64,000 nucleotides of DNA from Acidobacteriota bacterium (GTDB lineage Bacteria; Acidobacteriota; Thermoanaerobaculia; Gp7-AA8): the NCBI GenBank assembly GCA_019244185.1, contig JAFATB010000014.1:192001-256000 (forward strand), in the 5' to 3' direction. Shown here one piece after another: positions 1 to 64,000 of the stretch. Position numbers and translations under genes: made by a program. The notes beneath the pieces were generated by a model, which did no database searches, was not told the origin of the DNA, and was given only the letters and a program-made list of their open reading frames with translations. The first letter of the stretch is position 1. Each line of letters opens with the position of its first letter.

Positions 1-1054
1 CCACGAGCACTTTCGCGCCCGCCTCTTCCGCCTCGGTGATGTAGCGCTCGATGCGCTCCTTCGCCGCCTTCGAGATCACCGGGCCGATGTTGACGCCCGG
101 CACCATCGCCCGGACGACGCGCACCATGCGCTCGATGATCGGATCGGTCTTGCCGACGGCCATCATCACCGACGCGGCCATGCAGCGCTGACCCGCGCAA
201 CCGGACATCGACGCCACGACGTTCGTCGACGTCATCTCCGGCTCGGCGTCCGGCATCACGATCAGATGATTCTTCGCGCCGCCGAGGGCGAGGACGCGTT
301 TGAGGCTCGCGGAGCCGCGGCGGTAGACGATCTTCGCGACGTGCGTCGAGCCGACGAAGCTGATCGCGTCGATGAAGGGATGGTCGCAGATCGCCTCGAC
401 GGTTTGCTGGCCGCCGTGCACGATGTTCAGCACGCCGTCGGGCAGGCCCGCCTCGCGCAGCAGCTCCGCGATGCGGCCCGCGCTGAGCGGCACCTGCTCG
501 GATGGTTTGAGCACCATGCAATTGCCGAGGGCCAGTGCGTTCGGGATGGTCCAGTTGGGGACCATGTTGGGGAAGTTGAACGGCGTGATCGACGCGACGA
601 CGCCCACCGGGTAATGCTCGACGCGGCATTCGACGCCGCGCGAGACCTCGAGCACTTCGCCCGCGACGATTTGCGGCAGCGAGCACGCGAACTCGCACAA
701 CTCCGCCGACTTCAGCACTTCCGCTTCCGCTTCGCCGCGCACTTTTCCGTTCTCTTCCGACACGAGCGCGGCGAGGCTGTCGATGTTTTTCTCGAGCAGC
801 GCCTTGTAACGGTAGAAGACCTGCGCGCGCTCCTTGATCGGCGTGGCCGCCCACGCCGGCTGCGCCGCTCGTGCCGCATCGACCGCGCGGTCCACCTCCG
901 ATGCGCCGGACAGCGGCACACGCGAGATCACCTCGCCGGTCGACGGATCGGTGACGTCGAGAAACTCGCGCTCGGGGGCGTCGACGAACGAGCCGCCGAT
1001 GTAGTTGCGAACATCAGGATGACGGGTGGGCGCTTCGCGCTCGATGGCGGACAT
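1..1054 (-). CDS. mmsA: CoA-acylating methylmalonate-semialdehyde dehydrogenase (5' part; runs off window start)
   Basis: Manual translation: MSAIERE..NYIGG..ITPFNFP..LKPSEQVP..ISFVGST..ALGGAKNH..GCAGQRCMA. These are ALDH motifs typical of MMSDH. Not in the ORF track because it is truncated. Confidence 0.9.
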   Translation of the reverse strand, partial: MSAIEREAPTRHPDVRNYIGGSFVDAPEREFLDVTDPSTGEVISRVPLSGASEVDRAVDAARAAQPAWAATPIKERAQVFYRYKALLEKNIDSLAALVSEENGKVRGEAEAEVLKSAELCEFACSLPQIVAGEVLEVSRGVECRVEHYPVGVVASITPFNFPNMVPNWTIPNALALGNCMVLKPSEQVPLSAGRIAELLREAGLPDGVLNIVHGGQQTVEAICDHPFIDAISFVGSTHVAKIVYRRGSASLKRVLALGGAKNHLIVMPDAEPEMTSTNVVASMSGCAGQRCMAASVMMAVGKTDPIIERMVRVVRAMVPGVNIGPVISKAAKERIERYITEAEEAGAKVLV

Positions 1055-1103
1055 TGGATTCCTCCGGTTGATCGGCGCCAATGTACGCGAAGCCGCGCGA
1101 GAG

Positions 1104-1817
1104 TCAATGCGCCGGCGACGGCGCGAGCGACCCGCCCGCGTCGCGCCACTTGCCCGCATCGACGCCTTTCGCGAGGAACCACACCGTCATCACCACCAGC
1201 GCGAGGAACATCGGCAGCAGCATCACCTCGGACGTATACGCCGGCGTGAGGACATACGTGAGGCTGCGCACGATGAACGAGAAGCCGGCCAGCGCCAGCA
1301 CGAGGCCGACGAGCTTCGGCACGTAGCCGGAGCGGAACATGAGATAGCCGCGGAGGAGGCTGGCGAGGCCATAGAACACCATGAAGATCGCGCCGCAGCA
1401 GCCGTACGCCTTCAGCGAGAGCAGCGCCAGCGTGTGCAGCTGCTGGGGCGTGAAGGTCTTCAGATACGCGGCGTCGCGCAGGAGCAGCGTCGGCGCGAAG
1501 TAGAAGAACTCGGCCACGCCGAACAGCGCCGTCGAGATCAGGCCGAGGAAGGCGGTGAAGAGCGCGAGATACTTCTGCACCGGCGCGAGCAGGACGTAGA
1601 ACAGCAGTGCCAGCGCGACGTCGCAGACGGCTTCGACGAGATAGCTCGCGAAGCCGGCGCGAAAGAGCGCGTTGGAGGTGATGATGGTGCGCGCCGTCAC
1701 CTCCGCGTCGTTCGACGCCAGCATCTTCGACGGCACGTAACCCTCGCCGATGCCGCCGGCGATCATGGAGAGCAACAGCAGTACGCCGATGATCCGCGCG
1801 TAGGTCTGAATCGTCAT
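1104..1817 (-). CDS. DUF4386-family integral membrane protein
   Basis: ARIIGVLLLL N-terminus, about 6 TM segments, RSGYVPKLVG motif; AAGGAG RBS before ATG 1817. Confidence 0.7.
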   Translation of the reverse strand: MTIQTYARIIGVLLLLSMIAGGIGEGYVPSKMLASNDAEVTARTIITSNALFRAGFASYLVEAVCDVALALLFYVLLAPVQKYLALFTAFLGLISTALFGVAEFFYFAPTLLLRDAAYLKTFTPQQLHTLALLSLKAYGCCGAIFMVFYGLASLLRGYLMFRSGYVPKLVGLVLALAGFSFIVRSLTYVLTPAYTSEVMLLPMFLALVVMTVWFLAKGVDAGKWRDAGGSLAPSPAH

Positions 1818-1936
1818 CGCAGACTCCTTGTGTATGTTGAGCATACGCAGGTCGCCGCCGATGGTTGCCGTCACGCTCCGCCGCCCGCGCAATCCGCTTG
1901 ACCCGTTTGCGGTCGCGCCCGCATGATTCGCCGCAC

Positions 1937-3517
1937 ATGTCGATGATCGGGCAGTTGCTCCGCACGAAGTCGCTCGACGAGCTGGTCGCCGAGACCGAAG
2001 AAGAGGGGCACCAGCTCAAGAAAGCCCTCGGGCCGTTGAACCTCGTCGCGCTCGGGATCGGCGCGATCATCGGCGCGGGCATCTTCGCCACGATCGGCAC
2101 GGCCGCGGCGGGCGATCCGTCGCGTCCCGGAGCCGGTCCCGCGTTGATGCTCTCGTTCGTGCTCACCGCGATCGTCTGCGGCTTCACGGCGCTCTGCTAC
2201 GCGGAGTTCGCGTCGATGGTCCCCGTGGCCGGCTCCGCGTACACGTATTCGTACGCGACGCTCGGTGAAATGGTGGCGTGGATCATCGGCTGGGATCTGC
2301 TCATCGAATACGCGATCGGCAACGTCGCCGTCGCCATCTCGTGGGCGAACTACTTCAACACGCTCATCGAAGGCACGCCGTTCCGCTTACCGGCGTGGCT
2401 CACCGTCGACTACCACACCGCGCTCACGCGCATGCCGCAGGTCGTCGCCGCGGCGCCGCACATCTTCGGCATTCCGATCATCTTCAATGTCCTCGCGGTG
2501 GCCATCGTCACGCTGATCACGATCGTGCTCGTGTGGGGCGTGCGCGAGTCCGCCGGCTTCAACTTCTGGATGGTGGCCATCAAGCTGGTGGTCCTCGGCT
2601 TCTTCGCGTTCGTCAGCTTCAAATACGTCGACACGAAGAACTGGCACCCGTTCGCGCCGAACGGCTTCCACGGCATCCTCACCGGCGCGTCGATCGTCTT
2701 CTTCGCGTACATCGGCTTCGACGCCGTGTCGACGACGGCGGAGGAAGCGCGCAATCCGAAGCGCGACATGCCCATCGGCATCATCGGCTCGCTGATCATC
2801 TGCACGATCATCTACGCCGTCATCGCGGCCATCTTCACCGGACTCATTCCGTATCAGGCGCTGGTGCACACGCTCTCGAGCGAACAGGCCGAGCCGCTCA
2901 CGCTGGCGATGAAGTACGTGTCGATGCCGGGGTGGATGGTGAAGGTCGTCGCCTTCGGCTCGGTCATCGCGCACACGGCCGTGCTGCTCGTGTTCCAGAT
3001 GGGACAGCCGCGCATCTTCTTCGCCATGTCGCGCGACGGCCTCCTGCCGCCGGCGCTGGCGAAGGTGCATCCGAAGTACAGGACGCCGCACGTCGGCACG
3101 ATCATCACCGGCGTCTTCGTCGGCGTGGCGGCGCTGTTCTCGTCGCTCGACGAGATGGTCGACCTCACGAACATCGGAACGCTGTTCGCGTTCTTCCTGG
3201 TCTGCATCGGCATCATGATCCTGCGCGTGCGCGACCCGCACCGGGAGCGCGGCTTCCGCGTGCCGGGGCCGTACTGGTTCCTCCCGGTGCTCGGCGCGAT
3301 CTCGTGCGTCGTGCTCGCGGTCGCGCTGCCGTGGAAGTCGTGGTGGCGCTTCGGCATCTGGCTGGTTGTCGGCCTGGTCTTCTACTTCCTCTACGGTTAC
3401 CGCCACAGCCGTCTGCGCACGGGGCGCGGACCGAACCTGCCGCCTCCGGCGCACAAGCTCGCGCACGGATTCAATCCGGAGCAGCAGTTCCCGGATCGCG
3501 ACGTGAACGAGCGCTAG
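1937..3517 (+). CDS. APC-family amino acid permease (cationic amino acid transporter-like)
   Basis: GIGAIIGAGIF, CYAEFAS, GSAYTYSY and FFAYIGFDAVSTTAEE motifs; TTGACC-N18-CATGAT promoter just upstream. Confidence 0.92.
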   Translation: MSMIGQLLRTKSLDELVAETEEEGHQLKKALGPLNLVALGIGAIIGAGIFATIGTAAAGDPSRPGAGPALMLSFVLTAIVCGFTALCYAEFASMVPVAGSAYTYSYATLGEMVAWIIGWDLLIEYAIGNVAVAISWANYFNTLIEGTPFRLPAWLTVDYHTALTRMPQVVAAAPHIFGIPIIFNVLAVAIVTLITIVLVWGVRESAGFNFWMVAIKLVVLGFFAFVSFKYVDTKNWHPFAPNGFHGILTGASIVFFAYIGFDAVSTTAEEARNPKRDMPIGIIGSLIICTIIYAVIAAIFTGLIPYQALVHTLSSEQAEPLTLAMKYVSMPGWMVKVVAFGSVIAHTAVLLVFQMGQPRIFFAMSRDGLLPPALAKVHPKYRTPHVGTIITGVFVGVAALFSSLDEMVDLTNIGTLFAFFLVCIGIMILRVRDPHRERGFRVPGPYWFLPVLGAISCVVLAVALPWKSWWRFGIWLVVGLVFYFLYGYRHSRLRTGRGPNLPPPAHKLAHGFNPEQQFPDRDVNER

Positions 3518-3519
3518 AC

Positions 3520-3930
3520 GTGCATCCGCGCGCGCGGCAGCTCATCGACGCGCGCGGACTCGCGCCGCATCCCGAGGGCGGGTGGTACCGGCAGGTGTTC
3601 AAGTCGGAGGAGCGGGTGGTGCGGCTGCACGACGGCGCGAACCGCAGCGCGCTGACGACGATCGAGTTCCTGCTCGTCGAAGGGACGCACAGCGCGTGGC
3701 ATCGCGTGCAGTCGGACGAGGTGTGGCATTTCTACGAAGGCGATCCGCTCGAGCTCATCGTGCGTGACGACAAGCGCGAAACCGCGGTCGTGCTGGACGA
3801 AGATTATCGCGTGCACGTCGTGCCCGCGCGCGCGTGGCAGTCGGCGCGTCCGCTCGGCGCGTACGCGTTCGTCGGCTGCACGGTCGGACCGGGCTTCGAG
3901 TTCGACGACTTCACGATGACCGGCGACTGA
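3520..3930 (+). CDS. Cupin_5 (DUF985) family protein
   Basis: HPEGGWY, WHRVQSDEVWHFY and GCTVGPGFEF motifs; GTG start 2 nt after the permease stop. Confidence 0.88.
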   Translation: MHPRARQLIDARGLAPHPEGGWYRQVFKSEERVVRLHDGANRSALTTIEFLLVEGTHSAWHRVQSDEVWHFYEGDPLELIVRDDKRETAVVLDEDYRVHVVPARAWQSARPLGAYAFVGCTVGPGFEFDDFTMTGD

Positions 3931-3936
3931 CGCGCG

Positions 3937-4313
3937 TCATGCGCGCGGATTCGGCGTCGCGGAGAGCGTCCGGATGCGCCACTCGGCGCCGTCGGCGAGC
4001 AGCATCACCGACAGGCGATGCGGGAGATCGTACGGGCGGCCGTTCGGCGCTTTCACGTCGCGCAGAATGCCGTCGATGTCGGCGACCGTGACGTCGTGCT
4101 CGCGGCGCCGTGCACGACCTGCAACTCGCTCGCGGACATGCTGCCGGCGTGTTCCTCGCGCAGCACGCCGAGGATCGCGTCGCGGCCGACCGCGCGCCTG
4201 CCCCACGGATGATTCAGCTCGCCGTCGTCGGTCCAGAGACGCGCCAGCGCGTCCGCATCGTGACGATTCCACGCGGCACAGAAGCGCGCGACCAGATCCT
4301 GCAGCTCGTCCAT
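3937..4313 (-). pseudogene. NTF2-like/SnoaL (SgcJ/EcaC-like) protein with a frameshift near 4105-4112
   Basis: N-half MDELQDLVARFCAAWNRHDADALARLWTDDG.. is in one frame and C-half ..VADIDGIL..DGAEWRIRTLSA in another; the span is 377 nt, not a multiple of 3. Confidence 0.7.
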
Positions 4314-4355
4314 CGCCACGCGATCGAGCAAGCTGCACGCCTGCCTCGGCCGCGA

Positions 4356-4373
4356 CTGTCCGAAATCGGACAG
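4356..4373 (+). promoter_or_regulatory. Palindromic enhancer (UAS) for a sigma54 activator
   Basis: CTGTCCG-AAAT-CGGACAG, i.e. TGT-N10-ACA, about 60 bp upstream of a -24/-12 promoter with an AT-rich tract between. Confidence 0.6.
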
Positions 4374-4432
4374 CTCGTCACGCAACTGAACAGCATGCTG
4401 TTTGTAAATCGATGAAAACAAACGATTCCGAG

Positions 4433-4449
4433 TTGGCGTGCCGCTCGCG
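4433..4449 (+). promoter_or_regulatory. sigma54 (-24/-12) promoter of the ABC exporter operon
   Basis: TTGGCGTGCCGCTCGCG = GG-N10-GC, 15 nt before ATG 4464; the operon encodes its own NtrC-family activator. Confidence 0.7.
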
Positions 4450-4463
4450 ATAGAGCGGCGTCG

Positions 4464-5708
4464 ATGGATCGGGAAATCGCACAGGACGTTCGCACGCGGC
4501 GCACGATGCGGCGCGTCATCACCGTCGTCATCGCGCTGGCGGCGGTCGCGTTCTTCTTCGCCGCGACGGTGGCGTGGCTGCGGCCTTCCTTGCGGCGGAA
4601 CGATCTCGTCTTCGCGCGCGTCGAGCGCGGCTCGATCGAGGCGACGGTGCAGGCGAACGGTACGGTCGTCCCGCTCGTCGAGCAGGTCGTCTCCAGCCCC
4701 GTCGAGGCGCGCGTGCTGCGCATCGTGCACCGCGCCGGCGATCGCGTGCATGCGGGCGACGAGCTGCTGCAGCTCGACACCGCGGCCGCGAGCCTCGACG
4801 CCGCGCGGCTCACCGAGCGCGTCGCGCAGAAGGAAAGCGAAGACACGCAACTGCGTCTGCGGCTCGAGGACTCCGTCGCGAACACCGCCGCGCAGCTCGA
4901 ACAGAAGCGGCTCGACGCGCAGATCCTCCAGTACACCGCGCAGCAGAAGGGCAAGCTCGGCGCGGAAGGCCTCGCGACGCAGCAGGAAGTGCTCGCCGCG
5001 CAGGCGGCGGCGAAGAAGAGCGACATCGAGATCCGCCAGCTCGAGGAAGCGCTCGTGCGCGCGCGCCGTTCCGCCGCCGCGCAACTCTCCGCCTCCTCGA
5101 CCGACCTCGGCATCGCCCGCCGTGAGCGCGACGAGTCGCGCCGGCAGCTGGACCTCGCGATGCTGCGCGCCGACCGCGACGGCGTCGTCACGTGGGTCGT
5201 GCCCGACGAAGGCGCGACCGTGCGCCGCGGCGATCTCGTCGCGCGTATCGCCGACCTCTCCGCGTTCAAGGTCGTGGCCACGATCTCCGACATCCACGCC
5301 TCCGAACTCGCGCCGGGCATGCGCGCGCGCGTGAAGCTCGACGAGGCGAACGTCATCGGCGGCGCGGTCTCGAGCGTCGATCCGCGCATCGAGAACGGCG
5401 CGATGACGTTCACCGTCGCGCTCGACCGCGCGTCGCATCCGATGCTGCGCAACAACCTGCGCGTCGACGTCTTCACCGTCACCGGCCATCGCGCCGGCGT
5501 CCTCTCCGCGCAACGCGGCGTGCTCGGGCGGCGCGGCGAGGACTACGCGTTCGTCGTGCGCGGCGACGAGCTCGTACGCGTGCCCGCGCAGTTCGGCCTC
5601 GCCGGCGACGACCGCATCCAGATCGTCTCCGGCCTCCGCGAAGGAGACCTCGTCGTGGTCTCCGACATGAGCGACTACAAAGACGTGGCGCGCGTGCGCC
5701 TCAAGTAA
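4464..5708 (+). CDS. HlyD/MacA-family periplasmic adaptor (membrane fusion protein)
   Basis: N-terminal TM anchor, lipoyl half-motifs flanking a coiled coil, GLREGDLVV C-terminus. Confidence 0.88.
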   Translation: MDREIAQDVRTRRTMRRVITVVIALAAVAFFFAATVAWLRPSLRRNDLVFARVERGSIEATVQANGTVVPLVEQVVSSPVEARVLRIVHRAGDRVHAGDELLQLDTAAASLDAARLTERVAQKESEDTQLRLRLEDSVANTAAQLEQKRLDAQILQYTAQQKGKLGAEGLATQQEVLAAQAAAKKSDIEIRQLEEALVRARRSAAAQLSASSTDLGIARRERDESRRQLDLAMLRADRDGVVTWVVPDEGATVRRGDLVARIADLSAFKVVATISDIHASELAPGMRARVKLDEANVIGGAVSSVDPRIENGAMTFTVALDRASHPMLRNNLRVDVFTVTGHRAGVLSAQRGVLGRRGEDYAFVVRGDELVRVPAQFGLAGDDRIQIVSGLREGDLVVVSDMSDYKDVARVRLK

Positions 5709-5725
5709 TCGAAGGAGAAACCGTC

Positions 5726-6391
5726 ATGATCAAGTTGAACAACGTCGAGAAGGTCTATCGCACCGACCGCGTCGAGACGCTCGCGCTGCAGAACATCAAC
5801 CTCGACATCGCGCCCGGCGAGTTCGTGTCGATGATGGGACCGTCCGGCTGCGGCAAGAGCACGCTGCTGAACCTCATCGGCCTGCTCGACGCGCCGACGG
5901 CGGGCGAGCTGGAGCTCGACCGCCAGAAAGTCCGCGGCTGGCGCGACGGCGACCTCGCGCGCTTCCGCAACGAGAAGCTCGGCTTCGTCTTCCAGAGCTT
6001 CCATCTCGTCCCCGATTTGAAAGTGGTCGACAATGTCGAGATCCCGCTGCTCTATCGCAAGGGCAGCACGGCCGCCCGACGCAAGGCCGCGCGCGAGGCG
6101 CTCGACCGCGTCGGCCTCAGCTCGCGCGTCACGCACTTTCCGACGCAGCTCTCCGGCGGCCAGCAGCAGCGTGTGGCCATCGCGCGCGCCATCGTCGGCA
6201 AGCCGCGCATCCTCCTCGCCGACGAGCCGACCGGCAACCTCGACTCGGCCATGGGCGAGGAGATCATGGACATCCTCCACGACCTGAACAAGAAGGACGG
6301 CACGACCATCGTCATGGTCACGCACGACGAGCGCTTCGCGCGCCGCACCGACCGCATCGTGCGCCTCTTCGACGGACGGCAGGTGGCGTGA
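5726..6391 (+). CDS. ABC transporter ATP-binding protein (MacB/LolD type)
   Basis: GPSGCGKST, LSGGQQQRVAIARA, LLADEPTGNLD and VTHD motifs; GAAGGAG RBS. Confidence 0.95.
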   Translation: MIKLNNVEKVYRTDRVETLALQNINLDIAPGEFVSMMGPSGCGKSTLLNLIGLLDAPTAGELELDRQKVRGWRDGDLARFRNEKLGFVFQSFHLVPDLKVVDNVEIPLLYRKGSTAARRKAAREALDRVGLSSRVTHFPTQLSGGQQQRVAIARAIVGKPRILLADEPTGNLDSAMGEEIMDILHDLNKKDGTTIVMVTHDERFARRTDRIVRLFDGRQVA

Positions 6392-7629
6392 TGATCGGCA
6401 ACTACATCAAGCTCGCGCTGAAGGTGCTGCAGCGGCGGAAGTTCTTCACCTTCATCTCGCTGTTCGGCATCTGCCTCACGCTCGTCGTGCTGATGGTGGC
6501 CACGGCGATCCTCGACAACCTCTTCTCGCCGCGCGCGCCGGAGTCGCGCTTCGGACGCACGCTCTGCGTCTACACGATCGCGATCTTCGGCGACTCGTAC
6601 TCCACGACCGGCACGCCGGGCTACGGCTTCGTCAACGAGTACGTGCGCAATCTGCCCGGTGCCGAGGCGACGTCGGCGTTCTCGAACTTCTCGGGGACGG
6701 CGTTCTTTCATCAGGGGCGCAAGATCGAGAGCAACATCAAGCGCACCGACGGCGCGTACTGGAAAATCCTCGACTTCCACTTCCTCGAAGGCGCGCCGTT
6801 CACGCAGGAAGACGACGACCGCGGCAACTTCGTCGCGGTGATCACCTCGGATCTGCGCCGGAAGTTGTTCGGTGGCGCGTCCGCGATCGGCAAGACGTTC
6901 ACGGTCGAAGGGCAGACCTTCCGCGTCGTCGGCGTCGTGCCGCCGGTGCCGATCACGCGCATCGCGGCGTTCTCGGAGATCTGGGTTCCCATCCACACGC
7001 AGAAGCGCGCGGGGTGGGCGACGCAGATGACCGGCGAGTACAACGGTCTCGTGCTCGCGCGCAGCACCGCAGACTTCCCGCGGCTGCGGCGCGAGTTCGC
7101 GCAGCGGCTGACGCATTTCCGGTTCGAGAAGAACTACGACCACGTGAACGTCGGTCTCGACACGCCGTTCGAGGCGTTCGCGCGCTCGCTCAGCGATCAG
7201 CGCAAATACAACACGCAGACGCCGCTGCGGGTGAAGCTGATCCTGCTCGCGATCGCGCTGCTCTTCATCACGCTGCCGACCATGAACCTCGTCAGCATCA
7301 ACCTCTCGCGCATTCTCGAGCGCTCGTCGGAGATCGGCGTGCGGAAGGCGTTCGGCGCGTCGTCGCGCGCTCTGGTCGGGCAGTTCCTCGTCGAGAACGT
7401 CGTGCTGACGATCATCGGCGGCGCGTTCGGCTTCGCGCTTGCGGTGGCCATCCTCTCCGCGCTCACGAACGCGGATCTCATTCCGTACGCGGTGTTCGAC
7501 GTGAACCTGCGCATCTTTTTGTACGGCGTCGCCATCGCCGCCGTCTTCGGCGCGATCTCCGGCGTCTATCCGGCCTGGAGGATGTCGCGCATGCATCCGG
7601 TGAACGCGCTGCGTGGAGGTGTTCAGTGA
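6388..7629 (+). CDS. ABC transporter permease (MacB_PCD + FtsX)
   Basis: ERSSEIGVRKAFGAS, GVYPAWRMSRMHPVNAL. Confidence 0.9.
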   Translation: MMIGNYIKLALKVLQRRKFFTFISLFGICLTLVVLMVATAILDNLFSPRAPESRFGRTLCVYTIAIFGDSYSTTGTPGYGFVNEYVRNLPGAEATSAFSNFSGTAFFHQGRKIESNIKRTDGAYWKILDFHFLEGAPFTQEDDDRGNFVAVITSDLRRKLFGGASAIGKTFTVEGQTFRVVGVVPPVPITRIAAFSEIWVPIHTQKRAGWATQMTGEYNGLVLARSTADFPRLRREFAQRLTHFRFEKNYDHVNVGLDTPFEAFARSLSDQRKYNTQTPLRVKLILLAIALLFITLPTMNLVSINLSRILERSSEIGVRKAFGASSRALVGQFLVENVVLTIIGGAFGFALAVAILSALTNADLIPYAVFDVNLRIFLYGVAIAAVFGAISGVYPAWRMSRMHPVNALRGGVQ

Positions 7630-8822
7630 CTCGTCATCTGCTGAAGCTCGTTTGGAATCGCAAGCGCACGAACGCGCTGATCGTCGCGGAGATCTTCATC
7701 TCGCTGCTGGTGATCTTCGCCGTGCTCGCCGGCGCGGTGAACTTCGCCACGAACTGGCGGCGCCCGCTCGGCTACGACTATCACGACGTCTGGAACATCC
7801 GCGCCGATCTCGAGCACGAGGAGAACCCGGAGAAGAACCCGCACATGCACGAGTCGATGATGCACGTGCTGCACGAGGCTCAGTCGTTCCCCGAGGTCGT
7901 CGCCGCGGCGGGATCGAACACGCCGGCGTACGGCTTCTCGACCGACTCGAACGGCACGGACATGAACGGACACTACGTCGACCTGATCGTCGACGACGTG
8001 ACGGACGACTTCACGCGCACGATGCAGTTGCACGTCCTGCGCGGACGCTTCTTCACCCGCGAGGACGACGCCGCGCAGTACCGCCCCGCGGTTGTCGACG
8101 AGAACACCGCGCGGTCGCTCTTCGGCACACTCGACGTCGTCGGGCGCAAGATCACGTGGAAAGACACGCCCGAGGACACGCTGCGGATCGTCGGCGTGGT
8201 CAGTGGCTACCGCAAGGCGGGCGAGACGAGCGATCCGGTCAACATGGTCTTCCGCCGCGTGGCGCCCGATCACAAGTTCGGCGGGCTCATTCGCAACATC
8301 ATCGTGCGCGTGCGTCCCGGCACGAGCGCGGCGTTCGAGGAGACGCTGCTCAATCGCCTGCAGGCCGCCGCGCCCGACATGTCGTTCCGCCTGCAGCACA
8401 TGGACCGCATGCGCCGCGACGCGCTGCGTTTGTATCTCGCGCCGGTGGTGTTGCTGAGCGTCATCGCGCTGTTCCTCATCTCGATGGTGACTCTGGGACT
8501 GACGGGCGTGCTCTGGCAGAACGTCACGCGCCGCACGCGCGAGATCGGCCTGCGCCGCGCCACCGGCGCGACCGGCAGCCGCGTGCATCGCCAGATCCTC
8601 GGCGAGGTGCTGCTGCTGGCCAGCATCGCCTGCGCGATCGGCGTCGTCGTGATCCTGCAGCTGCCGATCCTCGGCGCGTTCCGCGTCGTCACGCCGGCGT
8701 CGTTCACAACGGGACTCATCGGCGCACTTGCGGCGATTTACGCGCTGACGCTACTTTGCGGGCTCTATCCCAGCTGGCTCGCCTCGCGGCTGCAACCCGC
8801 GGACGCGCTGCGTTACGAGTGA
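7626..8822 (+). CDS. ABC transporter permease (MacB_PCD + FtsX)
   Basis: RRTREIGLRRATGA, YPSWLASRLQPADALRYE; GTG start overlaps the upstream stop. Confidence 0.9.
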   Translation: MTRHLLKLVWNRKRTNALIVAEIFISLLVIFAVLAGAVNFATNWRRPLGYDYHDVWNIRADLEHEENPEKNPHMHESMMHVLHEAQSFPEVVAAAGSNTPAYGFSTDSNGTDMNGHYVDLIVDDVTDDFTRTMQLHVLRGRFFTREDDAAQYRPAVVDENTARSLFGTLDVVGRKITWKDTPEDTLRIVGVVSGYRKAGETSDPVNMVFRRVAPDHKFGGLIRNIIVRVRPGTSAAFEETLLNRLQAAAPDMSFRLQHMDRMRRDALRLYLAPVVLLSVIALFLISMVTLGLTGVLWQNVTRRTREIGLRRATGATGSRVHRQILGEVLLLASIACAIGVVVILQLPILGAFRVVTPASFTTGLIGALAAIYALTLLCGLYPSWLASRLQPADALRYE

Positions 8823-8826
8823 TGGT

Positions 8827-10200
8827 TTGAACGAAGCGATTCTCATCGTCGACGACGACGCGTCGATCACCGCGTCGCTGGCCCTGCTGCTCAAGCAGCA
8901 CGGCTACCGTTCGGTGTCGGCGCATTCGCCGGTCGAGGCGCTCGCGGCATTGAGCCGCGAGCGCCCCTTGCTCGTGCTGCAGGACATGAACTTCAGCCGG
9001 CAGACGAGCGGCGACGAGGGGCTCGAACTCCTCGCGCGCATCCGCGCCGCCGATCCGCTGCTGCCCGTGATTCTCATCACCGCGTGGGGCTCGATCGCTT
9101 TGGCCGTGGAAGGGATGAAGCGCGGCGCGTCCGACTTCATCACCAAGCCGTGGGAGAACGCGACGGTGCTGCGGTCGGTCGAGACCGCGCTGAAGCTCGC
9201 CGGCACGGCGGAAGAACAGCACCTCACGCGCGCGGAACTCGACGAGCGTTACGACTTCTCGAATCTCATCGGCAACGATCCGAAGATCGTGCGGCTGCTG
9301 GAGATGATCGGCCGCGTCGCCGCCACCGACGCGTCCGTGCTCGTCACCGGCGAGAGCGGCACGGGCAAGGAGCTGGTCGCGGAGGCGCTGCACCGCAACG
9401 GCCGGCGCCGCGGCGGGCCGTTCGTCAAAGTCAACCTCGGCGGCATCTCCGCGACGCTCTTTGAAAGTGAGATGTTCGGCCACGTGCGCGGCGCGTTCAC
9501 GGACGCGCGCGAGTCGCGACGCGGTCGCTTCGAGCTCGCGGACGGCGGCACGATCTTCCTCGACGAGATCGGCGAGCTCGAAGCGGCGTCGCAGGTGAAG
9601 CTGCTGCGCGTGCTGCAGGACCGGACGTTCGAGGTGTTGGGATCGAGCCGCCCGCGCGCGGTCGACGTGCGCGTCGTCGCGGCGACGAACCGGCAGCTGC
9701 ACGATCTCGTCGAGCGCGGCGAGTTCCGCGAAGACCTGCTTTATCGGCTCAATCTCATCAACATCCATCTGCCGCCGCTGCGCGACCGGCGGGGCGATGT
9801 GCCGCGGCTCGCGAATCATTTCCTGCGGCTGGCGAACGAGGCCTATCGCGCGAACGTCGAGACGATCACGCCGCGCGCGATGGAGTGGCTGCGCGCGCAG
9901 CCGTGGCCGGGCAACATCCGCCAGCTGCGGCAGACCATCGACCGCGCGGTGCTGATCCGCGGCGGCCCGTCGCTCGACGTCGACGACTTCTTCGCCGTGC
10001 GCGACGCGGCGTCGAGCGACCGGCGCGAGGTGGCGCTGCCGGAAGCGGGCACGATCACGCTTGACGAGCTCGAAAAGAAGATGATCGTGAAGTGCATGGC
10101 GCACTACGACGGCAACGTCTCGCGGGCCGCGGAGGCGCTCGGCCTCTCGCGCGCGGCGCTGTACCGCCGGCTCGAGAAGTACGGGATCAGCGCGGAATGA
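8827..10200 (+). CDS. sigma54-dependent response regulator (NtrC family, REC-AAA+-Fis HTH)
   Basis: ILIVDDD, GESGTGKE, ESEMFGHVRGAFTDA (GAFTGA variant), FLDEIGE, WPGNIRQL, LYRRLEKY. Confidence 0.95.
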   Translation: MNEAILIVDDDASITASLALLLKQHGYRSVSAHSPVEALAALSRERPLLVLQDMNFSRQTSGDEGLELLARIRAADPLLPVILITAWGSIALAVEGMKRGASDFITKPWENATVLRSVETALKLAGTAEEQHLTRAELDERYDFSNLIGNDPKIVRLLEMIGRVAATDASVLVTGESGTGKELVAEALHRNGRRRGGPFVKVNLGGISATLFESEMFGHVRGAFTDARESRRGRFELADGGTIFLDEIGELEAASQVKLLRVLQDRTFEVLGSSRPRAVDVRVVAATNRQLHDLVERGEFREDLLYRLNLINIHLPPLRDRRGDVPRLANHFLRLANEAYRANVETITPRAMEWLRAQPWPGNIRQLRQTIDRAVLIRGGPSLDVDDFFAVRDAASSDRREVALPEAGTITLDELEKKMIVKCMAHYDGNVSRAAEALGLSRAALYRRLEKYGISAE

Positions 10201-11459
10201 CGCTGCGCGCGAAGATCCTCGCGTACATCATCGCCGTGCACGTCGCGCTCGGCGCGGCGGCGTGGTTCGTCATCGACGCGTGGTTCAACGTCTCGGAGCT
10301 GCGCTTCCTGCTCTTCGCGGTCGAGGCGTTGTTCGTGCTGTCCATCGCCATCAGCGCGCGCCTCATGCGCGCGCTCTTCGTGCCGATCGACGTGCTGCGC
10401 ACCGGCGCGGAACTGCTCGCCGAGCGCGACTTCACGTCGCACTTCGCGCCGGTGGGGCAGCCGGAGTTCGACGCGCTCGTCGACGTCTACAACCGCATGG
10501 CCGAACGGCTGCGCGAGGAACGGCTCGGCGCGGAAGAACAGCATCAGCTGCTCGAGAAGATCGTCGAGGCGTCGCCGGCCGGCATCGTGATCTGCGACTT
10601 CGACGGCAACATCGCGCGCGCGAATCCCGCGGCGGAACGGCTGCTGACGCCGGAGCTGCGCAGCGAGCTCGCGACCGTCGCGACGGGCGAGTCGCGCCTG
10701 GTCACGAACCGCGGCGCGCGGCGCGTGCGCGTGCGGCGCGCGGAATTCCGCGACCGCGGTTTCGCCAAGAGCTTCTTCGTCATCGAAGAGCTGACCGAGG
10801 AGCTGCGGCTGTCGGAGAAAGCGGCGTATGAAAAGCTCATTCGGATGATGTCGCACGAGGTGAACAACTCTGTCGGCGCGGTGCGGTCGCTGCTCGAGTC
10901 GTCGCTGCGCTACGCGCCGCAGGTCGGCGAGGCGGACCGCGACGACTTCGCGAACGCCCTGCAGGTCGCCTCCGCGCGCATGGACGCGCTGAACCGCTTC
11001 ATGGCCGCGTTTGCGGAAGTGGTGCGCATCCCGCCGCCGGCGAAGACGCGTACGAACGTCGCCGAGCTGGTCGAGCGCGTCGCCGCGCTGCTGCGTCCCG
11101 AGCTCGCGCGGCGCGCGATCGCGCTCGACCTGAAGCTCGACGACCGCCGCGCGTTCGACGTCGATCCCAACCAGCTCGAGCAGGTCGTGCTCAACATCTT
11201 CCGCAACGCGATCGACGCCGTCGCACGCGACGGCGCCGTGTTCGTGACGTTACGCGACGGCGTGCTGGCCATCGGCGACACCGGCCCCGGCATCGCCGGC
11301 TCCGTCCGCTCCGAGCTCTTCACGCCGTTCTTCACCACCAAGCGCGACGGCCGCGGCCTCGGCCTCACGATCGTCCAGGAAATTCTCGCCAACCACGGCC
11401 TCGCCTTTTCGCTGGAGAACCGTCCCGGCGGAGGAGCGGAGTTCCGGATCGCGTTCTAG
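10197..11459 (+). CDS. Sensor histidine kinase (2 TM, HAMP/PAS, HisKA-HATPase)
   Basis: SHEVNNS H-box, NAIDA N-box, DTGPGI, PFFTTK, GLGL. Confidence 0.92.
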   Translation: MTLRAKILAYIIAVHVALGAAAWFVIDAWFNVSELRFLLFAVEALFVLSIAISARLMRALFVPIDVLRTGAELLAERDFTSHFAPVGQPEFDALVDVYNRMAERLREERLGAEEQHQLLEKIVEASPAGIVICDFDGNIARANPAAERLLTPELRSELATVATGESRLVTNRGARRVRVRRAEFRDRGFAKSFFVIEELTEELRLSEKAAYEKLIRMMSHEVNNSVGAVRSLLESSLRYAPQVGEADRDDFANALQVASARMDALNRFMAAFAEVVRIPPPAKTRTNVAELVERVAALLRPELARRAIALDLKLDDRRAFDVDPNQLEQVVLNIFRNAIDAVARDGAVFVTLRDGVLAIGDTGPGIAGSVRSELFTPFFTTKRDGRGLGLTIVQEILANHGLAFSLENRPGGGAEFRIAF

Positions 11460-11461
11460 CC

Positions 11462-12415
11462 TTACTTCGCGACGAGGATCTGCTCGATCAGCGACAGCGC
11501 GCGCGGGTCGTTCGTCTGCGCGAGCCAGAACATGGCGCGCTCGCGAACCTTGCGGCTCTTGTTCTTCTTCACGAGATCGATGAGCAGCGGCACGGAGCGG
11601 TCGGCGGGCAGCTGCGAGATGGCGAAGACGGCCTGTTCTCTCACCGAGTCGTCGGGGTCTTCGTCGACGGCGCGGCGCAGCTCCGCCGCGGCTTTCGCGC
11701 CTGCTTTCTGGCCGAGCCAGAAGAGCGACTCGCGGCGGACGTCGGAGCGCGGATGATGCCGCGCGAAGTCGATGAGCGCTTCGGTCGCGCCGACGCCTTT
11801 CGATTCGGAGAGCGAGAACACCGCGCGCTTCTGTAGCGACCCGTTGTCGCCGTCGCGGATGAAGTCCGTGAGAAAGCGCGCGCCGCGATCGCCGCCCTGC
11901 TGGCCGATCCAGAAGAGGGCGTCCTCGCGGATGCGGTTCGTGTACTTTGCGCCGCTCAGCGCCTCGAGGCGCGGCTCGGCCGCGGGGCTGTCGTGCATGG
12001 CGATCGCGGCGAGCATCGACGAACGGTCGCTGCCGTCGCGCTCGACCTGTTCCGCGAGGAAGTCGATGCTCTCCTCGGGTGTCGGCGAGAGCCACTGTAG
12101 TCCCGCGCGCTGCACCGGGCAGTCGCCGTCGACGAGACGCAGCCGTTCGACGGTGGCGCCGTTCATCTTCGCGACGACCGTCATCGTGCCGCTGGAGGCG
12201 ACGTCGTCGCGCGTGGAGAAGCCGTGCGACTCGAGATCGCAGTCGCAGCACCCGCGGCCGCCGCGGTCGTAGTTGCAGCAGATCGAAGCGTGGCCGGACA
12301 TCGGCACCTTCCACGCGACCCACGCCGCACCGGCGGGGATCGTGAGTCGCGCGGAAGCGGAGAGCGCGAGGGCGAACGTGGCGGCGAGGAGCAACGTCAG
12401 GCGCGTGGTCTTCAT
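11462..12415 (-). CDS. Secreted HEAT-repeat protein
   Basis: Signal peptide, Cys cluster, repeated VRxxAxFWLG/SQ helical repeats. Confidence 0.75.
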   Translation of the reverse strand: MKTTRLTLLLAATFALALSASARLTIPAGAAWVAWKVPMSGHASICCNYDRGGRGCCDCDLESHGFSTRDDVASSGTMTVVAKMNGATVERLRLVDGDCPVQRAGLQWLSPTPEESIDFLAEQVERDGSDRSSMLAAIAMHDSPAAEPRLEALSGAKYTNRIREDALFWIGQQGGDRGARFLTDFIRDGDNGSLQKRAVFSLSESKGVGATEALIDFARHHPRSDVRRESLFWLGQKAGAKAAAELRRAVDEDPDDSVREQAVFAISQLPADRSVPLLIDLVKKNKSRKVRERAMFWLAQTNDPRALSLIEQILVAK

Positions 12416-12424
12416 CGTCTACTC

Positions 12425-13711
12425 CTATTCCTGATCGAGGATCTGCAGCATGTAGTCGACGGCGTCCTTGTCGTTCATCACGGAAAGCTTCTCGAGCGCG
12501 TCGTGCTTGAGCTCGCGGTTCGTCTCTTTCTTCACGATGTCGATGAGCGCCTTCGCGTTGTCTTGCACGAAGAGGCCTTCGATGACGGCGCGCTTCACGC
12601 TCATGCTCGGGTCGCTGCTGTAGAGCTGGAGAAGGAGCGGCGCGGTGTGCTTGCCCATGAGGCCGAGCTTGCGGATCGCGTCGGCGCGAAGCTCCACGTC
12701 TTTCTCGCCGCGCGCGAGCTCGCTCATGCGCTGCGAGTCGCCGGCGACGAAGAGCGCCTCGATGATGGCCTCGCGCACGTTGCGCGCGGTTTCGTTCGCG
12801 TAGAGCGAGGCCAGCTCGCCGCGCGCGTTCATGACGCCGAGGGTGCGGATCGCTTCCTCGCGGAGATCGGCGTCCTTCTCGGAACGCGCGGCGTTGACGA
12901 CGCGCGCCTCGTCGCCGGCGATCATGAAGGCCTGCAGCACTTCCTTCTTCACCTCGCGCGATGCGGAGGAGGAGTAGAGCTCGGCGAGGAGCTGGCGGTT
13001 GTGCTCCGTGCCCTGGATGCCGAGGTACTTCACGACGGACTTCTGGAGCTCGGGATTGGTCGTGCCGCGGGCGATCGACGAGATGAGCTGCTGCGCGCGC
13101 GGAGAGTCGGACTGGCTGAGGATGAACAGCGCCTGATCCTTGACCTTGTGCGAGGCATTGCTGCGCAGGATCTTGTCGAGCAGCGGATACGCGCGCTCGG
13201 GATCGGTGTTCATCAGCGAGTTGATGGCCATGATCTTCAGCTCGTCGTCCTCGACATGCTCGGGCGCGACGCGCTCGCCGCCGGCCTGGCGCACTTCGAG
13301 ATCGAGCGCGCGCGCGTCGTCGAGCCACTTGCTCTGCGGATACGCTTTCTTCAGCGTGGCCACGGTCTGCAGCGCCTCGCCGCGGCGCCCGAGCTTCGCC
13401 AGCGCGTACGCGGTCCAGTAAAGGGCGCCGTCGGCGCGCTTGCCTTTCATCTCCGCGACCTGCGAGAAGTACTTGATCGCGTCTTCCCACTCGCCGTCGT
13501 CGATGGCGTCGGTGCCGTCGCCGTAGAGATCGCTCTCGCGTTCGGCGCGCTCGCCTTTTTCACCTTGTTCGGCGGAGGCGTCGACGTACGCGTACGCTTC
13601 GGCATCGGCATTCCAGTTGGCGAGCAGCTTGGTTGCGTTGCCGCTCAGGAGGAGGACGGCGAAGATTGCCGCGAGAATCGTTTTCGTGTTCATGGTCGTG
13701 CTCCCGTTCAT
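12425..13711 (-). CDS. Secreted TPR + HEAT-repeat protein
   Basis: Signal peptide, ALYWTAYAL..YPQSKW TPR-like segment, multiple LRxxAIxxLG repeats. Confidence 0.75.
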   Translation of the reverse strand: MNGSTTMNTKTILAAIFAVLLLSGNATKLLANWNADAEAYAYVDASAEQGEKGERAERESDLYGDGTDAIDDGEWEDAIKYFSQVAEMKGKRADGALYWTAYALAKLGRRGEALQTVATLKKAYPQSKWLDDARALDLEVRQAGGERVAPEHVEDDELKIMAINSLMNTDPERAYPLLDKILRSNASHKVKDQALFILSQSDSPRAQQLISSIARGTTNPELQKSVVKYLGIQGTEHNRQLLAELYSSSASREVKKEVLQAFMIAGDEARVVNAARSEKDADLREEAIRTLGVMNARGELASLYANETARNVREAIIEALFVAGDSQRMSELARGEKDVELRADAIRKLGLMGKHTAPLLLQLYSSDPSMSVKRAVIEGLFVQDNAKALIDIVKKETNRELKHDALEKLSVMNDKDAVDYMLQILDQE

Positions 13712-14568
13712 ACGCTTGGTTGCTGAATCGGCATCCGCTCCTGCGTGCGCACGCCGGCGCGCACGACGCGGAGCTTGAAGACGAGTCCCTTCGCCGCGAC
13801 GCGCTTCTGGATCCGCCGAAGCTCGTTCGGCGAGAGGTCGTCGGGCGCATGGGCGATCTGCAGCAGCACCGGCTCGAGCTCGCCGAGGAGCGTGGCCACG
13901 TTCTCCTCGCCGCGATCGGTGGCGGTGCGTCTGTAAAGTCGATTGCTGGCGAGCAGCGCCTCGGCGTGCTCGCGTTCGTTGCTGATATCCACCGTGCCTT
14001 CGCCCGGCGTGAGGTTCGTCAACTCGACGAGCACGCGTTCGGACTGGTCGAAGTGATCGCCGACGACGACGAGGAGGATGCGCTCCTTGCCGCCGCCGGT
14101 CGCGTCATTGGCGCGGTTCGGGTTGTTGCTCGCCGTGGCGAACGGCGCGTTCTGCTGCGACGTCGCATGCGGCGCGGTGGTCGTCGGCGAAGTCGTGGTC
14201 GATGACGCCGGCGTGGCGACGCGCGCGACCTGCTGCTGCTCCTGCTGCGGCGTGCGCCGCCACACCATGCCGGTGCAGAAGCCCATGCCCGCGACGGCGG
14301 CAACAGCCGTCCACTTCACGATCGCAGGCGTGAGACGCGCGCGGCGCTTCTCGCCGCGAAGGCGCCAGCGGAGTCGATCCCAGACGCGCGCCTCATAGTC
14401 GGCGCCGGGGTCCGGCACCTCGTACGGCGTCACGGTGTCGAGCGTCGCCGCGAGGCGGCCGAGCTCGGACTGGCACTCCGCGCACTGCGCGAGATGCGCC
14501 TCGTGCACGGCCGCTTCCGGCTCGCCGTAGTAGATGAGGATGAGGTCTTCCTGAGTGAGGTGATTCAT
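13708..14568 (-). CDS. Zinc-binding anti-sigma factor (ZAS, single TM)
   Basis: HLAQCAEC (HxxxCxxC) motif, TM helix, directly downstream of an ECF sigma. Confidence 0.8.
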   Translation of the reverse strand: MNHLTQEDLILIYYGEPEAAVHEAHLAQCAECQSELGRLAATLDTVTPYEVPDPGADYEARVWDRLRWRLRGEKRRARLTPAIVKWTAVAAVAGMGFCTGMVWRRTPQQEQQQVARVATPASSTTTSPTTTAPHATSQQNAPFATASNNPNRANDATGGGKERILLVVVGDHFDQSERVLVELTNLTPGEGTVDISNEREHAEALLASNRLYRRTATDRGEENVATLLGELEPVLLQIAHAPDDLSPNELRRIQKRVAAKGLVFKLRVVRAGVRTQERMPIQQPSV

Positions 14569-15128
14569 ACCAGTGATCCCGTGAAAGGCTGCAACTGCTC
14601 GCGGAGCTTGCGCACCGCGCGAAAGATGGTGTTCTTCGTGGCGTTCATGCGGGTCCCCAGGACTTGTCCGATCTCTTCGAGCGGCATTCCTTCGAAGTGG
14701 CGGAGGACGAACGCCGTCCGCTCGTTGCCGGACAATCCGGTCAGCGCCGCGGCGACGGCGCGCTGCATCTCGAGTCCGTGCACGACGCGGTCGGGTTGCG
14801 CGTCGTGCGAGGCGATGGTGGAGAGGTCGTCAGAAGCGTCGATGCGTCCCTCGCGGCGCCGGCGCGCGTCGAGGAGATCGAGCGAGCAGTTCACGCCGAT
14901 GCGGTGCAGCCAGGTCGTGAAGGTCGCTCGCGCATCGAAGGTGTCGAGGCGGCGGTACGCGCGGAGAAACGTCTCCTGCACGACGTCGTCCGCATCGGCG
15001 GGGTTGCCGGTGATGCGGTAGGCCATGCGGTAGATCGCCCGCGTGTGGCGTTCGACGAGCAGCCGGAAGGCGTCTTCGTCGCCGCTCCGGACGCGCTCGA
15101 CCAAACCGCTGTCGTCGTGCGTTTCCAT
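14565..15128 (-). CDS. ECF RNA polymerase sigma factor
   Basis: DADDVVQETF, FTTWLHRI, region 4.2 EEIGQVLG. Confidence 0.92.
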   Translation of the reverse strand: METHDDSGLVERVRSGDEDAFRLLVERHTRAIYRMAYRITGNPADADDVVQETFLRAYRRLDTFDARATFTTWLHRIGVNCSLDLLDARRRREGRIDASDDLSTIASHDAQPDRVVHGLEMQRAVAAALTGLSGNERTAFVLRHFEGMPLEEIGQVLGTRMNATKNTIFRAVRKLREQLQPFTGSLV

Positions 15129-15137
15129 TCGAGCCGG

Positions 15138-15163
15138 TTAGACCCGCGATTCCGGAAAGAGTT
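15138..15163 (-). promoter_or_regulatory. Putative ECF autoregulatory promoter
   Basis: Minus strand AAC-N17-GTCTAA, 9 nt before the sigma ATG. Confidence 0.5.
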
Positions 15164-15199
15164 AGTTCCGGGCCGAGGTACAGGACATCGCAAACGCTA

Positions 15200-16021
15200 C
15201 TACGCGAAACCCGCTTCGCGCACGATCCGCGCGCGCAAAGCCTCGTCCGGCATCGGCCCCTCGCCCGCGCGCAGGTTCGCGCGCAGATGCTCGAGGTCCG
15301 ACGTCGCCGGAATCGCGCACGTGATGGCCGGATGGGCGACGACGAACTTGAGCAGCAGCTCGCTCCACGTCGCGCACTGCAGTTCTTTCGCGAAGTCGGG
15401 CAGCGGCTTGCCGCGCAGCGAGCGGAAGACGGAGCCCGAGCCGAACGGACGGTTCGCGAGCACGGCGATGCCGCGATTCGCCGCGAGCGGCAGGAGTCGC
15501 CGCTCGGCCTCGCGCTCGGCGACGGAGTAGTTGAGCTGCACGAAGTCGATGCCGCCGCGCTCGACGAACGGCTCGAGCGCCGCGTACGCGCTGGCGGTGT
15601 AGTGCGTCACGCCGAGGTAGCGGATGCGGCCTTCGCGCTTCCAGGCGGCAAGGGTGGAGAGGTGTGTTTCCGCATCGACGAGATTGTGGATCTGCAGGAG
15701 ATCCACCCTGCCGCCCATTTTCTCGATGGATGCTTGCATCTCCGCGATGCCCGCCGCGCGTCCGCGCGTCCACACCTTCGTGGCCAGGAAGAGCCGGTCC
15801 GCGATGCCGAGCGACGTCGCGAGCTCGCCCACGACCGCTTCGGCACGGCCATACATCGGCGAGGAGTCGACGACGCGTCCGCCGCCGTCGACGAAGGCCG
15901 AGAGCACGTTCGCCAGCGGCTCGCGCGCGGAACGCGAGCCGCCGACGTCGAACGTCTGCCACGTGCCGAGTCCGATGACGGGAATCGCTTCGCCGGTCGA
16001 CGGAATCGGACGCGTGAGCAT
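15200..16021 (-). CDS. Aldo/keto reductase
   Basis: IGLGTW, DSSPMYG, LATKV, DLLQIHN, IPATS. Confidence 0.92.
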   Translation of the reverse strand: MLTRPIPSTGEAIPVIGLGTWQTFDVGGSRSAREPLANVLSAFVDGGGRVVDSSPMYGRAEAVVGELATSLGIADRLFLATKVWTRGRAAGIAEMQASIEKMGGRVDLLQIHNLVDAETHLSTLAAWKREGRIRYLGVTHYTASAYAALEPFVERGGIDFVQLNYSVAEREAERRLLPLAANRGIAVLANRPFGSGSVFRSLRGKPLPDFAKELQCATWSELLLKFVVAHPAITCAIPATSDLEHLRANLRAGEGPMPDEALRARIVREAGFA

Positions 16022-16024
16022 GGC

Positions 16025-17338
16025 TTACGGTCGCGTGCGGCCGCGCTGCGCGCGCGGCGCGGGAGCCGGCGGCGCCTGCGCGGAACGCGCGTGCGGCGCG
16101 GGATGGTTGCGATGCTGCGGCGGGCGCTGCTGCGTGCGCGCCTGCGGATGTGACTGCGAACGCGACTGCGTGCGCGGCATCATCGGCTGCGGCGCCGGCG
16201 CGCGGTCGGTGTAGTCGAAGCCTTCGAGCTGCTTGCGCGGAATCGGGCGGCGCGTGAGCTTCTCGACGTCGCGCACGTACGGCGCGTCGTCGTTCGTCAC
16301 GAAGCTGATCGCGTCTCCGATCGCCTGCGCGCGTCCCGTGCGCCCGATGCGATGCACGTAATCCTCGGCATGCATCGGGAAGTCGAAGTTGATCACGTGC
16401 GAGATCCCTTCGACGTCGATGCCGCGCGCGGCGATGTCGGTGGCGACGAGCACGCGGACGTTGCCCGACTTGAACGCTTTGAGCGCGGCGACGCGCTGTC
16501 CCTGTGAGCGGTTCGAGTGCAGCGCGGCGGTCTCGATACCGGCCTGCTTGAGCTTGCGCGCGATCTTGTCGGCGCCGTGCTTCGTGCGCGAGAAGACGAG
16601 CACGGAGTCGAGCGCGTCGTGCTGCAGCAATGCGAGCAGCAACTCGACCTTGCGCGACTTCGGCACCGGATACAGCGCCTGCGCGACGGTGTCCGCGGGA
16701 TTCGAGCGGCGGCCGATCTCGACCGTCTCCGGATTCTGCAGGAACGCCGAGGTGACCTGTTCGATCTCGTTCGAGAGCGTGGCCGAGAAGAGCAGCGTCT
16801 GCCGGTCTTTCGGCAGCGCGCCGACGACGCGGCGGATCTGCGGAAGGAAGCCCATGTCGAGCATGCGGTCCGCTTCGTCGAGGACGGCATAGCGGATGTC
16901 GCGCAGGTCGACGTGACGCGACTGCATCAGATCGAGAAGACGCCCCGGGGTGGCGACGATGATGTCGACGCCGCGGCGCAGCGCGTCGATCTGCGGCTGT
17001 TCGCCGACGCCGCCGAAGATCGCGACGCGGCGGAAGGGGAGGTGGCGCGAGAGCGTGGCGATCGACTCGTCGATCTGCGCGGCGAGCTCGCGCGTCGGGG
17101 CGAGGACGAGCGCGCGCGGCGTGCGGCGCACGTGCGGCGGCTGCGATGCGAGCATTTCGAGCAGCGGAAGGACGAACGCGGCGGTCTTGCCGGTGCCGGT
17201 CTGGGCGATGCCGATCAGATCGCGGCCGGCGAGAGCGTGCGGAATCGCGGCCTGCTGAATCGGCGTCGGCTCGGTGTAGCCGGCGTCGGTGACCGCGCGA
17301 AGAAGAGTCGGACGAAGTCCGAGTGTAGAAAATGACAT
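16025..17338 (-). CDS. rhlE: DEAD-box RNA helicase (RhlE-like)
   Basis: Q motif PTPIQ, AQTGTGKT, PTRELA, DEADRMLDMGF, SAT, HRIGRTGR. Confidence 0.9.
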   Translation of the reverse strand: MSFSTLGLRPTLLRAVTDAGYTEPTPIQQAAIPHALAGRDLIGIAQTGTGKTAAFVLPLLEMLASQPPHVRRTPRALVLAPTRELAAQIDESIATLSRHLPFRRVAIFGGVGEQPQIDALRRGVDIIVATPGRLLDLMQSRHVDLRDIRYAVLDEADRMLDMGFLPQIRRVVGALPKDRQTLLFSATLSNEIEQVTSAFLQNPETVEIGRRSNPADTVAQALYPVPKSRKVELLLALLQHDALDSVLVFSRTKHGADKIARKLKQAGIETAALHSNRSQGQRVAALKAFKSGNVRVLVATDIAARGIDVEGISHVINFDFPMHAEDYVHRIGRTGRAQAIGDAISFVTNDDAPYVRDVEKLTRRPIPRKQLEGFDYTDRAPAPQPMMPRTQSRSQSHPQARTQQRPPQHRNHPAPHARSAQAPPAPAPRAQRGRTRP

Positions 17339-17441
17339 GCGGCGCCGAGAACCGGAGGGGGAGGGCGTAAATTGCCTGGCTCGAGGGTAGGGAAGAGAAT
17401 CGTATTGGCTCTCCTTAAAAACACTCGTTCAAGGATCGACT

Positions 17442-18875
17442 ATGACTCTCTTCCTCGTGATCTTCGGTGCTCTCGCGTTCGCGGCCGTCGTGGTTCTGGC
17501 CGTTCTTCTTCGCAGTCAAACCCTTCAGCGAAATCAACTGGTCGAGCGATTCCGCGGTGTCGTCGATGCGGATGCGGAACGCAAGCGCGTCCTCGCTGAG
17601 CTCGAACGCGAGCAAAACGCGGCGCGCTCTGAGACCGAGCGGCAGCGCGCCGAGGCCGCGGCGCAGCTCGCGTCGATCCGCAACCAGACCGCCTCGGATG
17701 CGCAACAACTGGCTGAGCTCCAGCGGAACATTCAGGGCCTGCGTGCGGAATTCGCGGCCCTCGATGAGGAGGCGAATCTCCAGTCGTTCGGCTTCTACAA
17801 ACCGCATTACGCGTTTGCGGACTCAGCGCACTACGCGGCAGAGCTGGAGCGCATTTGCGACGCGCAGAAAGAAATGCTGAAACAGAAGCGCGCCGCCGTC
17901 TGCCAAAGCGAGTGGACCGTGAACGGCAGCAAGGCCGAAGGTCGCAAGCAGGTGAATCAAACCCTCAAGTTGATGCTGCGCGCGTTCAATGGCGAATGCG
18001 ACGCGGCCATCGCCAAGGTCCGCTACAACAACGTCCACGTCATGGAAACGCGGATCAACAAAGCGTACGACGTCATCAACAGCCTCGCCGAGGTGCAGCG
18101 TTGCGACATCACGCGCGAGTACCGCGAGCTGAAGTTGCAGGAACTCCGGCTGGTGCACGAGTACGAGGAGAAGCTGCAGGAAGAAAAAGAAGAGCAGCGC
18201 CGGATCCGCGAGCAGATGCGCGACGACGAGATCGCGCAACGGGAGCTGGAGAAGGCGCGCCTCGACGCGGAGCGGGAAGAACAGCGTTACGAGAAGGCGC
18301 TCGCGAAGGCGCGGGAAGAAGCCGAGCGTGCGGTGGGCGCGAAACAGGAGAAGCTGCTGAGCGAGATCGACGCACTGCGGCAGCGGCTCGCGGAAGCACA
18401 GGCGAACAAGGAGCGTGCGATTGCGCGCGCGCAGATGACGCGTTCAGGGCACGTCTACGTGATCTCGAACGTCGGCTCTTTCGGTGAGCACGTCTACAAG
18501 ATCGGTATGACGCGGCGGCTCGATCCGATGGACCGCATCCGCGAGCTCGGCGACGCGTCCGTGCCTTTTCAGTTCGACGTGCACGCCGTCCTGTTCAGCG
18601 AAGATGCTCCGGCTCTCGAGAATCGGCTGCATCGCGCATTTCACCAGCGCCGCGTGAATCGCATCAATGAACGGAAAGAGTTTTTCCGCGCGACCATCGA
18701 CGAGATCATCACCACGGTCCAGCAGCATCACGGCGACGAGATCACGGTGACGCGTGCGGCGGAGGCGACCGAGTATCGCAAGACGCTCGCGCTGCTCGAA
18801 GCGGAACGTCAGCAGACTGCGACGCTGCCGATTCGCGAGGCCCCGGCGCCGGTGCGTTCCGTCGCCGCGGTCTGA
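17442..18875 (+). CDS. DUF4041 + T5orf172 (GIY-YIG-like) coiled-coil membrane-anchored protein
   Basis: N-terminal TM, LMLRAFNGECD, GHVYVISNVGSFGEHVYKIGMTRR, ELGDASVPFQFDVH, RKEFF. Confidence 0.85.
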   Translation: MTLFLVIFGALAFAAVVVLAVLLRSQTLQRNQLVERFRGVVDADAERKRVLAELEREQNAARSETERQRAEAAAQLASIRNQTASDAQQLAELQRNIQGLRAEFAALDEEANLQSFGFYKPHYAFADSAHYAAELERICDAQKEMLKQKRAAVCQSEWTVNGSKAEGRKQVNQTLKLMLRAFNGECDAAIAKVRYNNVHVMETRINKAYDVINSLAEVQRCDITREYRELKLQELRLVHEYEEKLQEEKEEQRRIREQMRDDEIAQRELEKARLDAEREEQRYEKALAKAREEAERAVGAKQEKLLSEIDALRQRLAEAQANKERAIARAQMTRSGHVYVISNVGSFGEHVYKIGMTRRLDPMDRIRELGDASVPFQFDVHAVLFSEDAPALENRLHRAFHQRRVNRINERKEFFRATIDEIITTVQQHHGDEITVTRAAEATEYRKTLALLEAERQQTATLPIREAPAPVRSVAAV

Positions 18876-18878
18876 CGC

Positions 18879-19475
18879 CTACGACACGATTTCCAGCTCC
18901 GCGACCGTCGAACGCAGCTCGCGCGGGAGCCAGCAGTACGGGCCGATTTGCGTGAAGCCGGCTTTGCGGAACGTGTTGCGGTAGAACGCGGCGGGACGGC
19001 GCATGAGGCCGTCGAGGTCGCCCACGATGTCGTCTTCTTTCGTGAGGACTTCGAGGAAGGCGAGGCCGTCGCATGCTTTCGCGATCGCGGCGATGCCGGG
19101 GCGGATGTCGCGCTCGGCGACGTAGTGCAGGACGTCGGAGCAGATGACGAGATCGTGGACACCGAGGTCGAGGGAGGGGAGCTCGTGGAAGGCGGCCTTG
19201 TGGATGTTGCGCGTGCGGCCGAAGCGCTCGACGGCGTAGTCGGAAGGATCGAGTCCGGTGTACTCGATGCGGCTGCGCAGCGCGCGGAGATGCGGGAGCC
19301 ACGCGCCTTCGCCGCAGCCGACGTCGAGCACGCTGCGCAGCGGGCGGCGCATCACGTACTCGGCCATGGCCACGGCGAGCGCCACCTTGCGGCGCACCTC
19401 GAGGTGCGAGTTCACGCGCGTGTCGGGGCGGTGGTACCAGCGTTCGAAATACGCGCGGTCGTACTCTTTGGGCAT
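18879..19475 (-). CDS. Class I SAM-dependent methyltransferase
   Basis: VLDVGCGEG motif I, GLDPS, LVICSDVLHY. Confidence 0.85.
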   Translation of the reverse strand: MPKEYDRAYFERWYHRPDTRVNSHLEVRRKVALAVAMAEYVMRRPLRSVLDVGCGEGAWLPHLRALRSRIEYTGLDPSDYAVERFGRTRNIHKAAFHELPSLDLGVHDLVICSDVLHYVAERDIRPGIAAIAKACDGLAFLEVLTKEDDIVGDLDGLMRRPAAFYRNTFRKAGFTQIGPYCWLPRELRSTVAELEIVS

Positions 19476-19489
19476 CGGCGCGAATCGTA

Positions 19490-20377
19490 TTACGGCTGCC
19501 TGGTCGCGTAGGCGACGAGGCGGAACTGGCGGATCGGCGCGGCGCTCGGCGTGAGGCACGTGGCGTACGCCGACTCGACCGCGGTGTAGTGCTCGAGCGT
19601 GACCTCGTGGATCGTGCCGCTGTTGTCGCGCAGCTCGATGCGCGTGTGGCCGTCGACGAGCGACTCGCGGCTGACGAAGTGCAGGGCGTCGCGCGCGTGC
19701 AGGCTCGTGGCGCGGCGGACGAACGTCTCCGCCGCCTGTACCGGACGCGAGACGGAGCTGCGCCCGCGATACGACGGCAGGAGGATCTCGTCGCGCGCGA
19801 TCGAGGCTACGAGCTCGTTCGCCTGCGACGGCTCGACCGGGCCGTAGTAGAGACCCCACGGCAGCACGAGCGCGTTCGCGGCGAAGCGATCGCCGCCGAT
19901 GTGCGAGCACTGCCAGACGTCGATGCCGTCGTAGTGGCGCAGCGCGTCGTAGAGCGGATAGCCGCGGCGGCCGCAACAGGAGTCGTGCTGGCCGTGCGTG
20001 CAGACGAGGACGAGCGGCTTCGCGACCGGCGCGATCTCATCGCGCAGCGCCTCGAACGAGAAGGTCGCCAGCTCGTCGATCGAGTCGAGGTCGCGCATCG
20101 CGACGCCGGGATGGGGCGTGCTGCGCGCGACGTAGACGCGGATCGGGCCGAGGCATTCGTTGCGGCGGCGGATGAAGACGACGCGGCTGCGCTGGATCGC
20201 GCGCGTGGCGCGGAGCAGCGCGGTGCGGGCCGCGGGCGGCATCGCCGCGTCGGACATCGGCTCGCGTCCCCAGGTGATCGGCAGTTCGACGAGGATCCAG
20301 AGATCGACGCGCGCGGCGCTGGCGATGTTGTCGTCGCCGCGCAACCGCGCGGCGTCGGAGCAGAACGGGCGCCTCAC
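19490..20377 (-). CDS. Sucrase/ferredoxin-like (thioredoxin-fold [2Fe-2S]) protein
   Basis: WILVELPITWG, LVCTHGQHDSCC, WQCSHIGGDRFAAN, LPWGLYYG, YRGRS; GTG start overlaps the JmjC stop (GTGA). Confidence 0.85.
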   Translation of the reverse strand: MRRPFCSDAARLRGDDNIASAARVDLWILVELPITWGREPMSDAAMPPAARTALLRATRAIQRSRVVFIRRRNECLGPIRVYVARSTPHPGVAMRDLDSIDELATFSFEALRDEIAPVAKPLVLVCTHGQHDSCCGRRGYPLYDALRHYDGIDVWQCSHIGGDRFAANALVLPWGLYYGPVEPSQANELVASIARDEILLPSYRGRSSVSRPVQAAETFVRRATSLHARDALHFVSRESLVDGHTRIELRDNSGTIHEVTLEHYTAVESAYATCLTPSAAPIRQFRLVAYATRQP

Positions 20378-21603
20378 GCGTCCGGCTCGCCCGTCACGTT
20401 GACGAGCCCCTGCCGCGCGAGGTCCGCGACGAACTGCTGCACGGCGTCGGGCGCGAGCGCATCGCCGGCCGCGGTGCAAAGCTCGGCGACCGTCGCGGGA
20501 CCGCGCGCGAGCGTGTGCAGCAGCGGCTCGGTCGCGGCCGCGAACTGCCACGCGCGGCCGTTCGCGTCGAAGCGGATCGCGTCGGCGTCGCGGACGATGT
20601 GCAGTTCGCGCGGTGCGGCGAGCATCACGCGCGCATCGAGCGGCAGCGCCGTCGCATCGGCAACGCTCCACGGCAGATTCGCCCAGCCGCGCGAACGCGC
20701 GCGTACGTCGTGATGCGCGAAGTAGCGTGCGAGCAGCTCGTCGTCGAGCTGGTCGACGAGTTGGCGGCGCAGTTTCGCGAACTGCTCCCTGCGTTCGTCA
20801 TCGGATGCGAAGCGTCGCAGCGGCGCGCGAAAGTCGGTCGACGCGCGCAGCTGATCGCCGAGCCAGTGCACGAGATTGACGCCCGTGCGCTGGTGGATGC
20901 CGAACGTGAGATGCAGCGTGACCTCGCCGACGCCCGACGCCTCGTGCCACCAGCCGCGCGGGATGTAGAGCGCGTCGCCGTCTTCGAGCAATCCTTCCCA
21001 TACGACCTTGTCGGGCGCGGTCTTGTTCGGCGCGATGTCGTCTTTCAGCGGATGCGGACGTCCGCCCTCGTACACGCGCCAGTACTTTTTCCCGTAGACC
21101 TGCAGCACCACGACGTCGTGCGTGTCGCAGTGGCGGTTGAAGCCCTGCTGCTCGCGCCATCCCGCGTACAGATTCACCTGCACGGCTTCATGCAGCACCC
21201 GCTCGAAATCCTCGGCCAGCCGCATCACGCCATCGGCCATGTCGTCGACCGCGTCGATGATCAGCGTGTAGCCGTCGCGCAGCCGTTCGGCGAGCTTCTC
21301 CGGCACGACGAACGGCACGCGTCCGCCGTCGTAGCGGAGATACGCGTTCTTCGGCGCGAACTCTCCCTTGCGCACGAGGCGCAGGCGCGGCGGCTCGAGG
21401 CGGTGCTTCTGCAGCATCGCATTCACTTCATCCCACGAGAGCAGCGACTGGAAGCGCCCGCGCTCGCCGGGGAGATGCGCGAACGTGCGGCCCCAGACGC
21501 GCGTGAGGAAGTCATCGGCGCCGTTCGCGCCGATGACTTCCGTGAAACTCGTGCCGCGTGACGCGACGTCAGGCGTTGTCGGTGCCGTCGGAGTCACCGC
21601 CAT
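20374..21603 (-). CDS. JmjC/Cupin_4 Fe(II)/2-oxoglutarate oxygenase (YcfD/ROXA/NO66-like); start uncertain (ATG 21603 or ACG 21552)
   Basis: VNLY, GFNRHCDTHDVVVLQVYGKKYW (HxD plus 2OG-binding Lys), GDALYIPRGWWH, HLTFG; C-terminal winged-helix-like region. Confidence 0.88.
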   Translation of the reverse strand: MAVTPTAPTTPDVASRGTSFTEVIGANGADDFLTRVWGRTFAHLPGERGRFQSLLSWDEVNAMLQKHRLEPPRLRLVRKGEFAPKNAYLRYDGGRVPFVVPEKLAERLRDGYTLIIDAVDDMADGVMRLAEDFERVLHEAVQVNLYAGWREQQGFNRHCDTHDVVVLQVYGKKYWRVYEGGRPHPLKDDIAPNKTAPDKVVWEGLLEDGDALYIPRGWWHEASGVGEVTLHLTFGIHQRTGVNLVHWLGDQLRASTDFRAPLRRFASDDERREQFAKLRRQLVDQLDDELLARYFAHHDVRARSRGWANLPWSVADATALPLDARVMLAAPRELHIVRDADAIRFDANGRAWQFAAATEPLLHTLARGPATVAELCTAAGDALAPDAVQQFVADLARQGLVNVTGEPDA

Positions 21604-21871
21604 CGGTGCCGTCGTCGTCTCCTTCTTCGTCATCGTCGGCCGCGTCGCCGTCTTCGCCGTCGGTGCCGTCACCGTCGGTGCCGTCGCCTTCGCCGGCGTC
21701 GCCGTCTTCACCGTCGGTGCCGTCGCCGTCCGTGCCGTCGGCGTCGCCGCCGTCGGTGCCATCCGAATCGCCGCCCGGCTTCTTGCCGGGCGCGTCGGAA
21801 CCAGCGGTGGCGGCGAGCATCACGGCATCCAAATCGCGAATCTCATCGATCAACTGCATCTCTTCGCTCAT
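21569..21871 (-). CDS. 100-aa Asp/Gly-rich repeat peptide; putative RiPP-like precursor or oxygenase substrate
   Basis: GGAGG RBS 5 nt before ATG; 34-aa N-terminal segment, then a 66-aa core with 7 DGTD motifs and 26 Asp. Confidence 0.8.
   Translation of the reverse strand: MSEEMQLIDEIRDLDAVMLAATAGSDAPGKKPGGDSDGTDGGDADGTDGDGTDGEDGDAGEGDGTDGDGTDGEDGDAADDDEEGDDDGTDGGDSDGTDNA
21575..21765. repeat. Coding tandem repeats (GACGGCACCGAY units; 54-nt period duplication)
   Basis: Repeated ccgtcggtgccgtc on the + strand, encoding DGTDG. Confidence 0.85.
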
Positions 21872-21902
21872 GCAAACCTCCAAATCAGATGAACCCGACG
21901 CG

Positions 21903-21919
21903 TGCAGTGCTCGGGCCAA
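21903..21919 (-). promoter_or_regulatory. sigma54 (-24/-12) promoter of the peptide-JmjC operon
   Basis: Minus strand TTGGCCCGAGCACTGCA versus consensus YTGGCACGRNNNTTGCW; about 30 nt upstream of the ATG. Confidence 0.65.
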
Positions 21920-21922
21920 ATG

Positions 21923-21950
21923 CAAAGGACGGCCCGGGGGCCGCCCTTTT
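21923..21950 (-). terminator. Intrinsic terminator-like hairpin insulating the peptide operon from the upstream gene
   Basis: Minus strand AAAGGGCGGCC-CCCG-GGCCGTCCTTT followed by GCATTT. Confidence 0.6.
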
Positions 21951-21973
21951 CCGACTGCACCGCGCGCGACATT

Positions 21974-22342
21974 CTAGAGGGTTGCCCGCGCCACCGCGTG
22001 TGAATTCGGCGTGCGGCCGTAGCGCTGCGTGGCCCAGCCGACGATCGCGCCGACGGCGCTGCCGGGAAGCATGACTTCCCAGAAATACTTGCCGCCCTGC
22101 ATGGCCACGATGCCGTACGCGAGCAGCGCGCCGACGGCGAGTCCGAACGCGATTCCGGCGGCGACGTTCTGCACCTTGCGCGCGAACCATCCCGCGGCGA
22201 TGCCGGCGATGATGCCTTTGAAGGTGGAGCCGATGACGATGCCGATGATGGCCGCGCGCACCTCCGGCGTGAACCACGCCGTCATTCCGTCGAGCGCGCC
22301 GAGGATGGCGCCGAGCACGATTCCGAGCAGTACTTTGTTCAT
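21974..22342 (-). CDS. Small 4-TM Gly-rich membrane protein
   Basis: Four hydrophobic segments; GGAGG RBS. Confidence 0.75.
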   Translation of the reverse strand: MNKVLLGIVLGAILGALDGMTAWFTPEVRAAIIGIVIGSTFKGIIAGIAAGWFARKVQNVAAGIAFGLAVGALLAYGIVAMQGGKYFWEVMLPGSAVGAIVGWATQRYGRTPNSHAVARATL

Positions 22343-22399
22343 GGTGATTTCCTCCTGGCTACCTGTTCAACGCCGCCGCGAAATCCTTTAACGAGCGCG

Positions 22400-23296
22400 C
22401 TAACGATGCACCGCGATGAGGACGATGACGCGCATGATGAGGTACGCGACGACGACGGCGACGAGCGCGCGGTTGCGCGCGAGCCAGCGTCCCGCGCGTT
22501 CGAAAGCGTTCTCGCGATACGCGGCGAGCGGCGCGCCGTCGAGGTAGCGGACGAGGTCTGCCGCGAGCTCGCCGGCATTCGCGTAACGCGCATCGCGATC
22601 GGCGGCGGTGGCCTTGTCGATGATTGCGCGCAGGAGTTTCGGCGGCGCGACGAGGAGCGCGCGCAGCATCGCGCCGAGGGCGTAGACGTCGGCGCGCGCG
22701 TCGACCGGCTCGCCGCGTTCCTGTTCCGGCGCCATGAAGCCGCGCGTGCCGGCGAGGACGCGCGTGTTTGCGTCGACGCGTGATTCGTCGACGGTGCGAG
22801 CGACGCCCCAGTCCATCACCAGCACTTCGCCGAATGTACCGGTCATGACGTTCTGCGGTTTGAGATCGCAGTGCACGACGCCGCGCGCGTGCGCCAGCGC
22901 GACCGCCTCGCAGACGCGAAGCAGGATGCGCAGGAGCTCGGTCGTGCCGCACGCGAGCTCGTCGAGGCGCTGCCCGCGCACGAGCTTCATCGCGTAATAG
23001 ATGCGGCCGTCCGCGAGCGTGCCCGCGTCATGGAGCGGCACGATTCCCGGGTGTTCGAGCCGCGCCACGACGCGCGCCTCCGCGCGCATGCGCTCCGCCG
23101 CCGCGGGACTCGCGGTTTCCGTCGCGAGGACTTTGATGGCGACGCGCCGATCGAGCTCGCGATCGTGCGCCTCGTAGACGACGCCCATGCCGCCGCGCCC
23201 GAGCTCGCGCACGAGGTCGTAGCGCGTGCCGGAAAAGTCGGGGAGCTCGGCCGCGTCGCGAAGGCGCCCGACGGCGGCGTCGGAGAGCCAGGTCAT
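22400..23296 (-). CDS. Hanks-type Ser/Thr protein kinase with C-terminal TM
   Basis: LGRGGMGVVY, VAIK, HCDLKPQN, MDWG, GTRGFMAPEQ, DVYALG. Confidence 0.92.
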   Translation of the reverse strand: MTWLSDAAVGRLRDAAELPDFSGTRYDLVRELGRGGMGVVYEAHDRELDRRVAIKVLATETASPAAAERMRAEARVVARLEHPGIVPLHDAGTLADGRIYYAMKLVRGQRLDELACGTTELLRILLRVCEAVALAHARGVVHCDLKPQNVMTGTFGEVLVMDWGVARTVDESRVDANTRVLAGTRGFMAPEQERGEPVDARADVYALGAMLRALLVAPPKLLRAIIDKATAADRDARYANAGELAADLVRYLDGAPLAAYRENAFERAGRWLARNRALVAVVVAYLIMRVIVLIAVHR

Positions 23297-23424
23297 GGGG
23301 CGGCTCCGGGTGGGGAGGGGGAGGGGGAGGGGGCGTGCGTGGCGGCGCGCCGCGTGCCGGAAAAGTCGGGGAGCTCCGCCGCATCGCGAAGGCGCGCGAC
23401 GGCGGCGTCGGAGAGCCAGGTCAT
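23223..23424 (-). repeat. Direct duplication of the first ~74 nt of the kinase gene, with a (CCCCCT)n spacer
   Basis: ATGACCTGGCTCTCCGAC...GGCACGCG starts at both 23424 and 23296; 3 mismatches. Confidence 0.9.
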
Positions 23425-24104
23425 GCATCCACTCCGAGAAGCGCGCGCACTTCCGCGCGGAACTCGCGCTCGGAGGCGGTGGCGTCGCGCAAGACGTCGA
23501 GCACGTGCTCACGAAAGTGGCGGCGCATCGCGGCGAGGCGGTTCGTCACCGTGGTCTCGCTCATGCCGAAGCGGGCGCCGAGCTCGCGGTACGACAGGCG
23601 CGCGTCGTCGAGGTCGTACGCCTGGAAGAGCGCGAAGTCGTCGTCGCGCGCGCCGGCGCGCAGTCGCTCGACGGCCACGCTGAACACGCTTCGCGCCCAT
23701 TCGCGCTGAAAGTACTCCTCGGGCGATCCGCCGCGGTCGTGCTCGCGCGCGAGCTCGGCTTCCGCCTCATCGAACGGCAGGTCCGCCGCGCCGCCGCCGC
23801 GTTTGAGGCGGCGCTCCGCCTTCATCTCATTGGCGAGATGGCGATCGAAGAGCAGGCGCAGGAACGTGCGGAAGCTCGCCTTCGCGGTGTCGTACGACGC
23901 GAGCGCGTTCTTCTCGAGCACGTATGCGAGAAAGCTCTGCGTGCGGTCTTCGGCATCGTCGCGGCGGTGGGCGATGCGCGCGTACTTGTAGAGCGGACGC
24001 CAGTAGATCGAGACCACCGCATCGAGGGCGCGCGCCCGTTCGAAAGCGTCAGTGCTGCCGAGGGCTTCGACCACGCTCCGGCGCGTCGTGGGGAAGAGGG
24101 ACAT
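23421..24104 (-). CDS. ECF-type sigma factor (kinase-associated, FPTT-type N-terminus)
   Basis: FPTTRRS, YWRPLYKY, DAEDRTQSF, SFRTFL, region-4 HTH; stop overlaps a kinase-like ATG. Confidence 0.82.
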   Translation of the reverse strand: MSLFPTTRRSVVEALGSTDAFERARALDAVVSIYWRPLYKYARIAHRRDDAEDRTQSFLAYVLEKNALASYDTAKASFRTFLRLLFDRHLANEMKAERRLKRGGGAADLPFDEAEAELAREHDRGGSPEEYFQREWARSVFSVAVERLRAGARDDDFALFQAYDLDDARLSYRELGARFGMSETTVTNRLAAMRRHFREHVLDVLRDATASEREFRAEVRALLGVDA

Positions 24105-24122
24105 GGACGCCGGAAGGATACG

Positions 24123-24656
24123 TCAGAGAGCGCGGCCTTTGCGGCGCTGCTCGGGATAGTAGGTGAGGAACGCGCGCAGGCCGTCCATCACGTCGCGCAC
24201 GCCCGCGGGGAGGTCCTTGAGGCGCAGCCAGTAGCAGCCGGGATCGAGAAGGCTGCGCAGCAGCTCCATGAAGTGATTGAGCGAGAGGTACGTCGACTCG
24301 TAGACCTTCCCTTTGATGCTGCCCTCTTCGCGGTCGCGCATCACCTTCGTCACGACGCGCGCGGCGAGGTAGTACGGCGTCTGCAGCGCGTCAAACTCCT
24401 CCTGCGGCATGCGCGGGCCTTTGGTGATGTGCTGGCGGTTGACGGTGGCCTGCAGGAAGTCGAGCACGACCACGACGGCGGTTTTCGGCACGGGGCCGGA
24501 GCGGCCGGATTCGATGGCGGCGGTGAGAAACGTGACCAGCGCCTTGATCTGTTCGGAGTCGGGATAGGAGAGCTCGCGGAGGCCGTACTTTTTGGCGATG
24601 GCGCGCTCGTCGAGCTTGGGGAGCGGCGTCTCGATAGTCTTCTTGTCGTCGCTCAA
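24123..24656 (-). CDS. Hypothetical protein (177 aa)
   Basis: Globular composition from TTG 24656; TATTCT -10 element 8 nt upstream; fills the intergenic gap. Confidence 0.6.
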   Translation of the reverse strand: MSDDKKTIETPLPKLDERAIAKKYGLRELSYPDSEQIKALVTFLTAAIESGRSGPVPKTAVVVVLDFLQATVNRQHITKGPRMPQEEFDALQTPYYLAARVVTKVMRDREEGSIKGKVYESTYLSLNHFMELLRSLLDPGCYWLRLKDLPAGVRDVMDGLRAFLTYYPEQRRKGRAL

Positions 24657-24689
24657 GCGGCGGCAGAATAGCACGCTAGAATCAGCGCG

Positions 24690-25523
24690 ATGCAGACGTC
24701 CGAAGTTCTCGCGAATGCACCATTGTTCAAGCTGCTCGACCCGGCTGAGCGCGCCGATCTCGAAGGCGTGCTGACGCGCCAGGAGCTCACGGCGGGCGAG
24801 AAGATTTTCACGCACGGCGAGCCCGGCGACTCGCTCTACATCGTCGGCAGCGGACGGGTCGAGCTGTCGGTGCGCGACGACGGCGGCAACACGATCGTGC
24901 TCACCTCGTGCGGTCCCGGCGAGGTCTTCGGCGAGCTCTCGCTCTTCGACGGCGGCGCGCGCACGGCGAACGCGATCGTGCACGACGACGCGACGCTGCT
25001 CGTGCTCGCTCGCGAGGACCTGCTCGCGTTCCTGCGCAAGCATCCCGACGCCGCGCTCGACCTGCTGACGACGATGGGGCAGCGCATCCGCAGCGCGGAC
25101 GAGATGCTGCGCCGCCGCGTTTCGCGCAACATCAACGAAGAGATGCAGGTCCGCTCGACGCGCCTCGAGCACATCGCGGACGTGATCGCGGAGTTCAGCG
25201 GAAGCATCACGTTTCTACTGTTGAACGCGGCGTGGTTCTTCGTCTGGATCGTCTGGAACACGTTCCCGCGCATCCCGCACTTCGATCCGTATCCGTTCGG
25301 CTTCCTGACGATGGTGGTCTCGCTCGAGGCGATCTTCCTCTCGATCTTCGTGCTCGTCAGCCAGAACCGCCAGGCGGCGAAAGACCGTTTGCGCGCGGAC
25401 GCGGAGTACGAGGTGAACCTGAAAGCCGAGCTCGAGATCGGCGGCCTGCACCAGAAGATCGACGTGCTGACCGAGGAACTGCTGGCGCGGCTGCCGAAAC
25501 GGGAGCGCGGAAACGGCCGTTAA
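24690..25523 (+). CDS. cNMP-binding + DUF1003 membrane protein
   Basis: FGELSLFDGGARTA; FDPYPFGFLTMVVSLEAIFLSIFVLVSQNR. Confidence 0.9.
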   Translation: MQTSEVLANAPLFKLLDPAERADLEGVLTRQELTAGEKIFTHGEPGDSLYIVGSGRVELSVRDDGGNTIVLTSCGPGEVFGELSLFDGGARTANAIVHDDATLLVLAREDLLAFLRKHPDAALDLLTTMGQRIRSADEMLRRRVSRNINEEMQVRSTRLEHIADVIAEFSGSITFLLLNAAWFFVWIVWNTFPRIPHFDPYPFGFLTMVVSLEAIFLSIFVLVSQNRQAAKDRLRADAEYEVNLKAELEIGGLHQKIDVLTEELLARLPKRERGNGR

Positions 25524-25554
25524 CGCGGTTAACGAACCGTACGCACGCGCCAGC

Positions 25555-26187
25555 CTACTTCCAGGTCATTTCGAAGGTGCAGCTCTTGTCGCCGTGGCAG
25601 TGGCACTTTGTCTCGACCACGTTCGGCTCGGTGCCGCCGTGGCGCAGGATCGACTCCTGAAAGTAGCCGATGGCGCTGCCGCAGAAGATCGGGCTGTACA
25701 CCGGATAGTTCGTGTAGATCATCCGGCCGCCGTTCGGCGTCCGCTCGAAACGCACGCTGCCGAACTTCTGATACTGATCGTGAAACAGCGCGTTGTTTTC
25801 CAGAAAATGCACGAGCTCCTCGGAATCGAGCGAGCGGTAGATGCGTCCGATGCCGAGCTCCGCGCTCGCGGCGCCGATGAGCGCGAGCACGTTCGGATAC
25901 TGCGCCTTCAGCGTCTCGTGAATCGTGCGATCGAGCTCGACGAGCGATTCGAACTCGCACCAGCTCGAGGCGAGCGGCGTCTTCACATAGCCGCGCGTGC
26001 GCGGCGTGAGCTTCTCGAGCAGCCGCGCGAAACCGTCTTCGCCGGCGGTGTCGAGGAGGAACTGCTTGCGGCCGCCGAACATCACGCCTTTCACTTTCGC
26101 GATCGACGGATCGGGGCCGACCAGTACTTCTTTACCTTCGAGTTTTGGGAGCGTAGCAGGAGCTTTGCGCTGCATCAGGAGGGACAT
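25555..26187 (-). CDS. DUF2378/V4R-like protein
   Basis: KVKGVMF, LASSW, C-terminal CHCHGDKSCTFEMTW. Confidence 0.6.
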   Translation of the reverse strand: MSLLMQRKAPATLPKLEGKEVLVGPDPSIAKVKGVMFGGRKQFLLDTAGEDGFARLLEKLTPRTRGYVKTPLASSWCEFESLVELDRTIHETLKAQYPNVLALIGAASAELGIGRIYRSLDSEELVHFLENNALFHDQYQKFGSVRFERTPNGGRMIYTNYPVYSPIFCGSAIGYFQESILRHGGTEPNVVETKCHCHGDKSCTFEMTWK

Positions 26188-26261
26188 GGCGCGCATTCTA
26201 GTCGCCGCCGCTGCCGGCGCGTGCGAAGTTGTCGCAAAGTCTTACGAACGATGCAGTCGCG

Positions 26262-27617
26262 TCAGGGAGTCTTGTCGAGCGACTGCGTGAGGTAGTTGTC
26301 GAGCAGCGACGCGAGCCCGACGTTGATCTGGAAACCTTTCTTCACGTTGGCCTCGTCGTGATTGGCCCAGCTGAGCGCGACCGGCAGCGAGACCGAGCTC
26401 GTGATGTAGAGGTTCGCGTTCACCTGCAGCACGCCGACGTTCTTGTTGTTGCTGTCCGCGTTGCGCCACCACTTCGCGGCGAGCGTGGCGTCGAAGCGGC
26501 CGTCGTTGAAGCGGCCGATCGTCGCGCCGCCTTCGACCGAGATCGCGCGCACCTGGTGCAGGTTCTTGTGCTGGTAGTGCTGGTTGAAGTCGCCTTCCGC
26601 GTTGAGGTTCACGGTGAGCTTCGGCGCGGAGTTGTACGCGTAGAGGATCTTCACCGACGTGTAGTCGTCGATGGTCGTGTCGCGATGCGCGCTGCCGGCG
26701 AGCGAGAGCTGCTGCTTGTTGTTGAGCGCGAGATACGCGTTCGTGAGAGTGCTCATCTGCAGCGTCGCCGCGTTGGCGGTGCTCTGCGCGAGCGCGACGG
26801 CCGCGGCGCAGACCTGCAGCTGCGTGTTCTGCTCGGCCGTGACGCTGAGCTGCGGACCGACGATCGTGTCGAGCTTCGCGCGCAGCGAGCCGGCGGTGAC
26901 GCTGCCGGCGCTCGTGACGAACTGCTGCAGCGCGACGAGTTGCTGCGTGTAATTCGGCATCGTCGTGACGGGCGCGCACGCGGTCGCCTTCGCCTGGTCG
27001 CGCTGCTGGATCGGCGCGATCAGCGGCTGGAACTGATCGATGAGCGCGATGTCGCGGGGGCTACGGTTGCCGAGGACCGTCCACTTCACCTCGCCCGAGT
27101 CGACGCTGCTGAAGTCTCCCTGGTCGACCGACGTGCCGCTCGTGAACGACGCGGAGAGCGCGATGTGGCGGAGCGCGGCGTAGTCGCGCCAGTTCTGCGG
27201 CGAGTCGCGCACGCCGACGAAGCCGCCGAGGAGGTAGGGCGTGGTGCTGAGCGTGAGCGCGGTGCCGTTCGACTGCGAGTTGACGGCGCCGCGCTCGACG
27301 GCGAGCGAGAGCAGATCGGCGAAGCCCGTTTTCTCGGACGCGCTCGTCGCGCCGGGCGTGTTCGGCGACGCGCCGACCTGCACGTCCGTGCGCGTGTTGT
27401 TCGCGGCCGTCACGTAGTCCGCTTTCGTCGACGCCACGGCCTGCGTGCCGCCGGCGCGCGAGGCGAGGTAGAGATCGAGCACGTCCGCTACGGGCGGCGC
27501 GGTTGGATTCTTCGCCACGAGATCGTTGAACGCGGCGTCGGTGGAGAGCGGCGCCGTCTGCGCGAACGCGCCGGCGCAGGCGAGGAGCAGCAGGAGCGCG
27601 ATCGTCGCGTGCTTCAC
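26262..27617 (-). CDS. Secreted hypothetical protein with beta-strand-rich C-terminus
   Basis: Signal peptide MKHATIALLLLLACAGAFA-Q; GTG overlaps the upstream stop. Confidence 0.7.
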   Translation of the reverse strand: MKHATIALLLLLACAGAFAQTAPLSTDAAFNDLVAKNPTAPPVADVLDLYLASRAGGTQAVASTKADYVTAANNTRTDVQVGASPNTPGATSASEKTGFADLLSLAVERGAVNSQSNGTALTLSTTPYLLGGFVGVRDSPQNWRDYAALRHIALSASFTSGTSVDQGDFSSVDSGEVKWTVLGNRSPRDIALIDQFQPLIAPIQQRDQAKATACAPVTTMPNYTQQLVALQQFVTSAGSVTAGSLRAKLDTIVGPQLSVTAEQNTQLQVCAAAVALAQSTANAATLQMSTLTNAYLALNNKQQLSLAGSAHRDTTIDDYTSVKILYAYNSAPKLTVNLNAEGDFNQHYQHKNLHQVRAISVEGGATIGRFNDGRFDATLAAKWWRNADSNNKNVGVLQVNANLYITSSVSLPVALSWANHDEANVKKGFQINVGLASLLDNYLTQSLDKTP

Positions 27618-27985
27618 TGCGCCGGCTCCTGGATGATGACCACGACTTGCGTGAGCGCCTGATATGGCAGCACGGGCGTGGTGAGGATCGGGATGAGCGT
27701 CGTGTCGAGCACCGCGCCCTGATCGTCGACGGTGATGATCTGGTACTGCGCCTGCGGCGTCGCGCCGATGGTGAAGAACGTGCGGATGTCGATGGTGTGC
27801 ATCGCGCCGGGGCCGTTCAGCATCTCCGGTGTCACGCGCACGTTGCTGCCCGATTCCGGGAACGACAGCGCGGTGGAGTTCACGCCGGCGACGACGAGAA
27901 AGCCGGTGCCGACGGCGGAGACGGTGATGCTCAAGCCCTCGCTGGGGGTCAGTTGATAGATGCGCTCTGCGAGCTTGGTGGCCAT
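27614..27985 (-). CDS. Hypothetical beta-rich protein (123 aa)
   Basis: GAGGAG RBS; coupled to the downstream gene. Confidence 0.65.
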   Translation of the reverse strand: MATKLAERIYQLTPSEGLSITVSAVGTGFLVVAGVNSTALSFPESGSNVRVTPEMLNGPGAMHTIDIRTFFTIGATPQAQYQIITVDDQGAVLDTTLIPILTTPVLPYQALTQVVVIIQEPAQ

Positions 27986-28021
27986 GGACGACTCCTCTCT
28001 CTCTTTCTCGTTCGACGCGCG

Positions 28022-28720
28022 TCAGGAGTCCGCGACCGGTTCCATCGATTCGATGGATATCCCTTCGTTTGCCACGAACTCCGCCAGCGCCTGTTCGGCG
28101 ACCGCGCGTTCTTCTTCTTCCCTGACGCTCACCTCGGCGATCTGCAGCGGCGAGCGCGTGCGGCCGGCGGCGAGCTCGCGTTGTTCCGCGACCATGCGGT
28201 GCACGCGGTCGAGCGTGTCGCCCGCGCCGCCGATCGACGTGATCGTCCCCGAGGCCAGCGTCGCGAGCTCGGCGGTCGCGCGTTGGACGCGCGCGTCGTC
28301 GAGGCCGCTCTTCAACTGCTCCAGCTTCAGCTGCGCGGCGTGTACGGAAACGTCGCGCGCTTTGATCAATTCTTTGTACGTCGTCTCGGCGTGCGTCAGC
28401 TGCGTGCGGTTTTCGGCGAGCTCGCGCCGCGTCGTCTGCAGGCGCAGCGCGTAGCTCGCGGCGGCGTTGCGATTCGCGGCGCGGAGATTCGCGGCCGCTC
28501 GCGCGCGCAGCTCGCGTTCTTCCTGTTCGAGCCTGCGGATCTGCGTCATGAGCCGCTCGCAGAGACCGGCGTGCGCGGCGAGGCCCTCGTTGTAGTTCGC
28601 GATCTGCCGGCGGAGGTTGTCCTTCTCGACGTCGAGCAGCGCCTCCGGATTGCGGCGTTCGATCCCGGACGCGACGCGGCCGAGGAATCCGCGGAGGAGA
28701 TTCGCGAGCCGTCCGACCAT
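28022..28720 (-). CDS. PspA/IM30 family protein
   Basis: Amphipathic N-terminal helix, NPEALL motif, long coiled coil. Confidence 0.8.
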   Translation of the reverse strand: MVGRLANLLRGFLGRVASGIERRNPEALLDVEKDNLRRQIANYNEGLAAHAGLCERLMTQIRRLEQEERELRARAAANLRAANRNAAASYALRLQTTRRELAENRTQLTHAETTYKELIKARDVSVHAAQLKLEQLKSGLDDARVQRATAELATLASGTITSIGGAGDTLDRVHRMVAEQRELAAGRTRSPLQIAEVSVREEEERAVAEQALAEFVANEGISIESMEPVADS

Positions 28721-28753
28721 GCGGCGAAGTGTAGCCGAGGAGCGCGCGGCGCC

Positions 28754-28770
28754 GTGGCACTGTTCCTGCC
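28754..28770 (+). promoter_or_regulatory. sigma54-type promoter
   Basis: GTGGCACTGTTCCTGCC (GG-N10-GC), 16 nt before ATG 28786. Confidence 0.55.
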
Positions 28771-28785
28771 TCACAGCCACGCGGA

Positions 28786-29151
28786 ATGGGCAGCTCGGTG
28801 CTGATCGTCGACGACGATCCGACGGTCGCGGAGTCGTTGCGCGAGGTGATGAATGGGTACGACATCTCGCTCGAGATCGCGACGAACGCGGAGTCGGCGG
28901 CGAGCCTGCTCGACACGCGGGGCTACTGCGGCGTGGTGCTCGATCTCGTGCTGAGCGGCGGCAACGGCTTCGACGTGCTGCGCCACATGCGCGCGCGCGG
29001 CGTGATCATCCCGACCATCGTCATCACGGAGAAGCTGCCGTCGTACGTGCGCGAGATGCTCGACGAGGATCAGGTGAAGCTCGTCTTCCCGAAGCCGGTC
29101 GAGCCGCGGCTCCTCGCCGCGGTAGTGCGCGGCCTGTGCGGGATCGCGTGA
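28786..29151 (+). CDS. Single-domain response regulator
   Basis: VLIVDDD, VLDL, FPKP. Confidence 0.88.
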   Translation: MGSSVLIVDDDPTVAESLREVMNGYDISLEIATNAESAASLLDTRGYCGVVLDLVLSGGNGFDVLRHMRARGVIIPTIVITEKLPSYVREMLDEDQVKLVFPKPVEPRLLAAVVRGLCGIA

Positions 29152-29157
29152 CGCGCG

Positions 29158-29712
29158 TCAGCGCGTGAGCGCCGCGAGCGCGGGAAAGAGGATCTCCGCG
29201 TTCTCGATCGCGAACGACTTCTTGAGGATCGCGTGCACCGCGCGGTGGTTCGCGACCTCGCGCACGTCACCCGAGCCAGCCGCGGAGATGACGATCACTT
29301 GCGCGGGCGGACCCGGCTTGCGCGAGACGCGCGCGAGCACTTCGGCGCCGCTCAGCTTCGGCAGCCGCAGATCGAGCAGCAGCATGCGGTAGTCGCGCAT
29401 CGCCGCTGCGTCGAGCGCCGCGTAGCCGTCCGCTGCCTCGTCGACCGTGCAGCCCTGCTTCCGCAGTTCCGCGACGAAGAGCTTGCGGATCGGCGTGTCG
29501 TCTTCGACGACGAGGAAGTCGCGCGTGCGCGAGCCGCGGATGCGCACCTCGATGTCTTCGAGCGCTGCGGTGATGTCGCGATGCGGCGGCAGCGGCAGGC
29601 GGCCGTCTTCCATCTGTTCGAGCTCGCGCGTGGAGACGCCGAGCTCGCCGGCGAGTGCCGCGAGAGAAAGGCCGATCGCGAGACGTCGCGAGCGCAGTTC
29701 TTTCGGAGTCAT
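29158..29712 (-). CDS. XRE-HTH + receiver domain protein
   Basis: N-terminal LSLAALAGELGVSTRELEQMEDG; C-terminal LVVEDD..LLDLRLP..VISA..KK. Confidence 0.8.
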   Translation of the reverse strand: MTPKELRSRRLAIGLSLAALAGELGVSTRELEQMEDGRLPLPPHRDITAALEDIEVRIRGSRTRDFLVVEDDTPIRKLFVAELRKQGCTVDEAADGYAALDAAAMRDYRMLLLDLRLPKLSGAEVLARVSRKPGPPAQVIVISAAGSGDVREVANHRAVHAILKKSFAIENAEILFPALAALTR

Positions 29713-29771
29713 GGACGAGACCGTTGCCCCGTATCGTACACCTCCTGCGCGAGGACGCAGGTCGGATGTTC

Positions 29772-29800
29772 TTGACAGGAGCGGGGGAGGCTCCTAGACT
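29772..29800 (+). promoter_or_regulatory. sigma70 promoter of the TonB receptor/acyl-CoA operon
   Basis: TTGACA-N17-TAGACT. Confidence 0.8.
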
Positions 29801-29819
29801 GCGCGGCAATCGCAACAAA

Positions 29820-29831
29820 CCGACCGGTCGG
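29820..29831 (+). promoter_or_regulatory. Putative TetR-family operator
   Basis: Perfect palindrome CCGACCGGTCGG between promoter and RBS; the operon ends in a TetR gene. Confidence 0.6.
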
Positions 29832-29854
29832 CCGGTAAAACCGGAGGGAGACAA

Positions 29855-32689
29855 ATGAACCCCACCATGCATCGTTGGATCGCGCTGTGCCTGCTGCTCC
29901 TCGCGGCCGCCGCGCCCGCCGCCTTCGCACAGATCGACAAAGGCTCGATCGAGGCGGTCGCGCTCGACCAGACCAAAGCTCCTCTCCCCGGCGTGACGGT
30001 CACGGTCACGCGGCCGGAGACCGGCTTCGAGACCGTTGCCGTCACCGACTCCTCGGGCACGGCGCGCTTTCCCTCCCTCACGCCCGGCACCTACCAGGTG
30101 AAGTTCAACCTGGAAGGCTTCGCGCCCGTGGCCGCGCAGACGATCACGCTGCGCGTCGGTCAGGAAGCGAAGATCGGCGCGGCGATGCAGGCGTCGGCGA
30201 GCGAGACGATCACCGTGAGCGCGGAGGCGCCGGTCGTCGACGTGCACAAGACCGACTCGTCGACGAACATCGTGCCGGAGCAGATCGAGTCGCTGCCGGT
30301 GCAGAACCGCGACTTCCAGAACCTCGCCTTCCTCGCGCCGGGCGTGCAGCGCGAGCGCGGCGGCTTCCGCTTCATCACCGGCGGTCCGGTGATCGGCGCG
30401 GGCGGCAACGCGTCGCAGTCGACGATCTTCGTCGACGGCGTCGATCTCACCGATCAGGTGAACGGCCTCGCCCGCGCGCGCTTCAGCCAGGACGCGGTGC
30501 GCGAGTTCCGCGTGATCACGAACCGCTTCGACAGCGAGATCGGCGGCTCGTCGGGCGGCGCGCTGTCGATCGTGACGAAGTCGGGCACGAACGACATGCA
30601 CGGCAGCGCGTTCGGCTTCTTCCGCGACGCGTCGCTGCGCGCGAAGGGCGCACGCGACCTCAAGAAGAACGACGATTACTCGCGCCATCAGTTCGGCGCG
30701 ACGCTCGGCGGACCGATCGTGCGCGACAAGGCGTTCTACTTCGCCTCGCTCGAGCAGATCAGCGAAGACAACGCGACGCTCTTCCGTCCGGGCGGTGCGT
30801 TCGCGTCGCAGGCGGCCGACATCGGGCTGCCGCTCGACCAGACGCTGCTCTTCGGCAGCGGCGACGTCAACATCAATTCGCAGATGGACGCCGGCGTGCG
30901 CCTCGTCTACGAGAAGTTCTCGCAGGACAACTTCCGCGTCGGCTCGACGTTCGGCGATCCGACCACCGACGAGTCGTACGGACAGACGCTCGACCGCAAG
31001 AACTGGAACGCGACGTTCGAGCACAACTGGTCGCTCTCGTCCGCGTCGTCGAATGAGGCGCGCCTGCAGTACGGCAAGCGCCGCTTCGCAGAGCCGACGA
31101 ATTCCGACGCGGTCGCGGAGTGGTATTCGAGCGGCAACACGCTCAAGACCGGCGGCAACATCCTCGGCGATCTCCTCGGCGACGGCTCGACGTGGGAGCT
31201 GCGCGACACCTTCCATCACCACTTCGCCGCCGGCCGCGGCTCGCACGACTTCAAGGCCGGCGCGTCGCTGCAGCACGTGAAGGAACGCTTCCGCCTCGAC
31301 ACCTACGAGCACGGCCTCTTCATCTATCTCACCGACAACCGCACGCTGCCGCTCGCGTACGCGTACGGCGTCGGCTCGTCCGACGTCACGACCGACACCG
31401 ACATCTACGGCGCATTCCTCGAAGACTCGTGGCGCCCGAACGAGAAGCTCGTCATCAACGGCGGCCTGCGCTACGACCTCGACACGAACGGCAACAACGA
31501 GGGCTTCACGCATCCGCTGATTACGACGCCGCGCAAGCGCGACACGAACAACTACCAGCCGCGTGCGTCGTTCAGCTACGACTTCTTCGGCAACGGCACG
31601 AACGTACTGCGCGGCGGCGCCGGCAAGTTCACCGGCCGCTATCTCCTCGTGCCGGCGCTCACGGAACGGCAGGCGAACGGCGTCACCGGCCGCGTGACGT
31701 TCACGCGCGTCAACGGCGCGCTCCTCGGCTTCCCCGCGCTCGCGCTCGATCCGAACAACCCGACCACGACCGGCATCGTCTCGAAGCCTGCCATCACGCT
31801 GCTCTCGCCCGACTATCACCAGCCGGAGTCGACGCAGGCCACGCTCGGCTACACGATGAAGCTCGGCGCCTCGCGCCTCTTCCTCGACGCCGAAGGTATC
31901 TACGTGAAGGGCGACGACGAGATCGTCATCCGCGACATCAACTGGAGCGGCAACGCCACGCGCCTCCGCCCGCTGACGCAGTACGACCAGGTCAACGAGT
32001 ACACGAACGACGGCCACTCGAAGTATCAGGCGCTCGTGCTCTCGCTCAACGGCAACATCCGCCAGAACGATCTCCTCACGGCATCCGTGACGTTCGGGAA
32101 CAAGAAGAACGTCAGCGACGACTTCAGCCCCGACTTCCCGACCGGCTATCCGAACGATCCGGCAAACATCGAGGCCGAATACGGCCGCGCGCGCGGCGAC
32201 GAGCGCTATCGCGTCGTGCTGTCGGGCGTGTTCCATCTGCCGCTCGGCTTCCTCGCCGCGCCGATCTTCGAATACGGTTCGGGCCAGCCGTGGACGCACC
32301 GCCTCGGCTACGACTACAACGCCGACGGCAAGAACTCCGACCGCGAGATCGATCCGCTGCATCCGGAGCTCGGCTCGTACGAGCGCAACGCCGAAGACGG
32401 CCCGAGCTTCAAACAGCTCTCGCTGCGCTTGACGAAGGCGTTCGCCGTCGCGGGCAGCCAGCTCGAGCTCATCGCCGAGGCGTTCAACCTGACGAATGAG
32501 ACGAACTTTGATGTGCAGTCGGTGTCGGGCGGCCAGTATCTCAGCGGTCCGACGGCGGCGCAGGTCGCGGCGCACAACGCGAATCCCGCGGTGGCGCTGC
32601 CGGCGCTGGTCCCGAATCCGACCTTCGGCCGTTACAACTCCACGCTGCCCGCGCGCGAGTTCCAGCTCGGCGTGCGCTTCGTGTTCTAA
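29855..32689 (+). CDS. TonB-dependent receptor (Oar-like, N-terminal carboxypeptidase-regulatory-like domain)
   Basis: Signal peptide, LPGVTVT, LPVQNRDF, TKSGTN, QFGATLGGPI, GLRYD, C-terminal QLGVRFVF. Confidence 0.92.
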   Translation: MNPTMHRWIALCLLLLAAAAPAAFAQIDKGSIEAVALDQTKAPLPGVTVTVTRPETGFETVAVTDSSGTARFPSLTPGTYQVKFNLEGFAPVAAQTITLRVGQEAKIGAAMQASASETITVSAEAPVVDVHKTDSSTNIVPEQIESLPVQNRDFQNLAFLAPGVQRERGGFRFITGGPVIGAGGNASQSTIFVDGVDLTDQVNGLARARFSQDAVREFRVITNRFDSEIGGSSGGALSIVTKSGTNDMHGSAFGFFRDASLRAKGARDLKKNDDYSRHQFGATLGGPIVRDKAFYFASLEQISEDNATLFRPGGAFASQAADIGLPLDQTLLFGSGDVNINSQMDAGVRLVYEKFSQDNFRVGSTFGDPTTDESYGQTLDRKNWNATFEHNWSLSSASSNEARLQYGKRRFAEPTNSDAVAEWYSSGNTLKTGGNILGDLLGDGSTWELRDTFHHHFAAGRGSHDFKAGASLQHVKERFRLDTYEHGLFIYLTDNRTLPLAYAYGVGSSDVTTDTDIYGAFLEDSWRPNEKLVINGGLRYDLDTNGNNEGFTHPLITTPRKRDTNNYQPRASFSYDFFGNGTNVLRGGAGKFTGRYLLVPALTERQANGVTGRVTFTRVNGALLGFPALALDPNNPTTTGIVSKPAITLLSPDYHQPESTQATLGYTMKLGASRLFLDAEGIYVKGDDEIVIRDINWSGNATRLRPLTQYDQVNEYTNDGHSKYQALVLSLNGNIRQNDLLTASVTFGNKKNVSDDFSPDFPTGYPNDPANIEAEYGRARGDERYRVVLSGVFHLPLGFLAAPIFEYGSGQPWTHRLGYDYNADGKNSDREIDPLHPELGSYERNAEDGPSFKQLSLRLTKAFAVAGSQLELIAEAFNLTNETNFDVQSVSGGQYLSGPTAAQVAAHNANPAVALPALVPNPTFGRYNSTLPAREFQLGVRFVF

Positions 32690-32695
32690 GAACGA

Positions 32696-33421
32696 ATGGA
32701 CCTCAACCTCCAGGACAAAGTCATCATCGTCACCGGTGGCGCGGCCGGAATCGGCCGCGCCACCGTGGCCGCGTTCGAGCGTGAGGGCGCGCGCGTGGTG
32801 TCGTGGGACGTCACGAGCGAGCCGCGCATCGACGTCACCAGTCGCGAGTCGGTGGAAGCGGCGACGAACGCGGTGCTGCAGCAACAAGGCCGCATCGACG
32901 TGCTCGTCAACAACGCCGGCATCGTCCGCGACTCGCAGCTCATCAAGTGGAAGGACGGCGAAGTCGTGGCCACGATGGACGATGCCACGTTCGACGCCGT
33001 GATCAACGTCAACCTGCGCGGCGTCTTCGTCTGCACGCGCGCCGTCGTGCCGCACATGATCGCGCGCGGCGGCGGCGTGGTGCTCAACGCGTCGTCGATC
33101 GTCGGCCTCTACGGAAACTTCGGCCAGACCAACTATGCCGCCACGAAGGCGGGCGTGATCAGCTTCACGCAGACGTGGGCGCGCGAGCTGGGGCGCTACA
33201 ACATCCGCGTCAACGCCGTCGCGCCGGGATTCATCAGCACCGAGATGGTCAAGGCGATGCCGGAGAAGGTGCTCGGCGTGATGGCGGCCAGGACGCCGCT
33301 CGGCAAGCTCGGCGAGCCCGACGACATCGCCAACGCCTACGTCTGGCTCGCGTCGGACGCCGCGAAGTTCGTGCACGGCACCGTGCTCTCCGTCGACGGC
33401 GGTCTGGTGATGGGAACCTGA
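32696..33421 (+). CDS. fabG: 3-oxoacyl-ACP/CoA reductase (SDR)
   Basis: TGGAAGIG, NNAGI, GNFGQTNYAATK, VAPGFI. Confidence 0.88.
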   Translation: MDLNLQDKVIIVTGGAAGIGRATVAAFEREGARVVSWDVTSEPRIDVTSRESVEAATNAVLQQQGRIDVLVNNAGIVRDSQLIKWKDGEVVATMDDATFDAVINVNLRGVFVCTRAVVPHMIARGGGVVLNASSIVGLYGNFGQTNYAATKAGVISFTQTWARELGRYNIRVNAVAPGFISTEMVKAMPEKVLGVMAARTPLGKLGEPDDIANAYVWLASDAAKFVHGTVLSVDGGLVMGT

Positions 33422-34440
33422 TGGCCTACGCAAACATCGTTTCGACCGGCGCGTACGTGCCGGAGATCGAGATGACGAACGCGCGGCTGCGCGAGCGATT
33501 CGCCGCGACGGCGCCGGAGTTCGTCGACAAGATGGAAGCGGCCAGCGGCATCCGCACGCGCTGGTACGCGCCCGACGAATGGTCGGCGTCGGACCTCGCG
33601 CTGCGCGCGACGCAGGAAGCGCTCGCGCGCGCGAACAAGTCGCCCGAAGACCTCGACCTCATCATTCTCGGGACGGACTCGCCCGACTACATCACGCCGG
33701 CGACGTCGGTCGTGCTGCAGGGAAAGCTCGGCGCGAAGAACGCCGGCACGTTCGACGTCGGCTGCGCGTGCGCGTCGTTTCCGACCGCGCTCGCGAACGC
33801 GGCCGGCCTCATGGCCACGAACCGCGCGCTGAAGAACGTGCTCGTCGTCTCCGTCTATCAGATGCACAAGCTCGCGAACGCGAGCGATCCGATGATCTTC
33901 TTCTACGGCGACGGGGCGGGCGCGGCGGTGCTCGAGCGCGGCGACGCGCCCGGCTTCGTCGCCGCGGCGTTCGCCGCAGACGGCACGTACGCGAATCGCT
34001 GGCTCATTCAGGCCGGCGGCACGGTCGAGCCGGCGAGCGAGGCGGCCGCGCGCGAAGGACGCACGCTCGTGCGCATGCTCGAACGCTATCCGCCCGAGAT
34101 CAACAACGACGGCTGGCCGAAGCTCGTGCGCCGCGTCGCGGAGAACGGCGGCTTCGCCGTCGGCGACATCGACTTCGTCATCTTCACGCAGGTCCGCAAG
34201 CCGACCATCGAGCTCGTGATGGCGAACCTCGAATTGCCGATGAGCAAGACGCACACGGTGATGGAGAAGTGGGGCTACACCGGCTCCGCTTGCATTCCGA
34301 TGGCGCTCGACGACGCGCTGCGCGAGAAGAAGATCAAGCCGGGCGATCTCGTCGTGCTGGTCGGCTCCGGCGTCGGCTACAACCAGGCCGCGGTGGCGTT
34401 GCGCATGCCCGCGGCGGAGAGCCGGCTCTTTGGAAATTAA
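33421..34440 (+). CDS. KAS III (FabH)-like protein with non-canonical active site
   Basis: SGIRTR, FDVGCACASF, GDGAGA; FTQV and GYTGSA replace HQAN and GNTSAA. Confidence 0.85.
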   Translation: MAYANIVSTGAYVPEIEMTNARLRERFAATAPEFVDKMEAASGIRTRWYAPDEWSASDLALRATQEALARANKSPEDLDLIILGTDSPDYITPATSVVLQGKLGAKNAGTFDVGCACASFPTALANAAGLMATNRALKNVLVVSVYQMHKLANASDPMIFFYGDGAGAAVLERGDAPGFVAAAFAADGTYANRWLIQAGGTVEPASEAAAREGRTLVRMLERYPPEINNDGWPKLVRRVAENGGFAVGDIDFVIFTQVRKPTIELVMANLELPMSKTHTVMEKWGYTGSACIPMALDDALREKKIKPGDLVVLVGSGVGYNQAAVALRMPAAESRLFGN

Positions 34441-35215
34441 ATCGTCCGCCGACTTCGTGCGCATGACGCGCACGCTCCTCGCCACGAGCGGTTTCACGCG
34501 GCACGAGCGCGACGGCTTCGTCTGGTGGACGGGCGGCGCGGAAGACGCGCCGCCGCTCGTGCTCGTTCACGGCGTCAACGATCAGGCGGGGACGTGGTTC
34601 CCGATCGCGGGCACGCTGGCGAAGCGATTCCGCGTGATCGTGCCCGATCTTCCGGGACACGGCGAAAGCGGACCGAAAGAAGGACCGCTGCCGCTCTCGC
34701 TGATGATCGATCGCCTCCACGAGATCATCCCCGAGCACGCCACGCTCCTCGGCAACTCGATGGGCGGGTGGCTGGCGATGTTCTACGCGATCGTGCATCC
34801 GGAGCGCGTCGATCGGCTCGTGCTCGAATCGCCGGGCGGTCTCTCGCGTCCGCTGAGCGCGCCGCTCTTCACGCACGATCGCGACGAGGCGCTCGCGATC
34901 CTGCGCGCCGTGCACGGACCGTCGTACGTCGCGCAGCCGTGGGTCGTCGACGCGCTGCTCGAACGCGCGAAAGACGCGCCGATGCTGCGCCTCACGGAGC
35001 TCACCGAGCATCTGCTCGACGAGCGCCTGCACGAGATCCACGTGCCGACGTCGATCCTCTGGGGCGCCGACGACGGCGTCGTGCCGCGCGACTACACGGA
35101 AGCGGTGCACGCGGGGATCGCCGGCTCGACGCTGCACATCATCGAAGGCGCCGCGCACATCCCGCATCTGCAGCAACCGGAGCGAGTCCTCGCATGTTTG
35201 ACCTCGATCTTCTGA
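34430..35215 (+). CDS. Alpha/beta hydrolase
   Basis: LVHG, PDLPGHGES, GNSMGG nucleophile elbow, WGADD, AAHIPH. Confidence 0.88.
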   Translation: MEIKSSADFVRMTRTLLATSGFTRHERDGFVWWTGGAEDAPPLVLVHGVNDQAGTWFPIAGTLAKRFRVIVPDLPGHGESGPKEGPLPLSLMIDRLHEIIPEHATLLGNSMGGWLAMFYAIVHPERVDRLVLESPGGLSRPLSAPLFTHDRDEALAILRAVHGPSYVAQPWVVDALLERAKDAPMLRLTELTEHLLDERLHEIHVPTSILWGADDGVVPRDYTEAVHAGIAGSTLHIIEGAAHIPHLQQPERVLACLTSIF

Positions 35216-36639
35216 GCGAACGCGCGCGCGTGACGCCCGACCGCGTCGCGCTCGTCTCCGTCGCCACGCGTTCCGGCACCACGAGCGTACGCCTCACGTA
35301 CGCGGAGCTGAACGCGCGCGCCGAACGCGCCGCCGGCACGCTGCGCGCGATCGGTCTCGAGGCCGGCGATCGCTTCGGCCTCCTCGCGCACAACTCCGTC
35401 GAGTTCCTCGACTACTTTTTCGCCGCGGGCAAAGCAGGCGCGATCGTCGTGCCGCTCTCGACGCGCGCCACCGCGCACGAGCTCGCGCACATCGTGGCCG
35501 ACTGCGGCATGAAGGCGCTCGTGCACGGCCCCGAATTCGACGACGTCACCGCGCAACTCGACGTGCCGCGCCATTCGCTGCACGCACCGCACGAAGCCTC
35601 GTTCGCCGGCGAAGCGCGCGATCCCGAAGACGTCTACTGCCTGCTCTACACGAGCGGCACGACCGGGAAGCCGAAGGGCGTGATGATCCCGCGCCGCCAG
35701 CTCTACTGGAACGCGTACAACACCGCCATCAACTGGGGTCTGCGCGACGACGACGTCAGCTCCATCTTCACGCCGCTCTATCACGCGGGCGGCATCGCCG
35801 CGTTCCTGCTGCCGATCTTCGCCGTCGGTGGCGCGATCGTGCTGCATCGCGGCTTCGACGCGACGGAAGTCTGGCGCACAATCGAACAGGAGCGCTGCAC
35901 CGTCGTCCTCGGCGTGCCGACCATCTGGAAGATGCTCATGGACGCGCCGGAGTTCGCGAGCGTCGATCTCTCGCACGTCCGCTGGCTGATCTCCGGAGGT
36001 GCACCTCTCCCGCACTTCATCATTAAGGCCTACCAGCAGCGCGGAGTGGTGTTCAAGCAGGGATATGGCATGACGGAAGTCGGCGTGAACTGCTTCACCA
36101 TGACCGTCGAAGACTCGTACCGCAAGCCCGGCTCGATCGGACGGCCGATGCTCTTCACGGAAGTGCGGCTGGAGAACATGGACGGTGAAGTGGGCGAGAT
36201 GTCGATCCGCGGGCCGCACGTCTCGCGCGGCTACTGGAACAACGAGGAAGCGACGCGCGCGGCGTACGGCGAGGACGGCTTCTTCCGCACCGGCGATCTC
36301 GCGCGGCGCGACGAGGACGGCTTCTTCTACATCGCCGGGCGACGCAAGGAGATGTTCATCAGCGGCGGCGTCAACGTCTATCCGGCCGAGATCGAGGCCG
36401 AGCTCGTGTCGCATCCCGGCGTCGCGGATGCGGCGGTCGTCGCGGTGCCGGACGACACGTGGGGTGAAGTTGCGGTGGCGTTCGTCGTATCCTCTGCGAG
36501 CGAGGCCGAGCTGACGTCGTATCTCACGCTTCGGATCGCGAAGTACAAGGTGCCGAAGCGGTTCGTGTTCGTCGAGGCATTGCCGCGCACGCCGTATGGA
36601 AAAGTCGTGAAGGAGACGCTGCGCAAGACGCTCGCATGA
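35194..36639 (+). CDS. Acyl-CoA synthetase (AMP-forming)
   Basis: YTSGTTGKPKG, QGYGMTE, FRTGDL, GRRKEMFISGG, YGK. Confidence 0.92.
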   Translation: MFDLDLLSERARVTPDRVALVSVATRSGTTSVRLTYAELNARAERAAGTLRAIGLEAGDRFGLLAHNSVEFLDYFFAAGKAGAIVVPLSTRATAHELAHIVADCGMKALVHGPEFDDVTAQLDVPRHSLHAPHEASFAGEARDPEDVYCLLYTSGTTGKPKGVMIPRRQLYWNAYNTAINWGLRDDDVSSIFTPLYHAGGIAAFLLPIFAVGGAIVLHRGFDATEVWRTIEQERCTVVLGVPTIWKMLMDAPEFASVDLSHVRWLISGGAPLPHFIIKAYQQRGVVFKQGYGMTEVGVNCFTMTVEDSYRKPGSIGRPMLFTEVRLENMDGEVGEMSIRGPHVSRGYWNNEEATRAAYGEDGFFRTGDLARRDEDGFFYIAGRRKEMFISGGVNVYPAEIEAELVSHPGVADAAVVAVPDDTWGEVAVAFVVSSASEAELTSYLTLRIAKYKVPKRFVFVEALPRTPYGKVVKETLRKTLA

Positions 36640-37292
36640 CCACGATCTCGATCGGCGAACCGACGGTTCGCATGACGCAGGAAGAACGCTCGGAGAAAAG
36701 CCGCCAACAGATCCTCGACGCCGCCCTCAAGCTGTTCTCGCACAAGGGCTACGGCGCGACGAGCGTCCGCGACATCGCCGAGGAGGCGGGGCTGTCGAAA
36801 GGAAACGTGTATCACCACTTTCCCGACAAGGAGACCATCTTCCGCGGATTGCTCGACCGCTACTTCCAGGCGATGTCGCAGCCGGACTTTCCGTTCAACC
36901 GCGCGCTCGCGGAAGGCTCGTTCCCGGAGAACCTCGAGGGGATCGGCAATGCGGTGCGGGAGATCGTCCGCGACTATCGCGAGTACGTCGCGCTGATCTA
37001 CGTCGACGTCGTGGAGTTCGACGGCACGCACGTCCGCAAGTTCTACGGCGACATGGCCGAGCGCTTCAACTCCTTCATGAAAGCGCACGGGATGGAGAAG
37101 GAGCTCGAGGGGAAGCTCGCGGCGGGACTCTCGCCCGTTTCCGCCGTCATGCTGGCCACGCGCATCTTCTATAACTACTTCACGGTGGAGATCCTCTTCG
37201 GCGTCAAGGACCACTTCGGCAAGGACACCGACGCCGCCGTCCGCGAGATCTCGCGCATCCTGCGCCACGGGATGCTCAAGCCGAACGCGTAA
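36636..37292 (+). CDS. TetR/AcrR family regulator
   Basis: ILDAALKLFSHKGY..IAEEAGLSKGNVYHHFPDKE. Confidence 0.92.
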   Translation: MTTISIGEPTVRMTQEERSEKSRQQILDAALKLFSHKGYGATSVRDIAEEAGLSKGNVYHHFPDKETIFRGLLDRYFQAMSQPDFPFNRALAEGSFPENLEGIGNAVREIVRDYREYVALIYVDVVEFDGTHVRKFYGDMAERFNSFMKAHGMEKELEGKLAAGLSPVSAVMLATRIFYNYFTVEILFGVKDHFGKDTDAAVREISRILRHGMLKPNA

Positions 37293-37373
37293 CAATCCGG
37301 TAGCGTCCGCTCCCAACCGCCGTGGAATCTTCGCGGATCGGCTTACGATTCTCGTCCACGGAGAAAACTCGCT

Positions 37374-39425
37374 ATGCGCGCCCTCATCCAACGGCTGTTC
37401 GCGCTGTTCCTCATCGTCCCCGCGACCTTGTTCGCGCAACAACAGCAGCAACCGTTTCAGGAGAAGGTCACCGTCACCTACGTCGAGATCCCGGTGACGG
37501 TGGTGCGCAACAACGAGCCGGTGCGCGGGCTGACGAAAGAGAACTTCGTCGTCACCGATGACGGCGTGCGGCGCGACATCGAGTCGTTCGACGCCGTCGA
37601 CTTCGCCGCGGCCACCGAGCCGGAGAAACGCATCTCCCCGCTGAATCCCGCGTCGCGCCGCAACTTTCTCCTGCTCTTCGACCTCTCGTACTCGACGCCG
37701 AACAAGGTCTCGCGTGCGCAGCAGGCCGCGCGGAACTTCATCGCCCGCAGCGTGACCGAGCGCGACCTCGTCGCCATCGGCACCGTCGACGTCGACCACG
37801 GCTTCCGCTTCGTCACCACGTTCACGACCGACCGCGAGCTGCTCACCGCGGCGATTGCCAATCCGCGCCACTACCGCGCGCTCGATCCGCTGCAGATCGC
37901 GAGCACGGACAATCCGCTGGTGACCGAGTCGCAGCCGCAGACCTTCGGCGCGGAAGGAGTCGCGACGCAGGCCGATGCGGGCACCGACGCGATGGCGGAG
38001 TTCGTCCGCGGCCAGACGAAGATGGATGAAGCGTACCGACGCCTGCGTCTCACCAAGCAGGTGGAGATGCTCGGCGTGGTCGCGCACTCGCTGCAGAAGC
38101 TCGCCGGCCGCAAGCACGTCGTGCTGTTGTCGGAAGGCTTCGACGCGCGGCTCGTCCAGGGCCGCGGCCTCGGCGAGACGGGCGTGGAGGCGGCGGAGAA
38201 CGACGCCATCCAGAACGGCGAGCTGTGGAAGGTCGACAGCGACCAGCGCTACGGCAACGCTCGCGCGCAGCAGGCCATCGTGAAAATGGCCGAGGAGTTT
38301 CGCCGCGCCGACGCGGTGCTGCATACCGTCGACATCCAGGGCGTGCGCGTGAAGAACGACGTCCGCTCCGGCGCGACCAACAACAACAACGAGGGCCTCT
38401 ATCTCCTCGCCAACTCCACCGGCGGCTCGGTGTTCCGCAACTCGAACGACATCGGCGCCGACTTCGATCACCTCACGCACCAGCAGGAAGTGGTCTACGT
38501 CCTCGGCTTCCAGGCGCCGGTCGACAAGCCGGGCACCTTCCACAAGCTGAGCGTGAAGCTCACCGGCGTGCCGAGCGCGCGCGTGCAGCACCGCGGTGGC
38601 TACTACGACGCCGGCGCGGAGTCGACCATCGAACGCTCGCTCTCCACCGCCGAGATCATCCTCAACGATATCCCGCAGGACGACATCGACGTCGCCGCGC
38701 TCGCGACCTCGTTCCCCACCGGCGGCACGAAGTCGCAGGTGCCGGTGATCCTCGAGATCTCCGGCAACGATCTCGTGAAGCACGCGAAAAACGACCTCGC
38801 CACGACGGAAGTCTTCGTCTACGCGTTCGACAGCGACGGCGTCGTGCGCGACCGCATCTACGAGCGCATGAAGCTCGACGTGAGCAAGGTCGGCGACCGC
38901 CTGAAGGCGAGCGGCGTGAAGTTCTACGGCACGCTGTCGCTGCCGCCGGGCAAGTACGCGATCAAGTCGCTCGTGCACGTCGGCGAGACCGATGCGAAGG
39001 GCTACAAGCGCGTCAACCTCGACGTCGCGAAAGACGGCGACGTCGCCGTCGTGCAGCCGCTCTTCTTCCAGCAGGCGGCCGGCGCCGACTGGATCATGGT
39101 CAAGGCCGACTCGAAGAAGCCGCAGCCGTATCCGTTCGTCCTCGGCGGCGAATCGTTCGTACCCGACGCGCGCGCCACGCTGCGCGCCGGCGAGCCTCGC
39201 CTCTTCGCGCTTTACGTCTACAACGCCGAGCCGGACGAGCTGACGTGGGACATCGCGCCGACGGCGAAGCTCGTCTCGCAGAACCGTCCCGCGGGCGGCG
39301 ACGTCACGCAGTACGTCTTCGCACTCGAGAACGTGCCGCACGACGCGCGCGAGCTCGGCGTGACCATCCACAAGAAGGGCTCGTCGGACGAACGACACGT
39401 GACGGTGCCGATCGTGGTGCGGTGA
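37374..39425 (+). CDS. Secreted VWA-domain protein (Acidobacterial VWFA-related type)
   Basis: Signal peptide, PVRGLTKENF, LLLFDLS, GRKHVVLLSEG, LANSTGG, YVLGF. Confidence 0.82.
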   Translation: MRALIQRLFALFLIVPATLFAQQQQQPFQEKVTVTYVEIPVTVVRNNEPVRGLTKENFVVTDDGVRRDIESFDAVDFAAATEPEKRISPLNPASRRNFLLLFDLSYSTPNKVSRAQQAARNFIARSVTERDLVAIGTVDVDHGFRFVTTFTTDRELLTAAIANPRHYRALDPLQIASTDNPLVTESQPQTFGAEGVATQADAGTDAMAEFVRGQTKMDEAYRRLRLTKQVEMLGVVAHSLQKLAGRKHVVLLSEGFDARLVQGRGLGETGVEAAENDAIQNGELWKVDSDQRYGNARAQQAIVKMAEEFRRADAVLHTVDIQGVRVKNDVRSGATNNNNEGLYLLANSTGGSVFRNSNDIGADFDHLTHQQEVVYVLGFQAPVDKPGTFHKLSVKLTGVPSARVQHRGGYYDAGAESTIERSLSTAEIILNDIPQDDIDVAALATSFPTGGTKSQVPVILEISGNDLVKHAKNDLATTEVFVYAFDSDGVVRDRIYERMKLDVSKVGDRLKASGVKFYGTLSLPPGKYAIKSLVHVGETDAKGYKRVNLDVAKDGDVAVVQPLFFQQAAGADWIMVKADSKKPQPYPFVLGGESFVPDARATLRAGEPRLFALYVYNAEPDELTWDIAPTAKLVSQNRPAGGDVTQYVFALENVPHDARELGVTIHKKGSSDERHVTVPIVVR

Positions 39426-39482
39426 AGCACGTCCGCTAAACACGTTCGCTGAAGGCGCGCGAAGTTGTAGGATTCGCGCGCC

Positions 39483-40454
39483 ATGGGCGCAATCACTGAT
39501 TTCATCGACCACCACTACCGCCACTTCAACGCCGCCGCGCTGAAGGCCGCGGCCATCGATTACAACAAGCACCTCGCGAGCGGCGGGAAGATGCTCGTCA
39601 CGCTCGCGGGCGCGATGTCCACCGCGGAGCTCGGGCTCTCGCTTGCGGAGATGATCCGCGCGGGCAAGGTCCACGCGATCAGCTGCACCGGCGCGAACCT
39701 CGAGGAAGACATCTTCAACCTCGTCGCGCACGACTGCTACGAGCGCGTGCCGCACTACCGCTATCTCTCCGCGCTCGACGAGAAGCTGCTCCTCGACCGC
39801 CACATGAACCGCGTCACCGACACGTGCATCCCCGAGGGCGAGGCGATGCGGCGCATCGAAAGCGCGGTGCTGCGGCACTGGGTCGAGAAGGACCAGCAGG
39901 GCAAGCGCCTCTTCCCGCACGAGTTCATGTACGAGATCCTGCGCGACGGCTCGATCGCGGAGTTCTACCAGATCGATCCGAAGCACTCGTGGATGATCGC
40001 CGCGGCGGAGAAGAACCTGCCGATGTTCGTCCCCGGCTGGGAGGACTCGACCCTCGGCAACATGTACTCCGGCCACTGCATCTCCGGCGACGTCAAGAAC
40101 GTCCACACCGTGCGCACGGGCATCGAGTACATGATCGAGCTCGCGGAGTACTACACCCGCACTTCCGGCGAATCGTCGATCGGCTTCTTCCAGATCGGCG
40201 GCGGCATCGCCGGCGACTTCCCGATCTGCGTCGTGCCGATGCTGCATCAGGACCTGCAGCGCACGAATGTGCCGCTGTGGGGTTACTTCTGCCAGATCAG
40301 CGACTCGACCACGAGCTACGGTTCGTACTCCGGCGCCGTGCCGAACGAGAAGATCACCTGGGGCAAACTCGGCGTCGACACGCCCAGCCACGTGATCGAA
40401 AGCGACGCGAGCATCGTTGCGCCGTTAGTATTCGCGTATGTCCTCGGCTGGTAA
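39483..40454 (+). CDS. Deoxyhypusine synthase-like protein (probable homospermidine synthase)
   Basis: GAMSTAELG, TGANLEED, IGGGIAGDF, GSYSGA..EKITWGK. Confidence 0.88.
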   Translation: MGAITDFIDHHYRHFNAAALKAAAIDYNKHLASGGKMLVTLAGAMSTAELGLSLAEMIRAGKVHAISCTGANLEEDIFNLVAHDCYERVPHYRYLSALDEKLLLDRHMNRVTDTCIPEGEAMRRIESAVLRHWVEKDQQGKRLFPHEFMYEILRDGSIAEFYQIDPKHSWMIAAAEKNLPMFVPGWEDSTLGNMYSGHCISGDVKNVHTVRTGIEYMIELAEYYTRTSGESSIGFFQIGGGIAGDFPICVVPMLHQDLQRTNVPLWGYFCQISDSTTSYGSYSGAVPNEKITWGKLGVDTPSHVIESDASIVAPLVFAYVLGW

Positions 40455-43242
40455 GCTCGCTCTCGCCTTCGCCTGCAGTGTCGTGCTCGCGGCCGCGCCG
40501 CAGCCTCCGATCGAACGCCACATCCGCACGCTCGCGGCGGACGACATGGAAGGCCGCGGCCTCGGCACGCAAGGCATCGGCAAGGCCGCGAGCTACATCG
40601 AAACGCAGCTGCGCGACGCGAGACTGCGTCCCGCGTTCGGCTCGTCGTACCGCCAGAAGTTCCCGGTGAAGATGGGCGTCGCGCTCGGCGCGAAGAACGC
40701 GATCGAAGGATTATCGGCGGACGACTGGACGCCGCTCGCGTTCTCCAGCGCCGGCTCGTTCGCGGGCCCGATCGCCTTCGTCGGCTACGGCATCGACGCG
40801 CCGCCGCTCGGCTACCTCGACTACGAAGGCATCGACCTCAAAGGCAAGGTCGCGCTGATGCTGCGCTACGAACCGCAGGAGCGCGACGACAACTCCGTCT
40901 TCGATGGCCGCAAGCCGAGCCGCTGGTCCGCGCTGCGCTACAAAGCGATGCAGGCGCGCGAGCGCGGCGCGGTCGCGGTCGTGTTCGTGACCGGGCCGCA
41001 GCAGGACGAAGACAAGGACAAGCTGCCCGCGCTCGTGAACGACGGTCCCGAATCCGCCGCGGGCATTCCGGTGCTGCAGGTGAAGACGTCCGTCGCGCAG
41101 CAGTGGGTCGATCTCGCCGGATTTCAGAAAGCCGTCGACGCCGACCTCAAGCCGCGCTCGCGCATTCTCGATCGCACGCTGAAAGGCAACGTCGACGTCG
41201 CCGCGAGCTACGTCGACGCGGAGAACGTCGCCGGCTTGCTCGCCGGACGCGGCAAGCTCGCGGACGAAGTGGTCGTCCTCGGTGCGCACTACGATCACCT
41301 CGGGTACGGCGGCAAGGGCTCGCTCAAGCCGAACGAGCACGCGATCCACAACGGCGCCGACGACAACGCGTCCGGCACCGCCGCGGTGCTCGTCGCCGCG
41401 CAGCGGCTAGGCGAGCTGCTGAAGGACGCGCGCGATCGCCGCACGATTCTCTTCGCGCTCTTTTCCGCCGAAGAAGTCGGCCTCGGCGGCTCCGCGTATC
41501 TCGTCGATCATCCGCCCGTGCCGCTCGACAAGATCGTGGCGATGGTGAATCTCGACATGGTCGGCGCGCTGCGCGACGACAAGCTCGTCGCGTTCGGCAC
41601 CGACTCCGCGCCGGAGTGGAAAGCGCTCGTCGATCGCGTCGGCGCGGACGCGAAGCTCGCGATGACGGAGAGCGGCGACGGCTACGGGCCGTCCGATCAG
41701 ACCAGCTTCTACGCGAAGCGCATCCCCGTGCTGCATTACTTCACCGGCACGCACGACCGCTATCACACGCCGGAAGACGACGCCGACGCGATCAACTTCG
41801 CGGGCGCGGCGCGCGTCGCCGAAGTCACCGCGCAGACCGTCGCGTCGATCGCGCGCGGCGACGTCACGCCGCACTACGCGCGCGTCGCCTCCGCTCCGGC
41901 GATGGAAGGCGACAGCCGCGGCTACGGCGCATACCTCGGCACGATCCCCGACTACAGCGCGATGGATGCGACCGAGGGCGGCGTCAAGCTCGCGGATGTC
42001 CGCGCGGGCGGACCGGCCGATCTCGCCGGCATCAAAGGCGGCGACGTGCTCGTCGAGATGGCCGGCACACGCATCGCGAACCTCTACGACATGACGTACG
42101 CGCTGCAGGATCATAAGCCGGGCGAGACGATCGACGTGGTCGTCGTCCGCAACGGCGCGCGCGTGCCGCTGCGCGCGACGCTCGGCTCGCGCGGCGCGCA
42201 GCCGGCGCCCGGCAGCGGCGCGCACGGCGTCATGCCGCTCGAGATCAAGGCGGGCAAGCCGTTCGACAAGACGTTCGACGGCGAGAAGCATCTGACGGAC
42301 GTCCGTCAGCTGACCTTCGGCGGCGAAAATGCCGAGGCGTACTTCAGCCCCGACGGAAGAAAGATCATCTATCAGTCCACCTCGGAGCGAGGCGGCTGCG
42401 ATCAGGAGTACGAGATGGATCTCGCCACCGGCGAGACGAAGCTCGTCTCGAGCGGGAAGGGACGCACGACCTGCGGCTATTTCTCGTATCCGAACGGCGA
42501 CCGCATCATCTACGCGTCGACGGAAGCGGCCGATCCCGGCTGCCCGCCGCCGCCCGACCGCTCGCGCGGCTACATCTGGGGCGTCTACAAAGGCTACGAC
42601 CTCTACATCGCGAACGCGGACGGCTCGAACAAGAAGCGGATCTCGCTGACGCCGGGCTACGACGCCGAGGCGACGTGGTGTCACAAAGGAGGCCGCATCA
42701 TCTTCACGTCCGTGCGCGACGGCGACCTCGACCTCTATTCGATGAACGAGGACGGCAGCGACGTGAAGCGCCTCACGAACACGGTCGGCTACGACGGCGG
42801 CGCGTTCTACAACGCGCAATGCACGGAGATCGTCTGGCGCGCGTCGCGCTTCACCGATCCCGCGGCGCTGGCCGAGTATCAGTCGCTGCTCGCCGACGGC
42901 TTCGTGAAGCCTTCGAAGATGGAGTTGTACGTCGCGAACGCGGACGGCTCGAACGCGCGGCAGCTCACCGCCAACGGCGCCGCGAACTTCTGCCCCTGGT
43001 TCATGCCCGATCAGAAGCGGATCATCTTCTCGTCGAACGTGCTCGACCCGCGCGGCCGCGAGTTCGATCTCTTCATCGTGAACAAGGACGGCAGCGGCAC
43101 GCCCGAGCGCGTAACCACCGCACCGGCTTTTGACGGTTTCCCGATCTTCAGCCCCGACGGCAAGTACATCGTGTGGGGCTCGAATCGCGCGAATCCCGAG
43201 GGACACGACACGAACCTCTTCATCGCGCGCTGGGTCGAGTGA
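40438..43242 (+). CDS. M28 aminopeptidase + PA + PDZ + TolB-like (PD40) beta-propeller fusion
   Basis: GAHYDHLG, GADDNASG, AEEVGL, NLDMVG, SDQ, YHT; PDZ GAYLGTIP; repeated FSPDG propeller blades. Confidence 0.88.
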   Translation: MSSAGKLALAFACSVVLAAAPQPPIERHIRTLAADDMEGRGLGTQGIGKAASYIETQLRDARLRPAFGSSYRQKFPVKMGVALGAKNAIEGLSADDWTPLAFSSAGSFAGPIAFVGYGIDAPPLGYLDYEGIDLKGKVALMLRYEPQERDDNSVFDGRKPSRWSALRYKAMQARERGAVAVVFVTGPQQDEDKDKLPALVNDGPESAAGIPVLQVKTSVAQQWVDLAGFQKAVDADLKPRSRILDRTLKGNVDVAASYVDAENVAGLLAGRGKLADEVVVLGAHYDHLGYGGKGSLKPNEHAIHNGADDNASGTAAVLVAAQRLGELLKDARDRRTILFALFSAEEVGLGGSAYLVDHPPVPLDKIVAMVNLDMVGALRDDKLVAFGTDSAPEWKALVDRVGADAKLAMTESGDGYGPSDQTSFYAKRIPVLHYFTGTHDRYHTPEDDADAINFAGAARVAEVTAQTVASIARGDVTPHYARVASAPAMEGDSRGYGAYLGTIPDYSAMDATEGGVKLADVRAGGPADLAGIKGGDVLVEMAGTRIANLYDMTYALQDHKPGETIDVVVVRNGARVPLRATLGSRGAQPAPGSGAHGVMPLEIKAGKPFDKTFDGEKHLTDVRQLTFGGENAEAYFSPDGRKIIYQSTSERGGCDQEYEMDLATGETKLVSSGKGRTTCGYFSYPNGDRIIYASTEAADPGCPPPPDRSRGYIWGVYKGYDLYIANADGSNKKRISLTPGYDAEATWCHKGGRIIFTSVRDGDLDLYSMNEDGSDVKRLTNTVGYDGGAFYNAQCTEIVWRASRFTDPAALAEYQSLLADGFVKPSKMELYVANADGSNARQLTANGAANFCPWFMPDQKRIIFSSNVLDPRGREFDLFIVNKDGSGTPERVTTAPAFDGFPIFSPDGKYIVWGSNRANPEGHDTNLFIARWVE

Positions 43243-43251
43243 AGCGCGGCG

Positions 43252-43716
43252 TCAGCGCGTGATCGTGACCACGGTCGACGCGTTGGTCGCGGTCCCGCTG
43301 TCGTCGACCGCCTCGACGCGCAGCTCGGCCGAGACGCCGCCGAACAGGCGCTCGTCGGGCACGTCCTTGCGCGGCGCGAAGTGGTAGCGCGCCTCGCCGT
43401 TCGCGCCCAGCTGCGTGTTGAAGCCCATGCCCTGAATCTGGCTCGCGTCCCAGCTCTCGCGGCCGAGGGTGAGGCCGCCGGGAGCGAAGACCGTCGCGGA
43501 AACGCGCGTCACGTGGATCGGCCGACCGCCGGTCTCGCGCACGACGACGTCGAACGGGAACGTGTACGTGCTGCCGGAGACCAGGCTCGCGACGATCGGG
43601 TTCGGCACGACCTGCACCGCCACCGCGCCGTGGCCCGGCACGGCCGTCACGCCGCTGTGGCCGCCGCTGCAGGCGGCGAGGAGGAGCACGCAGAGGAAGA
43701 GCGCGTTGCGTTTCAT
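43252..43716 (-). CDS. Lipoprotein of unknown function
   Basis: Lipobox LAAC; beta-sandwich-like sequence. Confidence 0.75.
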   Translation of the reverse strand: MKRNALFLCVLLLAACSGGHSGVTAVPGHGAVAVQVVPNPIVASLVSGSTYTFPFDVVVRETGGRPIHVTRVSATVFAPGGLTLGRESWDASQIQGMGFNTQLGANGEARYHFAPRKDVPDERLFGGVSAELRVEAVDDSGTATNASTVVTITR

Positions 43717-43728
43717 GCGCGGAACGAG

Positions 43729-43745
43729 TGCAAGGCAGACGCCGG
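43729..43745 (-). promoter_or_regulatory. sigma54-like promoter
   Basis: Minus strand CCGGCGTCTGCCTTGCA (GG-N10-GC), 12 nt before ATG 43716. Confidence 0.45.
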
Positions 43746-43755
43746 GCGGGAGGCG

Positions 43756-43784
43756 TTGACGGCCTTAAGGGCGGACGGTAATCT
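43756..43784 (+). promoter_or_regulatory. sigma70 promoter
   Basis: TTGACG-N17-TAATCT upstream of ATG 43804. Confidence 0.65.
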
Positions 43785-43803
43785 TTCCTCAAAGGCATCC
43801 AGA

Positions 43804-44139
43804 ATGAGATACGTCACCTATTGGTTCCTTGCCGTAATGGCGCTTTTCGCGGTCCCGATGTCGGCGGACGTCTGCGTCCGTTGCGTCGCGCGCAACTGCG
43901 TGGTCGACGTTCCGGGCGGTTACGTGCAGTGCATGAGCAACGGACGGGAGTGCATTTACTGGCAGGATTGCATCGGCACGACCGTGGCCGTGCCCGACGT
44001 GCCGCTGAAGGGTGAGCCGCCGCTCCGGCCGCAGTGGCGCGTGGCGTCCGTCGACGTCATTCCCGCGCCGCGGCAGCGCGCGCTGCGCTGGCAGCTCGCG
44101 GCCTCGACCTTCGCCGGGACGAGCTTCGCGCATCGATGA
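43804..44139 (+). CDS. Small secreted Cys-rich protein (111 aa)
   Basis: Signal peptide, then 6 Cys within 33 aa; stop overlaps the next ATG. Confidence 0.7.
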   Translation: MRYVTYWFLAVMALFAVPMSADVCVRCVARNCVVDVPGGYVQCMSNGRECIYWQDCIGTTVAVPDVPLKGEPPLRPQWRVASVDVIPAPRQRALRWQLAASTFAGTSFAHR

Positions 44140-46193
44140 TGCTGCTCTCCGCGCTCGTGCTGCTGGCCGCGAGCAGCCTCGCCGCGCCGGCGCCGGCTCC
44201 TGTCGCCGGTGAAGTGTGCGTGTTCGCCGGCACGCGACAGCTCGAATGCCGCACGACGTCTGCGCGCCGGTTCGAACTGCCGCGCAAGGATGGCTCGTCG
44301 TTCGTCTGGCATGACCGCGCCTGGACGGAGCTCGCCCTCGGCTCGCTGACAACCTCGCAGAGCGTGGTCGATCTCGACGCGCGCGACTGGCGCGGACACG
44401 CGGTCGCGTTGCGCGTTCTCGGCGACGAGCCACCCGAAAGCGCGACGCTCACCTTCGCGAACGTCGATGCGACGCTCACGCCGAAAGCGATCGCCTCGCT
44501 GCGCCGCCTCTGGCTGCCACGCCTCTCACTGCCGGGCACGGCCGGCACGCTGCTGTTGAGCGCCCCGCACTTTCGCGACGCCTCGCGCAACGTGAAGAAC
44601 GATACGGAAGGACTGGGCACGCTCGCGTTGCAACCGCTGCCGTCGCTGCGCGGCATCGTCGTCAACGCCGACGACAATCAGCCGCGCGGCGACGCGACGA
44701 TCGTGTCGCCGTCGAACGAGACGCTCGCGCGCGCGGGCATCGACGGCCGTTTCCGCGCATGGATCGAGAACGACTGGCCGCCCTTCGTGCGCGTGAGCGC
44801 GCCCGGCCGCGCGACGCTGCAGCTCGCAATTCCGAAAGTCGTCGCCGACGCCGACCTCGGCACCATCGCGCTCAATGCCGGCGGCGCGCTGCACGTCACG
44901 CTCGATGAGACCGCGCCGCTCGATCTGCGCGTGCTGCGCCGCAACGGGCGCACGTGGGACGAGGTCGCGGCGCGCACGCACGTGAGCGGCGCAACGGAGC
45001 TCGCGCAGCTCGAGGCGGGGAGCTACGCCGTCGTCGTGCGCGGCGACGGTCCGCTGCAGCGGCTCGCGCTCGAAACGAACGTGCGCGAAGGCGAGACGAC
45101 GGAGCTGCCGGTGAAGATCGAACCGGCGGAGCTGAACGTGTTCGTGCGCGGACAGGAACCGGGCAAGCCGGTGACGATTGCGCTCGGGCCGTCGAATCAG
45201 ACGTGGCAGACGTCGATCGCGACGGACAACGATGGCCGCGCGACGACGGAGCTGTGGCAGCGTGGCGAGTACGTCGGCTGGATCACCGCGGACGGCACGA
45301 TGCTGCCGCGCGTCGCGACGCTCGACGGCGCGCAGCGCATCGAGTGGACGATCGATCTGCCGCACGCGACGCTCGAAGGGCACGTCGTGGATGACGCGAA
45401 TCAGCCGGTGAGCGGCGCCGAGGTGCAGCTCGACACGCATGCCGAGGGTGCGGCGTCGACGCAGCGGGTCGAGACGACGGATGCGGCGGGCCACTTCGCG
45501 TTCGAGCGCGTCGCTACCGGCACGCAGACGCTCACCGCGACAGCCGAAGGTCATCTGCCGGCGACGACGTCGCTGCTCTTCGGCAGCGGCGAACAGCGCG
45601 AGTCGGTGACGCTGCGCATGCGCAACGGCGTCGCGCGCACGTTGCAGATCGTCGACGCGAATGGTGCGCCGGCCGCCGACGCGACCGTCGTCGACGAGAG
45701 CGGCTTCGAGAACGAGCGCCACACCGACGCGAACGGCTTCGTCACGTTCACGCTCAGCGCGGGCGAACAGAAGACGCTGTACGTGCTGCCGCGCAGCGGC
45801 TCGTTCGCGATCGTCGACGTCAGCGGCGATGCGAAGAACGCCAGCACTCCGCTGCGCGTGGTCGTGCCCGCGGGCGTCGCGGCGATTCGCGTCGCGGCGC
45901 AGACGACCGGCGGCGCGCCGATGACGAACGTCGCGTTCGCGCTGCGCGTCGGCGGACGCATGCTCTCGCCGATGATCCGCTCGGTGATGAGCAACCGCGC
46001 CGGCATTCCGATCCGCACCGGCGACGACGGCAGCGCGCTGCTCGTCGCGGTACCGGCCGGCGTGTACGAGCTGTGGCCGTACTTCACCGGCGACCAGCTG
46101 CGCGCGATCCTCGCCGGCACCACGCCGCCCGAGGCGCGGATCGTCGCGCAGCCGGGTCTCAATCAGGTCGCGTTTCGATTCGAGCGGCCGTAG
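44136..46193 (+). CDS. Secreted protein with carboxypeptidase-regulatory-like (prealbumin-fold) repeats
   Basis: Signal peptide; GHVVDDANQPVSGAEV, TTDAAGHFAF, TDANGFV. Confidence 0.75.
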   Translation: MMLLSALVLLAASSLAAPAPAPVAGEVCVFAGTRQLECRTTSARRFELPRKDGSSFVWHDRAWTELALGSLTTSQSVVDLDARDWRGHAVALRVLGDEPPESATLTFANVDATLTPKAIASLRRLWLPRLSLPGTAGTLLLSAPHFRDASRNVKNDTEGLGTLALQPLPSLRGIVVNADDNQPRGDATIVSPSNETLARAGIDGRFRAWIENDWPPFVRVSAPGRATLQLAIPKVVADADLGTIALNAGGALHVTLDETAPLDLRVLRRNGRTWDEVAARTHVSGATELAQLEAGSYAVVVRGDGPLQRLALETNVREGETTELPVKIEPAELNVFVRGQEPGKPVTIALGPSNQTWQTSIATDNDGRATTELWQRGEYVGWITADGTMLPRVATLDGAQRIEWTIDLPHATLEGHVVDDANQPVSGAEVQLDTHAEGAASTQRVETTDAAGHFAFERVATGTQTLTATAEGHLPATTSLLFGSGEQRESVTLRMRNGVARTLQIVDANGAPAADATVVDESGFENERHTDANGFVTFTLSAGEQKTLYVLPRSGSFAIVDVSGDAKNASTPLRVVVPAGVAAIRVAAQTTGGAPMTNVAFALRVGGRMLSPMIRSVMSNRAGIPIRTGDDGSALLVAVPAGVYELWPYFTGDQLRAILAGTTPPEARIVAQPGLNQVAFRFERP

Positions 46194-46206
46194 GTTCGCT
46201 AGCCGT

Positions 46207-46725
46207 TCACTGCTGCAGCGTCACGACGCCGCACGCGATGCGCGGCCCCGCGTTGCCCGACGGCTGCGACTTCAGATCGTCCGTGCCGCCGTGCAGGATG
46301 AACGCGTGCCCGATCGCCGACGCCTCGCCGGCCGACAGCGTGATCGACTGCGTGGTCACGGTCGTGTGCACTTCGCCGTTCGCTTCGGCGGTGACGTTGC
46401 CGAAGTCGCCGGCGTGGTGCGGCATCATGTCCGGCGCGCCGTGCTGCATCGCGGTCGGGTTGAAGTGGCCGCCGGCGGCGTTGCCGTTGTCGCCGCAGTC
46501 GCCTTTCTCGTGAATGTGAAAGCCGTGCGTTCCCGGCGGCACGCCCATGAGATCGATCTTCATCTGCACGCCGCCCCCGGCGAGCTGCGTGAGCTTGACG
46601 GTGCCGTGCGCGTTCGAGCCGCTGGTCGGCGCGAGCGTCGCCAGCCCCACCGGCTGCGAGGTCGTCATGCAGGCGGCGGCGACGAGCAGGAGAAGTCCGA
46701 GGGAGAGCAGGGAGAGGTTCTTCAT
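46207..46725 (-). CDS. sodC: Cu/Zn superoxide dismutase (lipoprotein)
   Basis: HGFHIHE, GGHFNP, HAGDFGN, H..DD, GNAGPRIACG; lipobox AAC. Confidence 0.92.
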   Translation of the reverse strand: MKNLSLLSLGLLLLVAAACMTTSQPVGLATLAPTSGSNAHGTVKLTQLAGGGVQMKIDLMGVPPGTHGFHIHEKGDCGDNGNAAGGHFNPTAMQHGAPDMMPHHAGDFGNVTAEANGEVHTTVTTQSITLSAGEASAIGHAFILHGGTDDLKSQPSGNAGPRIACGVVTLQQ

Positions 46726-46769
46726 GAATGCTCCTTCCTTCCAATGATTACGATTCTCTGGCCGATGCA

Positions 46770-48197
46770 TCATTGTGACCACCGCGCCAGCGCGCGACCC
46801 ACGCCGCCCAGCCACCCGTTCGCGACGTCCTGATAGTAGAGCGACGCGGCTTTCTGCACGCCGTCGGCGAGCGACGGATACGGCGAGATCCGCTGCGCGA
46901 GGTCGCTGACCTTCATTCCATTGCGGCGCGCGAGCACGAGCTCCTCGATCACCGTCGATGCGTGCGTGCAGAGCGCGTGCGCGCCGAGGATGCGGCCTTT
47001 CGCATCGCAGACGATCTTCAGCAGGCCGGCGGATGCGCGATCGACGACGGCGCGGTCGACGTCGTGCAGCTCGGTCTTGAAGACGCGCACGCCGTCGCCG
47101 TGACGCGCGCGCGCCTCCGCTTCCGTCATGCCGGCACGCGCGGCCTCGGGATCGGTGTAGATCGCCCACGGAATGTCCGTGTAATCGACGGCAGACTTGC
47201 CGGGGAACAGCAGGTTGCGCACGAGCTTCACCGCCTCGTACGCGGCGACGTGCGTGAACTGCAGCCCGCCGTGCACGTCGCCGCACGCCCAGACGCGTGG
47301 CACCGAGGTCTGCAGAAACTTGTCGACGACGACGTACGAGCGTTCGACGTGCACGCCGGCCGCTTCGAGGCCGAGGTCCTCGGTATTGCCGCGGCGTCCC
47401 GATGCGACGAACAGCTCGTCGACGGCGAGCTCGCGCGACGGTCCGTCGTGATGTTCGATGCGCGCGAACTTCTTCACGCCGTCGCTGCGCACCGACTTCA
47501 CCGCGAAGCCGGTGATGATCTCGATGCCTTCCGCTTCGAGCAGCTCGCGCAGGCGCGCGACGATCTCCGCGTCTTCCTTCGCGAGGATGGTGTCGGCCAT
47601 CTCAACGACGGTGACGCGCGCGCCGAAGCGTGCGAAGACCTGCGCGAACTCGATGCCGATCGCGCCGCCGCCGAGAATCAGGAGCGACGCCGGAAAGTCA
47701 TCCTGCTGCAGAAACGAAACGTGGTCGAGAAAGCCGGCGTCGCGCAGACCGTCGACCGGCGGCACCGCGGTGCGCGAGCCGGTGGCGAGGACGACGTCTT
47801 TCGCGGTGATGCGGCGGCCGTCGACGTCGACTTCACCCGCGGCGACGAGTCGCGCGCGGCCGATGATGACGTCGATGCCGAGGGCGCGGAACTTCGCCGG
47901 ATCGTCGTGCGGCGCGATGGCGGCGCGCTGCGCGCGCATCGAGTCCATCACCGACTTCGGTGTGATCCGCGGCGCGACCGGCTCGAGGCCGAACGCATCC
48001 GCGTGACGCATCTGATGCGCGAGCTTCGCGGAGGCGACCAGCGCTTTCGTCGGCACGCAGCCGGTCCAGAGACAATCGCCGCCGAGGACCTCGCGTTCGA
48101 TGAGCGCGACCTTGCGCCCGAGCCGCGCGCAGCCGGAGGCGGTGACGAGGCCGGCGGTGCCGCCGCCGATGACGACGACGTCGTATTGCGCGGTCAT
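46770..48197 (-). CDS. Class I pyridine nucleotide-disulfide oxidoreductase (MerA/LpdA-like)
   Basis: GGGTAG, GGDCLWTGCVPTK, GGGAIG, ACGDV, PYPSL. Confidence 0.88.
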   Translation of the reverse strand: MTAQYDVVVIGGGTAGLVTASGCARLGRKVALIEREVLGGDCLWTGCVPTKALVASAKLAHQMRHADAFGLEPVAPRITPKSVMDSMRAQRAAIAPHDDPAKFRALGIDVIIGRARLVAAGEVDVDGRRITAKDVVLATGSRTAVPPVDGLRDAGFLDHVSFLQQDDFPASLLILGGGAIGIEFAQVFARFGARVTVVEMADTILAKEDAEIVARLRELLEAEGIEIITGFAVKSVRSDGVKKFARIEHHDGPSRELAVDELFVASGRRGNTEDLGLEAAGVHVERSYVVVDKFLQTSVPRVWACGDVHGGLQFTHVAAYEAVKLVRNLLFPGKSAVDYTDIPWAIYTDPEAARAGMTEAEARARHGDGVRVFKTELHDVDRAVVDRASAGLLKIVCDAKGRILGAHALCTHASTVIEELVLARRNGMKVSDLAQRISPYPSLADGVQKAASLYYQDVANGWLGGVGRALARWSQ

Positions 48198-48586
48198 GAG
48201 ACGTACACCGTCACCTTCCGCTCGCGCGGTCCATCGAGCTCGACGAAGTAGATCCCCTGCCACGTGCCCAGCACGAGCCTGCCGTTGCGATACGGCCACT
48301 GCAGCGAGCAGCCGATCATCATCGACAGCAGATGCGCGTCCGAGTTGCCTTCGCCGTGCGCGAACCGCACGTTCGGGATCATCGCGCGCAGCGCCTTCAC
48401 GAGATCGGCGGGGACGTCGGGATCCGCGTTCTCGTTGATGGAGATCGCGCACGTGGTGTGCGGCACGATGATGGTGCAGATGCCGTCGCGCGCGTCGAGC
48501 GCTTGCAGCGCGTCGTCGACTTCGCGCGTCACCAGCAGGATCTGCTCGCGCGCGCTCGTGCGCACGCGGAACGTCCGCTCTTGCAT
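48194..48586 (-). CDS. yjbQ: YjbQ/UPF0047 family protein
   Basis: PHTT, NENADPDV, NSDAH, LGTWQGIYFVELDGPR. Confidence 0.92.
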   Translation of the reverse strand: MQERTFRVRTSAREQILLVTREVDDALQALDARDGICTIIVPHTTCAISINENADPDVPADLVKALRAMIPNVRFAHGEGNSDAHLLSMMIGCSLQWPYRNGRLVLGTWQGIYFVELDGPRERKVTVYVS

Positions 48587-48628
48587 CGTGCGATCATATA
48601 ATTCCGGTTACAGCCGCACCCCCACGTC

Positions 48629-50245
48629 ATGGCCTTCTTCTGCATTCATTGCAAATCGGAAGTCGATCCGAAATTCAAGGCCTGTCCTTTCTGCGGCGAG
48701 CCGATCACCGAGTTCCTCCGCCGCTATCTCGAGACGCCGCTCGATGGGAAGTACCAGATCCTCTCGCGCCTCGGTGTCGGCGGCATGGGCGAGGTCTACA
48801 AGGTCCTCCACATCCATCTCAATGCCATTCGCGTCATCAAGCTGATGCGCGCGAACATCGCCACCGATCCCGCGGCGCACGAGCGCTTCCTGCGCGAGGC
48901 ACGGCTGGCGACGAAGATCCATCACCCGAACGTCGCCACGCTCTTCGACTTCTCGACGCTCGACGAGACCTCGCGCTACATGGTCTGGGAGTACATCGAG
49001 GGGATCAATCTCCACGAACTCATCGACCAGCGCGGGCCGCTCTCGCCGCGCTACGCCGCACGCCTCGCTGTCGAGGCGCTGCACGGCCTCGACGCCATTC
49101 ATCGCGCCGGCATCGTGCACCGCGACGTCAGCCCCGAGAACCTCATGATCACGCGCGATGATGAAGGCGACGAGCGCGTGAAGATCATCGACCTCGGCAT
49201 CGCCAAAGGCTCCGGCGCCGAGGACAACAAGACCAAGACGGGGATGTTCGTCGGCAAGTGGAAGTACTGCTCGCCCGAGCACCTCGGCATGCTGCCGCCC
49301 GGCGAGCGCATCGACGGCCGCGCGGATCTCTATTCGTTCGGCATCGTCTTCTACGAGATGCTCACCGGCGTGCCGCCGTTCCAGGCCGACACGCCGCACG
49401 CGTTTCTGATGATGCACGCCTCGCAGCGGCCGCGCGCGCTGCGCGAGACGAATCCCGGCATCGCCGTGCCGCCGGAGCTCGAGGCGCTGATCTTCCGAGC
49501 GCTGGAGAAGGATCGGAACAACCGCTTCGCGAGCGCGCGCGAGTTCGCGACCGCCATCGAGCGCATCGCGCCGTCGCTCTCCGATGAGGCGGGCGCGCCG
49601 CCGCCGTTGCCCGCGAGCGCGGAGCTGACCGACAACGCGACGCGCATGTCGGCGCGCGAACCGAACGACGTCGCCACGGTGATGTCCGTCGCCAGTCACG
49701 CGCCGACGGTCGCCACGGAACGCCCGACAGCCGCCGCTGCCGAACGCGCGCAACCGGCCGCGCAACGCACGCTGCATCGCGTGCCGCCGGCGGAGGAAGC
49801 GCCGCAGCCGTCGGCGCGGCGCGGCGGATTGTTCGTCGCGGCGATCGTGCTCGTCCTGCTCGCGCTCGGCGCGTTTGCATGGATGAAGATGCGTGGCGGC
49901 GATGCGAAGCCCGACGTTGCCGCGCCACCGCTCGCCGCGGCGGCCGTGCCGTCGCCTGCCATCGCCGCGGCGCCGGGACACTTGGGTATCAATGCATTCC
50001 CGTGGGCGAACGTCACCAGCATCCGCAATCTCGACCGCAATGAGAACGTGGAGGTCGGCGCGCTGGTCACGCCGGCGCCGGTCGATCTGCCGCCGGGGCG
50101 CTACGAGGTCACGCTTTCGAACCCGAACTTTCCCGCGCCGATCACGCGCACGGTGAACGTCGCCGCCGGACGCGATGCGACGCTCAGCGTGCAGTTCGCC
50201 GATCCGGCCAGCGCCGCGCTGCCCGACTTCGGAGCGGCGCGATGA
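48629..50245 (+). CDS. Ser/Thr kinase with N-terminal zinc ribbon, TM and PEGA-like C-terminus
   Basis: CIHC..CPFC; GVGGMGEVY; HRDVSPEN; DLGIAK; YCSPE. Confidence 0.9.
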   Translation: MAFFCIHCKSEVDPKFKACPFCGEPITEFLRRYLETPLDGKYQILSRLGVGGMGEVYKVLHIHLNAIRVIKLMRANIATDPAAHERFLREARLATKIHHPNVATLFDFSTLDETSRYMVWEYIEGINLHELIDQRGPLSPRYAARLAVEALHGLDAIHRAGIVHRDVSPENLMITRDDEGDERVKIIDLGIAKGSGAEDNKTKTGMFVGKWKYCSPEHLGMLPPGERIDGRADLYSFGIVFYEMLTGVPPFQADTPHAFLMMHASQRPRALRETNPGIAVPPELEALIFRALEKDRNNRFASAREFATAIERIAPSLSDEAGAPPPLPASAELTDNATRMSAREPNDVATVMSVASHAPTVATERPTAAAAERAQPAAQRTLHRVPPAEEAPQPSARRGGLFVAAIVLVLLALGAFAWMKMRGGDAKPDVAAPPLAAAAVPSPAIAAAPGHLGINAFPWANVTSIRNLDRNENVEVGALVTPAPVDLPPGRYEVTLSNPNFPAPITRTVNVAAGRDATLSVQFADPASAALPDFGAAR

Positions 50246-51711
50246 AGCGGCTCACGTGCGCGCTGCTGCTGTTTGTCGCGATGCCCTTGTTCGCGGCGAC
50301 GGACGCGTGGTGGGACGCGTATCAGCGCGGCACGACGGCCGTGAACGCGCGCAACTATCGCGCGGCCGCGGACGCGCTGCAGCAGGCGCTGGCGAGCAAT
50401 CCGAACGAAGGAATCAACATCCGCACGGGGAATCTCCTCGTCACGTACGTCCCGCATTTCTGGCTCGGCATCGCGAAGTTCAACCTCGGCGATCCGGACG
50501 GCGCGCTGCGCGAGTGGCGCATGTCCGAGGAGCAGGGGGCGATCGCGAAGACGGAGTACTACGCGCGGCTAAAGGACTGGGTCGCGCGCGCACAGACGGA
50601 GAAGCAGCGCATCGCCGACAACGCGGCGTCGGGACCGAAGAAGAGCGCCGGCGATGCGATCAGCCGCGCGGTGCTCGCGCAGGCCGCCGCCGCGGGCGCG
50701 GGCGGCGATCGCACCGACAGCTATGTCGCCGGCTTGCGCAAGCTGCAGGAAGCGAACGCGCAGTTCCGCAAAGCGGGCGCGGACGTCGACGCGTATCGCG
50801 GCGCGGAGCAGATCGCGCAGCAGGCGAGCGCGCTGTTCTCGACGGCCGCGGATCAGGCGAAGAAAGAGAAGGCCGCGCGCGCCGCGGCCGCCGCCGCGAT
50901 TCCGCCGAAGCCGCGCGAGACCGCGATCGTGGTGCCAATGTCGACGCCCGCGACGACCACGACCGCGCCGCCACCCACGCCGTCGCCCGCACCGGTCGTG
51001 ACCGCGAAGCCTGCGCCGGCGCAGGCTCAAGCGCCGAGCCAGACATCGGGCGACATCCAGAGCGAAGCGGAAGTCGAGGCGAACGTCGCCGTGCAGCAGT
51101 ACCGCCGCCACATCGGCGATGCCGTCGCCGCCGCGCGTACGCCGCTGCAACATCGCTTGCTGCAAATCGAGACGCGCGAAGGCGAGACGCTGCGCAGGCA
51201 GCTCGCCGCCGCGACGAACGACGCGGAGTTCCAGCGCATCGCCCGCGCCGCCGCCGCGCGCGAGCAGGCGCTGACGAAGCGGCTCGCGGAGCTGATGCCC
51301 GCGCCACCGCCCGCCCCCGCGGCTGTTGCCGCGACGACGCCGGCCTCGTCGCCCGCCGCCACCCCGGCGCCCGCGTTGACCTCCGCGCCGACGGCGACGC
51401 ACGCCTCCGCGCCCACCGCGACGCCCGAACTGCGCGACGCCTTCCGCGCGTATGCCGCCGGCGACCTCGCGTCGTCAGAAACGCTGCTCACGAACCTCCT
51501 CGCGCAGCACGCGACCGCGGAGGCATACCTGCTGCGCGGCATCGCGCGCTACACGCGAGCGATGCTCTCGCGCACGCCCGATGCGCTTCTCGCGCAGGCG
51601 ACGGCGGACTTTCGCGCCGCGCTCACGCAGAACGCCGCGCTGCGCCTCGACACGAACGCGTTCTCGCCGAAGCTCGTGTCGTTCTTCGACCGCGTGCGGA
51701 CGGGGCGCTGA
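50242..51711 (+). CDS. Secreted TPR-like protein with Pro/Ala/Thr linkers
   Basis: Signal peptide; YVPHFWLG; AYLLRGIARY..FSPK; coupled to the kinase gene. Confidence 0.7.
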   Translation: MKRLTCALLLFVAMPLFAATDAWWDAYQRGTTAVNARNYRAAADALQQALASNPNEGINIRTGNLLVTYVPHFWLGIAKFNLGDPDGALREWRMSEEQGAIAKTEYYARLKDWVARAQTEKQRIADNAASGPKKSAGDAISRAVLAQAAAAGAGGDRTDSYVAGLRKLQEANAQFRKAGADVDAYRGAEQIAQQASALFSTAADQAKKEKAARAAAAAAIPPKPRETAIVVPMSTPATTTTAPPPTPSPAPVVTAKPAPAQAQAPSQTSGDIQSEAEVEANVAVQQYRRHIGDAVAAARTPLQHRLLQIETREGETLRRQLAAATNDAEFQRIARAAAAREQALTKRLAELMPAPPPAPAAVAATTPASSPAATPAPALTSAPTATHASAPTATPELRDAFRAYAAGDLASSETLLTNLLAQHATAEAYLLRGIARYTRAMLSRTPDALLAQATADFRAALTQNAALRLDTNAFSPKLVSFFDRVRTGR

Positions 51712-51727
51712 TGCGCTGAGCGCTACG

Positions 51728-52681
51728 ATGACCCGCACCATCGACATCGCGCGCGCCGCGGCGCGGCTCGCGTCGTACGCCTCAGCGACGCCGCTCGTGC
51801 CGTCGCTGCTCCTCTCGCGCGAGCTCGACTGCGAGGTCTTCGTGAAGAACGAGACCGTGTCGCCGATCGCCTCGTTCAAGTGGCGCGGCGCGCTGAACGC
51901 GATTCTCCGCGAGCACGCCGCGCCGCGCGGCGTCGTCACGTCATCGACGGGCAATCATGGGCAAGGCGTGGCGTGGGCGGCGCGTACGGCCGGCATCCCC
52001 GCGCACATCTTTCTCCCGCTCGGTGCGAATCCGACCAAGCGCGCGAAGATCGCGCTCCTCGGCGCGACGATCCACGACATCGGTCACGATCTCGACGCGG
52101 CGAAGGAACTCGCCATCCAGTTCGCGCGCGACGAAGAGCTGCTCTTCGTCGATGACGGCGAGAGCGACGCGGTCATCGAAGGCGCCGGCACGATCGGCCG
52201 TGAGATCGCGCAGACGCTCGACGCCGTCGACGTCGTCTATACCGGCATGGGCAGCGGTTCGCTCGCGAGCGGCGTCGCCATCGCGGTGAAGGAGCGCTTT
52301 CCGCAAGCGCGCATCGTGACCGTGCAGGCGAAAGGCTCGCCGGCGATGGTGGAGAGCTTTCACGCGCGCCGCGCGATCGAGCGTCCGATCGAAACGCGCA
52401 TCGCCGACGGGCTCGTCGCGCGCGTGCCGGCGCGGCTCGCGCTCGAGCTGCTGCTCGCGTACGTCGACGACGCGATCGCCGTCTCCGACGACGAGCTGCT
52501 CGCCGCCACGCGCGCGATGATCCTCTCCGCGCAGCTGCTGGTCGAGCCGTCCGGCGCCGCGGCGCTCGCGGGCGCGCTGCAGCAGCGCGCGTCGTTTCGC
52601 GGCAAACGCGTCGTGCTCATCGCCACGGGAGCAAACCTGACGGCGGAGCTGTTTGCGAGGCTGCATGACGGCACCCGCTGA
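51728..52681 (+). CDS. PLP-dependent threonine/serine dehydratase family
   Basis: SFKWRGA, SSTGNHGQGVA, GMGSGSL, EPSGAA, TGAN. Confidence 0.9.
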   Translation: MTRTIDIARAAARLASYASATPLVPSLLLSRELDCEVFVKNETVSPIASFKWRGALNAILREHAAPRGVVTSSTGNHGQGVAWAARTAGIPAHIFLPLGANPTKRAKIALLGATIHDIGHDLDAAKELAIQFARDEELLFVDDGESDAVIEGAGTIGREIAQTLDAVDVVYTGMGSGSLASGVAIAVKERFPQARIVTVQAKGSPAMVESFHARRAIERPIETRIADGLVARVPARLALELLLAYVDDAIAVSDDELLAATRAMILSAQLLVEPSGAAALAGALQQRASFRGKRVVLIATGANLTAELFARLHDGTR

Positions 52682-53213
52682 AGTCCTCCTCCTGGGCGAC
52701 GCGCGCCTGCGCGTGTGTTCCGCCGAAGTCGAGCGCTTCGACGACGCGAACGCCTTCGACACGCTCGCGGCGACGCTCGACGCGTTTCGCAGGACTCACG
52801 GCTTCGGCCGCGCCATCTCCGCGCCGCAGATCGGTATCGCGCAACGCTTCATCGCGACGAACCTCGGCCGCGGCACGTTCTTCATCGTCAATCCGGTGAT
52901 CACGTGGCGCAGCGCGGAGACGTTCACGATGTGGGACGACTGCATGAGTTTTCCCGACCTCCTCGTGCGCGTGGCGCGGCACGAATCGATCTCGCTCGAT
53001 TACGTCGACGAGACCGGCGCGGCGAAGACGTGGAAGGAGCTTGATCGCGCGGTCGCGGAACTGCTGCAGCACGAGATCGATCACCTGGACGGCATCCTGG
53101 CCGTCGACCGTGCGCTGGACCGCGACTCGCTGGTGATGAAGCGCGTGTACGACGCGGAGCGAGAACGGTTCGACGCGATGGTGGATTACACCATCGCGTC
53201 GACGATTGTCTGA
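52665..53213 (+). CDS. def: Peptide deformylase-like protein
   Basis: GRAISAPQIG, DDCMSFP, QHEIDHLDG. Confidence 0.8.
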   Translation: MTAPAEVLLLGDARLRVCSAEVERFDDANAFDTLAATLDAFRRTHGFGRAISAPQIGIAQRFIATNLGRGTFFIVNPVITWRSAETFTMWDDCMSFPDLLVRVARHESISLDYVDETGAAKTWKELDRAVAELLQHEIDHLDGILAVDRALDRDSLVMKRVYDAERERFDAMVDYTIASTIV

Positions 53214-53216
53214 GCG

Positions 53217-53663
53217 CTACTTCGTGAGCTCGACGCCGTTCGCGACGAAGGAGACTTCGCGCGCGGTGCCGTCGGCGTTGCGCGTCAGTTTCGCGCCTTC
53301 GCCTTCGAGGTGATCCGCTTCCTCTTTGGTCAACGTCTTGACCGTCGTCACGCCGGCGAGCCGGGCGTGATAGCCGTTGCTCGCGGTCGGGACGAAGAAG
53401 CCGTAGTCCTTGAAGGTCACGCGAACGCCGGTCTTGTCGTTCGCCGGTGCGAGCTGCATCCAGCAGCCCATCTCCTGGCAGGTCGCGGTGATGACGCCCT
53501 CGGTAACGACGGCGTCCTTCGTGTACGCCTCCGGCTTGTCGAGGATCTGCGCGAGTGCGACGACCGGCGCGTCCTTCGCGATGGCGGCGCCGCGCGTGAC
53601 GACCTCGCCGCCGGCAAGCGTGCCGGCGACGAGGAGGGAGAGAGCGATTGCAAGTTGCTTCAT
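53217..53663 (-). CDS. DUF4920-family secreted OB-fold protein
   Basis: TCQEMGCWM, VTFKDYGFFVP, EEADHL, FVANGV. Confidence 0.82.
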   Translation of the reverse strand: MKQLAIALSLLVAGTLAGGEVVTRGAAIAKDAPVVALAQILDKPEAYTKDAVVTEGVITATCQEMGCWMQLAPANDKTGVRVTFKDYGFFVPTASNGYHARLAGVTTVKTLTKEEADHLEGEGAKLTRNADGTAREVSFVANGVELTK

Positions 53664-53667
53664 GCGA

Positions 53668-56181
<2,514 letters not shown>

Positions 56182-56310
56182 GATTCCTCCGTGATGTGGA
56201 TGAAGGACCCGACTCGGAGAGGCAGCGAGGGCGCGCCTCTCCCGTGGCTCCGGGTCGTTTGGGCGCGCGGATTGTAGCGGATTGCCGCCGCTACGTCACC
56301 ACGGCCGCGC

Positions 56311-57672
56311 TTACTTCTCCACGAGATCGAGATCCGCGCCGATTTCCAGCGCGAAACGGCCGCGGCCCGTCGACGCGATCTGGATCTCCGGACACTTCTC
56401 GCGCAGGCGGTGGCGCAGCAGGATGAGCCGGCTCTCGAGGTTGTCCTTGAGCTCCGGCAATCCGAGCGTGCGGTCGAGGCGCAGCTCACGGTTCGTGAAC
56501 GCGGTGCGCCCGTCTTTCTTCCACGCGCCGAGGAGCTTCCAGAGGATGCGGCCCGGGACGTTGCGGATGAGGTACTCGCCGTCGAGAAAGACGCAGTCGT
56601 CGTTGCGGTAGTAGGTGAGAGTGCGCCGCACGGTGGCGGGACGCGGGATGGGCGGCGGGGGAGGTGCGGGGCGCGGCTCGGCGCCTTCGGCGGGATCGTC
56701 CTGCAGCGCGCGGTCGATGCCGAGGGCGATCTGATTGCCGATGATGGCGAGGTAGGTCTCGTCCCATTCGCCGAACGCCATCGCGTCGCGGCTCTCCGCG
56801 GCGAGGACGCCGATCAGCCGGTCCTCGATCAGCAGCGGAATCACGAGCGCGCTCTGCGCATCCGGAAGGCCGGGAAGCGGGATCTCCGGACGGACGCTTC
56901 CGCTGCGGTTCATGACCGAGCGCCGCACCGCACGTCCATAACGAAGTCCTGCCTCCAGTCCGGTGATCCGCAGGACGCGCTGTTCGCTGGCGACGGTGCC
57001 GATCAGACCTTCGCCGACGGCCACTTCCGCGCCGACGCCGCCGCCGTAGCCGCGGCAGGCGATGGTCACGAGGCGCTGCACGTCATTGTCGTAGAGCAGC
57101 ACCATCGTGTGATGGAAGCCGAAGTAGACGTCGAGCGCGTCGAGCGCGGCGGCGAGCAGCGTCTCGAGATCGTCCGCACGGTTGATCCGTTCGGAGACGA
57201 GCTGCAGGCCGCGCAACTCGGTCCGCAGGCCGGTGACGGAGACTTCCTCGTGCGCGGGCGCTTCGCCCGGATCGTTGAGAAAGCCCTCGACGCGCGTCGC
57301 GCTCAGGACTTCGAAGACATCGGCCGCGATGAGACGGAACACGCCGTCCATCCCGGTGTGCGACGCGATGGCCTGGATGCGCATGGCCATCGTCTCGAAG
57401 AGCGGCCCGCGCTTCTCGGAGCGCACGAACTTCAGGCGCAGGCGATACGCCTGCATCGTCACGGGGTCGAGCAGCTCGGCGCTGATGAACGGGTTCGCGT
57501 CGAGATTGCGGCGCGTCTTGTTGAAGAACTGGCAGGAGAGCGCGACGTGCTGGTCGTCGATCAGATAGACCTGGCTGACGTACGTGACGTTCGGCATCCC
57601 GTGCGCGTCGCTCGAGGCGATGATGGTCGGGATGACGCCCTGGAAGCAGCGGGAGAACTCGATGAGCCTCAT
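56311..57672 (-). CDS. PNPOx-like + GAF + winged-helix transcriptional regulator
   Basis: CFQGVIP..PNVTYVSQ..FFNKTRRN; GEGLIG GAF; ILWKLL..FTNRELRLD..NLESRLILL..GRGRF. Confidence 0.82.
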   Translation of the reverse strand: MRLIEFSRCFQGVIPTIIASSDAHGMPNVTYVSQVYLIDDQHVALSCQFFNKTRRNLDANPFISAELLDPVTMQAYRLRLKFVRSEKRGPLFETMAMRIQAIASHTGMDGVFRLIAADVFEVLSATRVEGFLNDPGEAPAHEEVSVTGLRTELRGLQLVSERINRADDLETLLAAALDALDVYFGFHHTMVLLYDNDVQRLVTIACRGYGGGVGAEVAVGEGLIGTVASEQRVLRITGLEAGLRYGRAVRRSVMNRSGSVRPEIPLPGLPDAQSALVIPLLIEDRLIGVLAAESRDAMAFGEWDETYLAIIGNQIALGIDRALQDDPAEGAEPRPAPPPPPIPRPATVRRTLTYYRNDDCVFLDGEYLIRNVPGRILWKLLGAWKKDGRTAFTNRELRLDRTLGLPELKDNLESRLILLRHRLREKCPEIQIASTGRGRFALEIGADLDLVEK

Positions 57673-58127
57673 GCGAGCGGCGCTCCCGCGTTCGGTCCCG
57701 GTGTCTGGTCGTAGACCTCTTCGACCGACATGTCGATGGCGAACGCCGGCCAGTGGTTCATGCTGCGCGTCAAACGGCGCGGCAGGCCGAGCGCCTCGAG
57801 GATGTCCGCGAAGCCGTAGACGTATTCCTTGACGAAAGGCTCGTCGGCCGCGGGCGCGAGACGCACGCCGGTCGTGAGCCCTTTCATCTGGATGGACGTG
57901 TTGTCGCGCGGCAGCGAGAGCGAGACCGCAATGCGCCGCGTCGTGGCGACGTTGGCGACGATCTCCTGTCCGGTCGCCACGGGGACGTACACCGTGAGCG
58001 TCTCGAAGTCGTCTTTCGAGCGGACCGCCGCGCCGCGGCAGCAACTCGGGACGTGTTCCGCGTCCGCTGTTCCGACGATTACCGAGAGTCCGCGTTCCTC
58101 ACACCACCGCACCTGTTCGGGAGTCAT
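57669..58127 (-). CDS. Pyridoxamine 5'-phosphate oxidase-like (split-barrel) protein
   Basis: IQMKG, YDQTPGPNAG C-terminal motif. Confidence 0.75.
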   Translation of the reverse strand: MTPEQVRWCEERGLSVIVGTADAEHVPSCCRGAAVRSKDDFETLTVYVPVATGQEIVANVATTRRIAVSLSLPRDNTSIQMKGLTTGVRLAPAADEPFVKEYVYGFADILEALGLPRRLTRSMNHWPAFAIDMSVEEVYDQTPGPNAGAPLA

Positions 58128-58303
58128 GGCCGCGGGGGATTTTAAGGTTTCTTTAGGATTTCGTCTGCCCCGCCGTTTGCGCCGCGCGGAACTTTTCAGA
58201 TCGAGGTAGGCAAGTCTTAGGAAGCGCGCCGCGGCCGCCGCCCTAGATTGCTCGCGACGACAACAACGTGAACGCGACGATCGCGAAACGGGAGGACGAC
58301 GCC

Positions 58304-58975
58304 ATGCAACGCTACGATCTCTACCGCAACATCCACAAAGGCATCCGCGTGATGCTGTTCGACCTGATCCAGAAAGCCGGCCGTGTCGATTTCCGCGATC
58401 TGCCGGCCGTCGCGCGGCTGCGCGCCGACACGAAAGAAGTCTTCGAGCTGCTCGAAGGTCACGCGCACAAGGAAGACCTCTTCGTGATGCCGCTGGTGCG
58501 GCTGCACGCGCCCGACGTCGCGCGCTCGTTCGACGAACAGCACGAGGATCAGGAAGCGCGCCTGCCGGGGCTGCTCGCCGCGCTGGAGATGCTCGACACG
58601 AGCGCGCCCGATGCGCCGCGTCGCGGCCACGCCTTCGTCGTGCAGCTCTCGCGCATCGCGGGCGAACTGCTCACGCACATGGCCGACGAGGAGACGAAGA
58701 TCAACGCGGTGCTGTGGATCGCGCTGACGGACGACGAGCTCGCCGAAGTCGAGCAGCGCATCGTCGGCAGCATCGCGCCGGAGATGATGGGACGGTTCGC
58801 GCGCTGGATCCTGCCGGCGCTGAACACGCCGGAGCGCGTGGAGTTCTTCGCGAAAGCGCGCGCCACCGCGCCGGCCCCCGCGTTCCAGTTCCTGCGCGGC
58901 CTCGCGAAGCAGGTGCTCAGTCCCGCCGACGATCTCGCGCTCGACGCGGGTCTCGCGGTAATGACCTACGCGTGA
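58304..58975 (+). CDS. Hemerythrin-like domain protein
   Basis: IHKGIR, HAHKED, QHEDQ, HMADEE; GGAGG RBS. Confidence 0.82.
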   Translation: MQRYDLYRNIHKGIRVMLFDLIQKAGRVDFRDLPAVARLRADTKEVFELLEGHAHKEDLFVMPLVRLHAPDVARSFDEQHEDQEARLPGLLAALEMLDTSAPDAPRRGHAFVVQLSRIAGELLTHMADEETKINAVLWIALTDDELAEVEQRIVGSIAPEMMGRFARWILPALNTPERVEFFAKARATAPAPAFQFLRGLAKQVLSPADDLALDAGLAVMTYA

Positions 58976-58983
58976 AGCGCAAA

Positions 58984-59012
58984 CGGGCGGCGGACGCAGC
59001 GTCCGCCGCTCG
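58984..59012. terminator. GC-rich hairpin between convergent genes
   Basis: GCGGCGGACGC-A-GCGTCCGCCGC. Confidence 0.55.
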
Positions 59013-59027
59013 ACGCACGCGCGCGAA

Positions 59028-59504
59028 TCACGCGCCGAGAATCTTGCGGACCATGACCAGCTGGCCGAGGTGATAGGAGTTGTGGTCGGCGGCGAGAATG
59101 AGCTCGCGCAGCACGGTCTGGCCGTCGCCGCCTTCGATGCGTGCGAAGAGATCGAACGACAGATCGTTCGCGATCTCCGCCAGCGCGCGCATGCCGTCGC
59201 GGACTTTTGCGACGCTCTCGTCCCACGCACCTTCCGACGGCGGCTCGGGAGCTGACGGCCAGTAGCCCGACGGCCATTCCGGCGAGACGTGCCGCTTCGC
59301 GTCGCGCGTGAACTCGACGATGTCCCACTGCGCGATGCGGATGTGCTCGAGCAGTTCCCACGCGGAGTGCGGCCCACCATCCGGACGCTTACCGCGCAGT
59401 TCCACGGGGAAGTCTTTCACCGCGTCGTCGAACTTGATGTGCGCCTCGCCCCAGTCGGCGATGCGCGCGAGCAGAGTGCGCAGTGCGCGTTCCTCGTTCG
59501 TCAT
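59028..59504 (-). CDS. DinB family protein
   Basis: HSAWELLEHIR, ADHNSYHLGQ. Confidence 0.88.
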   Translation of the reverse strand: MTNEERALRTLLARIADWGEAHIKFDDAVKDFPVELRGKRPDGGPHSAWELLEHIRIAQWDIVEFTRDAKRHVSPEWPSGYWPSAPEPPSEGAWDESVAKVRDGMRALAEIANDLSFDLFARIEGGDGQTVLRELILAADHNSYHLGQLVMVRKILGA

Positions 59505-59530
59505 GATGCCGCTACCTCATCGCAGCCTAG

Positions 59531-59571
59531 ACAATGAAACGGCGGACGCATCGCGTCCGCCGTTTCATTGT
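59531..59571 (-). terminator. 19-bp perfect hairpin downstream of the ompA pair
   Basis: ACAATGAAACGGCGGACGC-ATC-GCGTCCGCCGTTTCATTGT. Confidence 0.75.
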
Positions 59572-59582
59572 TGTCGCGTGCG

Positions 59583-60251
59583 TTACTGCGCCGGCGGCGC
59601 CTGAATGTGAATCTCGACGCGGCGGTTCAGCTGCCGTCCCTCGGCCGTGTCATTCGTCGCTTTCGGCCGGCTCTCGCCGTAGCCGTAGACGACCACGTTG
59701 CGCGACGGCACGCCCTGATCGATGAGGTAGTCGGCCACGTTCGCGGCGCGCTGCTCGGAGAGGCGCTGGTTGTACTCGTCGGTGCCGACCGAGTCGGTGT
59801 GCCCTTCCACGTTGATCCGGTTGTCCGGATACTGCCGGAAGTTCGACGCGAGATCATTGAGCGTCGTGCGCGACGCCGAACGAAGATCGGCCGAGTTGAA
59901 GTCGAAGAGGATGTCGCTCGTCAGGCGCACGTCGATCTCGCCCTCGGACGGACGCGTCACTTCGACGCCTTCGATCTGACGGAGCTCCTGCTCCTGCTTG
60001 TCCATGCGGTGTCCGACGGCCGCGCCGACCGCGGTGCCGACCGCCGCGCCGACGACCGCGCCCGTGCGGTTGTTGCCGCCCTGGTTGCCGATGACCGCGC
60101 CCGCGATGGCGCCGGCGACCGCGCCGATCGCCGCACCGCGCTTCGTCTTGCGGTTGTTGTTCGGCGACGACGACGTGCTCGTGTCGTTCGTCGTCGCGCA
60201 GGCGACGGCGAAGATCGTGGCGAGAATGAGAACCATACCTTTGCGTAGCAT
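59583..60251 (-). CDS. OmpA-family lipoprotein with glycine zipper (YiaD-like)
   Basis: Lipobox AVAC, glycine zipper, GHTDS, NQRLSEQRA, NRRVEI. Confidence 0.92.
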   Translation of the reverse strand: MLRKGMVLILATIFAVACATTNDTSTSSSPNNNRKTKRGAAIGAVAGAIAGAVIGNQGGNNRTGAVVGAAVGTAVGAAVGHRMDKQEQELRQIEGVEVTRPSEGEIDVRLTSDILFDFNSADLRSASRTTLNDLASNFRQYPDNRINVEGHTDSVGTDEYNQRLSEQRAANVADYLIDQGVPSRNVVVYGYGESRPKATNDTAEGRQLNRRVEIHIQAPPAQ

Positions 60252-60331
60252 CTGAAACCTCCTGTGCTGCAAAAAGAGACGCTCGTTGCCGAGCGTCCCG
60301 TTCATTTCACGATCGATACCGACTGGCGGCA

Positions 60332-60979
60332 TCAGCTGTTGGCGCGCACATACAACTCGACGCGACGGTTCGCCTGACGGCCGCTCGCGGTGGAGTTCGA
60401 TTCCTTCGGCTTCGCTTCGCCGTAGCCGACCGCGTCGAGACGCGAGCCGCGCACGCCGACGCCTTCGAGGTAGCTCGCGACCGAATTGGCGCGGCGCTCG
60501 GAGAGGCGCTGGTTGTACGCACTCGAGCCGGTCGAGTCGGTGTGGCCCGCGACGACGATGGTCGTGTCGCCGTACTTGTTGAAGACGTCGGCCATCTCGC
60601 GGAGCTCGCTGCGGGAGCTCGAGCGGAGCGCCGCGGAGTCGTAGTCGAAGAGGATCTCGTTGCGGACCGTGACCTTCAGCTCGTCTTCGTCGGTGCGCTG
60701 GACGTTGATGCCCTCGATCTGCCGGAGCTCGCGCTCCTGCTTGTCCATCATCGCGCCGACGATTGCGCCGGCGGCGGTGCCGGCGAGCACGCCGACGGTG
60801 GCGCCGCGCTTCGCGCTGTGATGGCCGCGGTTGTTGCCGATGATCGCGCCCGCGATCGCACCGGCCACGCCGCCGATTACGGCGCCTTTCTTCGTCTTGT
60901 CGCGCTCGGTGGCGACGTCCGCGAAGGCAGTGGTTCCGGCGAGGAGCGCAATGAGGATGCTGGCGATGAACTGTTTCAT
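60332..60979 (-). CDS. OmpA-family protein with glycine zipper
   Basis: Signal peptide, glycine zipper, GHTDS, NQRLSERRA, NRRVEL. Confidence 0.92.
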   Translation of the reverse strand: MKQFIASILIALLAGTTAFADVATERDKTKKGAVIGGVAGAIAGAIIGNNRGHHSAKRGATVGVLAGTAAGAIVGAMMDKQERELRQIEGINVQRTDEDELKVTVRNEILFDYDSAALRSSSRSELREMADVFNKYGDTTIVVAGHTDSTGSSAYNQRLSERRANSVASYLEGVGVRGSRLDAVGYGEAKPKESNSTASGRQANRRVELYVRANS

Positions 60980-61005
60980 GTGTTCCCTCCGTGTCTGCCC
61001 TGGAT

Positions 61006-61022
61006 TGCGACCGAGGTGCCAC
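61006..61022 (-). promoter_or_regulatory. sigma54 promoter of the ompA pair
   Basis: Minus strand GTGGCACCTCGGTCGCA (GG-N10-GC), upstream of a GGAGGG RBS. Confidence 0.6.
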
Positions 61023-61096
61023 GGCCGACATAGATCCGTCAAAAAGTATCCGCGGCGTGGCCGAGCCCGCCGCGTCGGGTGCTACCATGCCGCGCC

Positions 61097-62206
61097 ATGC
61101 CGGCCGAGCGCTCGATGCAGGACGTGCTGCGTAACCTATTGCAGTACGGCGAGTTGTCGTTTCGCGACTTCATGGAGGTGGCGCTCTATCACCCGCAGTT
61201 TGGCTACTACGCCACGCGCGAAAACCCGGTCGGCCGCAGCGGCGATTACGTCACCGCGCCCGTGCTCAGCCCGGCATTTTCGTTCGCGATCGGCAGGCTC
61301 GTCCGCGAGTTCGTGCGCCGTGCCGAGGGCGCGATGTGCTCCATCGTGGACATCGGATGCGGCGACGGCGGGCTGATCCGCGCGATCGCGGCGGAGATCG
61401 ACGCGCCGCATGCGCGCTTTTTCGGGGTCGACCGCGCGCTCGGACGCGTGCACGACGAGCACGCGCGCGTCACCTTTCTCAACACGCTCGATCAAGTGCC
61501 GCGCGACGGCATGCATGTCATCCTGTCGAACGAGCTCTTCGACGCGTTTCCGTTCGCGCGGCTCATGCAGCGCGGCGAGCACCTGCACGAGTTGTGGGTC
61601 GGCGAGCGCGGAGGAACGCTCGACTGGGTCGAGCGCGAGGCGCCTGGTCCGTACGAGCACTACTTCGCCGAGCGCGGGATCGAGCTCGCCGAGGGGCAGT
61701 TCGCGGACGTTTCGCTGGAGTGGGAGGCGTACTACGCGGACGTCGCGCATTTCGTGCGGCAGGGAATGATCGTCACGTTCGACTACGGCTTTCCGCAGCA
61801 GAAGCTGTTTCATCCGCGCGCGCGCCGCTTCGGCACCGCTGCGGCGTACGCGGGGCAGCGCGTCTCGCGCGATCTGCTCGCGAACGCGGGCGAGCAGGAC
61901 CTCACCGCCCACATCAACTTCACCGACCTCGAGCGCGCCGGCGAACGTGAAGGCGCGACGACGCTCTTCTTCGACCGCCTCGCTCCGTTTCTCCTCGGCG
62001 TCGGCATCGCCGAGCATCCGCTCTTCACGCCGGTGCACGAGCTGTCGGTGTCGAATGCGGAGCAGGGGATGGCGCTGATGGAAGCGCGCGAAGACGCGCG
62101 GCGGCTCGTGCTGCCGGACGGAATCGGCGAGGAATTGCGGGTGCTGGTGCAGGGGAAAGGGATCGCGATGGAGGGCTGGTCCTTCCAGAGTCCGCTGATT
62201 CCTTGA
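61097..62206 (+). CDS. MidA/NDUFAF7-family SAM-dependent methyltransferase
   Basis: FMEVALYHP..GYY, GDYVTAP, DIGCGDG, SNELFDAFP, FDYG, GEQDLTAHINF. Confidence 0.9.
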   Translation: MPAERSMQDVLRNLLQYGELSFRDFMEVALYHPQFGYYATRENPVGRSGDYVTAPVLSPAFSFAIGRLVREFVRRAEGAMCSIVDIGCGDGGLIRAIAAEIDAPHARFFGVDRALGRVHDEHARVTFLNTLDQVPRDGMHVILSNELFDAFPFARLMQRGEHLHELWVGERGGTLDWVEREAPGPYEHYFAERGIELAEGQFADVSLEWEAYYADVAHFVRQGMIVTFDYGFPQQKLFHPRARRFGTAAAYAGQRVSRDLLANAGEQDLTAHINFTDLERAGEREGATTLFFDRLAPFLLGVGIAEHPLFTPVHELSVSNAEQGMALMEAREDARRLVLPDGIGEELRVLVQGKGIAMEGWSFQSPLIP

Positions 62207-62230
62207 CTCTACGTTTTCGCCGTCTAGAAT
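62203..62230 (+). promoter_or_regulatory. sigma70 promoter of the nuo operon
   Basis: TTGACT-N16-TAGAAT. Confidence 0.65.
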
Positions 62231-62260
62231 GAGCGGCGGTCGTCGTCAGCGAGAACAAGG

Positions 62261-62620
62261 ATGGCAAATTACTCGGTGCTGTTGGTCGCCGCGCTCATCG
62301 TGGTCTCCGTGCCGGTACTGACACTATTCATCATCACTCCACTCGTCCGCGCGTCGCGGGCGAACAAGGTGAAGCTCGAGCCGTATGAATGCGGCATCGC
62401 GCCGACGTCCTCAGCATTCGACCATCGTTTCTCGGTCCGCTACTTCCTCATCGCGGTCCTCTTCATCGTCTTCGACGTCGAGACGGTCTTCCTCTTCCCC
62501 TGGGCGATCAGGTTCAAACAACTCGGATGGTTCGGTGCCGTCGAAATGGCGGCGTTCCTGGCGATTCTCCTGATCGGGTATTTCTATGCGTGGAAGAGGA
62601 AGGTCCTTTCATGGGTCTGA
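62261..62620 (+). CDS. nuoA: NADH-quinone oxidoreductase subunit A
   Basis: [16 protein letters not shown]. Confidence 0.95.
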
Positions 62621-63633
62621 TCGAGAATCGATTCGAGTCGAACGTTCTCACGACGACCGTCGACAAATTCTTCAACTGGGCGCGTAAATCTTCTCTCTGG
62701 CCGATGCAGTTCGGCCTGGCCTGCTGCGCCATCGAAATGATGGCCGTGCTCGATCCGCGGCACGACATGGCCCGCTTCGGCGCCGAGGTCTTCCGCGCTA
62801 CGCCGCGCCAGGCCGACCTCATGATCGTCTCCGGCACCGTCACGGAGAAGATGGCTCCGATCGTCCGCCGTCTGTGGGACCAGATGCCGGACCCGAAGTG
62901 GGTGATCTCGATGGGCTCGTGCGCGACGTGCGGCGGCCCGTACGACACGTACGCGGTGACGCAGGGCGTCGACCGCCTGATTCCTGTGGACGTCTACATT
63001 CCCGGATGTCCGCCTCGTCCCGAGGCGCTCATGTGGGGATTGATGGAGCTCCAGAAAAAGATCGAGCGGATGCACATCCTGCGGAAAGGCGGCGAGGCGT
63101 ACGACTTCGCGCGCGCCGCGGTCCGCGACTCGCTCCGGCCCGCGCATGAAGGTCCGGCGCTGCGCGCGGAGCAGGCCGCGCAGCTCAAGCCCGCGCCGAT
63201 CTCCGGCGTCAAGCGCGCGCCCACGCCGGCCGCGCCTCCGAAACCGAAAGCAGTTCCGGCCGCCGCCGCGGAAACGGCGGAAGCCGCGGACGTCACGCAG
63301 GCCGACATTCAGCAGGCCGCCGCCCCCGAGATGCCGCTCGATCAGCCGGAAACCGGCGCGTCGCCGGCGGTGCCGTTCCATCGCGACGATCTCACGCTCC
63401 CCGAGCGCATGACTCTCGCCAACGAGATGGGCGGCAACTGGGTGACGAAGCTCTTCGCGTCGATGGCGCAGACCGACTGCGGCGCGTGCGGCTGGGACTG
63501 CGAAGGCTACGCGAACGCGCTGGCCGAGGGCGAAACCGACGACATTTCTCTCTGCGTCCCCGGCGAATCCGAGACGCTCGACATGCTGAAACTTCTGATG
63601 GAGGAGGCGGGCAAGAGCTACTCGGGCGTGTAA
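62611..63633 (+). CDS. nuoB: NADH-quinone oxidoreductase subunit B with C-terminal extra Fe-S domain
   Basis: [27 protein letters not shown]; tail [17 protein letters not shown]. Confidence 0.93.
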
Positions 63634-63646
63634 GTCCCGCAGCGAA

Positions 63647-64000
63647 ATGTCAGAGACAACTCCGCCGAGCACACCGCCGCCCTCCGCGGCGCCCGCCGCG
63701 CCCACCGCACCTCCCGTGCGCGGGGCCGACGAGATTAAACGCGACCCGCTCGTCGCCGCCGCGGTGGCGCGCGCGGCCGACGCCGTGCTCGACGCGAGAG
63801 AGCTCGTCGGCGAGATCACGCTCTTCATCGACACCGCCCGCATCGCCGATGTCTGCCGCACGTTCAAGGACGACGGCTTCGTCTATCTCGTCGACCTCGC
63901 CGGCGTCGACTACTCGAAGTTCCCGAATCACACCGGCCCGCGCTTCAGCGTCGCCTACACGCTCTACTCCTTCCGCCGCAACGCGCGCGTGCGGCTGCGC
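63647..64000 (+). CDS. nuoC: NADH-quinone oxidoreductase subunit C (5' part)
   Basis: GEITL, YLVDLAGVDY, RFSVAYTLYS..RVRL; position after nuoB. Confidence 0.88.
   Translation, partial: MSETTPPSTPPPSAAPAAPTAPPVRGADEIKRDPLVAAAVARAADAVLDARELVGEITLFIDTARIADVCRTFKDDGFVYLVDLAGVDYSKFPNHTGPRFSVAYTLYSFRRNARVRLR

Follow-up and report, generated by a model that had tools for sequence, protein, structure and literature searches.

Ribosomal oxygenases (ROX), such as human NO66 and MINA53, E. coli YcfD/RoxA, and the YcfD of Rhodothermus, act on ribosomal proteins. Their characterized substrates are Arg or His residues, which are hydroxylated at C3, and the titles of the PDB entries matched in this work are in line with this; to our knowledge, no characterized ROX enzyme acts on Asp. 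In RiPP biosynthesis, enzymes hold their substrates by way of a leader, which is added as a strand to a module with the order strand-strand-strand-helix-helix-helix (the RRE). Several RiPP hydroxylases have been described. TcaO is a PF08007 hydroxylase in the thioamitide cluster for thiocupinamide (bioRxiv 10.64898/2026.01.07.698260), and BipG (biphenomycin, PMC12707348) and CzlI (curacozole, PMC11575548) are JmjC/cupin RiPP tailoring hydroxylases. MppG, from the mpp cluster of Moorena, is described as an alpha-KG hydroxylase with a fused RRE, which is leader-dependent and processive (bioRxiv 10.64898/2026.10.04.756588). Finally, SmaO is an Fe/2OG enzyme that hydroxylates Asp in a DGDG core (PMC12186529).

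The locus considered here lies within a 64-kb window, that is, the whole stretch of DNA that was analyzed. All genes of the unit and its putative signals are on the minus strand, in the order hairpin, sigma54-type -24/-12 motif, GGAGG, 100-aa peptide, ROX-type JmjC 2OG oxygenase, and Suc_Fer-like protein. The reading that we prefer, and consider on balance probable, is that these genes form a leader-guided, RiPP-like, self-contained cassette without a protease or exporter, in which the JmjC enzyme oxidizes, and most likely beta-hydroxylates, Asp residues in the core of the peptide. The features are as follows.

21924..21949, minus strand: terminator-like hairpin, 3' of the upstream membrane-protein gene (11-bp G+C-rich stem, 4-nt loop, then UUUGCAUUU)
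21903..21918, minus strand: sigma54-type -24/-12 motif TGGCCC-N5-CTGCA, TGGCCCGAGCACTGCA
21877..21881, minus strand: GGAGG ribosome-binding site, read from the sequence, 5 nt upstream of the peptide ATG
21569..21871, minus strand: precursor-like peptide gene, 100 aa, ATG start, net charge about -35 (ORF and conserved position)
21818..21859, minus strand: MQLIDEIRDLDAVM, residues 5-18 of the leader, with a predicted contact to the C-terminal domain of the JmjC protein (complex-model interface)
21572..21769, minus strand: core, residues 35-100, with D-x-D-G-T-D repeats and the end DGTDNA (sequence and peptide comparison)
20374..21603, minus strand: ROX-type JmjC Fe(II)/2OG oxygenase gene, start uncertain (ATG at 21603 or 21633), overlapping the peptide gene out of frame
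20875..21207, minus strand: JmjC_2 catalytic domain with H158, D160, K173, and H231 (Pfam match, invariant columns, NO66 alignment)
20392..20631, minus strand: C-terminal winged-helix domain, residues 325-404, a predicted leader-binding RRE-like module (strand-strand-strand-helix-helix-helix order in the model)
19490..20377, minus strand: Suc_Fer-like three-domain protein (PF06999), 295 aa, read from a GTG that overlaps the stop of the JmjC gene
19733..20023, minus strand: thioredoxin-like ferredoxin domain, residues 119-215, C126-X8-C135 ... H159-x-G-G-D163 (invariant columns and structural match)
18879..19475, minus strand: class-I SAM methyltransferase gene (Pfam Methyltransf_12/23/25)

An earlier, sequence-only reading of this DNA had described an insulated operon, in which a terminator is followed by a sigma54 promoter, a GGAGG ribosome-binding site, and the 100-aa peptide. 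The last three elements are indeed present in series. The sigma54-type motif is the sole TGGCNC-N6-TGCA match in the 64-kb window; chance alone would yield 0.35 matches per window, and at least one was found in 30 of 100 shuffles, so that the single match is weak evidence. Related Thermoanaerobaculia loci, however, have the same motif 25-41 nt upstream of the peptide ATG in 22 of 23 cases, a GGAGG-like site is retained upstream of the peptide in nearly all relatives, and rpoN was found in the host genome. The terminator stands in part: the hairpin with its 11-bp stem and UUUGCAUUU is there, but because a consensus scanner made no terminator call at 21924-21949, it is graded merely terminator-like. 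The claim of insulation is wrong at the 3' end. Since the methyltransferase gene begins 14 nt past the Suc_Fer stop, the unit lacks 3' insulation in this genome, and the methyltransferase is probably co-transcribed with it. This gene, which is absent at 80/80 related loci, is outside the conserved unit. Contigs from two public runs match the assembly from 19400 to 22000 without a single difference or gap; these runs may be the source samples. No RNA run was found to contain this DNA.

Evidence that the three genes belong together comes from their conservation. Among the best 80 of 332 relatives of the JmjC protein, all of which are from Acidobacteriota, a Suc_Fer homolog lies directly downstream of the JmjC gene in 80/80, and tblastn finds an acidic ORF directly upstream in 77/80. 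One of the misses (L064) does have an ORF, of 52 aa, in which the unit DNDGSD occurs once; in another (L049), the locus is cut by the contig end, leaving 79 assessable loci; and in the third (L018, contig coverage 1.1), there is no acidic ORF upstream of the JmjC gene. Thus, an acidic repeat peptide precedes the JmjC gene, with Suc_Fer beside it, at 78 of the 79. The same holds for Actinomycetota at 14-15 of 15 loci: 14 of the 15 JmjC genes follow a gene for a D-x-[TS/D]-D peptide whose leader has the motif TLxD(D/E)EIxT, and the fifteenth follows a (DGGA)n ORF. At 11 of these loci, Suc_Fer is convergent rather than co-directional, so the gene link outlasts the loss of the operon arrangement. 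These counts bear out, in both phyla, the earlier expectation that a short D/G-rich ORF should precede Cupin_4 and Suc_Fer pairs.

When all ORFs within ~5 kb were clustered across 81 loci, no conserved gene family was seen besides the three. In particular, no leader protease or exporter is conserved there, which differs from most RiPP clusters and upholds what had been said about the absence of both. The cassette is patchy, being found in 3 of the 401 genomes of a phylum sample (E <= 1e-60) and in 0/7 of the same family. A literature search found no publication describing a cassette of peptide, JmjC, and Suc_Fer genes; apparently, it is an undescribed, conserved peptide-modification unit of soil bacteria from at least two phyla.

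The peptide itself matches no family in Pfam or NCBIfam. GC3 in the leader is 0.79 in frame versus 0.67 and 0.45 in the other frames, and residues 5-18 align with the SGL(L/I)xxVxxL motif conserved in the leaders of relatives, in which a repeat core of variable length follows. In 24 Thermoanaerobaculia-type peptides (the 23 related loci and the window), a Ser or Thr past residue 35 is followed by Asp in 217 of 246 cases, and no Cys, Phe, Trp, Tyr, or Ile occurs past position 40. Asp is the sole residue common to all types of core. As expected of a RiPP system, a short precursor-like gene adjoins the gene of the proposed modifying enzyme, and its product joins a leader that is conserved to a core that varies.

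The JmjC gene follows the peptide gene, as had been claimed, but its start overlaps the peptide's 3' end. Past the peptide stop, no ATG, GTG, or TTG occurs before the conserved N-terminus of the JmjC protein is reached, so the start must be inside the peptide gene in another frame, an arrangement also seen in several relatives; residue numbers are counted here from the ATG at 21603. The product matches JmjC_2 (PF08007; E 1.6e-24, 86.3 bits versus a cut-off of 22). The HxD...H iron triad and 2OG-binding Lys noticed earlier are intact: H158-x-D160, H231, and K173 are invariant in 51/51 aligned homologs; their counterparts in an alignment with NO66 are its H-x-D, the His of LHLT, and the Lys of GRK, which binds 2OG. 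When a structure model of pLDDT 90.3 is searched with Foldseek, NO66, MINA53, and YcfD are matched over the full length (E 1e-23 to 1e-17), the alignments extending over about 450 columns for NO66 chains and about 400-420 for YcfD, and the ROX architecture of a JmjC domain, a helical dimerization domain, and a C-terminal winged helix is recovered. The winged helix matches the ROXA-like_wH Pfam family weakly (E 0.03, 14.7 bits, below the cut-off of 22). The one other JmjC_2 gene in the genome encodes a 240-aa single-domain protein, and consequently no separate full-length YcfD-like gene was found.

A model of the peptide in complex with the JmjC protein places leader residues 5-18 against strand 349-355 and helix 383-398 of the enzyme. 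The ipSAE is 0.62, while the best control gives 0.00; this mark is attained in 58 of 80 cases among solved complexes and in 2 of 110 among mismatched pairs. The runs share at least 46% of contacts, but the partner's pLDDT of 42-45 makes its own fold uncertain, and the placement is confident for the leader only, with no core residue in the active site. The enzyme has no PqqD match in Pfam. On this model, it appears built to grip the leader of the peptide. Since the conserved leader is placed on the JmjC C-terminal domain while the controls give 0.00, an enzyme-substrate, RiPP-like logic is well supported in silico.

The third protein is joined to the oxygenase by the GTGA overlap at 20374-20377 that had been reported for it. 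It matches PF06999 (E 1e-22, 81.6 bits versus a cut-off of 34.9), and its structure model (pLDDT 92.2) has, in addition to the ferredoxin domain, an N-terminal thioredoxin-like domain and a C-terminal beta-meander. The best structural match of the ferredoxin domain is the Aquifex [2Fe-2S] ferredoxin 1f37 (Z 7.9, rmsd 2.6, 91 residues). In Apd1/Aim32-type proteins, the cluster ligands are C-X8-C...H-X3-H, or C-X8-C ... H-x-G-G-H, a bis-His arrangement. Here, C126-X8-C135 and H159 are kept, but the second His is replaced by D163, and Asp occupies this final ligand position in 46/46 aligned cassette Suc_Fer proteins. A JmjC gene is the neighbor at 27/27 Suc_Fer loci with H-x-G-G-D versus 0/49 with H-x-G-G-H. 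A quick tree shows two or more changes between these labels. It should be noted that this covariation rests on few independent events, because kin share labels; the 27 loci include 12 Acidobacteriota from the two clades of the first set, several on contigs already sampled there. A 2OG oxygenase requires no external electron donor, and thus simple hydroxylation leaves a ferredoxin partner unexplained.

Taken together, these results have led to the following model. The 100-aa product would consist of a leader of ~30 residues and a core of D-x-D-G-T-D repeats, and the JmjC protein would be an enzyme of ribosomal oxygenase fold and architecture, with JmjC, helical, and C-terminal winged-helix domains. 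The winged helix may grip the leader by strand addition, so that the acidic core is fed into the Fe(II)/2-oxoglutarate site, where its side chains would be oxidized repeatedly; we infer that this is most likely hydroxylation of Asp at C3 (beta). The product would then be an acidic poly-hydroxy-Asp peptide, plausibly an intracellular binder of cations such as Fe or Ca. The Suc_Fer-like protein may be a dedicated, tightly coupled partner that either keeps the oxygenase iron reduced or carries out a second step on the modified peptide. The overall RiPP-like reading offered earlier thus survives in its precursor-enzyme logic, through synteny in two phyla and predicted leader docking, and fails in its insulation at the 3' end.

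The JmjC protein could instead, in the ordinary manner of YcfD/RoxA, hydroxylate a ribosomal protein or some other protein of the cell, with the peptide docking on the winged helix not as a substrate but as a regulator, inhibitor, or chaperone, for example by mimicking an acidic surface or nucleic acid. A fold and domain order shared with NO66, MINA53, and YcfD, the lack of a separate full-length YcfD-like gene in the genome, and a complex model that binds only the leader and leaves the active site without a core residue would all agree with this. However, a distribution as patchy as 3/401 genomes fits a ribosomal function less well than an accessory one, constraint at the level of the core repeat (D-x-D-G-T-D, [ST]-D) is clear in every lineage, and a leader-plus-core anatomy with strand addition is how RiPP substrates are held (compare MppG, bioRxiv 10.64898/2026.10.04.756588); we consider this account quite improbable. 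Highly improbable, in our view, is that the small ORF encodes an acidic protein that is intrinsically disordered and stays unmodified, perhaps a buffer for cations or a polyanion connected with condensates or biominerals, and that it merely shares an operon with two redox/oxygen-related enzymes. Such a protein might well match no family, have a composition resembling that of Ca-binding acidic repeat proteins, and lack a protease or exporter, but the three-gene adjacency is kept across two phyla and a change of orientation, a conserved short N-terminal motif would be superfluous for a mere polyanion, and that motif is predicted to bind the JmjC protein specifically.

Another alternative, unlikely although not far-fetched, accepts that the JmjC enzyme modifies the peptide but gives it a target or chemistry other than Asp beta-hydroxylation. 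Thr/Ser or Gly might be oxidized, a residue might be desaturated, or hydroxylation might precede a second, residue-changing step by Suc_Fer, for example C-C cleavage to an aminomalonate-type residue, as with SmaO/SmaX. The dipeptide [ST]-D, kept better than any other in Acidobacteriota (217/246), would suit a Ser/Thr target, but cores of the (DGGA)n and Gaiellaceae types contain few Ser/Thr or none, so that only Asp is shared. The strict association of H-x-G-G-D with the JmjC gene (27/27 versus 0/49) suits a specialized role for Suc_Fer over generic electron transfer, and a two-enzyme cascade from Asp through hydroxy-Asp to aminomalonate on DG motifs has precedent (PMC12186529). Suc_Fer, however, bears no resemblance to SmaX: it has no HD domain, its best structural matches are thioredoxin-like ferredoxins, and no published catalysis was found for the Suc_Fer-like family. 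Leader-guided oxidation of core Asp remains our preferred reading. An extended form of it, clearly unlikely to hold in all its parts, would make the cassette a new RiPP-like class, in which the winged helix of a ROX-type JmjC enzyme has been turned into a leader-recognition element, and the H-x-G-G-D Suc_Fer, more than a simple carrier of electrons, has co-evolved with it as a second iron enzyme or dedicated redox partner. Under the joint action of both, the many core Asp residues would pass through beta-hydroxy-Asp to a further oxidized chelating residue (perhaps malonate-type, as in SmaO/SmaX), giving soil Acidobacteriota and Actinomycetota a genetically encoded, intracellular poly-chelator for iron, calcium, or a lanthanide.

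If the preferred reading is true, bacterial relatives of the human ribosomal oxygenases gain a second, genetically defined substrate class, and the ROX winged-helix domain can act as a leader-recognition element. In addition, the Suc_Fer-like/Apd1 family is large (5154 representative clusters at 50% identity) and obscure in function, and for one of its subfamilies a concrete partner and context would be named for the first time. As for the product, it would be a ribosomal, repeat-encoded polyanion, in which repeat number sets the count of modified sites, and thus an easily engineered metal-binding scaffold. Because the unit comprises three genes and no other conserved genes, the model is directly testable by co-expression in E. 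coli.

How, then, does the cassette compare with the described systems? The SmaO/SmaX pair shares Fe/2OG hydroxylation of Asp next to Gly in a ribosomal peptide and a second iron-dependent partner encoded alongside, but its cluster has an HD-domain partner, an ATP-grasp enzyme, and a PCAT exporter (PMC12186529). No SmaX-like HD-domain partner is conserved within ~5 kb of the cassette at the 81 clustered loci, where the Suc_Fer-like protein is the only conserved partner. MppG likewise joins a hydroxylase domain to a leader-binding module with a three-stranded sheet; it differs in its long, structured Nif11-type leader, Trp target, and lanthipeptide context. TcaO, BipG, and CzlI, too, are Fe/2OG enzymes of the JmjC type, and they hydroxylate precursor peptides of ribosomal origin. 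These are accessory enzymes of larger clusters with class-defining enzymes, proteases, or exporters, and their targets are Ile, Orn, or Phe, whereas in the cassette no modifying enzyme besides the JmjC protein is recognizable, and a poly-Asp repeat makes up the core. The cassette Suc_Fer resembles Apd1/Aim32-type proteins in its PF06999 match, thioredoxin-like ferredoxin fold, and C-X8-C ... H-x-G-G signature, but has Asp rather than His at the last ligand, an extra N-terminal domain, and the C-terminal beta-meander. Finally, the cassette JmjC protein is like the ROX enzymes (human NO66 and MINA53, E. coli YcfD/RoxA, and Rhodothermus YcfD) in its JmjC_2 domain, full-length fold, and aligned triad and Lys. 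Yet identity to them is about 20%, the cassette enzyme carries an invariant, family-specific PRLRL insert, its gene always comes with one for an acidic repeat peptide upstream and with a Suc_Fer-like gene, and it is predicted to use its winged helix for holding a leader peptide. Gene context, together with the modeled contact, points to the upstream peptide, instead of a ribosomal protein, as the substrate of the JmjC enzyme.

The acidic repeat peptide, JmjC oxygenase and Suc_Fer-like genes are kept together in two phyla, behind promoters of two types, and in two relative orientations. In the window this triad, or cassette, lies on the minus strand, and its elements and close flanks, in the order of reading, are as follows.

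Features of the cassette in the window
21974 (-): 3' end of a gene for a 122-aa membrane protein, upstream of the cassette
21924-21949 (-): terminator-like hairpin with an 11-bp G+C-rich stem, followed by UUUGCAUUU
21903-21918 (-): sigma54-type motif TGGCCCGAGCACTGCA, a pattern match
21877-21881 (-): GGAGG, between the sigma54-type motif and the peptide ATG
21569-21871 (-): peptide gene, ATG at 21871, product 100 aa
20374-21603 (-): gene for a JmjC_2 (PF08007) protein, the next ORF after the peptide; start uncertain; profile match E 1.6e-24
19490-20377 (-): Suc_Fer-like (PF06999) gene after JmjC, E 1e-22; begins with a GTG that overlaps the stop codon of JmjC (GTGA)
18879-19475 (-): class-I SAM methyltransferase gene (Pfam Methyltransf_12/23/25)

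The sequence-only reading had described this stretch as an insulated operon. Its 100-aa peptide behind a GGAGG and its coupling of Suc_Fer to JmjC by a GTGA overlap can both be read in the sequence. Where it placed a terminator in front there is a terminator-like G+C-rich hairpin, but this is not called by a consensus scanner, which found nothing relevant and whose sole call is on the plus strand, within the peptide gene. Insulation fails at the 3' end in this genome, since the methyltransferase gene starts 14 nt past the Suc_Fer stop; in the region after the methyltransferase, where a terminator was sought, folding is no better than in shuffles. The order of peptide and JmjC genes stands, but the two overlap: past the peptide stop (21569) there is no ATG, GTG, or TTG ahead of the conserved JmjC N-terminus, and JmjC must therefore begin out of frame within the 3' part of the peptide gene, with ATG 21603 and ATG 21633 as the candidate starts. 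Such an overlap is also seen in relatives such as L007 and L017, while in most others the JmjC ATG lies 15-20 nt past the peptide stop. Contigs from two public runs, possibly the source samples, reproduce 19400-22000 without difference or gap, making an assembly frameshift unlikely. An expression search listed no RNA holder for the stretch.

The methyltransferase was considered as a conserved member of the cassette and rejected, being present at 0/80 related loci (the best 80 of 332 JmjC relatives). It has a weak NCBIfam match to the RiPP methyltransferase ApyS model (E 0.001, below cut-off), and may be a lineage-specific addition, for example for carboxyl methylation, or else unrelated. Convergent with it, stop codons 4 nt apart, is a gene at 17442-18875 (+) for a 477-aa protein with DUF4041 and MUG113/T5orf172 domains, a GIY-YIG-like module of a kind frequent on mobile or defence-related DNA. 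Upstream of the cassette and on its strand, 22400-24104 (-) contains one ORF for a Ser/Thr kinase (Pkinase, E 1.4e-35) and one for a sigma factor of ECF type, which overlap as listed; neither is a conserved neighbour of the cassette. Within this region, about 23028-23424 duplicates part of the kinase N-terminal region, so that 'TWLSDAAV.RLRDAAELPDFSGTR' and 'DLALRRRRRAPSR.G.APRLFRHA' each occur twice.

A JmjC search of a species-level genome collection gave 332 relatives, of which the best 80 were examined. All are from Acidobacteriota: L001-L024 are of Thermoanaerobaculia type, with 65-79% identity, and L025-L080 of Pyrinomonadaceae/Blastocatellia type, with 40-46%. Among these best 80, a Suc_Fer homolog lies directly downstream of JmjC at every locus (80/80), and tblastn detects an acidic ORF directly upstream at 77/80. 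The three misses differ in kind: L064 has a 52-aa ORF holding one DNDGSD unit, the contig of L049 ends 31 nt before the JmjC match, and L018, on a contig with a coverage of 1.1, has no acidic ORF upstream. With L064 counted and L049 excluded, an acidic repeat ORF precedes JmjC at 78/79 assessable loci of the best 80. When all flank ORFs of 81 loci were clustered, no further gene family was common to the whole set, and, in agreement with the sequence-only reading, no protease or exporter was conserved. At 26 Pyrinomonadaceae-type loci only, a hybrid histidine kinase/response regulator (for example L027:2419-4386, 655 aa, with HisKA, HATPase_c, and Response_reg) immediately precedes the peptide gene in the same orientation and may act as a clade-specific regulator of the cassette.

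The promoters differ by clade. TGGC(G/C)C-N5-(C/G)TGCA is found 25-41 nt upstream of the peptide ATG in 22/23 Thermoanaerobaculia loci as well as in the window, L020 being left unassessed because its start was wrongly chosen. The window has a single match to the sigma54 pattern, which by itself is weak, given at least one match in 30/100 shuffles; it is the recurrence of the 21903-21918 motif at the same place that supports the sigma54 promoter proposed earlier. Sigma54 is encoded in the genome. Pyrinomonadaceae loci share instead TTGT..-N17-TA(A/C)TAA(G/T)CT, of sigma70 type. Thus, regulation differs while the triad stays together.

The peptides matched to this cassette have a leader and a repetitive core. 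That of the window starts MSEEMQLIDEIRDLDAVM, has D-x-D-G-T-D units from residue 35, ends DGTDNA, carries a net charge of about -35, and has no Pfam or NCBIfam family match; its frame is favoured because leader GC3 is 0.79, against 0.67 and 0.45 in the other frames. The Thermoanaerobaculia leader motif, SGL(I/L)QD(V/I)R(D/E)L, aligns with SGLLLSVEPL of Pyrinomonadaceae. Acidobacteriota cores contain 2-9 D-x-D-x-[TS]-D units in peptides of 65-154 aa, and Cys and Trp are absent past residue 40 in both clades. Among the peptides of Thermoanaerobaculia type, 24 in all from 23 loci and the window, Ser or Thr past residue 35 is followed by Asp in 217 of 246 cases, and 20/24 end in TDNA. On the contig that also holds L071 (Pyrinomonadaceae), a second leader-bearing ORF, L110:2312-2641, lies between the usual peptide and JmjC, with an SDLLLSVEPL leader and then an unlike repeat core, (DPIVED/E)n; judged from its sequence, one enzyme would here have two precursor genes of unlike cores.

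The association was also approached from the Suc_Fer side. The model of the window protein (pLDDT 92.2) has three parts.

Parts of the Suc_Fer-like protein (model)
Residues 22-118: N-terminal thioredoxin-like domain
Residues 119-215: thioredoxin-like ferredoxin domain; best match Aquifex [2Fe-2S] ferredoxin 1f37, Z 7.9, rmsd 2.6, 91 residues
C-terminal part: beta-meander

The matches that Foldseek and VIA gave for the end domains are all generic, to thioredoxin-like or beta-meander folds, with Z <6.3. Residues C6, C126, C134, C135, H159, G161, G162, D163, and C274 are invariant, giving the motif C-X8-C ... H-x-G-G-D, whereas that of the Apd1/Aim32 prototype ends H-x-G-G-H. Both forms occur in the family, which comprises 5154 representative clusters at E <=0.001 (the best 150 all full length) and whose members are named in public records just 'sucrase ferredoxin' or 'hypothetical protein'. 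A profile from 84 H-x-G-G-H representatives yielded 80 loci in Chloroflexota, Actinomycetota, Thermodesulfobacteriota, Myxococcota, Pseudomonadota, and Acidobacteriota. A JmjC gene adjoins 27/27 H-x-G-G-D loci (16 upstream on the same strand, 11 convergent), but 0/49 H-x-G-G-H loci and 0/4 loci in which no motif could be recognised. The 27 comprise 15 Actinomycetota loci and 12 from the two Acidobacteriota clades of the JmjC search, several of these on contigs that it had already covered. In 14/15 of the Actinomycetota loci, an acidic peptide with a TLxD(D/E)EIxT leader and a D-x-[TS/D]-D core precedes JmjC; the fifteenth, L161, has a 72-aa (DGGA)n ORF there. The expectation that a short D/G-rich ORF would precede Cupin_4 and Suc_Fer pairs is therefore borne out in both phyla. 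Since kin share labels, the Asp/JmjC association amounts to few events rather than 76 independent observations: on a quick tree, midpoint-rooted and with SH-aLRT as its sole measure of support, 'Asp form with JmjC' requires at least two changes, and a His/no-JmjC clade is placed as sister of the actinobacterial Asp/JmjC clade (99% support).

In the JmjC protein, as the sequence-only reading had it, the iron triad and 2OG-binding Lys are intact: H158-x-D160, K173, and H231 are invariant in 51/51 aligned sequences and correspond in NO66 to H-x-D, GRK, and LHLT. Full-length matches (E 1e-23 to 1e-17) relate its AlphaFold model (pLDDT 90.3) to the ribosomal oxygenases (ROX) NO66, MINA53, and YcfD, whose three-domain architecture it shares. 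At residues 64-76, the motif HRL(D/E)xPRLRL, invariant in 51/51 cassette JmjC proteins, falls in a stretch that is gapped against NO66; this family-specific basic insert might touch the acidic core. The one other JmjC_2 gene of the genome has a 240-aa single-domain product, and a search for longer fused forms (717-2045 aa), in itself weak evidence, found none. The phylum sample gave only two distant relatives, in genomes G110 and G279, and both were rejected as the same cassette. The former (L086, G110:C1:1183000-1190000; E 2.7e-61 to the profile) has no Suc_Fer and adjoins an 823-aa ABC transporter, which hints that the clade also serves other, exported peptide systems. The latter (L087:2775-3971) has N-D-Q-D in place of H-x-D and follows a 349-aa ORF; by its motif, it may be catalytically dead or repurposed.

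The C-terminal domain of the modelled JmjC (residues 325-404) runs strand-strand-strand-helix-helix-helix. Its Pfam search gave only MarR_2 and ROXA-like_wH, both below cut-off, and no match to a PqqD-type RiPP recognition element (RRE). When JmjC was co-folded with peptide residues 1-60, each with a separate alignment, the complex scored an ipSAE of 0.62, against 0.00 in all three controls; the ipSAE mark is reached by 58/80 solved complexes and 2/110 mismatched pairs. At least 46% of contacts agree between runs, with a pLDDT of 42 or more for the partner. Leader residues 5-18 make the confident contacts, meeting strand 349-355 and helix 383-398 in the C-terminal domain, with a predicted geometry of strand addition beside the third strand and packing on the third helix. 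RREs bind leaders by strand addition and third-helix packing. The model, in which the leader is the only part of the peptide placed confidently, supports a JmjC that would bind the peptide.

Taken together, the peptide is built like a RiPP precursor, with a leader and a core, and a leader-holding module is predicted in the enzyme. Probably, JmjC is dedicated to modifying this peptide and is guided by its leader. An electron donor is not required by 2OG oxygenases. Because the partner's changed metal motif tracks JmjC, two roles are suggested for Suc_Fer: rescue of enzyme iron that becomes oxidised while the substrate is a strong chelator, or catalysis of a further reaction. As neither a protease nor an exporter is conserved, the product is probably left uncleaved and intracellular; that it binds metal is conjecture. 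As to the chemistry, JmjC hydroxylases of the ROX branch hydroxylate C3 of the target residue. Given that chemistry, the fact that Asp alone is shared by every type of core (DGTD, DxSD, DADGDD, DGGA), and the precedent of the Fe/2OG enzyme SmaO, described as hydroxylating Asp in a DGDG core (PMC12186529), repeated Asp beta-hydroxylation is the leading candidate, although taken on its own it falls slightly short of an even chance.

A description of the cassette was not found in the main texts of literature on RiPP JmjC/cupin hydroxylases, ribosomal oxygenases, Asp-rich precursors, and Suc_Fer. Several of its elements have precedents. Asp hydroxylation in a RiPP is known from CinX. PF08007/JmjC hydroxylases are described as RiPP tailoring enzymes in reports on TcaO (bioRxiv 10.64898/2026.01.07.698260), BipG (PMC12707348), and CzlI (PMC11575548), and the hydroxylase-RRE fusion MppG (bioRxiv 10.64898/2026.10.04.756588) parallels the predicted contact between leader and C-terminal domain. 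The present analysis adds a sigma54 footprint, a predicted leader/winged-helix contact, and Asp-for-His covariation. What is new is the combination: a sole modifying enzyme of ROX architecture, a poly-Asp repeat core, and an obligate H-x-G-G-D Suc_Fer partner.
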